From assembly GCF_031769215.1 (NCBI RefSeq), contig NW_026782164.1:62001-126000 (forward strand): a stretch of 64,000 nucleotides of DNA, in the 5' to 3' direction. Shown piece by piece: positions 1 to 64,000 of the stretch (its first letter is position 1; each line of letters starts with the position of its first letter). This stretch comes from Ylistrum balloti. Its lineage: Eukaryota. A program made the translations under genes and the position numbers. The notes under the pieces were generated by a model that was given only the letters and a program-made list of their open reading frames with translations, was not told where the DNA came from and did not search any database.

Positions 1-550
1 TTAGAACTCATGGCTTGCTCTTATGACCAAGTGGGGCACAGGAGGAGTCAGGGTTGCAGTATGGTATGCATTCTGATGCTGACATTTACTTTACACCTGA
101 GAACATTGAATAATTGGTATTCCACTGGCTCTGAATATTGACCTCCAAGGTCTGTGTAAATTAGTTTTGTCATTGATAGCATGGTTTGTCCTTGGGCAAG
201 GCATTCATCTGAGCGTTGAGTCCTTGGGTAAGGCACTTAACCTCAATTTTTTTAAGTCTAGACTTTTTCATACTGAGAAATCATGAGTATATTTGGCATT
301 AAGACAAATAATGGCTTTAAATAAATGTTATATTTAGAAATAGGAGTTTCGAAACTGATGGTGGAATGACAAAGAATTTGAACAATGGACCTCGAAATTC
401 AGGACAGATGTGCATGCCTTGGTTACTTGATAACCATCAAATCCAATCCACTGCCAACATCCTTTTTTTAAAGTTATCCTCAGGAACAATAACACTGTTC
501 AAAATCTTTGAAGTTTGGTTATCCCCTCTCCAGGTACACATTGATTGGAA

Positions 551-616
551 GAGGTACATGGATTCAAATCTTGACCCTCCAAATTCTAGGCAGTTGCTCT
601 AACCAATTCAGCTACC
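551..616 (-). mobile_element. tRNA-derived SINE head (degenerate)
   Basis: The minus strand reads GGTAGCTGAATTGGTTAGAGC...GATTTGAATCC, with A-box and B-box-like motifs but no intact cloverleaf. Confidence 0.45.
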
Positions 617-1526
617 TAGTCACTGATATTGATTCATGGCAAAATCAAAGTGTTTTTGATTGGTATGAATTAAGGAAAATTATACACACAAGAAATGAAT
701 GCATTCTTTCAAAATTTTTATGTGTGACTTACTTAAAGCACATCTTGAAGACTTGATTCTTAATGGGTTGTTTATGTTGGCAAGTGTAAATTAATCTAAG
801 GCACTGACACAAGGACACATGATTTGTGGCCTAATATGTGGGTGCAATATTAATTATCATTTATGCTGGTTGTCAAAGATCCCTGTTTTCTTGCATTGGA
901 AAAATTGGGGAAAGCTACACTCAAGATGGTGGCTGCATTTCATAGAGTGAGGGTAAAATAGTTTACTGTAGACACCTATGTAATGTGCAGAGTTTTTTTT
1001 TGAGAAAATAAATGTGCAAAGTGAGGGTGGGGGGGGGAGGAGAGGGGTGCATACATAATGTAGCTATAAGTTTTTTTCAAGGTAAAATTGAAAATACTGT
1101 AAGGCCACTATCATTGACTGTTGCGATTATCTGATTCTAAAAACTGACACAAAGAGGATTTGATGAATTATTTATGGAGAACAATAATAAATAAGAAAAA
1201 TAGCTGTTTATATCACTGCAAACTATCAAAGTAAATATCATGCAAAATCAGGATGAAATGTTTGAAAATGTGATAGCAGCTAGCAAGACAGAACATAAAC
1301 AAGCATGGAGGTTGTCTAGAATTTGACCTATAACCCGATCATCTATCAATCCCAGGATGCAAAAGGCTATTGTAAACTTCTACTTTGGTTTTGAAGTAAC
1401 CTCAAAAGTTCTGAAGATATTATTGTGATATATATTAAACAGTATGCTTAATTAAATCCATGATAATGTTTGTTTCAGGTTTTTTTTTTTTTGTGTGTTT
1501 TTTTCATCAACATATCAACATACAAT

Positions 1527-1604
1527 GTATAAGCTGCACCGGTATATAAGCCACACGCCCGACACATGAGGAAAACAATTGTGACTTATAATCCGGAAAA
1601 TATG
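1527..1604. mobile_element. Possible Tc1/pogo-type MITE terminal fragment
   Basis: gtgacttataatccggaaaatatg resembles the reverse complement of a CCGTATTTTCCGGACTATAAG-type TIR; no convincing partner end found. Confidence 0.3.
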
Positions 1605-1867
1605 TTAGTCAAATAATTGATATACTTACAAGTAATGGTTTAGGATGAATTGTCTGAGTATCACACACCAATCCCAGTACAGCAACAGTTGTATTTTATA
1701 CATATTTCCATACTCCTTTAATGAGGTAAGGCCCTCGAGCAGAAACAAATCAAACAGCTATGAACACAAAATGACTTAAGTGATACATTTACCCTAGGTT
1801 ATTACTAAAATTGTTGTGTTTATGTATGTGGTGTCTAGAATCAGAGATAGATTGATCTAGGTGTTGA

Positions 1868-2743
1868 TTTTAACCTCACCAGGCCCAGAAAGCAAGTGGG
1901 CTTATATCATACTGTGGCATTCATTGTTTGTCTCTTAATTTTTCTACAAATTGTACTTGTCATGAACATGTGAGCAGATTTTGTGCGAATTTCCAAGTAT
2001 CTGTCCCCATAGGCCTAAAGGATGGAGCACTAAAGCTGCCTCTGTAGGAAAGATTGTTTTTGGTAAAAATCAAGGGTTTGAAATATCCAAGGGTGAAGGA
2101 GAATGAATTTTCATAAACAGTGAGTTTATAAGCAAGAGGTTAGGGGGCCAATAGTTGAAGAGAGCAAATCCTTTGAATTCCTTCTTCTGTAGGAAGCACG
2201 GACTCCAGTGTGATCTAGGTTGAATTGAAATTGATTTTGTATAAACTGTGTCACTGGCCTGGGATGAGAGGAGCAGAACACAATAGGGGAGGTGAGAGGG
2301 GCAGAACACAATAGGGGAGGTGAGAGGGGCAGAACACAATAGGGGAGGTGAGAGGGGCAGAACACAATAGGGGAGGTGAGAGGGGCAGAACACAATAGGG
2401 GAGGTGAGAGGGGCAGAACACAATAGGGGAGGTGAGAGGGGCAGAACACAATAGGGGAGGTGAGAGGGGCAGAACACAATAGGGGAGGTGAGAGGGGCAG
2501 AACACAATAGGGGAGGTGAGAGGGGCAGAACACAAAAAGGGATAGAAAATTCCATATTCTTTAGGATTAATTAAATTTTTCCCAGTTTGGTCTGACACAT
2601 CCTTAATGTTGTAAAAATGATGCATCTGATCCCAATGGGGCAAAGAAGCAGTACCTTATAGTGATTTTTATTTAGCTTAGATGAATCAGTTTCAGCAAAG
2701 TAAACCAGGTGAGTGATATGTGAGCATTTATGGGCCTCTTGTT
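1868..2743 (+). mobile_element. Helentron-type non-autonomous element (HINE-like) containing a 28-bp minisatellite
   Basis: 5' ttttaacctcaccagg, 3' caggtgag...atgggcctcttgtt; same terminal grammar as 39313-39615. Confidence 0.5.
2261..2535. repeat. 28-bp minisatellite, ~10 copies (GGGAGGTGAGAGGGGCAGAACACAATAG)
   Basis: Near-perfect tandem copies read directly. Confidence 0.97.
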
Positions 2744-3439
2744 ATCACTTTCCTAGTACAATTGAATTGGTAAAGACAATTATCTAAGTGTTATATTTTA
2801 GGTGATTGTTTGTATAAGGTCAACATACTTGTTGGTGTCCACTCTTCAGGGAAAATGATTCTAGGCTAAATGGAAAAATGTAGGGTGATTGGACGGGGCA
2901 GTAGTAACACATCTTTTAACTGGACATCCAGGGTTTGATGTGGATGTGAAAAGGTTAGGGGTCATTCATTTGACCAGTTGGGTTTTCCTCCTACATTAAG
3001 ACCCCCTCACATGCTTCCATCTGAGGTGACAAGAACAATAAATATGAGTTGGAATAACTTTTTTGTTCTTGTTGAAAGAAGGTTTATATAGATTTTTTCT
3101 CAAATGCTGTATTTTTCAGCTAATTTAGTCATTTGATATATGCTAAATGAGTAAATGTATTGTGTATTTTAGTCTAAAGATTTGTTACTGCACTGTTATC
3201 AGCTGATTTGTTATTTCAAAGTGTATGTTATACTATAGGCCAAATTTTTCTGAAATGTCAATCCAGATTTGATATTTCTTTAGAATCACCTATACAGTTA
3301 CTGGTTAGAGTCAAGTTCATTGTAAATTTTGTACTTTAGTAACATTAGTCTGCTTTTATTCTGCATTTTCTTGGTTTTTCAGCATGTCCTCCTACATGCT
3401 TTCCAAAGCAAAGAGGATAAATTACCTTGTCCCAGAATG

Positions 3440-3512
3440 CACTCCACTACTGAGACACACAAATCTGTCCCTCAGAACTGTTGAAAAATCTGATACTCTA
3501 CCGACTGAGCTA
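3440..3512 (-). mobile_element. tRNA-derived SINE head
   Basis: The minus strand begins TAGCTCAGTCGGTAGAGTATCAGA (good A box); B box degenerate. Confidence 0.5.
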
Positions 3513-4226
3513 TTGCATTTCCTTAAACATCTTTCAGAAAAATTTCAAAATAATTTCAAATGACACGCAAGCTGTAGAGGATACACTATAATTCAATATA
3601 AATGATATGCCAACCATTGTTATATTGTTGTCCTGTAATAAGCCCACCTTGAGTCCTCTATTTAGAGACAGAGATAAATTTTGGCCCACCTCATGCATGC
3701 ATGGATTATTATTTATATTGCAGTTTAGATATTGTGCATTTACAGTAAAAAATCCAGACTGATAGAAATCTTGACAATTATGCATCAAAAACGCCATGAA
3801 AATTGTTTTTCCAATGATCAAGGTTTTCCTGTTTGAGTTACTGACATCCTTGACACTATGGCTAACAAATCAATGATTTATAATTCTGTTTTGTTCCTGG
3901 GTAATCTACTGAAAATTCACCAAAGAGAAATTATGACAAAATGTAAATAGGAAATGAGAAAATCTTTAAATGCGACCGTACTTGACTGTTTAACGTTTTA
4001 GTTTCTGTTTGTATTTACAGTTGATGGCATGATAAATCTGACTGTGACTGTGTAATATAAAGCAGTTTTTTAACAGTATAAACACAGGCGTTATTTTCCT
4101 GTAAAATCAATGATAGCGATCAGGTTCATTTAGACAAACAATGGCAAGGTAATTATCCTCCCTTGACATCAGCTGTATTGTCATTTTCACAATAATCCTT
4201 TTCTGCATTATTGACTTTTTAATAAA

Positions 4227-5642
4227 ACTGCCCTATGTTATTGTGTATTACCCACACAGTGTTATATAATACTGCCCTGTGTTACTCTATGTTACAGTGT
4301 TATATAATACTGCCCTGTGTTACTCTATGTTACAGTGTTATATAATACTGCCCTGTGTTACTCTATGTTTCACTGTTATATAATACTGCCCTGTGTTACT
4401 CTATGTTTCAGTGTTATATAATACTGCCCTGTGTTACTCTATGTTTCACTGTTATATAATACTGCCCTGTGTTACTCTATGTTTCACTGTTATATAATAC
4501 TGCCCTGTGTTACTCTATGTTTCACTGTTATATAATACTGCCCTGTGTTACTCTATGTTTCAGTGTTATATAATACTGCCCTGTGTTACTCTATGTTTCA
4601 CTGTTATATAATACTGCCCTGTGTTACTCTATGTTTCACTGTTATATAATACTGCCCTGTGTTACTCTATGTTACAGTGTTATATAATACTGCCCTGTGT
4701 TACTCTATGTTACAGTGTTATATAATACTGCCCTGTGTTACTCTATGTTACAGTGTTATATAATACTGCCCTGTGTTACTCTATGTTACAGTGTTATATA
4801 ATACTGGCCTGTGTTTCTCTATGTTACAGTGTTATATAATACTGCCCTGTGTTACTCTATGTTACAGTGTTATATAATACTGCCCTGTGTTACTCTATGT
4901 TACACTGTTATATAATACTGCCCTGTGTTACTCTATGTTACAGTGTTATATAATACTGCCCTGTGTTACTCTATGTTTCACTGTTATATAATACTGCCCT
5001 GTGTTACTCTATGTTACAGTGTTATATAATACTGGCCTGTGTTTCTCTATGTTACAGTGTTATATAATACTGCCCTGTGTTACTCTATGTTTCACTGTTA
5101 TATAATACTGCCCTGTGTTACTCTATGTTTCAGTGTTATATAATACTGCCCTGTGTTACTCTATGTTTCACTGTTATATAATACTGCCCTGTGTTACTCT
5201 ATGTTTCACTGTTATATAATACTGCCCTGTGTTACTCTATGTTACAGTGTTATATAATACTGCCCTGTGTTACTCTATGTTACAGTGTTATATAATACTG
5301 CCCTGTGTTACTCTATGTTACAGTGTTATATAATACTGCCCTGTGTTACTCTATGTTACAGTGTTATATAATACTGGCCTGTGTTTCTCTATGTTACAGT
5401 GTTATATAATACTGCCCTGTGTTACTCTATGTTACAGTGTTATATAATACTGCCCTGTGTTACTCTATGTTACACTGTTATATAATACTGCCCTGTGTTA
5501 CTCTATGTTACAGTGTTATATAATACTGCCCTGTGTTACTCTATGTTTCACTGTTATATAATACTGCCCTGTGTTACTCTATGTTACAGTGTTATATAAT
5601 ACTGCCCTGTGTTTCTCGATGTTACAGTGTTATATAATACAG
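4227..5642. repeat. 38-bp minisatellite, ~37 copies (CTGCCCTGTGTTACTCTATGTTACAGTGTTATATAATA)
   Basis: Direct reading; variant units recur at a 570-bp period. Confidence 0.97.
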
Positions 5643-5689
5643 TCCTGTATTGTTTCATTTTTGCCTTATTTACATGTACATCGTGATCG

Positions 5690-7055
5690 AGCTGTAATTT
5701 TTATCATAGCAATGTTAATACCTATACTTTTGTTCTGATGACAGCTAGCCTAGCTAATTGAAACATGTACATACCATATATATCTTTGGTACCATACCAA
5801 TTGCTGGTATGGTCCATCCTGATCACCAACTGTATCCAATTCCAGACATCCAACAATTACTGATACTACTGTCAACGTTATCACCTGTATGTCAGACGAG
5901 AATTTGGCTCATTTATCAGCGTGTAGAATTTATATGTAAATCTATGTGATATAGGCATTTGTAATTAAGTCACGGATGAGTCGTAATTTTTAACCTTAGC
6001 TATGTAAATATTTATACCATTGTTCTGATGATGGCTAGCCTAATTAGCCGAAACGTGTAAACTAATGATAAAACCACGGAATCCAGATGTAGATGCTCCA
6101 TCTTCTATGTCAGTTGTATTTACCTCCCTTGATGGAGCTCTATTGAATACTGTTGGGTATCGATCTTTGATTCATTTATGATGTAATCATCGACAGAAGA
6201 CAACTAGAATGTTCGTTTCTCTCCCATTCCAGTAGGAGTTTTTTTATTTTCTGTTGTACCCTTGGGAGAACCCCTGCATCCTTCACTTGAACTGTCCAAT
6301 GCTATACAGTGCCATACTATATGGCCAATCACAGTTTATCCATTCTAAACATATTCTCAATACAACACCAATTGCTGAAAGACACCAATCCCAAAAAGGC
6401 CATAATGAACCTATCACAATCTGAATCCAACTCAAGAAATCCAACAATTTTGGTAACTACTATCACTACCTACGTTTCCACCTGAATATCAGACGAGGAT
6501 GTGGCTCATTTTCGAGCATGCATAATTTATATATAAACTCAGTCAATGTAACTTAACTAATAATATCACAACTGTACTGCCATTAGCACATGACAGTTGT
6601 TATTACGTGTATATCAGGAAAGAGCCATAATTTTAATCCATGTAAATATCTTTACCTTTGTTCTGATGATGGCTTGTCTAGCTAGCCGAAATATTTACAT
6701 ACCATACATATTTTTTGTACCATATCAATTGTTGGTATGGACCAACCCGATCACCAACTGTATCCAACTCCAGAATCCAACCATTACAGATACTACTACT
6801 ACCAACACTATCACCCGAATGTTGGACGAGAATGTGACTGATTTTCGAGCATGCAGAAATTTATATGTTATCTCTGTCAATGTAACTTAATGATAATGGC
6901 ACTATTGTATTGTCATTGCCATGTGATATAGACATTTGTAATTATGTCACGGATGAGTAAATGTTTATACCATTGTTCTGATGACGGCTAGCCTAATTAG
7001 CCGAAACGTGTAAAAACACGAAATCCAGATGTGGATGCTCCATCTTCTATGTCAT
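5690..7055 (+). ncRNA. Tandem ~300-nt repeats delimited by four minimal hammerhead ribozyme motifs (retrozyme or Penelope pLTR-like)
   Basis: CTGATGA-N-stem II-GAAA cores at 5735, 6025, 6663 and 6978. Copy 2 has stem II GGCTA/TAGCC, stem III ACGTGT, a GUA triplet and a 7-bp stem I. Confidence 0.7.
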
Positions 7056-8294
7056 TTTTCTTAACCAGCTTGTTTTATCATTTGAATGCTGCAAAAATGA
7101 AGAGGACACTCATTTCTGTATATGCATAGTTACCAAGGATTTGGTTCTGAATTACTTTATAAACATGAAATTCATTCTTTGTCCATCACATAACCCTTTC
7201 AGGACATACAGCTTTTATACATTCATACCTTGAGAAATGTTCCTAATCTTGTGACATTAATTTATTGTTATAATCACTATCACAACTAACATCATAATTA
7301 GCAATCCTAGTTTTAATTAGTTCATTATAAGATATATGTAACTGTTGGTACTGATCAACATATCTTCTTGACGCACTTCAAGGAAAAAAACATTGTAGTG
7401 TGTACACAGGGGTGGATGATCATGTATATTGATTAACTCCACATCCGACTACTGTGCTAAGCTGTTGGTGTTATTAATATATTGTTACCTGTGTATGAAA
7501 TGATAAATAGAGATGGAGATACAACTGTATAAAGAGATATACGCGGCAATATGATACCTATATATTGACCAGCTATCAAAGGAATCAAACGCACAGGCGA
7601 TCACAGCAAACATTATTGGAAAATGTGTGCGCTGGTTAAATTTTGTAATGTTGTGCAGGACTATTGGTGAGGGAGTAATGGAGGATTAAGGGAGGAAAAA
7701 TGTCCACAGAATGTTTCATCTGTTTGAGAATTAAGGTTTGATGGAAATTTGTGATGTTGTGTCTTTAAAGTGAAGCACCTGAATCAGGTCAATATGGACA
7801 GTACTGTTAATCATTTGGTGGCAGATGATTTTGATGTGATTATGCGGGTTAGAGTTGACGATGGAAAAGTTTGGTATGTTTGACGGTTAAAAAGTAATAA
7901 CATGTCATTTACATGATAATATTGGTTCATCATAAAAACATCCTCTTTATACTGGTTCTTCAATTTAGGGCCTCAATCTTTTTGTAATCTTTTACATATT
8001 AGAGAACTGAACTTTGCTTAGTATTCATCAGATCATGTATATGATATGATGGTAGTTCAACATAGTTCAGTGTTGGATGGAACATTTGTTATTTCTATGT
8101 AGTAACACAACATGGTGTCACTGCCCATAAAATTACGTTTATAATGATAATTTTTGTTAATTTATCTTATTCACTGTGTAAAAAAAAGGTGGCCAATAAT
8201 TTTGATTTAGCATATATGGAGAATATGCATACTATTGTCAGTGGAATAGGTGAGTAGATTAATTTACTGATTGACAGCTAGCAGAATACATAAA

Positions 8295-8478
8295 TGTAAT
8301 AAAAATAAAAGGGGTCTATTTGTCTTTATGTAACTCTGGTATATACCAGCTGCAATATACCCCTTGGCTTAAGAGAACTTTTCTTTAGCTTGATTGGATG
8401 AGCATCAGCCTAGTAAGCCAGGGTTCCCGGGTTTGATTCCTAGTGGAGGCATTGAATTAAATAATGACCTCTATTACA
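8295..8478 (+). mobile_element. Probable solo LTR with internal tRNA-like sequence (TRIM/Helenus-like)
   Basis: Begins TGTAATA and ends TATTACA; internal TAGCTTGATTGGATGAGC...CTAGTAA...GGTTTGATTCC; flanks taaa/tata. Confidence 0.5.
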
Positions 8479-8643
8479 TATACAGGAGTGTTGTATTTAG
8501 GAAATGATTTGTAGAAATTGACACCTGAGTGCTATCTGGCGGCTCTGTTATGATATAGCTGTTCTGATAGACTGTTTGTGCTGGTTTCTCCCTTTTAATT
8601 AACTGATGGTGGTAGCTTATAACATCGCTATGTTAGTCATAAC

Positions 8644-10318
8644 TGTTGGGTATTGCATGGCTGGTGATGTTGGGTATTGCAAAGTTGGTGATGTGGGGTA
8701 TTGCATGGTTGGTGATGTTGGGTATTGCATGGTTGGTGATGTTGGGTATTGCATGGTTGGTGATGTTGGGTATTGCATGGTTGGGGTGATGTTGGGTATT
8801 GCATGGTTGGTGATGTTGGGTGTTGCATGGTTGGTGATGTTGGGTATTGCGTGGTTGGTGATGTTGGGTATTGCATGGTTGGTGATGTTGGGTATTGCAT
8901 GGTTGGTGCTGTTGGGTGTTGCATGGTTGATGATGTTGGGTATTGCATGGTTGGTGATGTTGGGTGTTGCATGGTTGGGGTGATGTTGGGTATTGCATGG
9001 TTGGTGATGTTGGGTGTTGCATGGTTGGGGTGATGTTGGGTGTTGCATGGTTGGTGATGTTGGGTATTGCATGGTTAGTGATGTTGGGTATTGCATGGTT
9101 GGTGATGTTTGGTATTACATGGTTGGTGGTGTTGGGTATTGCATGGTTGGGGTGATGTTGGGTATTGCATGGTTGGTGATGTTGGGTATTGTTTGGTTGG
9201 TGATGTTGGGTATTGCATGGTTGGTGATGTTGGGTGTTGCATGGTTGGGGTGATGTTGGGTATTGCATGGTTGGTGATGTGGGGTATTGCATGGTTGGTG
9301 ATGTTGGGTATTGCATAGTTGGTGATGTTGGGTATTGCATGGGGGGTTGGGTGTTGCATGGTTGGGGTGATGTTGGGTATTGCATGGTTGGTGATGTTGG
9401 GTATTGCATGGTCGGTGATGTTGGGTGTTGCATGGTTGGTGATGTTGGGTATTGCATGGTTAGTGATGTTGGGTATTGCATGGTTGGTGATGTTTGGTAT
9501 TGCATGGTTGGTGATGTTGGGTATTGTTTGGTTGGTGATGTTGGGTATTGCATGGTTGGTGATGTTGGGTGTTGCATGGTTGGGGTGATGTTGGGTATTG
9601 CATGGTTGGTGATGTTGGGTATTGCATGGTTGGGGTGATGTTGGGTATTGCATGGTTGGTGCTGTTGGGTATTGCATGGTTGGTGATGTTGGGTATTGCA
9701 TGGTTGGTGATGTTGGGTATTGCATAGTTGGTGATGTTGGGTATTGCATGGGGGGGTTGGTTATTGCATGGTTGGGGTGATGTTGGGTATTGCATGGTTG
9801 GTGATGTTGGGTATTGCATGGTCGGTGATGTTGGGTGTTGCATGGTTGGTGATGTTGGGTATTGCATGGTTAGTGATGTTGGGTATTGCATGGTTGGTGA
9901 TGTTTGGTATTGCATGGTTGGTGATGTTGGGTATTGTTTGGTTGGTGATGTTGGGTATTGCATGGTTGGTGATGTTGGGTGTTGCATGGTTGGGGTGATG
10001 TTGGGTATTGCATGGTTGGTGATGTTGGGTATTGCATGGTTGGGGTGATGTTGGATATTGCATGGTTGGTGCTGTTGGGTATTGCATGGTTGGTGATGTT
10101 GGGTATTGTTTGGTTGGTGATGTTGGGTATTGCATGGTTGGTGGTGTTGGGTGTTGCATGGTTGGGGTGATGTTGGGTATTGCATGGTTGGTGATGTTGG
10201 GTATTGCATGGTTGGGGTGATGTTGGGTATTGCATGGTTGGTGATGTTGGGTATTGTTTGGTTGGTGCTGTTGGGTATTGCATGGTTGGTGATGTTGGGT
10301 ATTGCATGGTTGGTGATT
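8644..10318. repeat. 24-bp GT-rich minisatellite, ~69 copies (TTGGTGATGTTGGGTATTGCATGG)
   Basis: Direct reading; source of all repetitive ORFs at 8606-10351. Confidence 0.98.
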
Positions 10319-10319
10319 G

Positions 10320-10690
10320 GTGTTGACATATATTTCTAATTTGATTGGCATTGGGTTCTGATTGATACCTGTTCTTTTATTGGCTGTTGAGTCTGACTGA
10401 CTGATATATTCTGATTTGCTGTGTTTGTTTTAATTAATTCCTCTTTGTTGATGAGTTGTTGGTTCTGACTGATCATTTTTCATTTGATGGATTGTTGGTT
10501 TTGACTGCTAGCTCTTTTTTTATTGGCTATTGGTCCTGACTTGATGCTCTAATTTGATTGGGTGTGAGTGCTGACTGATTGCTGCCTTATTTTGATTGGA
10601 TGTTGGCTCTGACTGATTGCTCTCTTATGATTGGTTGCTTATGTTTTGACTGGTTACTTTATTTTGATTGGCTGTTGGTTCTGATCAATG
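10320..10690. repeat. Decayed repeat (TTGATTGGCTGTTGGTTCTGACTGAT-like)
   Basis: Recurring attgg/ctgactgat motifs adjoining the 24-bp array. Confidence 0.6.
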
Positions 10691-11904
10691 TGTTGCATCT
10701 TCAGTAGTGCTCTTTATATCTTCAGTACAGATCTTACTCATCGACCGCATTTTTTTGTAAATTATACATCAAATATTCAGGTAATATTACATGTTTCTGT
10801 AACTTAATTTAGTAAAAGCTTGTCAAGTTTTGTATAACCTAGCAATGAAGCAATCATGGCTATAAGCAAAATATGTACAAAAGGTTGTATGGATGTGTCT
10901 TTTATGTGGAGGAAATATGTTTACAGAAGGAAAAGATACTCTTTGCCAGATACAGTGATAAGGATTTGGCTGTTAATTACAAATAGTTCAAAGCTGGGCA
11001 TACATAGACTTGTGGTTCCAAGGTCAAGGACATTATTATCATTAATTAGTGTTTGACTGATTCCCAGTTTTAATGGATGATTGATTATTATCTTCCTTGT
11101 TAAAACTATCAATTATAAAAATGGATGATTTGATATAAGGGAAGTAACTCTTGAAAGAAATCAAAATTAAATTGTAGTGTATTAAGCATATATAAAACAA
11201 AATAGAGGTATGTGATCAATGAATTAGTCTGAAGTGACAAACTTACCCTTACCTTGGGGGAAGGTCTGACAAAGATTATTTTTTTCATTTTATATTTAAC
11301 CAACAAAAAGTAATCTTGACATACAAAAGATCATTCATAGAATATAGACGAAGAAAAAACCTTACGATATAACTATGTATAGATATTAACCAAATATTAA
11401 AATAATGATTACCTAGCTATTATGTGATTAATTGTTATTGACAAGTTGTTCAGAAATATTTAGATGGGCATACAACATTTTTTACGCCAAATTTATGGTT
11501 ACTGTATACATTGTAGTTCACTTACACAGAGAATAGTTAGAGTTGCAGGCGAGGGTACATGGGTAAAGAAGTCCACAGTCAACAATTCTGGTTACATTTC
11601 TAGGTAAAACAATGACTCTACATATTTGTAATTTACATATGGAATCATCCATGTCTTACAGACATTTTATGCCTAATACCAAATGAAAGTGTATACATAT
11701 GATATATGTAATTAGGTTCACAGGGTCACCATTGGCAACACTCTGCATTATTATCGTTCTCGAGTTATTTTTAATAAGAAGTTATAGAAAGAAATATTAA
11801 TAATTAATGGTCATTCAATTTCATAATAAACAAAACTTATTGATTTGAAAAATATTGTCTGATAGTGCAGTTAAGCCGAAAAGTCAATCGATAATGACGT
11901 GTGC

Positions 11905-12170
11905 ATATAGTCCCCTCAGAAAATCCCAAAGCCAGTCTATGATTAAATATTCCCCCTGAAGGTCCTCAACTCAGTCAATAACATGTAATGAATTTCCCCA
12001 TGAAAGTCCTCAAGCCAGTCTATAACTATACAGTCCCAAAGAAAATCCTAGGCCTTAAGACAGTCTGTAAATTTTGATTAGTTCAAAGAAAGTCGTCATG
12101 TGCCTACTGAAAATATATATCATTAATCATATCCTTATTGAGTCTCCCAGGAAAGTCTCAAGGCTAGTGA
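11905..12170. repeat. Decayed ~40-bp tandem repeat (CCCC...GAAAGTCCTCAAGCCAGTC)
   Basis: Five to six diverged copies. Confidence 0.55.
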
Positions 12171-12787
12171 AACTTCCGTACATGCTCCGTGACCAGTGTA
12201 AAGGCAGTGAAGATAGCCTAATAACCTAGCTAATGGTTTATATAATAATTACAGGTGTAAAATCAATTTCGTATTAGTGATAACTTTTAACTTCGTTATG
12301 TTGCTAGTATAAATATTGACAAATCGCAATTGGGCCGTGGAAAATTATTTCCCTTACCTTGTACTGTTCTGTAGGGGCCTATATGCACAATAACATATAG
12401 TTTTACACCAGGTGACAGAAAAATTAATGTGAAAAGGTTAAGATCAATACTTGTGTATAGGAAATGTTATCCTATGGACAGTAAGGGGTGTAATGGAAGC
12501 GCAGTGACTTGTTCTTTGTTTGTGTGGCGTCATTGTGACTTTCAATTCAAAATCAGACTTGTAATTAAGGATACTGGTTTGTGATTGGAAACCACCACAA
12601 TAAAAATGTTTAGATTTATTATTAATTGAAAAGGAAGTGCTTGCTATATTGGTTGAAATGACATGTAAATCAGGTTCACAGAAACAGAAATTCCTCATCT
12701 GGTATAGCAGAAGTCACTAATAATCCCAATACAAGATGAACATTTTAGATGATGTATTGATTGGTGCTTTATGTATATAAATGGCAA

Positions 12788-13000
12788 TACCCCCCAAACT
12801 ATGATTTCTTAATAAATGAACTGATTGTACTTCCTTCCAAACTATGAGTCTTAAATAGATTTTCATATTGTTGTTCCCTCAAAACTAAGACTTCTGAATA
12901 GATTTTCATATTATAATTTAAGACTAACTAAACTAAGAGTTTTGAATAGATTGCATGATTGAAAATCCCTCCAAACTATGAGTTTTGATTGTACTTTAGT
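12788..13000. repeat. Decayed ~40-bp tandem repeat (CCAAACTATGAGT...AATAGATTTTCAT)
   Basis: About five diverged copies. Confidence 0.55.
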
Positions 13001-13549
13001 ATATATATTTAATGATGTTTTGACTTTGCTATAGTGTAATGTTGATAAAAAAATGCAGAAATGTGTATAGAGAGAAAAATGTAGTTTGATCATGAAGACT
13101 ACAGAAGTGTTAATCTATTGAATATAAGGATAGAGATGTTCTAATGGTGCTGTTGTTATAATGAACTAACATGTCGTTGTTGAGGGGAGTATGTGGTATA
13201 TTGATCTCGCAATCACTTCAATTGTTCTGTTATATGTACATGTGGTAACAATGAGACTTCCTCACAACTTTGACATATTCTTCTCCCATTAGCTGTGATT
13301 TATTTGAAATCTCCTTGGAACAGTAGCAATTGAAAGATTATTGATCAAGGGGAAAAAATCTGTTGTCTGTTATAAAGCAGTTGTCTTCCTTGTCCAGTGT
13401 GATAGGTTTACATGTACATTCCATGTCATTAGTGTGAGAGGCAGAACCTGATGTGGCAATACTGTTTATTGAGAAATCCAGCAAAGGTATTTCACAAGTG
13501 CAAACATATAGTGCAATGTAGTTAGAGGACAGAGATACAGTTCTTATTC

Positions 13550-15185
13550 TATGGATTGTTTGTTTTATAAGTTATGGATTGTTGGTGTAAGTATGGATAA
13601 CTGGTAAAGGTGGACAGTTTCTGTAACTATGGATTGTTGGTGTAACTATGAAAATTTGGTGTAAGTATAAATTATTGGTGTGTTGGTGTAACAAGGGATT
13701 ATTTGTGTAAGTACAGATTGTTGTCACATTTTGGGTATGATTTATTTAGATTAAAAGTTAAACTATGGAATTAATGTGTAACTATGGATTGTTGGTGTAA
13801 CTATGAAAATTTGGTGTAAGTATGAATTATTGTGTTGGTGTAACTAGGGATTATTTGTGTAAGTACAGATTGTTGTCACATTTTGGGTATGATTTATTTA
13901 GATTAAAAGTTAAACTTTGGAATTAATGTGTAACTATGGATTGAAGGTGGAACTATTTACAGTCAGTGTAACTATAAATTGAAGGTGGAACTATTTACAG
14001 TCAGTGTAACTATAAATTGAAGGTGGAACTATTTACAGTCAGTGTAACTATAAATTGAAGGTGGAACTATTTACAGTCAGTGTAACTATAAATTGGATGT
14101 GGAACTGTTTACAGTCAGTGTAACTATAAATTGAAGGTGGAACTATTTACAGTCAGTGTAACTATAAATTGGATGTGGAACTATTTACAGTCAGTGTAAC
14201 TTTAAATTGAAGGTGGAACTATTTGCAGTCAGTGTAACTATAAATTGAAGGTGGAACTATTTACAGTCAGTGTAACTATAAATTGAAGGTGAACAAGAAT
14301 ACAAGATTTTAGTTTGAGTAATATATAAAGTTTATTTGTGTTATTATAGATAAATAGTGTTACTTTGGATAACTGGTGTTAAGATAGATTTTTTGTTTTA
14401 CATTGGATTAATGGTGTAATTATGGGCTATTTCGCTACAGTGAATTTTGATGTCACTTTGGGTTATTGGTGTCACAATGGACTATTGGTGTCATATTATT
14501 GGTGTGATTTCAGATTATGAGGGTAACTATTGGTTATTAATTAAAGTGGAATATTGGTGTTACTTTGAATTACTGGTTTAACTATGAGTTATTTTGCTAC
14601 TGTGGATTATTGGTGTTGCTATGGATTATTGATGTTGCTTTGGATTATTGTTGTTGCTATGGATTATTGGTGTTACTGTGGATTATTGGTGTTACTATGG
14701 ATTATTGGTGTTACTATGGATTATTGTGTTACTATGGATTATTGTTGTTGCTATGGATTATTGGTGTTACTATGGATTATTGGTGTATGTATTGGTTAAT
14801 TATGCTATATAATTGATGTAACTAAGGGCTATTTATCTACTTTGGATTATTGTTGTTGCTATGGATTATTGGTGTTGCTATGGATTATTGGTGTTACTAT
14901 GGATTATTGGTGTTACTATGGATTATTGGTGTATGTATTGGTTAATTATGCTATATAATTGATGTAACTAAGGGCTATTTATCTACTTTGGATTATTGGT
15001 GTTATTATGGATTATTGATGTAACAATGGGTTGTTGAGCCTCTTTAAATTATTTGTGTTATGTGGATTATTGATGTAACTTAAAGTTGTTGTGCCTCTGT
15101 GGATTATTGTTGTTACTGTGGATCATTGGTGTTTCTGTGGATTATTGATGAAACTATGGGTTGTTGTGCCTCTTTGGATTATTTG
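13550..15185. repeat. Composite array of a 19-bp unit (ACTATGGATTATTGGTGTT) including a 38-bp dimeric block at 13929-14292
   Basis: Direct reading. Confidence 0.9.
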
Positions 15186-16439
15186 GGATTAGTGGTGATG
15201 TACTAATGTAGACAATCAAAATTTTAGTCATTTCATTTTGTGTAAACTTCTAAATTAAACAATCAGATAAAGTTGATTTGTTGAATTCAAATTTAGTTCA
15301 AACTGGGTTAGAAATTTGTTTTGATAGCAAAATTGACATTCTATTGCTTAATGTGTATCAACGAAAAGGTTCAATTAGATTATCCTTGAATTTTTTAATT
15401 GCTGAAGTGAGATTCTTGATATTTAACTGAGCATTATCTGACTGAAGATATTGTTTAATCTTAATTCATGTGAGATTGGAGTATCACTAAGAAATACATG
15501 TCCTATACTGGCCTTCGCAAGCTATTACCCTATAATGATTTGTAAATTTTCTAAAAATATTAATGTTCTGTTGAACATGAGATTAAAGTAGACAGATTCA
15601 ATGTAAGTGATTATTAGGATACGATGTAGTTAAACTGATTGTTGATTTTGAACAAACAAAATTCTAACAGACATTGACTTTACACATCTCTACATGATTC
15701 ATAATTTACATTTAAGTGTTTGTAATTATACAAAGCATAAGTAGAATTGATATCTCAATTTATATTTTGAAGCATTAAATAAAGAATCTTAATCGATAAT
15801 ATTAGGATTGACACATGGACATTTACTTCAATATCATTGAAAGTGTTTGACTTAACCAAGATATATGTATGGATAATTTGAATTTGAATTCAGCTGCAAT
15901 GCATTTACTGCTACTGAAGAAACTGTAGTAAATTATCTTGAGTTGGAAACTTAAGACCTGATATGGATTTGAACAATCGACATCCAAACATTTAAGGGTT
16001 GTCCTAGACATGCAGTAACCAGTTACTAGCTGTTGGTGATGCAGTTCATGTTTGTTGACTCTTGACCTCTTGACCTTTGACTCAACTGTTATAGCCTGGT
16101 ACCATCTGACAGTGAGTTTGAGTTGATTGGGTTAGCCACTTTAAAGCCTGCATATTTGCCATAGTAGCTGACAAATTGAATTTTACAGGCTTCCAACAGA
16201 GCCCTTTTTAAATTACCAAGTGTTCACTTCTAGTTTCCTAATCTGAAATCCATACAATATGTAGTTACGAATCCCCATTAATTTCAGGCACCTGAATTAG
16301 TACAAACTGACAAATCAGATATCACAGACTTCAGACAGATTAATGGATTTGAACAACTTGAAAAATGCATTATGTAACCAGCATTACTCCATCTGATAAG
16401 AAAGTTTGTCATACATCTGCTGGTATTTCAATTTTTATA

Positions 16440-17060
16440 TGTCAAAGTTTTAGCTATAACAGACCTCGTTCAGACCAGGCCAAAATTGTAGCATGATCCA
16501 GCTAGAACAGACCTTGCAGGGTAAAGCTAAATTTACAGAGACACAGCTAAAACAGACCTTGGTCAGACTAAAATTATTGTAACAACAGGTTTTAGTCAGG
16601 CCAAAATTGTAGGATAATCCAGCTAGAAGGGTAAGGCCAAATTTACAAAGAGATCATGTCTTGATCTGTCTATTGTCTAGCTATAAGAGGTCTTGGTCAA
16701 GCCAAATTATATTGGGAACAAGTCTTGGTCAGCCTTAAGTTATAGCTTGAATTGGCCTTACAAGGTCAGGCCAAAATAACAACTAAAACAGGCCTTGCAG
16801 AGCCAAGGCAAGCAGGCCTCGCAGAGTCAGGGCAAAGACTGGCCTTGGTCAGGCCAAATTTACAGCTAGAGCAGGCCTTGTGGGTCAGGTCAAAGTTACA
16901 GAAAGGAAAATGTCTATGTCAGGCCTTTTTACAGGAGGATTAAGTCTTGTTTAGACCATATTTACAGACAGAATAGGTCTTGATCATGCCAGCTCTATAG
17001 ACAGACCATGTACAGCAGATCAGTTCTTGGTCAGGCATCAGAAGTGTCAAATTTACAATG
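16440..17060. repeat. Old decayed ~30-bp tandem repeat (GGCCTTGGTCAGGCCAAATTTACAGCTAGAACA-like)
   Basis: Recurring ggtcaggccaaa and acaggccttg motifs. Confidence 0.65.
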
Positions 17061-18165
17061 ACTTATGGCAGCATGCCCAGTGTGGCGGTGATTCAGTGTC
17101 CACTGTTTCAGCAGTGGTGTTACATTTGACAAAGGCCAATCAAGGGGGGAATTGTGAAGAGGCTACTGAAATAGAAATCATAATCAGTATGGTATATTCA
17201 TTATTCATGCTTCGTAGTGAACACCTTCAACGTAGAGTTAAACCCCTCATAATAAGCAAGTAGTAGAACCAGTTATAGGAGACAGAAAATACCTAATATA
17301 AATGTAACTCTATTGGAAAGAAAAGACTTTTCAACTGCCCTGCTTAAAGCTTATTAGCAAATAATCGTTTGTACTGTAAAAGGGTTTATTTTCAATGGTA
17401 TAAATAGTGTGTACTCGGGTATAATGCAGAAGTATGTTTTTAGGGGCAGATTTTAAAAAATATATATGTATATATATATATATTTAATATAGATATTGAT
17501 TACCGGTTACCATGGTGACACAGTTGATGTTTTGATCCATCAACATTTAGGAAACCGCATTGAATTATAAGGCTAGGCTAATTGGATAATTAACAGTTAT
17601 TAACAAGTAACACATTGAGTATGAAGAGATTGACGACACCCGGTCTGGGCTGAACGTGAGCAAATGGTCAGAAAACTATGTTGTTTTAACAATCTGAAAA
17701 TGTTCAATCCTACATTGTCCCATAAAAGCAGGTGATATGTTCAGTATTGGTATGACCTTTCATGGTATCTGTACCTACTGCGGTAACTGAATGTACTTAC
17801 TGATGGATTGCTTACATTGACTTTGACATGTGGAAACAGCTAGCATCATTTACAGCCAAAGAGAAACTGAACGCCATTGACTACCCCAAAAGAATTGGAT
17901 TTCATGCCAACCCACTTTGACATCCCAGAATCAACATTCGGGCATGGAAGAAATAAGAAGAAATGCTTAAGTCCCAACCCTTGCTTTTTACCTAAAGCTT
18001 ATAGTGAAAATGATGTATTTTCCATGAAAGTCCTGAAACTGATTTTGGAATCTGTCACTTTTATTCCCATTGTGTCTTTACATAGTTTTGTTCCAACCTC
18101 ATAAATTGTAAAATATAAGACTCAACAGAAATAACCTTTATTTAGAATTGAAATTGAGTTGAAGT

Positions 18166-18450
18166 TTTTATGTCACCTGAGATGAAGTCTGAAGAGACAT
18201 TTTGCGAATGTCTTTTGTCCGCCATTATCCGTTGTCCATCATGAGTTGCAAACAACAATTCACTTCAGTTTTTTCACAACGGAATAAAGTTCCTGTCTTT
18301 CTTTGGCTATGATGGTAGATGGAACCATTGTATTCTTTACAAAAACTGATTGCTGTTAAAAATTAAGCTTGCTCTAGCTGGATTGAAAGTGAAATGAGGG
18401 CTTATTTAATAGGGAATTTTAAAAACAGATTTTTTTTTTACATCGATTAC
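18166..18450 (+). mobile_element. Degenerate HINE-like 5' fragment
   Basis: ttttatgtcacctgagatgaagtctgaagagac...gtccgcc...ccgttgtcc, same head architecture as 39313. Confidence 0.4.
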
Positions 18451-18935
18451 CATTCTCATGATAAGTTGATAATGATTTTGTTCAATGCAAATAACTGAAC
18501 CTTGATAATTTTTTGGAAAAAAAATATAGTGAACATTTTGTAATCTTATTAGTTCATTACAATATTGAACTGTTTATTCACATGTAAAGAGCTTAGAGAA
18601 ATATATCATGTTTAACTATTTGCAGTTGTTCTAAGTAATGTGGTAACCGTGACGTTGATAGGGGTAATAAATTATTGATGAAGGCCATTGTTAACACGTA
18701 ATTGAATGAAACTTTTTTCGTCATGTTGTCTGATGGTTTGGTACCGGTGGGAAACCTCAAACATTTGGTGAGCAATGTTCAGGGTGTTACGACAGATCTA
18801 TAAAAAGGTCTGTCAATATATTCTGTTTGTGATGTGAGGCAAATCAACATTTGTTTTCAGCCTATAATGTTGCAATACTGCAGTGTGTTCAGTGATTGGA
18901 TTTGTTGATATTGGAACTGTTGGACAGACTTTGTC

Positions 18936-18945
18936 ATGTCTCAGG
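18936..18945 (+). CDS. Candidate upstream exon (acceptor at 18860; ATG TCT CAG G then donor GTATGA)
   Basis: ttgttttcag acceptor and AGG|GTATGA donor; phase 1 joins 19221. No homology support. Confidence 0.3.
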
Positions 18946-19220
18946 GTATGATTATTCTAGAGTCTAGTTTTACTTACTGTGTCAGTGATAAGGGATGAAA
19001 TATCTGGATCACCATATATCATCCCATCTGTTTCGATGTTTCTGTCTGGTGACATCACTGATATCTACTGGTTTTGGTTCTAGGTATTACGACCTGGAAT
19101 ATCCATACAGCTTAGACCTTGGAGCTGTTTTCATACTTTGTAATATTTTATACAATTTAGATGACATGGCAGTTGTCTATATCAGATATAGTTGTTAAAA
19201 AATTTTAATCTGTTTTTCAG

Positions 19221-19270
19221 GTAAAGGATATCCAATCATCAATATTGTGGTCTGTTATAAGCTTGTGTAT
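19221..19270 (+). CDS. Candidate 50-bp upstream exon (GKGYPIINIVVCYKLVY)
   Basis: tctgtttttcag acceptor, tat|GTGAGT donor, open in the phase-compatible frame. It also resembles the adjacent 41-bp repeat, so it could be a repeat edge. Confidence 0.35.
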
Positions 19271-19306
19271 GTGAGTTTTTCTCTGTCATTATTTAATTTT
19301 CAATTA

Positions 19307-21045
19307 ATCTGTTATCAGTTTGGGTAATCTGTATTGATATGTACAGATATCTGGGGGATATCTGTGTATAGATATTTTGGTCTGTTATCAGTTTGGGGAT
19401 ATCTGTGTATAGATATTTTGGTCTGTTATCAGTTTGGGATATCTGTGTATAGATATTTAGGTCTGTAATCAGTTTTGGGATATCTGTGTATAGATATTTT
19501 GGTCTGTTATCAGTTTAGGGATATCTGTGTATAGATATTTTGGTCTGTTATCAGTTTGGGGATATCTGTGTATAGATATTTTGTTCTGTTATCAGTTTGG
19601 GGATATCTGTGTATAGATATTTTGGTCTGTTATCAGTTTGGGATATCTGTGTATAGATATTTTGGTCTGTTATCAGTTTGGGGTATCTGTGTATAAGATA
19701 TTTTGGTCTGTATAAGATATTTTGGTCTGTTATCAGGTTTGGGGGATATCTATGTATAGATATTTTGGTCTGTTATCAGTTTGGGGATATCTGTGTATAG
19801 ATATTTTGGTCTGTTATCAGTTTGGGGATATCTGTGTATAGATATTTTGGTCTGTTATCAGTTTAGGGATATCTGTGTATAAGATATTTTGGTCTGTTAT
19901 CAGGTTTGGGGGATATCTGTGTCTAGATATTTTGGTCTGTTATTAGTTAGGGGATATCTGTGTATAGTTATTTTGGTCTGTTATCAGTTTTGGGATATCT
20001 TTGTATAGATATTTTGGTCTGTTATCAGGTTTGGGGGATATCTTTGTATAGATATTTTGGTCTGTTATCATATTTGGGGGATATCTGTGTATAGATATTT
20101 TGGTCTCTAATCAGTTTGGGGATATCTGTGTATTGATATTTTGGTCTGTTATCAGTTTGGGGATATCTGTGTATAGATATTTTGGTCTGTTATCAGTTTT
20201 GGGGATATCTGTGTATAGATATTTTGGTCTGTTATCAGTTTTTGGATATCTGTGTATAGATATTTTGGTCTCTGATCAGTTTAGGGATATCTGTGTATTG
20301 ATATTTTGGTCAGTTATCAGTTTGGGGATATCTGTGTATTGATATTTTGGTCTGTTATCAGTTTTTGGATATCTGTGTATAGATATTTTGGTCTGTTATC
20401 AGTTTGGGATATCTGTGTATTGATATTTTGGTATGTTATCAGTTTGGGGATATCTGTGTATAGATATTTTGTTCTGTTATCAGTTTGGGGATATCTGTGT
20501 ATAGATATTTTGGTCTGTTATCAGTTTGGGGATATCTGTGTATAGATATTTTGGTCTGTTATCAGTTTTTGGATATCTATGTATAGATATTTTGGTATGT
20601 TATCAGTTTGGGGATATCTGTGTATAGATATTTTGTTTGTTATCAGTTATCTAGATAGTTTGGGGATATCTGTGTATTGATATTTTGGTCTGTTATCAGT
20701 TTGGGGATATCTGTGTATAGATATTTTGGTCTGTTATCAGTTTTTGGATATCTGTGTATAGATATTTTGGTCTGTTATCAGTTTGGGATATCTGTGTATA
20801 GATATTTTGGATATCTGTTATAGATATTTTGGTTTGGGGATATCTGTGTATAGATATTTTGGTTTGTTATCAGTTTGGGGATATCTGTGTATAGATATTT
20901 TGGTCTGTTATCAGTTTGGGGATATCTGTGTATAGATATTTTATTCTGTTATCAGTGTGGGGACATCTATATAGATATTTTGGTCTGGAATCAGTTTGGG
21001 ACATTTGTTTATATATTTGGATCTGTTATCAGTTTGGGGATAATT
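19307..21045. repeat. 41-bp minisatellite, ~42 copies (TTTGGGGATATCTGTGTATAGATATTTTGGTCTGTTATCAG)
   Basis: Direct reading. Confidence 0.97.
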
Positions 21046-21627
21046 TCTCAGGTATTTTTGTATGCTATTTAGATTTTACTATAGCGATTATTGAACTCTT
21101 TTGGCTTGGGAGACTTCAAAGACTATCTTGCGCAACTATAACCTATCTATCCCATGATGCAACAGTGTATTGTATACTTCCATTATGGCTTCCAAGCAAT
21201 CACGGAAATGATTACTTAAATCCATGAGAATGTTATTTTAATATCAAAATCATCCCGTATACGATTGAAAATGAGGGTTTTAGACAATTTGTTTTAGCCT
21301 TTAGCCACAAACAAGTGATAGATGGGTGTTTGGTAACTTGTTACCATGTTGTACTCTACCCTTCTCCGGGTAGCCTGCCACTGGAAGTGCAGTATGACAA
21401 CTTCAGTAAAGCAAGACTACACAGTCATCTTGAAAGTAGCAAAGTTAGAGTTTAGATATAAAATTCATACATATTAAAACATAAATCATGTCTTGCTGTG
21501 AAGAAAATTCATTTGTGAATTAATGATTCACATTTTTGAGAAAGAATGGGGATTCCTCCAAAGGGGTAGACGGTAACCTTGATAATTTCATCAACTTTTT
21601 AGTTTTTTTTAGTCGCACTGATATATA

Positions 21628-21787
21628 AGTCGTATCCCCGACAGACAAGGAAAAAGGCCACTGCTTATAATCTGGAAAATAGTCGCATCCCCAACAGACA
21701 AGGAAAAAGGCCACTGCTTATAATCTGGAAAATAGTCGCATCCCCAACAGACAAGGAAAAAGGCCACTGCTTATAATCTGGAAAATA
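21628..21787. repeat. 53-bp tandem repeat, 3 copies
   Basis: AGTCGCATCCCCAACAGACAAGGAAAAAGGCCACTGCTTATAATCTGGAAAAT. Confidence 0.93.
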
Positions 21788-22184
21788 GGGCAAATAGTTA
21801 GGAGATGGTATATATGATACATAGTTTTTGATCACTAGTATATGATAATGTAGATTTTACTGTATACCTTGGATGAGGTGGGTGACAGCTATAGAATCTG
21901 AGGACTTTTAATCAGGATATTGGATGCTGATCACTGCTCTGTTAAACCCTGATATTTGGAATATATCTAGAGGCTTGTGTCAAGGTTTTTGGTGCTATCA
22001 TTTAATTAAGTTGGCAACTTTAAGTTCTTCATATTGTCATCATATAAGTGCTTCTCATTCTAAAGGCACATTGCCATGTCTGTTATGGTTCCAGATAGAA
22101 TCATGTTTAAGACCTTAAATATTTTAAGGTATTTAAGGTGTTTATTTAATTTTTTTGTTGTTGGCATAAGGGACATCCCTACAG

Positions 22185-22357
22185 TTTATGATGTCCAATG
22201 TTTGGCTGTATCATCATATATACAATCCAAGGACTCGTAGTATTAATTCCTCCATGCGACATAAACAACGAAATCAGCATCATCGAGGAGATTTCCATCG
22301 GAACAGTGGAGTTCGCCGTTTGTCGTTAAACTGTGATAATATACCACCACCTCCACA
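22185..22357 (+). CDS. KCNT1/KCNT2 (slo-2): Probable N-terminal coding exon of the KCNT gene (FMMSNVWLYHH...RRLSLNCDNIPPPP)
   Basis: Open frame from ATG 22188 to a CA|GTAAGT donor. Phase 2 matches exon 25533. The terminal PPPP recalls the VPPLPP of Slick/Slack-A N-termini. Confidence 0.6.
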
Positions 22358-22843
22358 GTAAGTAAAGTCGTTTATTGGCAGTAGTGCTACATTATTGTCA
22401 ATGTTCACTTTAACATTACCATATAATATGATCATCACATTGTGAGATTACATTATTTCATGCTGTTTTGTGATTCTTGCCCAACAGAAAATTGCATTCT
22501 CAACAATTTAGTACTGGTTGTGTGTAGCCAGAAATCTACAATATAATCGTGATTTTGAAATGCTGTAAAATCATTGATTTTCGTTGGTGTTTTATTTTTG
22601 TTGATATTGATGGTACTCCTAATCCACAGATTTATATGCCCATAAAATGTTAACTCATAAAGTGTAAATAGATTTGTTTTAGCTCTATATTTTTCCACAA
22701 AATAGTATTTGTATTGAAAAACCAGGAAAATTAAGTCAGAGGAAAATGTACAGTTTTTTTTTAGAAAACTTTCTTTGAAGGTCAGCTTTGGATTTCTTCC
22801 AGTCAATGCATCTCAAAGATATGTTAGTGTTAAAAGTAGGTTG

Positions 22844-22992
22844 TTTGGAAAATATCCTTTGATTCCAAGTAGAATTTGGAAAATATCCTTTGATTCCAAG
22901 TAGAATTTGGAAAAAGGATCAAGTAGAATTTGGAAAATATCCTTTGATTCCAAGTAGAATTTGGAAAATATCCTTTGATTCCAGGTAGAATT
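22844..22992. repeat. 31-bp tandem repeat, ~4.5 copies
   Basis: CCAAGTAGAATTTGGAAAATATCCTTTGATT. Confidence 0.92.
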
Positions 22993-25532
22993 TCTATTTT
23001 ACTGTTATGCTGAAATGTGTACAGTGCATATGATTTGCAGGTACTTATGACCATTGTACTATCACACTATTTTAGCAGAAGTATGATGAACGAAAGATAC
23101 CATGAATCAATTTCATTAAAAAAACATCTCTATCCTGGAATTAATTTCAACATGCAAATTCTAGGTATGTTTCAATATGATTTATCATCATATCCTATCT
23201 GTTGTTTGCTTGGAATTGGTGCATTTTCAAGTGCACAGCTTTCAAATAATAACATAAGGTATGATAGCATTGATGACAAACAATGGGTAATATTCAGAGC
23301 AGTATAAATCAATACATTGGTGATAACTCTGTAATTTTTTTCAACCTACAAACTCACACACTCAGCAGTCACAATCATTAATTGTGACTATGTTTATTGT
23401 TATTTAAAGAAAAAACTTATCAAAAATTAAAGTAGAAATTACATGTGGTTTGTTACAACAATGGCATACATTTAAAATAAGTTCAGTGCTGCTGGTCCAA
23501 GACAAGTAGAGTTGCTTCATTCTATCTCGGTATATCTATATTTATAACATTTTTGCCAGTGAAATGTAGGAATATAGCAATTTGATAAAAAGTTATATAT
23601 ATCATCACTGCAGTGAAAAATATAAATTTTTCTAGTGACGAAATCACTCATATGACAAAATATCTCTAGATATGCATTTAAACATTGAACTGCTTTTAGT
23701 TGACGTTCATAGGCATATGAACGCCAACAGGATAAGGGTAATTGTAATGGAATGTGTTATGTTGAATTTACCCTTATCCAATTTACATTCATATGCCCTT
23801 AAAAGCCAATTGAAGGCAGTTTGGTACTTTATTAAGTTTGATACAAGGGAAGGAAACCTCAATCTGTTTACATTATATTTCTTCACAGTTGGCAGTTCAT
23901 GAGTTAGTAACACACAGCTGTGGTAAGGTTACAATGTATTAATGCCATACAATGGTAGAGATATGATATTACACAGGAAACCATTAAATATCCTCTATAC
24001 ATCTGTCACGAAATCTCTAAACATTTCATTAATGTTTACCCCTCTCAAAAGAATAATGATCCATACACAGGACCTCCACTATTGTGTAGGGCTTCCTAAC
24101 AAAAATTCAGACCTACTGGATATTCAAGATTTCCACAATGTCAGCCCTATATGACATTTTGTTAATGTTACTTCTCCAAGCATGGTAAGTAAAATTTGGA
24201 CTGTGACGTCAACAAAATGAGTTGTGTATGGTCCACAGATTGACTAAAGTTTGGACCTTTATCACAGTAAAAATGGCTACCATAGTTGCCACATTGAAAT
24301 TCATGTTATCACGGCTTCTTCTGAAGGGATTGTTATATCATGACAAGACTTATGTTAATAGGTTGTGTAACATCCACTGATGGTCCTAATAAATATTCAG
24401 ATTAATATATCACATTCAAATAGCCATTCCTTCTGAAAAGTTTAACCATACAGAGACAAAACTTTCACTCTAGAAATGTGTCTTTAGAGAAATTCAACCC
24501 AGAATAAAAACCGTTGATTACAGGTCAATATTTCATTTTGTCAAAACCTTTCAGAGTCAGGTCACAAACAATCAGATAAAAACAAAAATGAAAGCCATAT
24601 CATTGTCAAAAAAAGACATGTGGATTCCGTCCAATTCATTTGAGATTGTGTGTTTTATCACGATATTGACCAGAATTCGAAGGCACAATCTGTTTGTGTG
24701 AGAATAGAAAGAGTTGGACACCAGAGCAGTAATATTGGATCAGTGAGTGTCATAGACTTTATCTAACAGAACATTTGTACTCCTGTATCTGGTTCACACC
24801 CTACCATATTCTATGAAAGTGAGTAGCAGATTTAAAGTCACTTTCTAACTTGAGAAATAAAGTGGTGTAAGGCTTGCTGCATCAATGCAATGACAATAAT
24901 ACGAATGTAAAGATTTGCCTGAATTTGTAACACAAAGAAAAAATAAATTGTTGCTTATCTAAATACCTTATTCAACTACACCTAGGTATATTCATATGGG
25001 CAGATGAAACCCAAATGATCAGACAGTATTTCTGTGTGTTTCAATGCAGGACCTAAGATCTAATTCAGGCTAGCTCCACTATCAATGATAACTCTACATA
25101 TTGGTATATGACAGCAGATTTGATATATATGTTTTGTTTGAAACCTGGTCATATATGTGAAAGAGTCTATGTGCCCCCCCTGACCATAATCTCATTCAAG
25201 ATCCCACTCACTATACAAATGGTCATCTTGACCTCTCGCTTTTGAAGGTTGTTGACGCGTGGTATGTTATGTTGTAAACATACATTGAACTGTAAATTGT
25301 TGATTTTTAAGGGTATACATTGTAAAAAAAGACAATTTCACATGGATAGTTACAGTGTTATTTGAATTTGTGAGTGTAATCTATCAATGACATCTACATT
25401 TGAAAAAGCAAAAATTGAAATATGATTTACAGCAGCAGGCATGGTGACCGTCCTATCAGGTCTAATTTGTTCCAATCCAGTGTTGATTACATATTTACAT
25501 TTTACAAAGTTGATGATGTTTATATCTTTCAG

Positions 25533-25612
25533 AGTGCGAGTTGAGTTCTTTACCAATGAAAAATCATTGAAGGAAAGATTACAGCTTTACTTCATCAAAA
25601 ACCAAAGATCTA
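25533..25612 (+). CDS. KCNT1/KCNT2 (slo-2): KCNT exon: [26 protein letters not shown]
   Basis: tttcag acceptor, GTAAGT donor; conserved pre-S1 motif. Confidence 0.95.
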
Positions 25613-28600
25613 GTAAGTATGACCTATTTGTACATCTAGATCCTGCAGTTAATTGATTCTTATCGAACATGTAGGAATAGGGCTCACTGTCATCAGAATT
25701 TTTATCTATGTTTACTTTGAAGTGTTTAACAATCTCATTTTTTTGTCATTGTACATGTATTGATTTACATGATGCTATAAATGTTCAGTTATATTTTGAT
25801 TAAAGATGAGAGAAACCATCAACATTAGCATATATAATTGATTTTCAAATAGTTTTGTTATGCAATCTGATTTTGATATATGGTATAGGAGACTTAGTCA
25901 TGATTACAGGGGCTTTAAAATTTTCTAAAGTTTTAATTTTATTTAGAAGTCCTTTTCATTTTGATTCAATTTTAACTCTTGATCACATGCTTTCACAGAG
26001 TGACATAATTAGAGGGATCTAGCAGAATAATCTTGTTAATTAAAGGTCAGCATTAAGTCTTAATTAAGATTTTGATGGTAGCAATTAATCTGGTGTGTTA
26101 ACAGTTTTATGAAATTTTAATAAATAACAAAATAACTTCTTTTTTCAAAGAATCATTTAGGATTTACCTGACCTATTTTACAAATGAATTATTCTTCAAA
26201 AGTCTCATAGCTCAATGCCACTTTACCACAAAGAACTTTTTGCAGAGATCCTTTGAGTTTGTAAATACTATACTTAACAACAGTATGCATGTGTGGGCTT
26301 ATCACCAGACATCGGCTTAATACTGAATAAATCGGGTAAAAGATATAGAAAAAAAGCTGGTTTTTATGTTGAGCTTAGGTCATCAAATCACGCAAAGAAT
26401 CTTAAAACAAAGTTGTATGACATGTTGAAGATAACAGATATATTGACAATAGGATGGTCTCACTATTTCTGAAGCAATCCTGGACACAGAGCCACTTATA
26501 TTGTGTAGTGAATTCTGATATTTTCTAATGTCTCTATTCATTGTCAGAGCTTATTTTGACACATCTGTCACTACCACCAGTGGGGATATATAATGTGTTG
26601 AACTATATACAATCTATTCAGTATCAGTGTTGGTATGTAGGAATTAACATCCAATCAACCTTAAAGAAAATAGATTGAAAAAGAAGCCCCATTAAGCCTT
26701 AACCATTATCTTAGACATGTTTTATAAAGTCATCAGTGTTTAAGTAATGTTTATCAGACATTTCTCATAGAAATATCTCTATTATGCCTTCATTTGTGTT
26801 ATATTATGTGTTTTAGTATAAATACATTAAAACATCTAAAGCTATTAACCTCAAATGAAACAGATGCAATGTAATTTAACTTTGTAATGTAATTTGAGAA
26901 AAGGAATTAAATGAAATCTCTTTATCTAAACTGATACTTGAAAAGGTATTGATAATTCCACAGCATTACTTGGTGTGATTAAGGAATATCTGTGACTCCA
27001 TACCTCTGTAACATTTAGGACATATTATTAGCTCATAGTTGACACAAATTCAAGGCATATTTCTTGACAGTATCACAATTATTAAAAAGAAAATGTTTAT
27101 GTTTGATCTTCTTATTTTCATTTGATATGATTAAAACTATAACAGTTTTGATACTCTGGAATCACATATTATTGCAGGGCTAAATTTTCATGGCTGTAAA
27201 AAAAGTCATTGTTTTCTAATGGACAGCTGGTTATATGGATAAGTATAGCTCAGTAAATGTTCTTATTGTAATTTGAACAGTCAGTAGATATATGAATTCA
27301 TAGAATAAGAGTGCCTGTGAAATCAACAAAAATTCCTGATTTTTTCGGTAGTATAACAGTGTTGTTGATAGCAGCTGGTTACGATCCACCAACATAACAA
27401 AGATATTGACTCTAGTATGAACTTTTGTTTAAGGATTAAAGAAAATAGAGAAATAGTAAACTCCAACATACACATATGTTAGTTCTTATGGAGATTTTTC
27501 CATCTTGGAGATTTTTCTTTGCTGGTTTTCTGAAAACAAGTAAAGCAGTGACATAGTATTTTATATAATAATCAGTTAAAAAGGGGGTTGATATTTAACT
27601 GAGCACAAGTGACCAGCACAATCCAGTTTGTTGAAGAGGTGTGAATATTTCAAGTCTATTGATCCTGCTATACAAGGCATGATAGGTTGTAAACAGTTAA
27701 TTAATAAATCAATAACCTATTATAATTATGTCATGAAATCTGAATAAGGCCCAGAAATTGTTTAATTACCAGAGAGACACCTGTTGTGATAGGAGGCACA
27801 AGCTTGAAATGTCTCGTATTGATAAGAATACTTTTAATTAAACTTACTGATTTATTTAGCCAATCAGACTCCTCAGATTTTTTTTAACATTTCAAAATGC
27901 GGAACAAAAACTGTAAAACTTTATTCTAATTACTGATAAGAAAGAATTGCATTAGTTCTCTGACTAATAAAGTTTGTACTAACAGAAGCTTAATTTCAGT
28001 CTCTAAATTGTAACTGTGTGGATGAATATATGTTGGTGAAAGAAAAGGACAGTTGAGAAAGCATATGAATGGTCATCTTTCAGCAGTAAACTGCGGAGAG
28101 AATCAATGTTTGTATCAACCTTTCAACCTCCATTCCATTCTGTCAATAAATTTCTGCATTTTGGAAAACAATTAACCACCATACAAATGGCCCACATTGA
28201 ACACACCCTTCTGTAGACAACGTGATGAACACTATATTAGACTGCTCGGCACTGTTGCGCCATATGGCTGCAATGACGGCCTGACTCTGTAAGAAATTTG
28301 TCCTGTCCTGGATGTAGTAACACTAACGTTTTGGCTTTATTCACTCATAAACCTAGAGGAAATCTTAGACATAGGCTATATATGAAATCTAGCAATATAC
28401 CGTCATGTTTGAAAATCTAATTGCGTTACAAAAACCACTAGGTGTTCATCATGTTCGAACTATGTTATATTTGCTTCCTCTCTCTGCTTCTAGTGGATTC
28501 AGCTAATACTGCTTCTGGTGACAAGTGGAAACTAGCTTGGAGACTTGATAAAATTATTGATGATGTGACATAAACCTCTTTAAACCTATCCATACAGATG

Positions 28601-31600
28601 GCCGCAATCCTCCAATAACTCGCCAATTTATGAATATTGAGTTTGTAAATAAGGGAGTTGATACTTTAAACATCCGCAATGGGTGAAACAAGAACATGCT
28701 GCATTGGATTCACTTTCTGAGTGGGTTAAATCCATTCGGTCCATTAATTGTAAAAGAATGAGCAGCTTGAAATTAAAAATTGGAAATAAAACAATGGCCA
28801 ATCTTTGATCCTGATGATAAATCCACACTTCAAGTTTTACATGACAGGTATGATGTTGTACTTGCAGATAAGGTGTTCAGTAACTTGATTTTTTTTGCGC
28901 AAACATTATTACATATCTGTATACAAAAAGAACTGGTCTTGCTTGATAGCGAAGGAAACCCCAAACATATATTATGCAATCATTCAAATGACGAGATACT
29001 GGATAACCATACTTTGGTATTACAATCATTCAAATTGCCTATTAATGATAAAGATCTGGACAACCCTCGTTGATACTGGAACCCTAAACTTTACAAGAAT
29101 CGATATAAACAATGTTTTATAACTGGTTTGACTAACTGTTCAATCAAGCCCTTGTCTAAACTACTAACACTAACCACCATCCTAAGGACTAGCAAATCTG
29201 AATTACAGTCTTATTTTGATACTGTTTACTCTAGAAGTGGAATTAATAGTATGGGGATTTTGAAGAACACCCTCTTCTAAAAGAACATTTCTTCTATAAG
29301 AACATTTGATGCAAAGTCGTTTAAATTTCACCTTCAGATATGTTGATGATGTCTTTTCTTTGAATACAAGAAAGTTTTTTGACTCCATCTTCATATATAT
29401 CCACCAGAACTTTAAATCAATGATATGACAGACTCTTCTACATCAACTGCTTATCTCAATCTTTCTCAACAATGAAACCAACATGGACAGCTTTCCATCA
29501 AGTTGTATGATAGATGTGATGATTTCAATTTCCCTACTGTGAATTTTTCATTTCTCATATCCCTGTATCTCCAACCTATGGTATTTACATGTCACAATTG
29601 ATTTGATATTCAAGGGCCTATTCCCATTATCACAATTTTCGTGCAAGAAGTCGTCTACTGACTGACAAACTCATAACACGATGGTTTAAAAGATGCAGGT
29701 TGAGGAAAAATTATGAGGCAGTTTTATGGTCTCCATAGTGATCTCATTGAGAAATATTCAATTTCTTTGTGCTACATGAAGCTGGAAGTATTTGGTGCTT
29801 ATTAGTTTGCCAGTTGGTTCTGTTCTTTTATACCTTGTTCTCATTTGAGAACCTGACATTACTTACTTGGATTGACCAAGGTTTACATGGCGGGTGTCAT
29901 CCATGAAGCAGAATATGCTTACTCTTCCGGTACATCTGGTCTTATTATCCTTGTACTTTTTCAGGAGTCTCGGTCTAAATCTTTCTTTTGTCCATATTTT
30001 GCCCTAGTTTTGTGGAATTTGAGTTTGAATTATGATTATGTTGCCATGTTGGTATCTTCTTGGTTTTTTAATTTTTTTTTTTTTAATTATCAGTTAGTTA
30101 ATATAGCATTATATTGTCAGTCATTCTATTACACACACTGTATGACTATTTCTTAATACAAGTATAACACTTTCTGACATAATTGATCTCAGTCTGTAAA
30201 TTAAAAAATGTTTAGCATATTAATTTCCTTGATAAATGAAAATGATAGCGTTATTTCAGTCAATTGTTGTAATTGATCGGATGAGAGTTGTAATTAAAGA
30301 TTCATGAAAAAAATGGCTTTATTGTCCATTATCTTTTGAAAAAATATTGTGTATTGAGTTCAAAATTCCAATAAAACACTGTAATGCAAATGATGCTGTA
30401 TACTTTTTTGTCACAATGAAATGTTGTAGTCAAAAATATTAATGAAATTCAGCTTTCCCCAATTTTTACTGACTGCATATGCCAGTCATTTTGCCTGTAA
30501 AATCAATAGGCTGCTGTAGAAAGGAATAATTGAAAAAGCTGAAAATAATCACTTTGATGTATTGACATGTGTGTTTCCATCAATCTAGGCATAGCAACAT
30601 GTGTCATGTAAATAGAAAGCTGGCATCCATGAATTTTTAGATGGTAATAAAGTATTTTCATATACTGTGACACAACCTGTTTGTAAAAATAAGAATTTTA
30701 GTTAGAAAGTCGTCAATAAGCTGCTGTTTATGAAAGTCATAATGATGAACATTTTGGCAGAATATCTTAGTACAGACAAATTGTCTCTATTTAAACAGTA
30801 TAACAGGTGCCATTTATCCTCTACCCGGATTGGCTTCATATCAACAGTATTTCCCATGTGGTAATAGTTAATTATCTATATTTCCAAGCATTAATATCTT
30901 TTTGAAAAAATCAAAACAAAAGAAAAACCATTAAATACATTGTTCAAACTTCCTGTTTAGCCGAATACCAATGCCAGCTAGTATAAATCTGAATACAGCC
31001 ATAAAAATATTACAGTTCCTTGTGTCATCATATATAGTAATTGTATAAATAAGCATAGTCACATATTGAACTTGATTATAGATACAAAAGAGTAATCTCT
31101 CTTAATTTTTTTTAATAATTACTTTATTTTTTCATTTGTTCAAAATAAAGCAGTTTATTGCTTTTTGATATTTCATTAAAATGAGATCAAGTTCTGTCAG
31201 ATTTCACAAAACAATGTGTCTAGTGTTCCTTCAGGAATGATTTACGTTTTCGTGTTGTGGAATGGATGAAACGAAGTTGAGAAACTGATATATTATGTTA
31301 TTTTATGGTACTAATAATGATTTTGAGACAAAATTACATGTTTGACAATAGATTTGTTCTGTTAAATTTAGATGGCTTTGTAAAGTTACTTATTTTTTGT
31401 GGAGATGTTACTTAAGTCCAACAACTCCGGATATGCCAGTACACTGTATATTGATACTGGAGGGAAAGGACTGGTGGTCAGTTTTTTTTGCCTAGGAGAC
31501 ATCTAGATGTATTAATTCCAACGCTGACGGAATTACTGTAAATTGAGTATACAGTCTCATATACTACAATTTGGCATATTAATGACTTATAGGCGAATGC

Positions 31601-34600
31601 AAGACTGAATGTAGATATTACATTTATATCTACCAGGATTACTTTTTGGTGGACAGCTCACCTTGACCACCCAATTTGTATTCATACGCTTGACCAGATG
31701 GGAGTTCATAGCCTGATATATTCCCATCTGGATTACATAGAACCAAATGGGAAACTGACGGTAGAATGGAAAGATAGAAATTCTATTTGTAAGAAATTAG
31801 ATCCTGTTGAAATAATGATATTGCATGTATAATTCATTTCTGTTTTTGTAAGGTGAATTTACTTATGTCTATAAGCATTAAGATATATCTATCCAATTGT
31901 CTTTTGATGCTCACAGGGATTTTTTGTCATTCACAGGTTTACGAATACGAATATTCAACCTTGTAATCAAGCTTCTAACATGTGCCCTGTACATTGTGAG
32001 AGTCTCTATGGATGGGTTGTCCAAATGGTAAGTGCCCAAACTAACAGGTACCCTTTACATTTTAGGGTATCTCTGAATAGTTCGTCAAAATGGTATAATT
32101 GTCCTACAAATGTGTGCCATTTTGCACCATAAATATTACATGTCCAATCTGACATGTGCCCTTTATATTCTAAGAGTGTCTTTAGTTGGTTAATGTCCAA
32201 AAAGGTGACCAATTGCATGGTCTGACTTTGGCCATGTACATTGTCCGTATGATCTAGTTGTCATTAAATTGTATCTGTTCAGGAATTAACTGTCATTGGG
32301 GATTACTTGTTGAATATTTTATATGCCTTGCTATTTCATGAATGACATTTTGGTTTTACGGATACCAATCCTCTCATGAGCTATATATATATATATATAT
32401 ATATTAAGGTCTACCTGAATCAAATTGTCTTCTCATGAGCAATTTGATATGTTTTGGATTACGTAAACCTTTATTGAGAGATGAAGTATGAGAACACTGA
32501 GGATAGTTGTTTCAAAGTTCTGAAGGCAAACTCATCATTACCACTGGGTATAGATCTGTAGATCAAATGATGATCTCAATGCATTGTCTGACATTTTCCC
32601 ATTCTCAAAACATATTCATTTAATTGAACATGCATCAGTGTTATATTGCCTGTGTTTTTTTAAGTCTCTAAAGGACATACATGAATGTGTATTGTGTGGT
32701 ATCCTTCCAGCTCAGACTTGATCAATATGCTGGAAAAACTTTCACTCTCTATTACCTAATTGTTGTATGAAGGTGTAGGAACCAAATAGACAAAAATGGT
32801 AACATTTGATGGTAATCAAGATGGTGTTATTTTTTGACATTATCCTGACCTTTCCTATGTAATTACTACATGTACTTTGGATGTCTTTATGCTGATGAGA
32901 CATATAGGTTCGTCAGCATTTAAATTCCAGGAGTTCCTGTTCAAGTGGAAGTCATTTGGTAATGGAAAGCCTCCCATTAACTATTAACTTGTGTTTGTAG
33001 CTGGGGATCTCATTCAAAGCCTTACCCTTTACTATTCCTGGCATTTTCTTAAATACCACAGTTGTTAAGGGCATGCTTTTACAACCTCCTCTTGCACCAC
33101 AAGCATTATGTACAAGATAGATTCTACCCAAACAGGACTATTTTTTTATGATGATCCATCTACTGACAAACTGCTTGCTCAAGGGTGTTGAAAGTTTGTG
33201 ATTTTAAGTATTTTCAGCATCCTGAAAACCACCTTGACAACTCAAGTCTGAGCTTTGTTAAAGGGTATAATGTACAATGATTACTTACGTTTTATTGTGT
33301 TAAAATGGTATTCATGTACTGATAATGCTCTTTGTTTAATGGCTTCTGAAACTTGTAACCTCAGCAATGCCAAAAGTGTTTCTGTGATTTACATTTGCAA
33401 ATTCTGAATGACTGCTGTAAACTTCAGTACACCGTTTTGAGTCAAACATTGAAGCACAAGGAGTTTTAACAGATTGCCAACCTATGGTCCATATTTGTGT
33501 GTTAAGTTTTTATCCTCTGAAAAATGGAAATTGTCTATGAAAACTAATTCAGAAAACATAATTAGTTTATTCGAAGTGTAAGATTAAAAAAAAAATATTT
33601 AAGAAGTTTTTTATGGAAAATTTGAAATTCATTGAATTTTTCATTCTTAAGATATAAATTATATGCTATTATCATCAGTGAAAAATGAAAAGATTGCATT
33701 TTTTGTTAAGAAGTGACAGCCATATTGTTGACATGAAATTTTGACAATAAAATGACACAATGCCATCAATGGACTTTCTGCCACATGTGTAGATTTTGCA
33801 GGTTACCACCTATTTCAGTGTTATACATATCCATGGACCATGGTCAAGTGCCATGTTTCTGTACCCTGGAGGGCACCCTATATCTGTTGGCTAGATTTGA
33901 GGTTTGTCTTGTGAAACCAATTTTTATTATGTAATTACTTACTTTGACTTCGGTAGGCATATCTTCCACTAATTCCCATTTTTGTTGGTATGTTTACAAA
34001 AAGGAGAGCCCAATAAACCTCCCTCAGGGAGACACTCTTGCCTGCCTGTCATACCTGCATGACTGTAAATACATTGTTCTTTATCACTGACGCCGCAGGG
34101 AAAAGTGCAGGATAAAAAGAAAAGGGAAAGCAAGAATTTTGAAACAAAAAATGGGAGAAATTTATGAAAAGTACTACATTATAAAGATTTCCATTTCATT
34201 TCAGTAATAATTACCATAACTTTAGTATGCATTATTCATCTTACTGTCTCACATCGCAGCACCAAATCCAATCCAGGGAAGTAAAAAGACCTGAACTAAA
34301 TACCCAACGGAAAAACTTAATAGATAGTCAATGTAAGATGCGACACATACTACTGACTTCCAGAAGAGAGAACAGCCATTGACTGCACCACAAACATAGG
34401 ACAAAGAGAGAAAAAAGGTCATCAGAAACTGAAGCCAATGAGCTCAGGTTAAAGTCAGTAAACATGGCCTATTCTTGCCGAAGGCAGCCGACATGACGTC
34501 ATGAAAAGAAGAGCCTGAGAAGAGAGCCCAAGACGTAGCAAGAGCCCTGACTTCATGAGCCCTTACCTTGAACTGCCTTATGATGTCCTCATCAGAGTGA

Positions 34601-37600
34601 TCATAAAGAAAATGGATTACTTCACAGATCCATCTGGAGATAGACTGAGAATTAATGTCCTGTTTACCCTGTTTGATTAGCAGAAGCAATCAAGAACAGG
34701 AACCTCACCCCTCCCTCCCTGTTTTTAATTTTTAGATAAACCCTGGATAAAAATGCTAGGTCTGGCAAGGACAGAATAAACTGCCATTGTATCAGCTGCC
34801 CCAACAGAAACCAAAAAATGGATCCTAGTGGGCTCAGGAGAAAATCCAGGAACCTAATGCATAGCTATGAATGCAGGATAGGTGACTATAGACACCGCAG
34901 AAAACACCTTAAACCAATGAAGATAAGAAGGAAGATATGACCCAAAAGCACCCAGAAGCCAAGGAAATAAATAAAACCATCTTTAAAGTTCGAAACTTGA
35001 GAGAGGCCTTACCAATTGACTCATATGTGACTCTAGTTAGGTAATCCAACGCAAAGGCTGGATTCCATTGTGGGGCTAACTGTTTGACTCTCACCAGACC
35101 AAAACCCCTAAGTAGAGCAGACAAAGAAGGGGAAGTGCTTTATTTACTGTCTTCCATGAGAGACAATGCACTGGCCAAAGTAGAGCAATAGTCAGCGTTG
35201 GTTCCAGATGCTAGATTGTGCTCTCTGAACAAAGACAGGAGAAAATCAGCAATCACCGAAACAGGAGTTTTGAGTGGATCAATCTGGAGAAGAGGAAGAC
35301 CTGATAGACCTTGTGATGCTCTCTGTCTTGTCCTCAGAAAACCCTGCCTGAACAAGGCCTCCCATGATAGCTGTCCAAGCCACTGGAATGGGGAGTGAAG
35401 ACTCATAGTTTGGTATGCTGTGGTAATTAGATCTATGTTAAGTATGTCCAAAGCCTGACATACCTCTCAGAAAACTAAAGGTTTTAGCTACCATTCTGTC
35501 AACACCGTCTGACAATGCCTAGGGAGAGTGTTGGCCAGGATGCTCAAGCAGCCTGGAAGATGCTTGACCTGAATGGTCAAGTGCATTTGGTGATAAAACA
35601 GAAACCTGATAGCCAAGGCACACAGAACATGAGATCTGGTGCGCCACCCTGTCATGGACGCATCTGTACAGAGGGTCATAGTGGGGTTTGGCCTGTGGAG
35701 GGAAACACCATAAAGCCCTTCACTGACTTGGTTAATAAGAGCATTCCTTCCCAATACCAGGAAGCAGGGACCAATATGGCGAGCAGGAACATTTACAAGG
35801 GTCTGATGTGAAGACGTCCCAATAGATCTACATCTGCCAGGGAGTAAAGATACCTCAGAAACCTGAGGAACCAAAGCACCTGAGCCCCAGACATGAAAGC
35901 TAGAGCCAAGTCTCGAGCCTTTATAAACAGATCCTTTGATTGGACTCAAGCTTCTTGAAAAGAATGCCTGAGGCCACAGAGCCCTCTTTCAGATCCTTCA
36001 GTATAATAGGCAAGACCCTGCTGAATTGAGTAGGACCATTGAAGGGGGCCATCGAAATTTGTGAGTGGAAGGGTTTGCTAAGCTGAATATCCCCACAGAT
36101 GGAAATCGGCAAGGGAGCATTATGCCAGCAAGCAGCAAGCACTGCAATGCTGCTGCTGAACTTAATCCTGAATTCAGGGCAGACATCAGTCCTCGGGCAG
36201 ATCAGACAATCTTTACAAGGATACCCTGAAAAAAGTTCACATACAGCAAGATATGAAGTGAGAGGCAGAATATACTCTTAATGTTCCTTAGGCTGAAACA
36301 CCACTTGGTCTACTATCTCCTAGACCAGGAAGATAAGTCCCTCGATTCCAGCTAGTTTAAGAGTGAACAAGCAAAACAACCCAAAAATGAGGAACAGTAA
36401 ACAAAACTGGACACAGATGGAGATAATGGAGTGAGAAATCCCCGCCAATACAATTAACAAATAAATGGGAAATATAAATGGTAAAGCTACTATGAAATAT
36501 GACAAAATCCACAGCAATATCACCTTGTATTTCTGGAAAGTCACCGAGACATTTTGAAAAAAGCCAGCCAGCTGACTGCCATAGATAAAGAAGGATGTAT
36601 TTCTGGTTGTGCAAAGGTATGACAGGCAGGCAGGAGGGGCTCCCTGGTGGGGGGAGGTTATTAGACTCTCTATTTTGTTTATATTATACAATCAAATGAT
36701 TGGAAATCAGTGGAAGATATTCATACTATATACAAGTTATAGGAATTGTTACTAAAATGAAATTGAAGGGCAAAGGTCACATATAGAAATGACTTGTGAC
36801 ATCTGTTTAATTTAACAGTGAATTTTGTGGGCAGCATCTAGATGATTCAACCAGTCTAATGTGTAATCAAATTAGAAAGGTTGATCAAAGTTATCAAAAA
36901 GCTTGTTTGCTTTTATCTTTGGAAAACTGAATCATTAAATTCAATCATGCTGATGATCTCCACTTGAGATTTTCATACATCATTCACAGACATCTTGACA
37001 CTTGTTATTGGCTGTTGGCAAGAGGAGATTCCTACAATCAGTGGTATCATGTCTTCTTTTGTCCTCTTTTGATTCACACTTTTGTCTTAACTATTGGAAT
37101 TTCATTTAAACTTTATACAGTGTGTTTTCACTGAAAAGTGTGCCTGGGATTGCTGTTTAGATGGTTTTCCTATAAGATTAAAGGTTTATAAGGTCACTGT
37201 AGCAATGTGCCATGTAGAAAATACAGTTTCACACAATCTGCTGTGCTACTAAACTGTTCACGATTTATAAAGTGAAATTATTATGAAATTTAACATCTGA
37301 CTTTAGTCAGTGGTTAAAATTCAAATATTCAAATGATATATATGACTGACTTAAAAAAAAATAGACATGATATTCAAATGAAATCGTTTTCCATGTTACA
37401 AATTATTGGCAATGGATTGTTTGTGTTGTGTTTTCCAGCCAACAGCTCTCAAATGGAACAGTTGTGGAGACACAGGACTGTTGGACTCCGGTTGATGCAG
37501 ATCGCTTCCAGGAAAATCCATCTATCAACTGGTAAATAAACAGAGCAATATGAAATTTATGAATGGAACTTTTAAGTTGTATAGTCTGAAATCTGTTGAT

Positions 37601-40600
37601 CTAAGCAATTGTTGAACAGCTGATATTAAAGGGTCACCAAAGTTTGTTCCCTGTCTTTTCCCATTATTAAGTATATGCTGCTGTACAAGTTGTATTTAGT
37701 AATTTCTATGATATTTTGTTTGGTTCTCTAACATTGTCGAGTATCAATGGTTACAGTATATATGGTACATTTAGGGATTTCTTTGTTGAAAATGAAACTT
37801 TTATGCCTGAATTTTACAGGATTACATACATCTAGTATTGTTGTATCACTTCGCTATCCCCATATCATTCACTGTCCTGAGTCTCATACATCTAGATCAT
37901 CTCTCCTTAAGCCTTCACAAATTCCCAATTTCTCAAGAGATTTGTGTTGTTCGATACAAACCATTCTAATCAGGGAATTATATTCCCTAGCAATAAATGT
38001 TGGGAAAGGGACATGTGTATGTACTAACATGACATAACATTTATCCTTGTCAACACTCTAGCATCCTCATTCCTTCAAAGATTTTAGGTCTGATTTCACA
38101 TTCATGTAAAGGACTGAAATATTTTGGAGTTTTAGAGTTTTTTGGTGGTAGGACCTGATTTTGGAAAGTCCTTGTCAGTGCTCGGCATGCTTCTTTTCTC
38201 ATTTTGATCTAATTTAATATACATTTGGACAACGCAACGATATCTTAGACCAGAGAAAATTTCAGGTTGTAGTGTTAAGGTCATTGATACTATTTTTAGA
38301 AATTCCTTGTCAGCATTATTCTGGCTTCATTCCTTCAAGGCTTTTGATAAAATGTCACACACTGATAAAAGTCAGTAATGTATCAGAAAAGATCTGTTTC
38401 GTGGTTGTTTGGTCAAGGCCACTGTTGCTATTTTTAGAAATCTATGCTATCAATTATGTGGTTTCCAACCTTTACTAAGAGTATGATAAAAAATATATAC
38501 TTCAAAGATTGTGTTAAACATACAGACATTTGGTTTTAAAAAAAGTTCAGTAGTCTAGGGACAAAAAGACCAGATGCAAGAACAGAAAGAAAAATATAAA
38601 TAACTTTAAAGGTAGAATTTTCAGAAAAAATAGTAACACACTTGTTTACATAGTTAAAAGATTTAGTGTAACTTGTTATGTAGTAAGAGATCTAACAAAA
38701 CTTAAACATCTAACAAAAATCTATCCAGAAATCCTGTACAAATTTCTGTGTGAGATGAACTAGAACACCAAAAGAAATCTAAATAAGGCATACCACAGGA
38801 TACAAATCCTCTCACTGTTCCAACTCGACTAATGCACAATAAAGAACCCATAGCCAAGTGTGAGAAGTTTGATCTCAATCCCTCAAGGAATGAAACCATT
38901 AGAGTGCAGACATTGATATTCTAGAAATAGTGATGGTGACCTTGACCCTATACAACCCTGAAACCTGTCTGTAATATTATGGTCCTTTCTAAGAATGAGA
39001 ATTTGATTGAAATCTTTCTAGAAATGAAACCGCTAAAGTGGTGAGAAAGATTTTGACTTTGACCCTACAACCTTGACACTAAACATTGTTCTTGATATTA
39101 TGTTCCTTTTATAAGAATTCAGAGTTTGATAAAAATCCCTTGAGGAAGGGAGATTGTACTGATTGAAAACCAGTGTCCATCTACTTGTCTCTGAATGGAG
39201 GCTTAGATCTGTCAATTCATCAATACAAAATGTATTATGAGTACAGTGACGGTGTTGCACTTGTTATATGTTGAACATTTGGATGACTTTCTTTTGTTAA
39301 ACACCAATGCTATTTTTCGGTCATCTGACCAAAGGGTCTGATGACCTATTGCGATCGCCTTTTGTCCAGCGTCGCCTGTTGTCCATCGTACGTCGTAAAC
39401 ATTTTCAACTACTTCTCAACTTCTACATGGGTCATTGAGCTGAAACTTACCTGAAATGATTGTGACATGATCCTGACCAAAGTTTGTTAATTTCGGGTTG
39501 GTCCGAAATCCAACATGGCCGCCATCTTGAAAACACATTTTTGACTTCTCAAGTTCAAAATTTGAAATCTTGTATTTTATGTCAGATGACCGTTAAGGCC
39601 CATGGGCCTCTTGTTAAGAGGGTTTTTAAGATGACCTGTAGAATACAGTTTCCTATACTTCATGTTGGTTATAAAACTCTTGACCCTTCCTTAGAATTAT
39701 ATTTTAGAGAGTGGAGTATATTGCTAATATCTTATTTTGAATTATGACTAATTGATAATGTTTTTCACTTCTTTCTTTTATTGGCTTTCAGGAACAGGAT
39801 CCTGTGGGTGAATCGTTCTGGTGGTCTATGGTTCATCCAGGTGTGGGTCGCTGGAATTAGCCTTATAGAAACCATTCTTGTCCAGTATCTCAGTTATAAG
39901 GTAAGGCTTTCTGATATAAGATTGGTTTGCTATGTGTTTTCTATCTACATGACTGTGCCCATTACTAGGATTCCCCACAGAGTTTCCTTTATCTGAAGCT
40001 AGTGTACCTGTCACCTAATTCCCCACACAGTTTCCTTTATCTGAAGCTAGTGTACCTGTCACCTAGTTCCCCACACAGTTTCCTTTATCTGAAGCCAGTG
40101 TACCTGTCACCTAGTTCCCCACAGAGTTTCCTTTATCTGAAGCTAGTGTACCTGTCACCTAATTCCCCACAGTTTCTTTTATCTGAAGCTAGTGTACCTG
40201 TCACCTAGTTCCCCACAGAGTTTCCTTTATCTGAAGCTAGTGTACCTGTCACCTAGTTCCCCACAGAGTTTCCTTTATCTGAAGCTAGTGTACCCGACAC
40301 CTAGTTCCCCACAGTTTCTTTTATCTGAAGCTAGTGTACCTGTCACCTAGTTCCCCACAGTTTCTTTTATCTGAAGCTAGTGTACCTGTCACCTAGTTCC
40401 CCACAGAGTTTCTTTTATCTGAAGCTAGTGTACCTGTCACCTAGTTCCCCACAGAGTTTCCTTTATCTGAAGCTAGTGTACCTGTCACCTAGTTCCCCAC
40501 AGAGTTTCCTTTATCTGTAGCTAGTGTACCTGTCACCTAGTTCCCCACAGAATTTCCTTTATCTGAATCTAGTGTACCTGTCACCTAGTTCCCCACAGTT

Positions 40601-43600
40601 TCCTTTATCTGAAGCTAGTGTACCTGTCACCTAGTTCCCCACAGAGTTTCCTTTATCTGAAGCTAGTGTACCTGTCACCTAGTTCCCCACAGTTTCCTTT
40701 ATCTGAAGCCAGTGTACCTGTCACCTAGTTCCCCACAGAGTTTCCTTTATCTGAAGCCAGTGTACCTGTTACCTAGTTCCCCACAGAGTTTCCTTTATCT
40801 GTAGCTAGTGTACCTGTCACCTAATTCCCCACAGAGTTTCCTTTATCTGAATCTAGTGTACCTGTCACCTAGTTCCCCACAGTTTCCTTTATCTGAAGCT
40901 AGTGTACCTGTCACCTAGTTCCCCACAGAGTTTCCTTTATCTGAAGCCAGTGTACCTGTCACCTAGTTCCCCACAGTTTCCTTTATCTGAAGCCAGTGTA
41001 CCTGTCACCTAGTTCCCCACAGAGTTTCCTTTATCTGTAGCTAGTGTACCTGTCACCTAGTTCCCCACAGAGTTTCCTTTATCTGAAGCTAGTGTACCTG
41101 TCACCTAGTTCCTCACAGAGTTTCCTTTATCTGAATCTAGTGTACCTGTCACCTAGTTCCCCACAGTTTCCTTTATCTGAAGCTAGTGTACCTGTACTGT
41201 TGATATACAGATACACTCACAATCTAGATTCTATCTTAGTGTCTGTGACCACTTTGAAAACGAATGCAATATTCTGTCCTCGAGCCACGTGTTCATTGAG
41301 TTGGACAAGAGAGGCTAATTAGCCTACTTTGATAGGCAAGGTGACGGTATTGATTTTTGAGCAAAAGTATCAGGATGTAAAATGGCAAAGAGATTTTCTC
41401 ACATAATCCAGACACTAATAAATGTACTTTTTGTAGCCATAGTAACCTTAGGTAACTGGTGTATTAGGTTGATATTTTGCTCAATTATATTTGATATATC
41501 ATGCTGTATATTCAGTTAAAAAAAGGTTTGGTTAAATACAGATTTTGATAAAGGTTGGTGTAAGATGTAGATTTTATGATGAAGAAAAAATCATGTCTGA
41601 AGCAAGAGATCTTCTGTGTTGAACATGATTAAATGATGAGGATGATTATAAGTATGTTTCATTGTTATTTTTTAACAGAATATCTTGTAATTTGTGCAGG
41701 AGATCACGGTTTAAGGTTGATGAATGCAAGCCTTTAATGATAATGTTGACAAAAGATAATCTTGATGATGGAAGGCCTTTAGAGGAATCTTCAACTGTTG
41801 GTGATGGAAGCAAGCTTTTGTTGATAATCTTGTCAGAGGAATGATCTTGTAGGGAAGGCTTTTAGAAAGAGTGATCATTGAGGATGACATAATCTTTAGT
41901 TTACAGTGCTATTTTTGATGAAGGAATGATCTGGGATAAAGGAAGTATTCCAAACGGATTTTAAATTAAGTGTTGTGAAACCAAGCTTTCTAATGACTTG
42001 TTAAAGGTCTGTGGAAGGATAAATGCTTAATGGAGGGTAATCAAACCAAGGTTTTAGTGAGATCTAGTGGAAAGGATCAAGGTATTTAGAGGTGTGATTG
42101 ATGGAGGGTGTGGTACTAGCTTTTTAGTATAATCTAGTGGAAAGGATCAAGGTATTTAGAGGCGTAATTGATGGAGGATGTGGTACATGCTTTGAGTGTT
42201 ATCTAGTGGGAAGGATCAAGGTATTTAGAGGGGTGATTGATGGAGGATGAGGTACATGCTTTGGGTGTGATCTAGTGGAAAGGATCAAGGTATTTAGAGG
42301 AGTGATTGATGGAGGATGTGGGACAAGCTTTAAGTATAATCTAGTGAAAAGGATCAAGGTATTTAGAGGCGTAATTGATGGAGGATGTGGTACATGCTTT
42401 GAGTGTTATCTAGTGGGAAGGATCAAGGTATTTAGAGGGGTGATTGATGGAGGATGCGGTACATGCTTTGGGTGTGATCTAGTGGAAAGGATCAAGGTAT
42501 TTAGAGGGGTGATTGATGGAGGATGTGGGACAAGCTTTAAGTATAATCTAGTGGAAAGGATCAAGGTATTTAGAGGGGTGATTGATGGAGGATGTGGGAC
42601 AAGCTTTGTGTGTGATCTAGTGGAAAGGATCAAGGTATTTAGAGGCGTGATTGATGGAGGATGTGGGACAAGCTTTAAGTATAATCTAGTGGAAAGGATT
42701 AAGGTATTTAGAGGGGTGATTGATGGAGGATGTGGGACAAGCTTTAAGTATAATCTAGTGGAAAGGATCAAGGTATTTAGAGGGGTGATTGATGGAGGAT
42801 GTGGGACAAGCTTTAAGTATAATCTAGTGGAAAGGATTAAGGTATTTAGAGGCGTGATTGATACAAGCTTAGGAGCAGTCTATAAAATTGACTGCATGGT
42901 CAGTTTTGAACTTGAGTAGAATCTGAATTGAACTATAGAAAGTTAGAAATAATGACTGAAGTTCATAAATGTTCTAGAACCTGTCATTTGTTAAATTCCT
43001 GCAACTCAGCATATTGTTATAGCTTATACCCAATACAATTTAGCCCAATGCTATGACCCTGCATTTTCACACATTTGAAATACAAAACTCGGCTTATATA
43101 TTCCATATTACCAAAGTCCATTAAACACTCACAACAGCTCCAGACATTTTTTTCTTGAATGCAATAATAAAAATGAAGCTGATAATCCAGTTATCACTCA
43201 TCTGTGTCTGTGTTATAATGTTATTACTTGTTTTTAACGATGAATAATAAACTATGTAGGTGTGTGTTGGCTATGTTCTGCGGCAATATTATACTGCTGA
43301 CGCCGAGTCTATAGCACAAGATGTCAAGTGATGTGATACAATAGTGACTACAACACGCACATTGGTCTGTGACAATGGTATTTAAGTTGCATGAATAATT
43401 TAGAGAAACTTTTCTGAATGCAATGTTCGACCCACCGGGGAAATAAGGAGTATGTGAACAGGTCCAATTATATTTAATGCATCCAGTATAAAGTTTGAGG
43501 GTATAGATGTCAAAAACAAATAATTTAAATCTTACTATGGATTTCTGTACTATTAAAATTGGACACTGGCTTTGTTTGCAAATTTACTTTTAATCATAAC

Positions 43601-46600
43601 TACAAATAAACAGCTCGGATACAGAACCATAATGTTATCTCTAGTATCAAGAACAGAAAAAAACAGTACATGTTCTCCATCTAATACAGAATTAACTTTA
43701 CATTAATCTATTAAGTAAATTTATATTTTAATCTCAAACATAGATAAATACATATGGTCAACAATATAAATAGGAAGAAAATTATAGTCTTTATTATCAA
43801 CACTTGTGTTGTGTGTCAAGAAAATACCAACATGGCAACATAATCATAATTCAAGCTCAAATTCCATAAAACTAGGGCAAATATGAACAAATCAAAGATT
43901 TACATGGAGACTCCTGAAAAAGTACAAGGATAATAAGAACAGATGGTACAGAGGAGTAAGCATCTTCTGCTTAATGGATGACACCCGCCATGTAAACCTT
44001 GGTCAATCCAAGTAAGTAATGTCAGGTTCTCAAATGAGAACAAGGTATACAAGAACAGAACCAACTGGCAAACTTATGAGCACGAAATACGTACAGCTAT
44101 ATGTAGCACAAAAAAAAAGCATATTTCACAATGAGATCACTATGGCAACTACAAAACCTTACCCATAATTTTCATCCTGCATCTTTTGAAGCATTATGTT
44201 ATGAGTTTGTCTGTCAGTTGATGACTTCTTGCATGAAAATCATGATAATGGGAACAGACCATTGAATATTGAATCAACTGTGACATGTAAATACCATAAG
44301 TTGGAGATGCAGGGCTATTGCAATCCAGAAATGGAAAATTCACAATAGGGAAATTAAAATCATTATGTTAATCATACAGTTGGTGGAAAGCTGTCCATGT
44401 TGGTTTCCTTGCAGGAAAAGATCGAGATAAGCAGCTGATGTAGATGAATCTGGTGTATCTTTGATTTCATGTTCTGGTTGAAAAACACAATGGACGTAGT
44501 CAATAAATTTCTTGCTATCAAAAGACAAGAAATCATCAATATATCTGAAAGTGAAATTAAACGACTTTGCAAGGTCTTTGTAACCTATTTTGATAAGCTC
44601 TTCAATAAATTCAGCCTTGTATGAGAACAGAAACAAGTCAGCCAACAGAGGGGTTCAGTTTGTTCCCATAGGTATGCCATTAGTCTGTTGGAAGATCTTA
44701 CCACCAAACCTGATGAAGATGTTGTTAACCAGAAACTCACTATAAACATATATAGCTGAGTCTGTTAGAAGATCTAAGGTGTATGGTTCATCACTCCTTA
44801 CCTGTGGTGATTTGGTAGCCCTCACTAACTTCAATAGGGAGGCTATAGATCTACAGGTAAAAAAGGCGGGGCATTCATGAACAAACTAATCAACAAGTAA
44901 GAAACACATCTGTGATGTAAAAGTAACACATGTTTTCTACAATATCAAATTGTACATATCAACTTTAAAACACTTCATGATGTTCTATCAAGTTTCTGAT
45001 GACACTTCAAAGATACATTGATTTAACACTGTGACAGAGCTGCAATGATCCAACACATGTGCACTTGCTTTTAAAGTCTACTTTCATGTGATAAAATTTC
45101 AGCTGAGGTATAAATATTTGAACAGAGTATAATAATGTTAAAGCTGTGCTTTGTTACAAATCAGTGAATGAACTGTAGACTTTTTTTTAGTTGTTTGCAG
45201 ATAGCTAGCCGAAGCTTTTAAAGTGTATTTCAAAAACAAGGAGATTGCATCATTGTATGAAATCCATTCAACAGGAACTTTCTATGTGTGAAAGTTAATT
45301 TGTTCTACTCCTGACAGTCCACAGGGTGAAACAGTCAGAACTGTGGTTTTCTGTGTTTTGTGTTAACTGATCGAATGATGTTTTGACATATACACAGAAA
45401 AAGAAATCTTCATGAAAAATGTGTTACGTTTACTTACAACTTTGACGATCAAACCGTTTCAGTTCGGTTACTTGATCTGATTACTGGAGGGGACCACTTG
45501 CTATAGCTTAACGTTCTGTTGTGTGAAGTTTTGCTGAGGTCATGTTGTCAAATCAAAAAAAAGGCAATGCTATCTATATCTAGAGTCGTTTGGTTTTGAA
45601 ATCAAACAGATGTAATGAGAAGACCTAAAATACCAAAATGAATATCATTTTGTATAGAGTCAAAACAGTTTTATGATTTGGGTTATGGCAATATGAACTT
45701 TGAAACAGCTATTGTCAGCTTCTCAGTCTTCTATACATCGCAGTGGTCAACAGGATGAAAATTGAAAAAGGAAGGAGGAATGAAAAATGTCTCGTCCCAA
45801 TTTTGGCCAAAAATTGGTTCAGAATACATATATGTATGTTCTTTTGTAATTATCACATATGAGGATGTATGAAAATTAAGAAATTCAGTGAATTATGGGG
45901 CTGGGTCACCTACCGATCTTGATTTTGATCTCTTTATATAATGGCATCTGTTTTATAATTACCAGATTGATTAGTGTCTCAACTTTTATATTTCTATAAT
46001 GATAAGTTGGACTGAAAAGCCAATATTGAAATATTGTGAAATTTCTAAGATGGGATAGCATTGCATTGTACCTCTGACTTCTAGCATTTTGAACCTGGGA
46101 TGGGAAAGGAATTGGAACTTGATAAAGCCCAGAGAAGCCATAACTTTTGTCTCTGTCTTACGATGTGTTTACTCGTTATCTTCAGACATGCATATCCTCA
46201 GAGCTTAACAGTATATCATTCAGAAAAAGCAATCTAGATCATGTCTGTGTTTGGGCCTTGTCTGTATTTATTGTTTTTCAAGTCAATCAGCTGACCTAGA
46301 CTGGACCCTAATCCTTATGAAATAGTTTTGATATACAAATTTGATTGAAAATGACATTATTACACATAATACATGTTGTTTACTTTTTCTCCTATTTCCA
46401 TTGTCCTGCAATACACATAACTGATACTTCAATGATAAAACTTAAATCTCATTCAATTTCATTTTATTGTCACAGCAATGCCCCATGTTATCTTGCTGCA
46501 GACATTTTACCTGCTAAGTCGATTATGAGAACTGAGTGAAGAGGGAGAAATTTTAAGCCAATTTCAATAAGAAGAAGTGTTGTATGATCAGTCATTTCAA

Positions 46601-49085
46601 TATCAGTTTTTGTTCGCATTTAAGTTTAAATTTACATTGTTTTGTGCCTTGTACTTGTAGCATGGGCCACATTTGTACCAGATATGGATTTAGCAGTATC
46701 TTTGTAAATACATGATTACTGAAACAATTCATTCAATGAAGTGCTATTACGATTATTTCCTAGTTTTGATAAATGAGAGGTTATTTGTGTCCGTACATCT
46801 TGCCATTTCTATGACATATTTTCATACTATTTTTGCAATTCTTTACTGAGTTCATCGATCTAGAAATGGATCTCATTTCTCACAACTTATATTGCGTTCA
46901 TCATATTGACCTAAAATTTGTCAGTAGTGTCATCGAGGATTTATCAAAAATAGACAAGATATCTTATTCTGTACACTGACTCTGTCAACAAAGAAGTGTC
47001 AGTAGTTGTGAAGACGATCATCCATTCTGATAAAGATGTCCACACAACAATAGTATGTAGAATGAAGATATAATAATTGATGAGAAATTTAATGCATTCA
47101 GATCAGGTTAGATCAGAATTGTGGCTTCAATGAAGGATATGACAATCAGTGCAACAAGACTGTGGAGACCACTTTGCGTCAACCTGTTACCAGCCATATG
47201 ACTGAATGGCTGTAATGATTCCATTCCCTATGGATGTAGGGCATTGATAAAACAGGTCAGGGAATGTAACACTGATGTAGAAAAATGGAGGTCCAAATGA
47301 GAGGACTTTAAGCTACCTCAGGGGTTTTGCGACCTGTATGAACTCTTCTACAAGCCAGGGAAGCTTGTCAATGGAAACGAAAGTGTGCTTTACTGTGAGA
47401 GCAATAGCCAAGCTTTCATTATCAGAATACCTAAGACTCTTTGTAAATATTAAGTATGGCTTCTTATTCATACAACTACAGGGCATAAACCAGTATTAAA
47501 TAGCAAGAGCAAGCTATAGTTAAGTTACTGGTGATCAAAGTCTGTTACCTAGCAACAAGCAAATAATGGTCTGTTTTCACATTTGCAAGGTGATTTATGT
47601 TGGTGAGGACAGATTATTGACATTTGTTATATCTTAGAACTGATCATTAAATTATCTTAATGGCAGCTAGAGAATAGATTACAACATATGTTATATCTAG
47701 AAAAAAGATTAGCAACGTGTTATGTAGCCAGAGAACATCTGTTTGTAGATATATAGAAAAGGTTAACATTATTCCTTAGTAAGGTAGATAGCTAGTTAAG
47801 AAGCCCCTGTTAAGTAGGTAGAGAAAAGGTTAGCCTGTTAAGCTGCACCTGTTAAGTAGCTAGAGAAAAGATTAGCAGGTTAAGCTGCACCTGTAAAGTA
47901 GCTAGAGAAAAGGATAGCCTGTGAAGCTGCACCTGTTAAGTAGGTAGAGAAAAGGTTAGCAGGTTAAGCTGCACCTGTAAAGTAGCTAGAGAAAAGGATA
48001 GCCTGTGAAGCTGCACCTGTTAAGTAGGTAGAGAAAAGGTTAGCCTGTTAAGCTGCACCTGTTAAGTAGCTAGAGAAAAGATTAGCAGGTTAAGCTGCAC
48101 CTGTTAAGTAGCTAGAGAAAAGATTAGCAGGTTAAGCTGCACCTGTTAAGTAGCTAGAGAAAAGATTAGCAGGTTAAGCTGCACCTGTAATGTAGCTAGA
48201 GAAAAGGTTAGCCATACATTTAGATGTCATCTCATTACCGTGTGTTAGTGTTAGTTCCATACCTTTAACTGTTAGAAGCATTAGTAGATGGATTTTAATA
48301 CATTGATGTAACTTCCCAAAATTTGCGATACCAAAATAAAGAGGAGGTGTGTAGATGGGTAAGTGGGAGTGGGGATGAGTTCAGGTATCAAAATCAGCTG
48401 TAGGAGTTAGTACAGTCATAAAAAAACTTACATTACATACTACATTTATATATACAAATATACAGGTTATAAAACATCCAAATAGTTTTGGTGTTTGTAA
48501 AATTTAAAAATATGATGAAAGAAACAAGTTCTGAATATGAATGCTCTTGTATGAATTGTTTCACATTAGTAAACATTTTATAAAATCTACATTGTTAGAC
48601 ACCATTCATCGGGGAAACATTGTGTAATACATCTACATGTATTGTTTGACTTGGATGCATTTTGTAATATCTACATTTTCTGACTTTCTTCATGGGAAAC
48701 ATTGTGTAATACATGTATATATATCAGGAACATTGTTTGACATTTCAGGAAAACATTCTATAAAATCTATATAGTTTGACAATATTCCAAGGAAACATTT
48801 GTTTAACATTGTTTCAGTGAAACCTTTTATAATATCTAGATTGTTTGACATTGTTTCAGGGAAACATTTTGCAGCAAATCTTGTCTGTGGAGTTCCTGTT
48901 AGAATTAGTAAACACTGTACCATTTGTTGTCACAGTAAGTACAATTACCACTGAATACAATGGAAAAATAAATGATACATACTGAACATCAGAAATTTAC
49001 GATTGTAAAAATGAATATTTTGATAAATGGTAAAATGTGGTATTTTAAAAGAAATAAAGATCTCTATAGTCATTTAAGTATAGAC

Positions 49086-49127
<42 letters not shown>

Positions 49128-52100
49128 CTTGAATTTCTATATATCATATCTACTTTCACAGTTATGGAAATTACTATGAAAATGAATGATGTCTCCCATT
49201 ATATATGTATTTTGTTCTACAGATTTTTTGGGAACCTCTTCGTAATTTATTTATCCCTGTGTTCCTGAACTGCTGGCTGGCCAAACTTGCTTTACAAAAT
49301 ATGTTTGTAAGTACAGGAATTTAACTCTATCATAATGCATTTATTCTGTAGTAAGAAAATCATTCCAAAGAAAATCTTTCAGACAATGATTTGTAATAGG
49401 GCTGGGTTGGTGTGGCTTGTATATAGTGTTAAATATGGTCTCTGTCACTCTGACGCAGTATGCTTCTTTGGCTCAGTTGGTAGAGCAGGGTTGATTATCA
49501 GCCAGAGACCTGGGTTCGATTCCTGGTTTGGGCACTCGACAGAAATGTGTATTTTCCCTGTTCTCTCATATTGGCACCCAACGAAATCCTACGAATCATG
49601 GTATTTGGAATCTCGAATCAAGATTTAGGTAATTTCAAGAGAGGAGTGGTATAATAGGACCATGTTGGTCTGGCTTGTTTGCATCGTTAAATACAGTCTC
49701 TGTCACTTAGCTGACAGAGCATGCTACTTCGGCTCAGTTAGTAGAACCGAGACTAGAGTTTGATTCCTGGTTGGGTCATCTGACAGGAATGTGTATTTTC
49801 CCTGTTCTTTCACAACTAAATGTGATACTTGCTTTAGAAAGACTTTTATTTGGATTAATTATATGATGAAATTCCTAACAGTGTACTTTTGTGTTACAGA
49901 ATGACCTACATAGAGTGATGATGAAATCTCAGTCAGCCCTTGCTCAACAACTCATGATTCTGTGTGCTACTGTATTGTGCCTTGTGTTTACCAGGTAAAA
50001 AAATCTTTTTATTGATATATTGCTTAACAGACTGTTTGAAATTGATTATAGGTGTGCTGTAATCAGAAATATTTGATTGGTTGTTGTTGTTTATATCAAT
50101 GAAACTACACTTCCTGATTAGTTGCTTGTCAAGTAAAATGAAATTTCTGATTGTTTGCAGTGTTTGTGGTATACAACATCTACAAAGGGGAGGTAACCAA
50201 CAGTTCGGACTGTTTGAGTCATGTTGGTTCTCCGTGGTCACCTTCTCTACTGTAGGCTATGGAGATATATGCCCTGACATCTGGATATCTCAGTTCTTTA
50301 TGATATGCATGATTGGGGCTGCACTTATTGTCTTGCCAACACAGGTATTTATAATACTTTAATGCCCCAATGAATCGTGATTGCTTAATGAAAGTATTTT
50401 TCATAGATATGATGACTGCTATGTTATATGAGCATTCACTCACTTTTTCTTATAAGATGTTGGTGTATTTTGAGGAAGAAACAGATTATTTTTTAACAGA
50501 GGTCTGTTTATGGTGTTACAACAATGACATAACTAACTACCTAAAATAAATCTAATGAAAAAAAAAAAATGAAAACCTAAACTAATACGAGGTATTGCAC
50601 ACATGTGCACACGAGCTGCCAAAAATGGCGACCACGCGCTGCAGCACGTGCACAATACAACGAAAAAAACTGTAAAAATATCAAAATATGGCGATAGTCG
50701 TCCGACATCTGACACCAAATGTAGTGATGTCCAATGTGTGTATAACACACAGGAACCACCACGGTTGCTCCCAGCTCCCAAACCAACAAATGGTACAGTG
50801 AGGTTACTCACGTTTTGTGAATCACATCCGTTCGGTTTGCTGGTCAAGAGTCAAGAAAAGGCTGTCCGATGGTCTCGCGCCAAACTGTCACAGGAGCTCC
50901 ACGAGATCTCGTGGTGTCAATGTCATCGCATGTCAGCGGTGACAACCAGGGGAGATAATTCACCCCGGTTTTCACTACAATATCTTTTAATGTTAAAAAT
51001 CTGAATTGCACATGATATACATTTAATTTAAGTCATGCTGACTTTATCCTTCATGTCTTCAATAGTTTGAACAGTTAGCGTTTTTCTGGATGGAGCGTCA
51101 GAAGCAGGGCGGGGCATACAGCAGTCACCGTGCCCAGACAGAAAAACATGTTGTCGTGTGTACAACCACTCTCCAAGCAGACACCATAATGGACTTCCTC
51201 AATGAGTTCTATGCCCACCCTAAGTTACAGGTAGGTCAACCCTTAATTACATAGGATTGTAGTAAGCTTATAATTCTACCCAAACTTTAGGGAAATTACT
51301 GACTCAATGTAAGGTAATGTTTGGGGATTCTAGGATTTCTAGGTGACATTCAAGAACACTGGAATTGGACAGATTTCTATCAGCATTAGTTGATATATAA
51401 AAGTCATAGTGCAACCCCCTTTAAATAAAGATATCATTTACTTTGAAATTTGTTAGATGAGAATGGCAGCATTTACATTATTAGTATCTTTCACTTAATT
51501 ACTTATTCAGTAGATGATGTTTCAAAGCAAGCTTCTGACATTTTTAACCGGTAAAAAACCTGACATTAATCATTGAAGAAAATAATTTCTGAAATGGACA
51601 GGTTTAGATGAAGATGGACACATTATACGCCTGTCAGTAGTACAAGTATCAGAGATCAAAGGCTTTGTTCTACATAATATGAGATGTTAGATCCTTTGAC
51701 CAACTGCCTTTTTTACAATGTCATCAGTTTCAAGCACCAATCCCATGTGATTCAGGATCAATCTGACAGTCATCAAGCAACAGATAAGATAAACTAGATT
51801 CTCCACCTGTGGTTTACATATATGGTGCATGTAAATATCATGATAAACTATTTGAGCATGGTATAGTGGTGTAATGGTATATATGTAAATATGATAAATT
51901 ATTTGAGTTTGGTATAATGGTGTATATGTAAATATCATGATAAACTATTTGAGTATGGCATAGTGGTGTAATGGTATAAATGTAAATATCATGATAAACT
52001 ATTTGAGTATGGCATAGTGGTGTTTAATGCAGATAATGCTTCTAGCTGTTTATTAATAGAAAACTGTTATATTTCGGAAAACCTTAAACATGTTAATATA

Positions 52101-55100
52101 CCATGTGTATTTGGTCACCAGATCGGAAGGAGTTGAGGAATTTCAGGCAGGGAGATACACATTAACCTGTTACTGGGAAAACCATCCTGGTTATTGTGGC
52201 TGGCATTTCTATCTGTGAACGTTTTACTCAGTCTTTTTTCTCTCAATATTTTTTCACAAATAATATGACTAGGGCCTTGTACAGGATTTGAATTTGTTAC
52301 TGTTTCTCTGTAACTTTAAGGAATAAAACAATATTTTATCTGCTATATGGTATTGGGTATGATGAGAGAAATCCTCGATACTCAAGGGATTGCAATCACT
52401 TTTGCATTCTGCACCCCTGTAACATGTTATGGCAAAATTGAAGGCACAAACAAAGTAAGTCCTTTCATCTTGTCCACTAAGTGTTGCACATGAAACCTTC
52501 AGTTTTGCCATAACATTCCATAACCACTACATAATCACTCCAGGGGTTTATAATCACTTTCGCTCTCTGCACCCTTGGAGTATCGAGGATGGATGACAAA
52601 AGCAAATTAATGTAATGTTGGAAGAAGTAAGATTTGTTTTGTTTTGTGAAAAATGTGATATCTGTCTATTTTTTTATTTGGTAATCATTAATTATTCACT
52701 CAGAGTTATGACTATAAACTTTAAGAATTTTACTTGAAATTTTCACAAAAACTGTAAAATCACAATAGGAGAACCTTGCATAACTCCAGTGGGAGTTAAA
52801 AAAAACCCAGAAAAACTTCAGGCAATTTTCTTTCATGAGCCAAAGCTACACCTCTTAACAAAGCCTATAATACTAAAAATTTCCAAACATTCCTGACTGG
52901 GGCATTTGTGTCACTCTTATACATGTAGTTTCAACCTAAAATCAAGAAAATGTGTCTATCTGTAAGTCAAATGTTTCCGCTCATTAAAATTGCAGGGGAG
53001 ATAACTCCTTTAAAAGTTTGTCTAATGAAATTGGTCATTCTATGAAGAAGTATGACAATACTCAAACCATGGATATTATTTCCACACCAAGATGTATGAA
53101 AGATTATTACCAGACATTAGACCTGTCACTGTAAGTGGACTTCCTAGTTGGTCAAAATGTATGACATAAAGAAATTTGAAATGCAATTCAGTTTTACATT
53201 TGGATGCATAGCTGTTTGATGTGTTATTTTTTGTTTGCGTTACATTAAACAGCAGAGACGGGTAGTATTTTTCTAGGGACATTTTCTGTCAAAGGGACAT
53301 TCATGTATGAATATGATAGCCAGTATTAGGAGTTCCAGAAGTTGTATTGATTTTCACTCTCTAACAGAACATAACTAATGAATATGCATGCCATGAAAAG
53401 AATTCAGTTCCCATGAGCACACTGACTTTATGTGTCCATATGATGTATGTATAATTGGCAGGTTTATAGTACAAATGGTGGCATGGGACTTTGATTGTTA
53501 GACCTAATATCAGAATACACAAGTGTCAGTTTAAAAGCAAAGTCAAAATTCACATGTGTCAGGTGAGACTTAATGCTAGAATATACTGGTGTAAGCTTAG
53601 ACCCAAAGTCAGAATACTCAAGTGTGGGGAAAGACCAAATGTAAGAAGACACGGATGTCAGGTTAGGCATAATGTCTTAATACAAAAGTGTTAGGTTAGA
53701 CTTTATGTCAGAAGACACAGGTGCTATACCTAATGTCAGATGACACAGCTATCTCTTTAGACCAAATGTCAGAATACACAGGTATCAGGTTAGACTTTGT
53801 CAGAAGACACAGGTGTCAGATTAAAGGTAGATTATCTACAGAACCTGAAGGGATGAAGGGTAGACTACCTACAGAACCTGAGGGTATGAAGGGTAGACTA
53901 CCTACAGAACCTAAAGGTATGAAGGGTAGACTACCTACAGAACCTGAAGGTGTGAAGGGTAGACTATCTACAGAACCTGAGGGTATGAAGGGTAGACTAC
54001 CTACAGAACCTAAAGGTATGAAGGGTAGACTACCTACAGAACCTGAAGGTGTGAAGGGTAGACTACCTACAGAACCTAAAGGTATGAAGGGTAGACTACC
54101 TACAGAACCTGAAGGTGTGAAGCGTAGACTACCTACAGAACCTGAAGGTATGAAGGGTAGACTATCTACAGAACCTGGAGGTATGAAGGGTAGTCTACAG
54201 AATCTTGAGGTATGAAGGTGTGAAGGGTAGACTGCCCACAGAACCTGGAGGTATGAAGGGTAGACTATCTACAGAACCTGAGGGTATGAAGGGTAGACTA
54301 TCTACAGAACCTGAAGGGAAGACTATCTACAGAACCTGAAGGTATGAAGGGTAGACTACCTACAGAACCTAAAGGTATGAAGGGTAGTCTATCTACAGAA
54401 CCTGAAGGTATGAAGGGTAGTCTACAGAACCTGAAGGTATGAAGGTATGAAGGGTAGACTACCTACAGAACCTGAAGGTATGAAGGGTAGACTATCTACA
54501 GAACCTAAAGGTATGAAGGGTAGTCTACAGAACCTGGAGGTATGAAGGTGTGAAGGGTAGACTACCTACAGAACCTGAAGGTATGAAGGGTAGACTACCT
54601 ACAGAACCTGGAGGTATGAAGGGTAGACTACCTACAGAACCTGGAGGTATGAAGGTATGAAGGGTAGTCTACAGAACCTGAAGGTGTAAAGGTATGAAGG
54701 GTAGACTACCTACAGAACCTGAGGGTATGAAGGGTAGTCTACAGAACCTGGAGGTATGAAGGTGTGAAGGGTAGACTATCTACAGAACCTGGAGGTATGA
54801 AGGGTAGTCTACAGAACCTGGAGGTATGAAGGTATGAAGGGTAGACTATCTACAGAAGTTATAGCTACGTACTTAGGGGACTAGTCACTGAGGTATAACA
54901 AAAGAGGAAAAATGTAATCATGTACCAAGATTTGGACTGGAAAAATGCCAGATTCAAAATGGCTGCATTACATATGGGCTATAGAAACACTAAATCCTTT
55001 TTCAATATATTCCAGTCTTCTTCAAGAACTGAAGGTTTCTAGCTATATCACTGTTTTAGGATTTATTTTGTTGAGTACCAAATAAACATGATACAGGTGA

Positions 55101-58100
55101 GACCATGACAGACTCAAACCCACGACTTCTAAATTGAAGACGAGTACCTCAGGCAATGGAGCTGTCCAATGATCATTGATATGTCCAGTTCACTTCTACT
55201 GCACACAGTTGAAGTCTTTCTGTTCTTTGATTTTTCAGGATTACTATGTAGTGTTATTATCACCATGTGAGCTGGACTCCACAATGAAGATGTTACTACA
55301 GGTTCCACTTTGGACCCAGAGAGTCATCTATATTCAGGGGTCAGCTCTCAAGGACTCAGATCTTACTCGATGTAGGTGGGTATATAACGGTTTCCTCTGT
55401 AGATCAAATGAATCACCTGCAGGTTTCTCTGTAGATCAAAAGAGTCGTATGTATAGATACAGGCATCAGCTCTCAAGGACTTGGATGTAACCCATTGTTG
55501 GTAGGTGTATCACAGGTACTTCTGTGGACACAGAAAGTCATATAGGACTCGGATCTTGCTTGTGTCTATTATAAATCTTATGGTGTCAAACTAAATAACT
55601 AAATCATGTGTTATTCTGATGTAATATCCAACAATTACAGTTATAATTCTTGTAGTAGAGTGCTCCAGTGATCTGTGATTGATCTGAAATAGGAAATGTT
55701 TTAACTTTGTTTGGCACTTTGAATTTTATATGAACATCTCCATTAGTGATGAACTATTGACCTTTTGATTATAAAGAAGGGAGTTAATCCAATTTGATAT
55801 TGGTCATTTTTCAAGACATCCCAATTCCTCACTGAAATGACCAGAAGAAACAAAGAATAAATTGTCCTATAAATTAATAGGATAAAGGTTTCTGGTATAT
55901 ATTGATGATGACAAGGTTGAAAATCTCTGCATAAAAAGAGGTCAAATTTTTATTACTGTTTCCTGAAAACCTAAGGCAGATAAACAAGATTTGCCCTCTG
56001 TTTCAGGATGCAGGATGCTTTAGCATGCTTTATCCTTGCGGCCCGAAACCAGAGTGATAGAACAGCAGCTGTAAGTATTGTCACTGTATAGCCATAGAAG
56101 TATCTAAGGTAAATGAGGTGTTATCTTTACTAAACAAAGATAAATGATGTAACAACTGCTCCAAGGAATGGTGAGGAAAGCAAACTTAATTAATGGGCTA
56201 TAGGTGTAGTATTCTGTCACAAAGGTACTATACATGTTCATTGTCTAAAAATACTGTGAACTTGTATCACTTTTAAATTATTGTGTATCTGACTCGGAAA
56301 ACCATATCACTTGAAATGGTTTAGGCCTGATACATCCTTTTAAGGGTAAAAATGTTAGTGTATATCTTTTAAGTGTGTACTCCCAACATTTCACTTTCAT
56401 GGTTTGTCAAAGGCCACAAATGATGAATATATCCAAACATTGATCAGTTCATGGACAGTACCTTGAAGTACAAGGATATTGAACACGATATTTATATATC
56501 AATGAAAGATGTCCATGTTTGAACTGAAAGTTAGGTTCCAAAATGGTGTAACCTTCCAAACATTACTGGGTGCAACATGATAGATATGCTGTAAATGTTA
56601 AGATTCCTTGTGAGCATTACAGTCTCTTTTTACCTCTTATTAGGTCAGATGCTTCCTGTGGTATGCCGAGATATTAATTGCCTATAATGTCACGTTCTTT
56701 CTGGTTTCAGGACCAGCACACCATTCTCAGGTCTTGGGCTATCAAAGATTTTGCACCAGACTGTGCTCAGTATGTACAGATCTTCCGGCCAGAAAACAAA
56801 TTCCATGTCAAATTTGCAGGTCAGTAGTTTGTCTTGTTGTTCAGTCACGGTTAAACCCTTACAGTGTACTGTATTTTTACTTTGTGAGTTTTACACTTAC
56901 CTTAGAGTCCTTATATAGATAATATTGTATAATCTTCCAAATGCATTTTTAAACTTCATTCTGTGCAGATTTTTTTGTTCTTTTTCAACAGAGGCATACT
57001 GCAGTTAAGTTTATTGTTTCAGAAATTGTTGGAGTATTGATTTGTAAACAAAGGCGATGGGTGAGATCATGATCATCAATATGTTTGTTGAAACATATCA
57101 TAGTCATGCATGTGTTTTCATTTCTATCTCCAGAGCATGTGGTGTGTGAAGATGAATTTAAGTATGCCTTACTTGCCAACAACTGTTTGTGCCCAGCCAC
57201 TTCCACTCTGGTCACACTCCTGTTACATACCTCCAGAGGCCAGTAAGTGTGTCCCTCATAAGTCAATCTCCTGTTACATACCTCCAGAGGCCAGTAAGTG
57301 TGTCCCTCATAAGTCACTCTCCTGTTACATACCTCCAGAGGCCAGTAAGTGTGTCCCTCATAAGTCACTCTCCTGTTACATACCTCCAGAGGCCAGTAAG
57401 TGTGTCCCTCTTGAGTGATCAGTCACTCTTCTGTTAATTACATCCAGAGGCCAGTAAATGCATCCCTCATTAGTCACTGGTTACTCTCCTATTCCATACA
57501 TTGTACATCTGTCTGTCTGATCTTAACAAGGAAAAGTGCAGTACACAAAAACCATCTATCTCTTTTTCATATCGGAGTTATTGTCCTTTCTTAATTTTTA
57601 TACTTAAATTTTGTCCCATTTGAGGTGCATAACTTATCTATGACAGTCTTTGTTCTGTAGTGCAGTTTTTTTTGGTTGCAGTGAGGGGCAGACATCATCA
57701 GAAGAGTGGCAGAGACTGTATGGTGGGTGTTCAGGCAATGAGATTTACCACATCAAACTGCGAGACAGTAAATTCTTTGGGGAGTACGAGGGCAAAAGTT
57801 TCACATATGCTTCCTTCCATGCTCATCGCAGGTCAGTGTTCTAATACAATAATACATGTACCAGATTCACAACATTTTCTGTGAACAAAAATCATATTGA
57901 AGTAACCAAACAACAATATTTTTATATAAATTAATTTTGCAAATAAACACGGAAAATGTAATAAAGATTTCTTCAAACAAGTCAGGTAAATTGTCAATTC
58001 ATCAGCCATGTCACTGATATATGAAATTCTCTGGTGGTTTTTTAACAGCTTTCTTGGAAGACATTTTATTTTGTAAAGAATCCTACTAGCTGTAGTAACC

Positions 58101-61100
58101 ATAGTTATCCTCTAAAAGCCCCCTCATTTAATGTAAAAGTTTCATATTTAAGTTTTGGGAAGGCTTACTTGTGAACAACATTTACCTTACAATTTCAATA
58201 TTCTGCGCAAATGAAGAAGGGGGCTTATTTGTGGGCAGGAGCTTATTTACGGATAAATATGGTAACTTGGAACATCCCATAAAATCTGGTAAATTGAGAA
58301 TAGGAACGCTTTGTTGTATTTTTTTCTTTCGTATGTTTTCAAAGTAAAGCTATCTATTTTACATCCTCTGAATTTTATTCTAATGGAATTACTAAACGAG
58401 ACGAATGAAATAGAAAGGAAGACATTAACTGTATTGAATTCAGGGGAAATTGTCAATCATGTATCTTAAGAAATATGAATCATATAGAATGTTTTGAACA
58501 AATTGACAGGTTTGGTGTGAGTTTGGTTGGCATACAACAATCTGACCTGAAGGATTCTAATATACAATTGAACCCAGGTCCCAGGCATATCATGAAAAAG
58601 TCCGACATCTGTTTCTACCTAAATATCACAAAGGAAGAAAACACACGTACATTCAACTTGGCTCAGTCCCAGGAGGAGGGAGGCAAGATGGACCAACAAA
58701 ACTTGCCTACTGGTGCTAAAGAGGCATCCAAAGTGGCTAGCATGATAGCTAGTGTGGGTAGGTATTACTATGTTTGTGTATGGCTTGCTAATTGTCATTA
58801 TCTGAAAGGTCCCGTGTTTTCTTCAATATTTAAAAAAAAACAAAAGCGATGAACTGTTCATATGAAGACTATTTGTCACTAAACAGGTACAGTAGCCTTA
58901 GAGCTCCAGCATACACGGGCCAACATTCCAAACCCGTCCGAGATCACCCGTCCACCTGCTCCCACTCGTAAGGATAGTAAGAAGCTTCAACTGGACTTAC
59001 CAAAGGGCCTCAACATTGCTAGTTTACAGAAGCGCCCCAGTATTGCACCAGTTCCGGCAGTGCTGGAAGCCAATGATATCCGTATACAACTCAGCTCAGA
59101 TGTGGAATCCGAGGAGGAGGAGGATGACATTGTGTTTGACTCAGAAAATGAGCAAGACTCTGAGTATGTCTTATGATAAGTCTTGGCCAGCACATTGTGC
59201 TATAATCGGTCAAAAAGAGATGTTGATAATCTTTGCAGATGACACAATTTTATTTGTTAATATGTATGCAAAGCTTCATAGTTTCATCTTGTATCTTGTA
59301 GTACACAGATTGATTTCCTTAACAGTTACATCTGATAATTTTTTTGTTATAAAATACTTAATTTGATTGACAGGTACATCTAATGAATTTGGTATAAAGT
59401 AATTAATTTAATTGAGAGGTACATGAAATACTTAGCGCACCTGGTTCGAAGTGCCAAATGAGCTTATGTTGTGGTGCGGCATCCATCCGTCCATCTGTCT
59501 GTCATGTGGTGTCAACTTTTCTCTTTAAACAACTTCTTCTCAATTATCAATGAACCAAATGTTTTGATATTTGACTTGTATGTTCTTAGGATGAAGCCTG
59601 ACAAAGTTTGCAAAAAGAAAAGACCTGGACGTATATTTAAGGTCACAAGGGTCAAATTTGTTAAATCATTTAAACGACTTTTTCTCTCGAGCTAAAGCCT
59701 CAAGAGTCATGAGAATTGGCTGGGATGTTCCTGGGATAAATCCTGACAAATTTTCGGAAAATAAATTACCTTGACTTATATTAATGTTTACAGGGGCAAA
59801 ATTTGTCAAAATATGTAAACAGCTTCTTCTAATGAACTTGAAGGCCTAGAGGCATGATATTTGGCAGGTGTGTTGCTAGGATGAAGTGTGACAAAGTTCG
59901 CAAGAAAGAAATGACCTTGACTGATATTTAAGGTGACAGGGGACAAATTTGATGAAACCTTTTTACAACTTCTCCTCATGAACAAAAAGGCCTAGAGACA
60001 TGCTATTCGACTGGTTTATATATATATATATATATGTATATCCATGGGGCCTCTTGTTTTCAATGGAAATATTTTTTGTTGAATTTTATTGACAGGTACA
60101 TGCAATGATTTTCATATGAAACAATTATTTTGATTGACAGATACATCCGAGGGTTTCCTCCTATCACGCCTTATGTTGGTACTAGTCCTACTCTGTGTCA
60201 CTTGATGAAGGAGAAACGCCCTCTTTGTTGTCTCCAGCTTGCCAATGTAAGTTAAACTATTACCAAGATCAGTCAGATTAGCCAATGGAACCTGATCTTG
60301 TTCAATAAACCTTAATTATTCTATCATTAAACCTTTACTATTATACTACTTCAAGGGGAAAATCAAAACTTGTTGTTTAATGATATTTATATTTAAATTT
60401 TAACTTTTGACAGAATGAAAAACCATGTGAACAACTAACTGATCATTCACTAACTGTGACATGATCTTACAACAGACCACCATTACACAGGTTATAATGA
60501 CATCAGACAGTGTCCAGTCAATTTGACTCATAATAGATTTCTGAAAACAATTTCGTAAGTTGCATTTGCTAATAAAGACAAATTTCTGTATTCTATATGT
60601 AACATTAGCCTGTAAATGCTGATTGTTTATCTTTGTTACAGACCTGTAAATGCTGACTGTTTATCTTTGTTACAGGCCTGTAAACGCTGATACATTGTTT
60701 ATCTTTGTTACAGGCCTGTAAACGCTGAATGTTTATCTTTGTTACAGGCCTGTAAATACTGACTGTTTATCTTTGTTACAGGCCTGTAAACACTGATACA
60801 TTGTTTATCTTTGTTACAGGCCTGTAAACACTGATACATTGTTTATCTTTGTTACAGGCCTGTAAACACTGATACATTGTTTATCTTTGTTACAGACATG
60901 TAAATGCTGATTGTTTATCTTTGTTACAGACCTGTTAATGCTGATTGTTTATCTTGGTTACAGAACGGTAAATGCTGATTGTTTATCTTTGTTACAGACC
61001 TGTTAATGCTGATTGTTTATCTTGGTTACAGATCTGTTAATGCTGATTGTTTATCTTTGTTACAGACCTGTAAACACTGATACATTGTTTATCTTTGTTA

Positions 61101-63707
61101 CAGACATGTAAATGCTGATTGTTTATCTTTGTTACAGACATGTAAATGCTGATTGTTTATCTTTGTTACAGACCTGTTAATGCTGATTGTTTATCTTGGT
61201 TACAGGCCTGTACACATTGATCTTTGTTACAGACCTGTAAATGCTGATTGTTTATCTTTGTTACAGACCTGTAAATGCTGATTGTTTGTCTGTTACAGAC
61301 CTGTAAAAGCTGATTGTTTGTCTGTTACAGACCTGTAAATGCTGATTGTTTATCTTTGTTACAGACCTGTAAATGCTGATTGTTTATCTTTGTTACAGGC
61401 CTGTAAATGCTGATTGTTTATCTTTGTTACAGACCTGTAAATGCTGATTGTTTATCTTTGTTACAGGCCTGTAAATGCTGATTGTTTATCTTTGTTGCAG
61501 GCCTGTAAACACTGTAGCTATAAGACTACAAAGGAGTATAACTGGACTAACAGAGCCATTATTCTGGCAGCAGATTTTGCCAGTAATGGTATCTACAACT
61601 TTGTTGTACCACTACGTTCTCATGCTCGACCTAAATCTAGCCTGAACCCTATTGTGTTAATGCTGGGTAATATGTAAGTATCTTTTAACTGTAATACGTT
61701 GTTTCCATCATGGAAAAGTTATTAATTCATATTTATTTCTTTATAGCACAACAAGTTAAAGATTCTTTTGTGATGTTTAATGATGTAAGTGAGAGTTGAT
61801 AATCACAAATTTGTCACATGCAAATTTTAAATGTGTAAACGTGCCTTGCAAAAAGTCTTATTCACATATGAACTTAGCAACTACGACCTTGACGCAAATG
61901 CTCCATTATCAATGCAAATTGATGTGTGATTGATGAATGACCTATAACGCCATTTATTACTCTGTTGTAGACCAGACACTGCCTTCCTTGACACGATTTG
62001 TCACTTCCCTCTTGTCTTCTGGATGATAGGATCCATTGATTCGTAAGTCAACTAAAAGTACCCTAGTTATCTTACAATATGACATTCCAAGTATATTAGT
62101 TCACATTTCACATGGAGAGAAATCATGTAACTAAATTATCTTTTTTTCATTATGGAAGCAAGATTTCAGAAGATGCTGTATTGCATTGCGATATAAAAAT
62201 AAGGGTGACTGACAAATAAACTTTCCCTTGTTTCACATCTTGAAAAGAGATAAAAAAACTTATGCTTGTTTGTATAACACACAGTATAAGTGACATCATA
62301 GCGACTTGCGTTTCTGTTAGTCCTTACTGTCTATTTGTCTGTTTGTCCTTTCATCTGGTGATAATAGGTCCAGACAGTATTTTTGGTTTCAACTTGGTGA
62401 ATTAAATAACACCATTTATTTCAGTATGTCATCCAAGTTCAATTTTTGGCAAATTTTATTCAACATTACAATAGTTATGTCCCTTCTCTCATTTTTTTGG
62501 TGGCAGGCAAATCACTTTTACCACTGTCTAATGATAATTGGTATTTATATAGCTAAGTAACACAGCAGGATTTCAGAGATCTTTAGAGTTCACTAACTCT
62601 CTATCACTCACTGTGTAATGAATCTAAGAAACACATGTAACATGCAATATTTTTCTCTGATTTTCCAGCATTGACAATCTCCTACAAGCTGGGATAAATA
62701 TGGCTGACAATGTGGTGATTGTGAACAAAGAAACATCAAACTCTGCTGAAGAGGATACATTGTCTGATTGTAACACTATAGTTGGGGTCCAGACCATATT
62801 TAGGTGAGTTTGTTACACTATAGTGGGGGTCTACACCATAATAAAGTGAATTTGTTACACTATAATGGGGGTCCACACCATATTAAGATGAATTTTTTAC
62901 ACTATAATGGGAATCCACACCATATTAAGGTGAATTTGTTACACTATAGTGGGGGTCTACACCATATTAAGGTGAATTTGTTACACTATAGTGGGGGTCC
63001 ACACCATATTAAAGTGAATTTGTTACACTATAGTGGGAATCCACACCATATTAAGGTGAATTTGTTACACTATAGTGGGGGTCTACACCATATTAAGGTG
63101 AATTTGTTACACTATAGTGGGGGTCCACACCATATTAAGGTGAATTTGTTACACTATAGTGGGAATCCACACCATATTAAAGTGAATTTGTTACACTATA
63201 GTGGGGGTCCACACCATGTTAAAGTGAATTTGTTACACTATAGTGGGGGTCCACACCATATTAAAGTGAATTTGTTACACTATAGTGGGGGTCTACACCA
63301 TATTAAGGTGAATTTGTTACACTATAGTGGGGGTCTACACCATATTAAGGTGAATTTGTTACACTATAATGGGGGTCCACACCATATTAAAGTGAATTTG
63401 TTACACTATAGTGGGGGTCCACACCATATTAAGATGAATGTGTTACACTGTTTAAACATTTGTTTTTCAGATGAGAAAAGAACATCTGAGTAGTTTTATA
63501 TTTAAAAAAGGGTGTAGAGAGCTGTCCTTGATTTACTTAAACATGGTTATCCATCTCATGCTATCTTACATGTGTTTCTTTGTAACATTTTCCAGACTAT
63601 TTCCAAGTGCCAATATTATAACGGAGTTATCCCAGTCATCGAACATGAGATTTATGCAATTTAGAGCCAATGACACATACTCCTACACCTTGTCAAAAAT
63701 GGAAAAG
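25533..63707 (+). CDS. KCNT1/KCNT2 (slo-2): Slo2/KCNT sodium-activated potassium channel gene (subfamily T), 21 exons in window, 3' end beyond window
   Basis: The spliced translation follows the Slack/Slick sequence in order: [127 protein letters not shown]. All 20 introns are GT-AG with compatible phases. One-to-one orthology to KCNT1 versus KCNT2 cannot be assigned. Confidence 0.97.
28600..30062 (+). mobile_element. Decayed Penelope-like retroelement (Naiad-type RT), internally deleted
   Basis: Broken frames with [54 protein letters not shown] and [11 protein letters not shown], plus a 3' tail (GGCGGGTGT...ATGCTTACTC). Clade assignment is by motif recall. Confidence 0.8.
31937..32027 (+). 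CDS. KCNT1/KCNT2 (slo-2): KCNT exon (S1): [30 protein letters not shown]
   Basis: cacag acceptor, GTAAGT donor; homology to Slack S1. Confidence 0.95.
33953..36726 (-). mobile_element. Decayed DIRS-type tyrosine-recombinase retrotransposon with inverted terminal repeats
   Basis: Minus-strand fragments in order: RT ([11 protein letters not shown]), RNase H ([21 protein letters not shown]), YR ([10 protein letters not shown]...[12 protein letters not shown]; SISRWI; [14 protein letters not shown]). The ~130-bp ITRs at 33953-34085 and 36584-36726 align as reverse complements. Confidence 0.88.
37439..37531 (+). CDS. KCNT1/KCNT2 (slo-2): KCNT exon (S1-S2 loop): [32 protein letters not shown]
   Basis: ttttccag acceptor, GTAAAT donor, phase 2/2; ends in the conserved INW. 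Confidence 0.85.
38050..39200. mobile_element. Degenerate HINE internal-satellite fragments (both orientations)
   Basis: ggtcaaggccactgttgctatttttagaaa and gaccttgaccct motifs typical of these elements. Confidence 0.4.
39313..39615 (+). mobile_element. Structurally intact Helentron-associated non-autonomous element (HINE)
   Basis: Subterminal inverted repeats GGTCATCTGAC (39319-39329) and GTCAGATGACC (39581-39591), 3' palindrome AGGCCCATGGGCCT followed by CTTGTT, T-rich 5' flank. Confidence 0.85.
39792..39900 (+). CDS. KCNT1/KCNT2 (slo-2): KCNT exon (S2): [36 protein letters not shown]
   Basis: tttcag acceptor, GTAAGG donor; homology to Slack S2. Confidence 0.95.
39970..41195. repeat. 46/48-bp minisatellite, ~26 copies (TAGTTCCCCACAGAGTTTCCTTTATCTGAAGCTAGTGTACCTGTCACC)
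   Basis: Direct reading. Confidence 0.97.
42055..42865. repeat. 69-bp minisatellite, ~12 copies, with a decayed precursor region from ~41560
   Basis: CTAGTGGAAAGGATCAAGGTATTTAGAGGGGTGATTGATGGAGGATGTGGGACAAGCTTTAAGTATAAT. Confidence 0.96.
43817..44800 (-). mobile_element. Second decayed copy of the same Penelope-like RT element (3' part), inverted relative to 28600-30062
   Basis: Minus strand [46 protein letters not shown]; tail nearly identical to 29866-30062. Confidence 0.85.
47800..48210. repeat. 42-bp minisatellite, ~10 copies
   Basis: GTTAAGCTGCACCTGTTAAGTAGCTAGAGAAAAGATTAGCAG. Confidence 0.95.
48860..48934 (+). CDS. KCNT1/KCNT2 (slo-2): KCNT exon (S3): [25 protein letters not shown]
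   Basis: tttcag acceptor, GTAAGT donor, 75 bp, phase 0/0. Confidence 0.95.
49086..49124. repeat. (TA)n microsatellite (others at ~17460, ~32383, ~60016)
   Basis: Direct reading. Confidence 0.9.
49223..49306 (+). CDS. KCNT1/KCNT2 (slo-2): KCNT exon (S4): [28 protein letters not shown]
   Basis: ctacag acceptor, GTAAGT donor; near-identical to the Slack S4 motif. Confidence 0.97.
49392..49814 (+). mobile_element. TRIM with tRNA-like sequence in both LTRs (Helenus-like)
   Basis: Direct repeats 49392-49570 and 49650-49814, each with GGCTCAGTT...GTAGA and GTTCGATTCC-like boxes. The 79-bp interior has a PBS TGGCACCCAACG (49572-49583) and a PPT AAGAGAGGAGTGG abutting LTR2. Confidence 0.8.
49900..49994 (+). 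CDS. KCNT1/KCNT2 (slo-2): KCNT exon (S5): [31 protein letters not shown]
   Basis: ttacag acceptor, GTAAAA donor; homology. Confidence 0.95.
50161..50344 (+). CDS. KCNT1/KCNT2 (slo-2): KCNT exon (pore + S6) with TVGYGD selectivity filter
   Basis: [11 protein letters not shown]...[16 protein letters not shown]...ALIVLPTQ; ttgcag acceptor, GTATTT donor. Confidence 0.98.
51066..51230 (+). CDS. KCNT1/KCNT2 (slo-2): KCNT exon: [32 protein letters not shown]...EFYAHPKLQ
   Basis: aatag acceptor, GTAGGT donor, 165 bp; start of RCK1. Confidence 0.97.
51833..52022. repeat. ~53-bp tandem repeat, ~3.5 copies
   Basis: GTAAATATCATGATAAACTATTTGAGTATGGCATAGTGGTGTAATGG. Confidence 0.85.
53480..54856. repeat. 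33-bp minisatellite (GAAGGTATGAAGGGTAGACTACCTACAGAACCT), ~31 copies from 53826, preceded by a decayed related array
   Basis: Direct reading; source of the [14 protein letters not shown]. Confidence 0.95.
55095..55170 (-). mobile_element. tRNA-derived SINE head (degenerate)
   Basis: Minus strand ...AGCTCCATTGCCTGAGG...GTCGTGGGTTTGAGTCT. Confidence 0.35.
55239..55375 (+). CDS. KCNT1/KCNT2 (slo-2): KCNT exon: [13 protein letters not shown]...[19 protein letters not shown]
   Basis: ttttcag acceptor, GTGGGT donor; RCK1 homology. Confidence 0.97.
56007..56070 (+). CDS. KCNT1/KCNT2 (slo-2): KCNT exon: [21 protein letters not shown]
   Basis: tttcag acceptor, GTAAGT donor. Confidence 0.95.
56711..56819 (+). 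CDS. KCNT1/KCNT2 (slo-2): KCNT exon: [36 protein letters not shown]
   Basis: tttcag acceptor, GTCAGT donor. Confidence 0.97.
57134..57242 (+). CDS. KCNT1/KCNT2 (slo-2): KCNT exon: [36 protein letters not shown]
   Basis: ctccag acceptor, first GTAAGT donor at 57243. Confidence 0.96.
57211..57478 (+). repeat. 51-bp repeat spanning the 57242/57243 exon-donor junction, ~5 copies
   Basis: Unit GTCACTCTCCTGTTACATACCTCCAGAGGCCA|GTAAGTGTGTCCCTCATAA; the first copy is the exon end. Confidence 0.95.
57682..57831 (+). CDS. KCNT1/KCNT2 (slo-2): KCNT exon: [23 protein letters not shown]...[11 protein letters not shown]
   Basis: ttgcag acceptor, GTCAGT donor. Confidence 0.97.
58510..58757 (+). CDS. KCNT1/KCNT2 (slo-2): KCNT exon: FGVSLVGI...[25 protein letters not shown]...SMIASV
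   Basis: gacag acceptor, GTAGGT donor. Confidence 0.96.
58887..59163 (+). CDS. KCNT1/KCNT2 (slo-2): KCNT exon (RCK1-RCK2 linker): GTVALEL...KRPSIAPV...EEEEDD...
   Basis: aacag acceptor, GTATGT donor; GTVA and RPSIAPV motifs conserved with Slack. Confidence 0.92.
59432..60059 (+). mobile_element. HINE-like element with ~3 internal ~160-bp satellite units
   Basis: 5' TTAGCGCACCTGG..., internal repeats (atgaagcctgacaaagtttg / ttaaggtcacaagggtcaaa), 3' CCATGGGGCCTCTTGTTT. Confidence 0.7.
60141..60246 (+). CDS. KCNT1/KCNT2 (slo-2): KCNT exon: [35 protein letters not shown]
   Basis: gacag acceptor, GTAAGT donor. Confidence 0.96.
60608..61515 (+). repeat. 34-bp repeat spanning the 61500/61501 acceptor junction, ~26 copies
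   Basis: Unit ACCTGTAAATGCTGATTGTTTATCTTTGTTACAG; the last copy is the real acceptor plus exon start GCCTGTAAACAC. Confidence 0.96.
61501..61673 (+). CDS. KCNT1/KCNT2 (slo-2): KCNT exon: ACKHCSYK...[29 protein letters not shown]
   Basis: ttgcag acceptor (last of an array), GTAAGT donor; RCK2. Confidence 0.96.
61971..62042 (+). CDS. KCNT1/KCNT2 (slo-2): KCNT exon: [23 protein letters not shown]
   Basis: ttgtag acceptor, GTAAGT donor. Confidence 0.96.
62669..62803 (+). CDS. KCNT1/KCNT2 (slo-2): KCNT exon: [21 protein letters not shown]...TIVGVQTIF
   Basis: ttccag acceptor, GTGAGT donor. Confidence 0.96.
62768..63449 (+). repeat. 42-bp repeat spanning the 62803/62804 donor junction, ~16 copies
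   Basis: Unit TTGTTACACTATAGTGGGGGTCCACACCATATTAAGGTGAAT versus exon end TTGTAACACTATAGTTGGGGTCCAGACCATATTTAG|GTGAGT. Confidence 0.96.
63596..63707 (+). CDS. KCNT1/KCNT2 (slo-2): KCNT exon: [37 protein letters not shown]
   Basis: ttccag acceptor, GTTTGT donor. Confidence 0.96.
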
Positions 63708-64000
63708 GTTTGTATGTCTCCATTCAGTTTTATGTTTAAGAGAGTGAAGTTCTCATTATCCCAATGTAGCAATCATGGAGGTGATATAGCATTTCATTCA
63801 TATGTGCATGCTTATTTTCACTTTTAGTCATCACTCTAGCAACTTCATTTCTCAACTAACTTTGATCAAACATCATTTATTAGTCAAGTACCACAATACC
63901 CTGAACGAATCTGTTTTTTAGTGTGCCAGGTCATCTAAAGGTCACTTACATACTTAGGAGTATACATAAGAACATGTTTTAGTTGATGGTTTTGTCATGA

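What the first reader, a model, noticed from the sequence alone, without database searches (positions are those of the whole stretch)
5690..7055. Four minimal hammerhead ribozyme motifs delimiting ~300-nt repeats (retrozyme-like) on the channel's sense strand
Seen: CTGATGA cores at 5735, 6025, 6663 and 6978, each followed by one extra base, a stem II hairpin (GGCTA-gcctaat-TAGCC in copies 2 and 4) and GAAA. A 6-nt stem III follows (ACATGT palindrome in copy 1; ACGTGT, self-pairing with G-U, in copies 2 and 4), then the cleavage nucleotide A. Copy 2 also closes stem I (CATTGTT 6018-6024 with AAC-t-AATG 6060-6067). The spacers 5770-6059 (290 nt) and 6698-7012 (315 nt) are homologous, and a third decayed unit lies at ~6330-6600. 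Established: minimal type I hammerheads with palindromic stem III act as dimers and occur in Penelope-like pLTRs and in tandem non-coding retrozymes that yield small circular RNAs in metazoans. Inference: a partly decayed retrozyme family; if it lies inside the KCNT primary transcript, it could cleave the pre-mRNA co-transcriptionally.
Basis: partly seen in the sequence, partly recalled or inferred. Interest (0 to 1): 0.75.

Follow-up and report, generated by a model that had tools for sequence, protein, structure and literature searches.

The report
Decayed Penelope-type hammerhead repeat insertion
The four hammerhead ribozyme motifs are real, but they belong to an old, worn insertion of a common non-coding mobile repeat that copies itself with the help of Penelope-like retrotransposons, and only one motif still has all its parts, so this is ordinary for this scallop genome.

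Summary
Four co-oriented 58-nt blocks with a CUGAUGA...GAAA core lie at 5735, 6025, 6663 and 6978. A model built only from 18 hammerheads elsewhere in this genome finds exactly these four (38.5-47.9 bits; next best 15.2).

They are the minimal hammerhead type of Penelope-like elements (PLEs): an extra base after A9, a G10.1-C11.1 pair, a long helix II, a short helix I and a palindromic ACAUGU helix III. Helices I and II covary across genomic families.

The carrier is a dispersed repeat with no reverse transcriptase nearby: at least 55 copies at 67-85% identity, variable 5' ends, and two fixed 3' ends about 55 or 190 nt past the cut site. That is the PLE insertion signature.

The retrozyme-like hammerhead-to-hammerhead tandem is rare: 5 such junctions against 70 hammerhead-tail junctions. 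The upstream hammerhead of each tandem lacks helix I.

In the window only copy 2 (6025) is complete. Copy 4 lost helix I by deletion; copies 1 and 3 are damaged.

The KCNT1-like gene is on the same strand, but its first exon was not located, and no RNA run exists. Cleavage of the pre-mRNA is unlikely.

This scan reached a like verdict before on other DNA of this genome.

The parts
5670..7066 (+). Whole composite insertion of the hammerhead-bearing repeat. It is either one cDNA of about 1.5 master repeats or two adjacent insertions (5670-6257 and 6262-7066).
   Evidence: Homology to genomic copies starts at 5666-5672 and ends at 7054-7066. The two halves are collinear at 73%. GC is 35.5-36.5%.
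5721..5784 (+). Hammerhead 1 (core 5735-5769), 'a-type' and damaged. The 10.1-11.1 pair is A-U, the 3' strand of helix II reads GCTAATT, and there is no helix I because the next unit starts directly after the cut site.
   Evidence: R1 score 45.7 bits; MFE fold lacks helix I.
5770..6059 (+). Short unit 1 (290 nt): spacer plus hammerhead 2.
   Evidence: fold z-score 0.04.
6011..6074 (+). Hammerhead 2 (core 6025-6059), the only complete copy. It has CUGAUGA-U, helix II GGCUA/UAGCC with a 7-nt loop, GAAA, helix III ACGUGU, H17 = A6059, and helix I CAUUGUU (6018-6024) with AAC-u-AAUG (6060-6067).
   Evidence: R1 score 47.9 bits; the monomer MFE forms helices I and II.
6060..6254 (+). Long 'tail' (about 190 nt) after the cut site. 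It ends in the hairpin CTCCCA..TAGGAG plus a T-run, and this is the fixed 3' end of one class of genomic copies.
   Evidence: About 14 loci end at the window equivalent of 6242-6254, followed by unrelated flanks.
6262..6340 (+). 'Head' segment that precedes the spacer in the longest copies.
   Evidence: Shared with L004, L008, L010/L020, L014 and L050 at 75-83%.
6341..6640 (+). Third spacer unit (decayed), which follows the head rather than a hammerhead.
   Evidence: (D3, D5, D7).
6649..6710 (+). Hammerhead 3 (core 6663-6697), 'a-type' and damaged. It reads GAAAUAUUUA, so C15.2 and the palindrome are lost. Helix II has a U-U mismatch, and there is no helix I.
   Evidence: R1 score 39.6 bits.
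6698..7012 (+). Short unit 2 (315 nt): spacer plus hammerhead 4.
   Evidence: fold z-score -0.63.
6964..7027 (+). Hammerhead 4 (core 6978-7012). Core and helix II are intact. An 11-nt deletion relative to copy 2 removed the 3' strand of helix I, and CGUGU-AAAA-ACACG now forms a competing hairpin.
   Evidence: Alignment; fold; R1 score 38.5 bits.
7013..7066 (+). Short 'tail' (about 55 nt), which ends at the second fixed 3' end class.
   Evidence: 88% identity to 6069-6124 (D6). About 20 genomic copies end at the window equivalent of 6110-6123, followed by unrelated flanks.

Best explanation
Positions 5670-7066 hold an old, partly decayed insertion (one event or two adjacent ones) of a non-autonomous retroelement. 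Its 3' module imitates the junction region of Penelope-like elements (PLEs): about 300 nt of spacer, a PLE-type minimal hammerhead, then a 'tail'.

Inferred mechanism. A master array is transcribed. A PLE reverse transcriptase supplied in trans starts copying inside the tail, at about +55 or +190 from the hammerhead cut site. It copies back through the hammerhead and spacer and often stops early. This leaves a fixed 3' end and variable 5' ends.

The hammerhead is a selected part of the active element, as helices I and II covary among families. In this locus it is a relic. Only copy 2 keeps the core and helices I and II. As a minimal hammerhead it would need a partner for helix III, and probably the PLE protein, to cut.

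Shown: the motifs, the family, the covariation, the end classes and the damage per copy. Inferred: mobilisation by PLEs, and the lack of present function.
For: Motif class. All published hallmarks of PLE minimal hammerheads (PMC4209133) are present in the family's sequence (GGCTAGC-CTA-GCTAGCC): a nucleotide between A9 and 10.1, G10.1-C11.1, a 7-bp helix II, a short helix I and palindromic ACAUGU. Loci of this genome with GIY-YIG endonuclease frames carry the same architecture about 800 nt 3' of the endonuclease, for example ttgtc-CTGATGA-c-GGCCGC..GCGGTC-GAAACATGTA-gacaa.

Abundance.
- CTGATGAN{12,24}GAAACATGT gives 158 hits against 6 in the control.
- Model R1 gives at least 150 genomic hits, which is the scoring cap.

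Covariation. On 20 sequences, 82% of cells pair against 20-50% when the partners are slid. There are 37 double-sided changes against 5-21, and 0 of 500 shuffles reach the observed value. Helix I alternates between GUU/AAC, GUC/GAC and GCC/GGC.

Family. There are at least 55 and at least 53 matches at 67-87% identity. No RT or EN open frame lies within 1.5 kb of 78 loci, and the neighbouring frames are host genes.

PLE-type architecture.
- The 5' starts vary.
- There are two 3' end classes, matching the 'tail' produced by internal initiation (PMC11167929; PMC8557442).
- Adjacent inverted copies occur at 8 or more loci.

Damage per copy. Intact genomic copies score 55-75 bits against 38-48 bits here.
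Against: - No autonomous PLE was found that shares spacer or tail sequence with this family. BLAST against 12 endonuclease loci gave nothing, so the partner is inferred only from the shared ribozyme architecture and insertion signature.
- No RNA data exist, so neither silence nor expression is shown.
- The sequences for the covariation test were picked by eye from a pattern list. This favours helix II; helix I was not visible when they were picked.
- Whether the composite is one insertion or two is unresolved. Blocks 2 and 4 share private changes (97% over 58 nt), while the rest is 73% identical.
Confidence: 0.8

Rival explanations
1. This is a live non-LTR retrozyme. Tandem units would be transcribed (possibly within the KCNT pre-mRNA), cut at successive hammerheads, ligated into 290-315-nt circles, and could truncate the channel transcript.
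For: - The spacing of 290 and 315 nt and the GC of 36% fit published non-LTR retrozymes (PMC7229834).
- The motifs are on the same strand as the KCNT1-like gene.
- Copy 2 is structurally complete.
Against: - Hammerheads 1 and 3 lack helix I and carry core or helix damage, and hammerhead 4 lost helix I. No unit is therefore flanked by two competent ribozymes.
- The tandem junction is rare genome-wide, 5 against 70.
- The ribozyme is the minimal PLE type, not the canonical type with loop-loop contacts that defines published retrozymes.
- The units are not unusually self-paired.
- Minimal hammerheads cleave poorly in vitro, and no cleaved ends were seen in vivo for the lizard element PAc.
- The locus scores at the low end of the family.
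Confidence: 0.07
2. The carrier belongs to another repeat class that merely captured a Penelope hammerhead. Candidates are a Pol III SINE, or a Helitron- or MITE-borne short tandem repeat as seen in bivalves. It would move by that other machinery.
For: - The long tail ends in a hairpin plus a T-run, which resembles a Pol III terminator or a Helitron 3' hairpin.
- Many copies adjoin minisatellites.
- No sequence link to an autonomous PLE was found.
Against: - There is no tRNA-like head.
- The 5' ends vary and the 3' ends are fixed, as in target-primed reverse transcription.
- Adjacent inverted copies and a tail after the hammerhead are PLE signatures.
- No CTRR end or terminal inverted repeats were seen by eye in the end alignments.
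Confidence: 0.08
3. The hammerhead likeness is a chance resemblance inside an ordinary tandem repeat.
For: Rfam finds no hammerhead, either at gathering score or at E up to 10.
Against: - The pattern counts are far above the controls: 4 against 0.24, 14 against 0, and 158 against 6.
- An independent model recovers exactly the four copies.
- Helices I and II show compensatory changes.
- Rfam's type I model expects a helix III hairpin, which minimal hammerheads lack by design.
Confidence: 0.01

Closest known systems
Minimal hammerheads of Penelope-like elements (Cervera and de la Pena 2014, PMC4209133; dimer-acting small variants)
   Same: - The CUGAUGA/GAAA core.
- An unpaired base between A9 and 10.1.
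- The G10.1-C11.1 pair.
- A 7-bp helix II and a short helix I.
- No helix III hairpin, but a palindromic ACAUGU that can pair only between two copies.
- Many covarying families in one genome.
- The same design sits 3' of GIY-YIG frames in this genome.
   Different: Here the motif sits in a non-coding repeat with no RT or EN within 1.5 kb. Three of the four window copies are damaged. Activity was not tested.
Metazoan non-LTR retrozymes (Cervera and de la Pena 2020, PMC7229834; Li et al. 2026 preprint 10.64898/2026.07.22.740005)
   Same: - Non-coding units of about 300 nt with low GC.
- Units sometimes lie head-to-tail with a type I hammerhead each.
- They coexist with PLEs. The 2026 preprint derives vertebrate retrozymes from PLE pLTRs.
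- Bivalves are a known host: the mussel has about 5000 copies.
   Different: - Published retrozymes carry canonical hammerheads and form dimers up to long multimers that yield circles.
- Here the usual copy has a single hammerhead plus a tail.
- The tandem is rare (5 against 70), and its upstream ribozyme lacks helix I.
- The units are not strongly self-paired.
- No circular RNA evidence exists.
PLE insertion 'tail' from internal initiation of reverse transcription (Frangieh et al. 2024, PMC11167929; Craig et al. 2021, PMC8557442)
   Same: - A fixed 3' end lies a set distance downstream of the hammerhead, close to a C/A-rich stem-loop.
- The 5' ends are truncated at variable points.
- Copies form partial tandems and adjacent inverted copies.
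   Different: There are two end classes here (about 55 and 190 nt), against a 30-40-bp tail in the 2021 survey. The element is non-autonomous. The initiation site is inferred from genomic ends only.
Conserved intronic hammerheads of amniotes (HH9/HH10; from my own knowledge, not read here)
   Same: A hammerhead on the sense strand near or within a host gene.
   Different: The amniote motifs are single, canonical and ultraconserved. This one is a decaying transposon copy with no sign of host selection.

Membership tests
PLE-type minimal hammerhead | Catalytic core CUGANGA ... GAAA, with H17 not G | tested here: met
   All four copies have CUGAUGA and GAAA, and H17 is A. Genomic relatives have H17 = A, C or U, never G.
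PLE-type minimal hammerhead | Unpaired nucleotide between A9 and 10.1 | tested here: met
   C or U in all four copies and in all 20 aligned genomic motifs.
PLE-type minimal hammerhead | G10.1-C11.1 pair closing a long helix II (6-8 bp) | tested here: met
   The family form is GGCUAGC/GCUAGCC, 7 bp. Copies 2 and 4 keep 5 bp with G-C. Copy 3 keeps G-C with one mismatch. Copy 1 has A-U at this position, so it fails.
PLE-type minimal hammerhead | Palindromic 15.1-16.1 segment with no helix III hairpin (dimer design) | tested here: met
   ACAUGU in copy 1 and in the family. ACGUGU (two G-U pairs in a dimer) in copies 2 and 4. The palindrome is lost in copy 3, which reads AUAUUU. Other families of this genome use ACUAGU and ACCGGU.
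PLE-type minimal hammerhead | Short helix I formed by the bases just 5' of C3 and just 3' of the cut | tested here: inconclusive
   Met in copy 2 only (GUU/AAC plus CAUU/AAUG). Absent in copies 1 and 3, where the next unit follows the cut. Deleted in copy 4. Present in 70 genomic 'b-type' copies.
PLE-type minimal hammerhead | Compensatory changes in the helices among copies | tested here: met
   82% of cells pair against 20-50% when the partners are slid, and 9 of 12 pairs show double-sided changes.
PLE-type minimal hammerhead | Self-cleavage (as a dimer, or with the element's protein) | not testable with these tools
   This needs in vitro transcription. The only public run that holds the locus is genomic DNA.
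PLE-type minimal hammerhead | Location in the pLTR of an element that encodes RT plus GIY-YIG | tested here: not met
   No RT or EN frame lies within 1.5 kb of 78 family loci. Autonomous PLE loci carry a related motif but no alignable flanks. The carrier is therefore non-autonomous.
Non-LTR retrozyme | Tandem repeats of 150-450 bp, each with a hammerhead | tested here: inconclusive
   The form is present here (290 and 315 nt). It is rare in the family, with 5 tandem junctions against 70 hammerhead-tail junctions.
Non-LTR retrozyme | Canonical type I hammerhead with loop 1-loop 2 contacts and a helix III hairpin | tested here: not met
   The ribozyme is the minimal type. No Rfam Hammerhead hit appears even at E up to 10.
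Non-LTR retrozyme | Each monomer bounded by two cleavage-competent ribozymes | tested here: not met
   The upstream hammerhead of each pair has no helix I.
Non-LTR retrozyme | Low GC; non-coding; no LTR, PBS or PPT | tested here: met
   GC is 36%. There is no tRNA-like sequence. The only open frames over the units are short: 97-98 aa at about 6594-6890 and 58-78 aa elsewhere. They were not run against protein families. LTR, PBS and PPT were not searched for specifically.
Non-LTR retrozyme | Highly self-paired monomer RNA expressed as circles | tested here: not met
   The folding z-scores are 0.04 and -0.63. Circles cannot be tested without RNA runs.
PLE-type insertion architecture | Variable 5' truncation with fixed 3' ends and a tail beyond the hammerhead | tested here: met
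   The 5' starts are scattered. The 3' ends cluster at the window equivalents of 6110-6123 (about 20 loci) and 6242-6254 (about 14 loci), each followed by unrelated flanks.
PLE-type insertion architecture | Partial tandems and adjacent inverted copies | tested here: met
   Partial tandems occur here and at C1052, C885, C289, C330 and C111. Plus/minus pairs within a few hundred bp occur on C136, C793, C741, C13, C226, C380, C1052 and C249.

The most novel reading that the evidence does not exclude
The two alternative continuations of the element part exactly, within 1-2 nt, at the predicted scissile bond. One reads ...GAAACAUGUA|AACYAAUG (the tail, where helix I forms). The other reads ...GAAACAUGUA|CAUACCAU (the start of the next spacer, which in long copies is instead preceded by the 'head').

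This could be a DNA fossil of ribozyme cleavage in vivo. A cut RNA 3' end would have been joined to another RNA 5' end, by template switching of the reverse transcriptase or by ligation, before being copied into DNA. That would be genomic evidence that Penelope-type minimal hammerheads do cut in cells, which direct RNA-seq did not show for the lizard element PAc.

All tandem copies may descend from one event, so the statistics are thin. The chance of a random breakpoint landing within 2 nt of the cut site in a unit of about 630-950 nt is about 0.5-0.8%.
Probability: 0.15. Interest if true: 0.5.

Novelty: new member of a known kind. Interest (0 to 1): 0.2.

Why it matters
It matters little for the locus itself. 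This is one worn copy among hundreds or more, and it gives no sign of shaping the channel gene.

The family has modest value as a worked example. A bivalve non-coding repeat carries the full Penelope 3' module (hammerhead plus tail with two initiation-site classes) without the protein genes. This supports the recent view that animal 'retrozymes' are non-autonomous Penelope derivatives.

The breakpoint at the cut site is a cheap lead for testing whether these weak ribozymes act in vivo.

Tried and rejected
- **Rfam.** A scan at gathering score and at E up to 10 gave no hammerhead. This is explained by the missing helix III hairpin and is not evidence against the motif.
- **RNA evidence.** It is about 10x genomic DNA (uniform 9-11.5 depth over unique flanks), so its 'joints' are other genomic copies, not circles.
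- **Link to an autonomous PLE.** BLAST of 5660-7070 against 12 GIY-YIG loci gave no hit at E<0.01.
- **Open frames around 78 family loci.** They gave only minisatellite translations and host genes: a GIDE/RING E3 ligase and an Alg9-like transferase.
- **Dimer folding.** RNAcofold preferred an extended duplex of the palindromic helix II strands and did not help to judge the dimeric hammerhead.
- **Alternative helix I for a-type copies.** I found only a distal 6-bp A-U stretch across a 13x10 internal loop, by eye, and rejected it.
- **Type III topology.** Rejected, because no hairpin abuts C3 on the 5' side.
- **First coding exon of the channel.** I did not run the large protein search to map it. 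The N-terminus is poorly conserved and the operators marked that search as costly.

Full report
**1. Observation**

Four co-oriented 58-nt blocks lie at 5714-5771, 6004-6061, 6642-6699 and 6957-7014. They are 76-100% alike and spaced 290, 638 and 315 nt. Each holds CTGATGA, one pyrimidine, a hairpin and GAAA.

- The pattern CTGATGAN{8,30}GAAAC occurs 4 times in the window against 0.24 expected. Three of these hits are the motifs; copy 3 reads GAAAT.
- Rfam reports no hammerhead, even at E up to 10. This is expected for a motif without a helix III hairpin.
- I built covariance model R1 from 18 motifs taken elsewhere in the genome, with no window copies. It finds exactly the four blocks at 47.9, 45.7, 39.6 and 38.5 bits. 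The next hit in 64 kb scores 15.2 bits.

**2. What kind of hammerhead**

The family form, seen in intact genomic copies, is CUGAUGA-Y-GGCUAGC-CUA-GCUAGCC-GAAA-CAUGU-H. It has every hallmark that Cervera and de la Pena listed for the minimal hammerheads of Penelope-like elements (PMC4209133):
- a nucleotide between A9 and 10.1;
- a G10.1-C11.1 pair;
- a long helix II and a short helix I;
- a palindromic 15.1-16.1 segment that can form helix III only between two copies.

This genome holds GIY-YIG endonuclease frames with open frames up to 755 aa. Several of these loci carry the same design about 800 nt 3' of the endonuclease. Their helices differ but still pair: GGCCGC/GCGGUC with UUGUC/GACAA, and palindromes ACUAGU and ACCGGU in other families.

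**3. Abundance and covariation**

- CTGATGAN{12,24}GAAACATGT gives 158 hits against 6 for the reversed control.
- Model R1 gives at least 150 genomic hits, which is the scoring cap. Intact copies score 55-75 bits.
- On 20 aligned motifs, 82% of cells in helices I and II pair, against 20-50% when the partners are slid. There are 37 double-sided changes against 5-21, and none of 500 shuffles reaches the observed value.
- Helix I alternates between GUU/AAC, GUC/GAC and GCC/GGC. H17 is A, C or U, never G.
- Caveat: I picked the sequences by eye from the pattern list. This favours helix II; helix I was not visible when I picked them.

**4. The carrier**

The unit 6640-7066 has at least 55 matches in the 648.5-Mb genome at 67-85% identity. 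The stretch after hammerhead 2 has at least 53 matches. No RT or EN frame lies within 1.5 kb of 78 fetched loci, and the neighbouring frames are host genes or minisatellite translations. GC is 36%, and there is no tRNA-like head.

Two continuations follow the predicted cut site.
- **'b-type':** GUA|AACYAAUGAUAAAACC... This is a tail whose first bases form helix I.
- **'a-type':** GUA|CAUACCAUACAU... This is the start of another spacer unit, with no helix I.

Genome-wide, b-type outnumbers a-type 70 to 5. The usual copy is therefore spacer-hammerhead-tail, not a hammerhead-to-hammerhead tandem.

Tails end at two fixed points, each followed by unrelated AT-rich flanks:
- about 20 loci end at the window equivalent of 6110-6123;
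- about 14 loci end at 6242-6254, just after the hairpin CTCCCA..TAGGAG and a T-run.

The 5' starts are scattered. Adjacent inverted copies occur at 8 or more loci.

This is the insertion signature described for Penelope-like elements: partial tandems, inverted 5'-truncated neighbours, and a 'tail'. The tail is explained by reverse transcription that starts inside the RNA, downstream of the hammerhead, near a C/A-rich stem-loop (PMC8557442; PMC11167929).

**5. Anatomy of the window locus**

| Positions | Feature |
|---|---|
| 5670-5769 | last ~60 nt of a spacer plus hammerhead 1 (a-type) |
| 5770-6059 | spacer plus hammerhead 2 (b-type) |
| 6060-6254 | long tail |
| 6262-6340 | 'head' |
| 6341-6697 | spacer plus hammerhead 3 (a-type) |
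| 6698-7012 | spacer plus hammerhead 4 (b-type) |
| 7013-7066 | short tail |

The two halves are collinear at 73%. A locus on contig C1052 is collinear with 5974-6861 across the tail-head joint. This suggests a master array of about 950 nt per repeat and a single long insertion here. Two adjacent insertions are not excluded.

**6. State of each ribozyme**

- **Copy 2** is complete. Its monomer MFE forms helices I and II. Helix III is ACGUGU, which gives two G-U pairs in a dimer.
- **Copy 4** has the same core and helix II. An 11-nt deletion removed the 3' strand of helix I, and a CGUGU-AAAA-ACACG hairpin now competes.
- **Copy 1** has A-U at 10.1-11.1, a damaged helix II and no helix I.
- **Copy 3** reads GAAAUAUUUA and has no helix I.

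The 290- and 315-nt units fold no better than shuffles, with z-scores of 0.04 and -0.63.

**7. Host gene**

- A KCNT1-like channel gene runs on the + strand.
- An exon at about 25.53-25.62 kb matches human KCNT1 residues 85-113.
- The pore exon lies at 50.06-50.36 kb, and RCK exons lie further on.
- The element is on the sense strand, 18.5 kb upstream of the first exon I could recognise.
- The first coding exon and the transcription start were not located, so I cannot say whether the element is transcribed with the gene.
- The only public run that holds the locus is about 10x genomic DNA, so there is no RNA evidence either way.

**8. Mechanism and verdict**

The most likely reading (about 0.8) is a decayed insertion of a non-autonomous, Penelope-dependent repeat. 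In the active element the hammerhead is a selected part. Here it is a relic.

Co-transcriptional cleavage of the channel pre-mRNA is unlikely for four reasons:
- only one copy is complete;
- it needs a partner for helix III;
- published minimal hammerheads cut weakly, or only with the element's protein;
- transcription through the locus is unproven.

The kind is known. Penelope minimal hammerheads were described in 2014, metazoan retrozymes (including a mussel) in 2020, and a 2026 preprint derives retrozymes from Penelope pLTRs. I found no paper on scallop hammerheads in the held library.

Earlier notes of this scan reached a like verdict for another hammerhead in this genome. They name the animal as a scallop, and one note names Ylistrum balloti. 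I did not verify the species.

**9. One lead worth keeping**

The a-type and b-type continuations part at the predicted scissile bond within 1-2 nt. This could be a fossil of cleavage in vivo followed by template switching or ligation. The tandem copies may all stem from one event, so I rate this at about 0.15.

Noticed in passing
window 4256-5648: A 38-nt minisatellite with 36.7 copies and 96% matches. It ends 22 nt before the 5' edge of the hammerhead element. PLEs are reported to prefer repeat targets.
   Followed up: partly
window 8364-8474: This stretch has a depth of about 10,380 against an 11.5 baseline in the genomic DNA run, so it is present in roughly 900 copies. The sequence has a tRNA-like B box (GGTTCCCGGGTTTGATTCC), so it is probably a fragment of a high-copy tRNA-derived SINE.
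   Followed up: no
window 8644-9500 and beyond: A 24-nt minisatellite with at least 35 copies and 90% matches.
   Followed up: no
window 26700-26750 (-): A hammerhead relic, CTGATGAC...AAACATGTC, with helix II deleted. It scores 15.2 bits with model R1. It lies antisense, about 1.1 kb downstream of the KCNT1-like exon at 25.5 kb.
   Followed up: partly
window 44343-44885 (-): Two adjacent open frames with reverse-transcriptase-like motifs by eye ([15 protein letters not shown]). Pfam gives no hit at E up to 0.01. This is probably a retrotransposon relic in the channel gene.
   Followed up: partly
L078 (G000:C101, about 776250-776414) and G000:C53:1138282-1138943: Minisatellites of about 60 nt built from the 3' half of the hammerhead plus the first ~45 nt of the tail. 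The copies are joined at a GATG microhomology.
   Followed up: partly
L018/L034 (G000:C111): A long minisatellite that seems to be derived from the middle of the spacer unit (ACTACT..ATCACC..GACGAG region). It gives 470-480-aa stop-free repeat translations.
   Followed up: no
G000:C422:240415-261997: Five GIY-YIG matches spaced about 5.36 kb apart, four of them in 755-aa open frames. This is a tandem array of an apparently intact Penelope-like element. My simple motif scan found no hammerhead in the one locus fetched (L090).
   Followed up: partly
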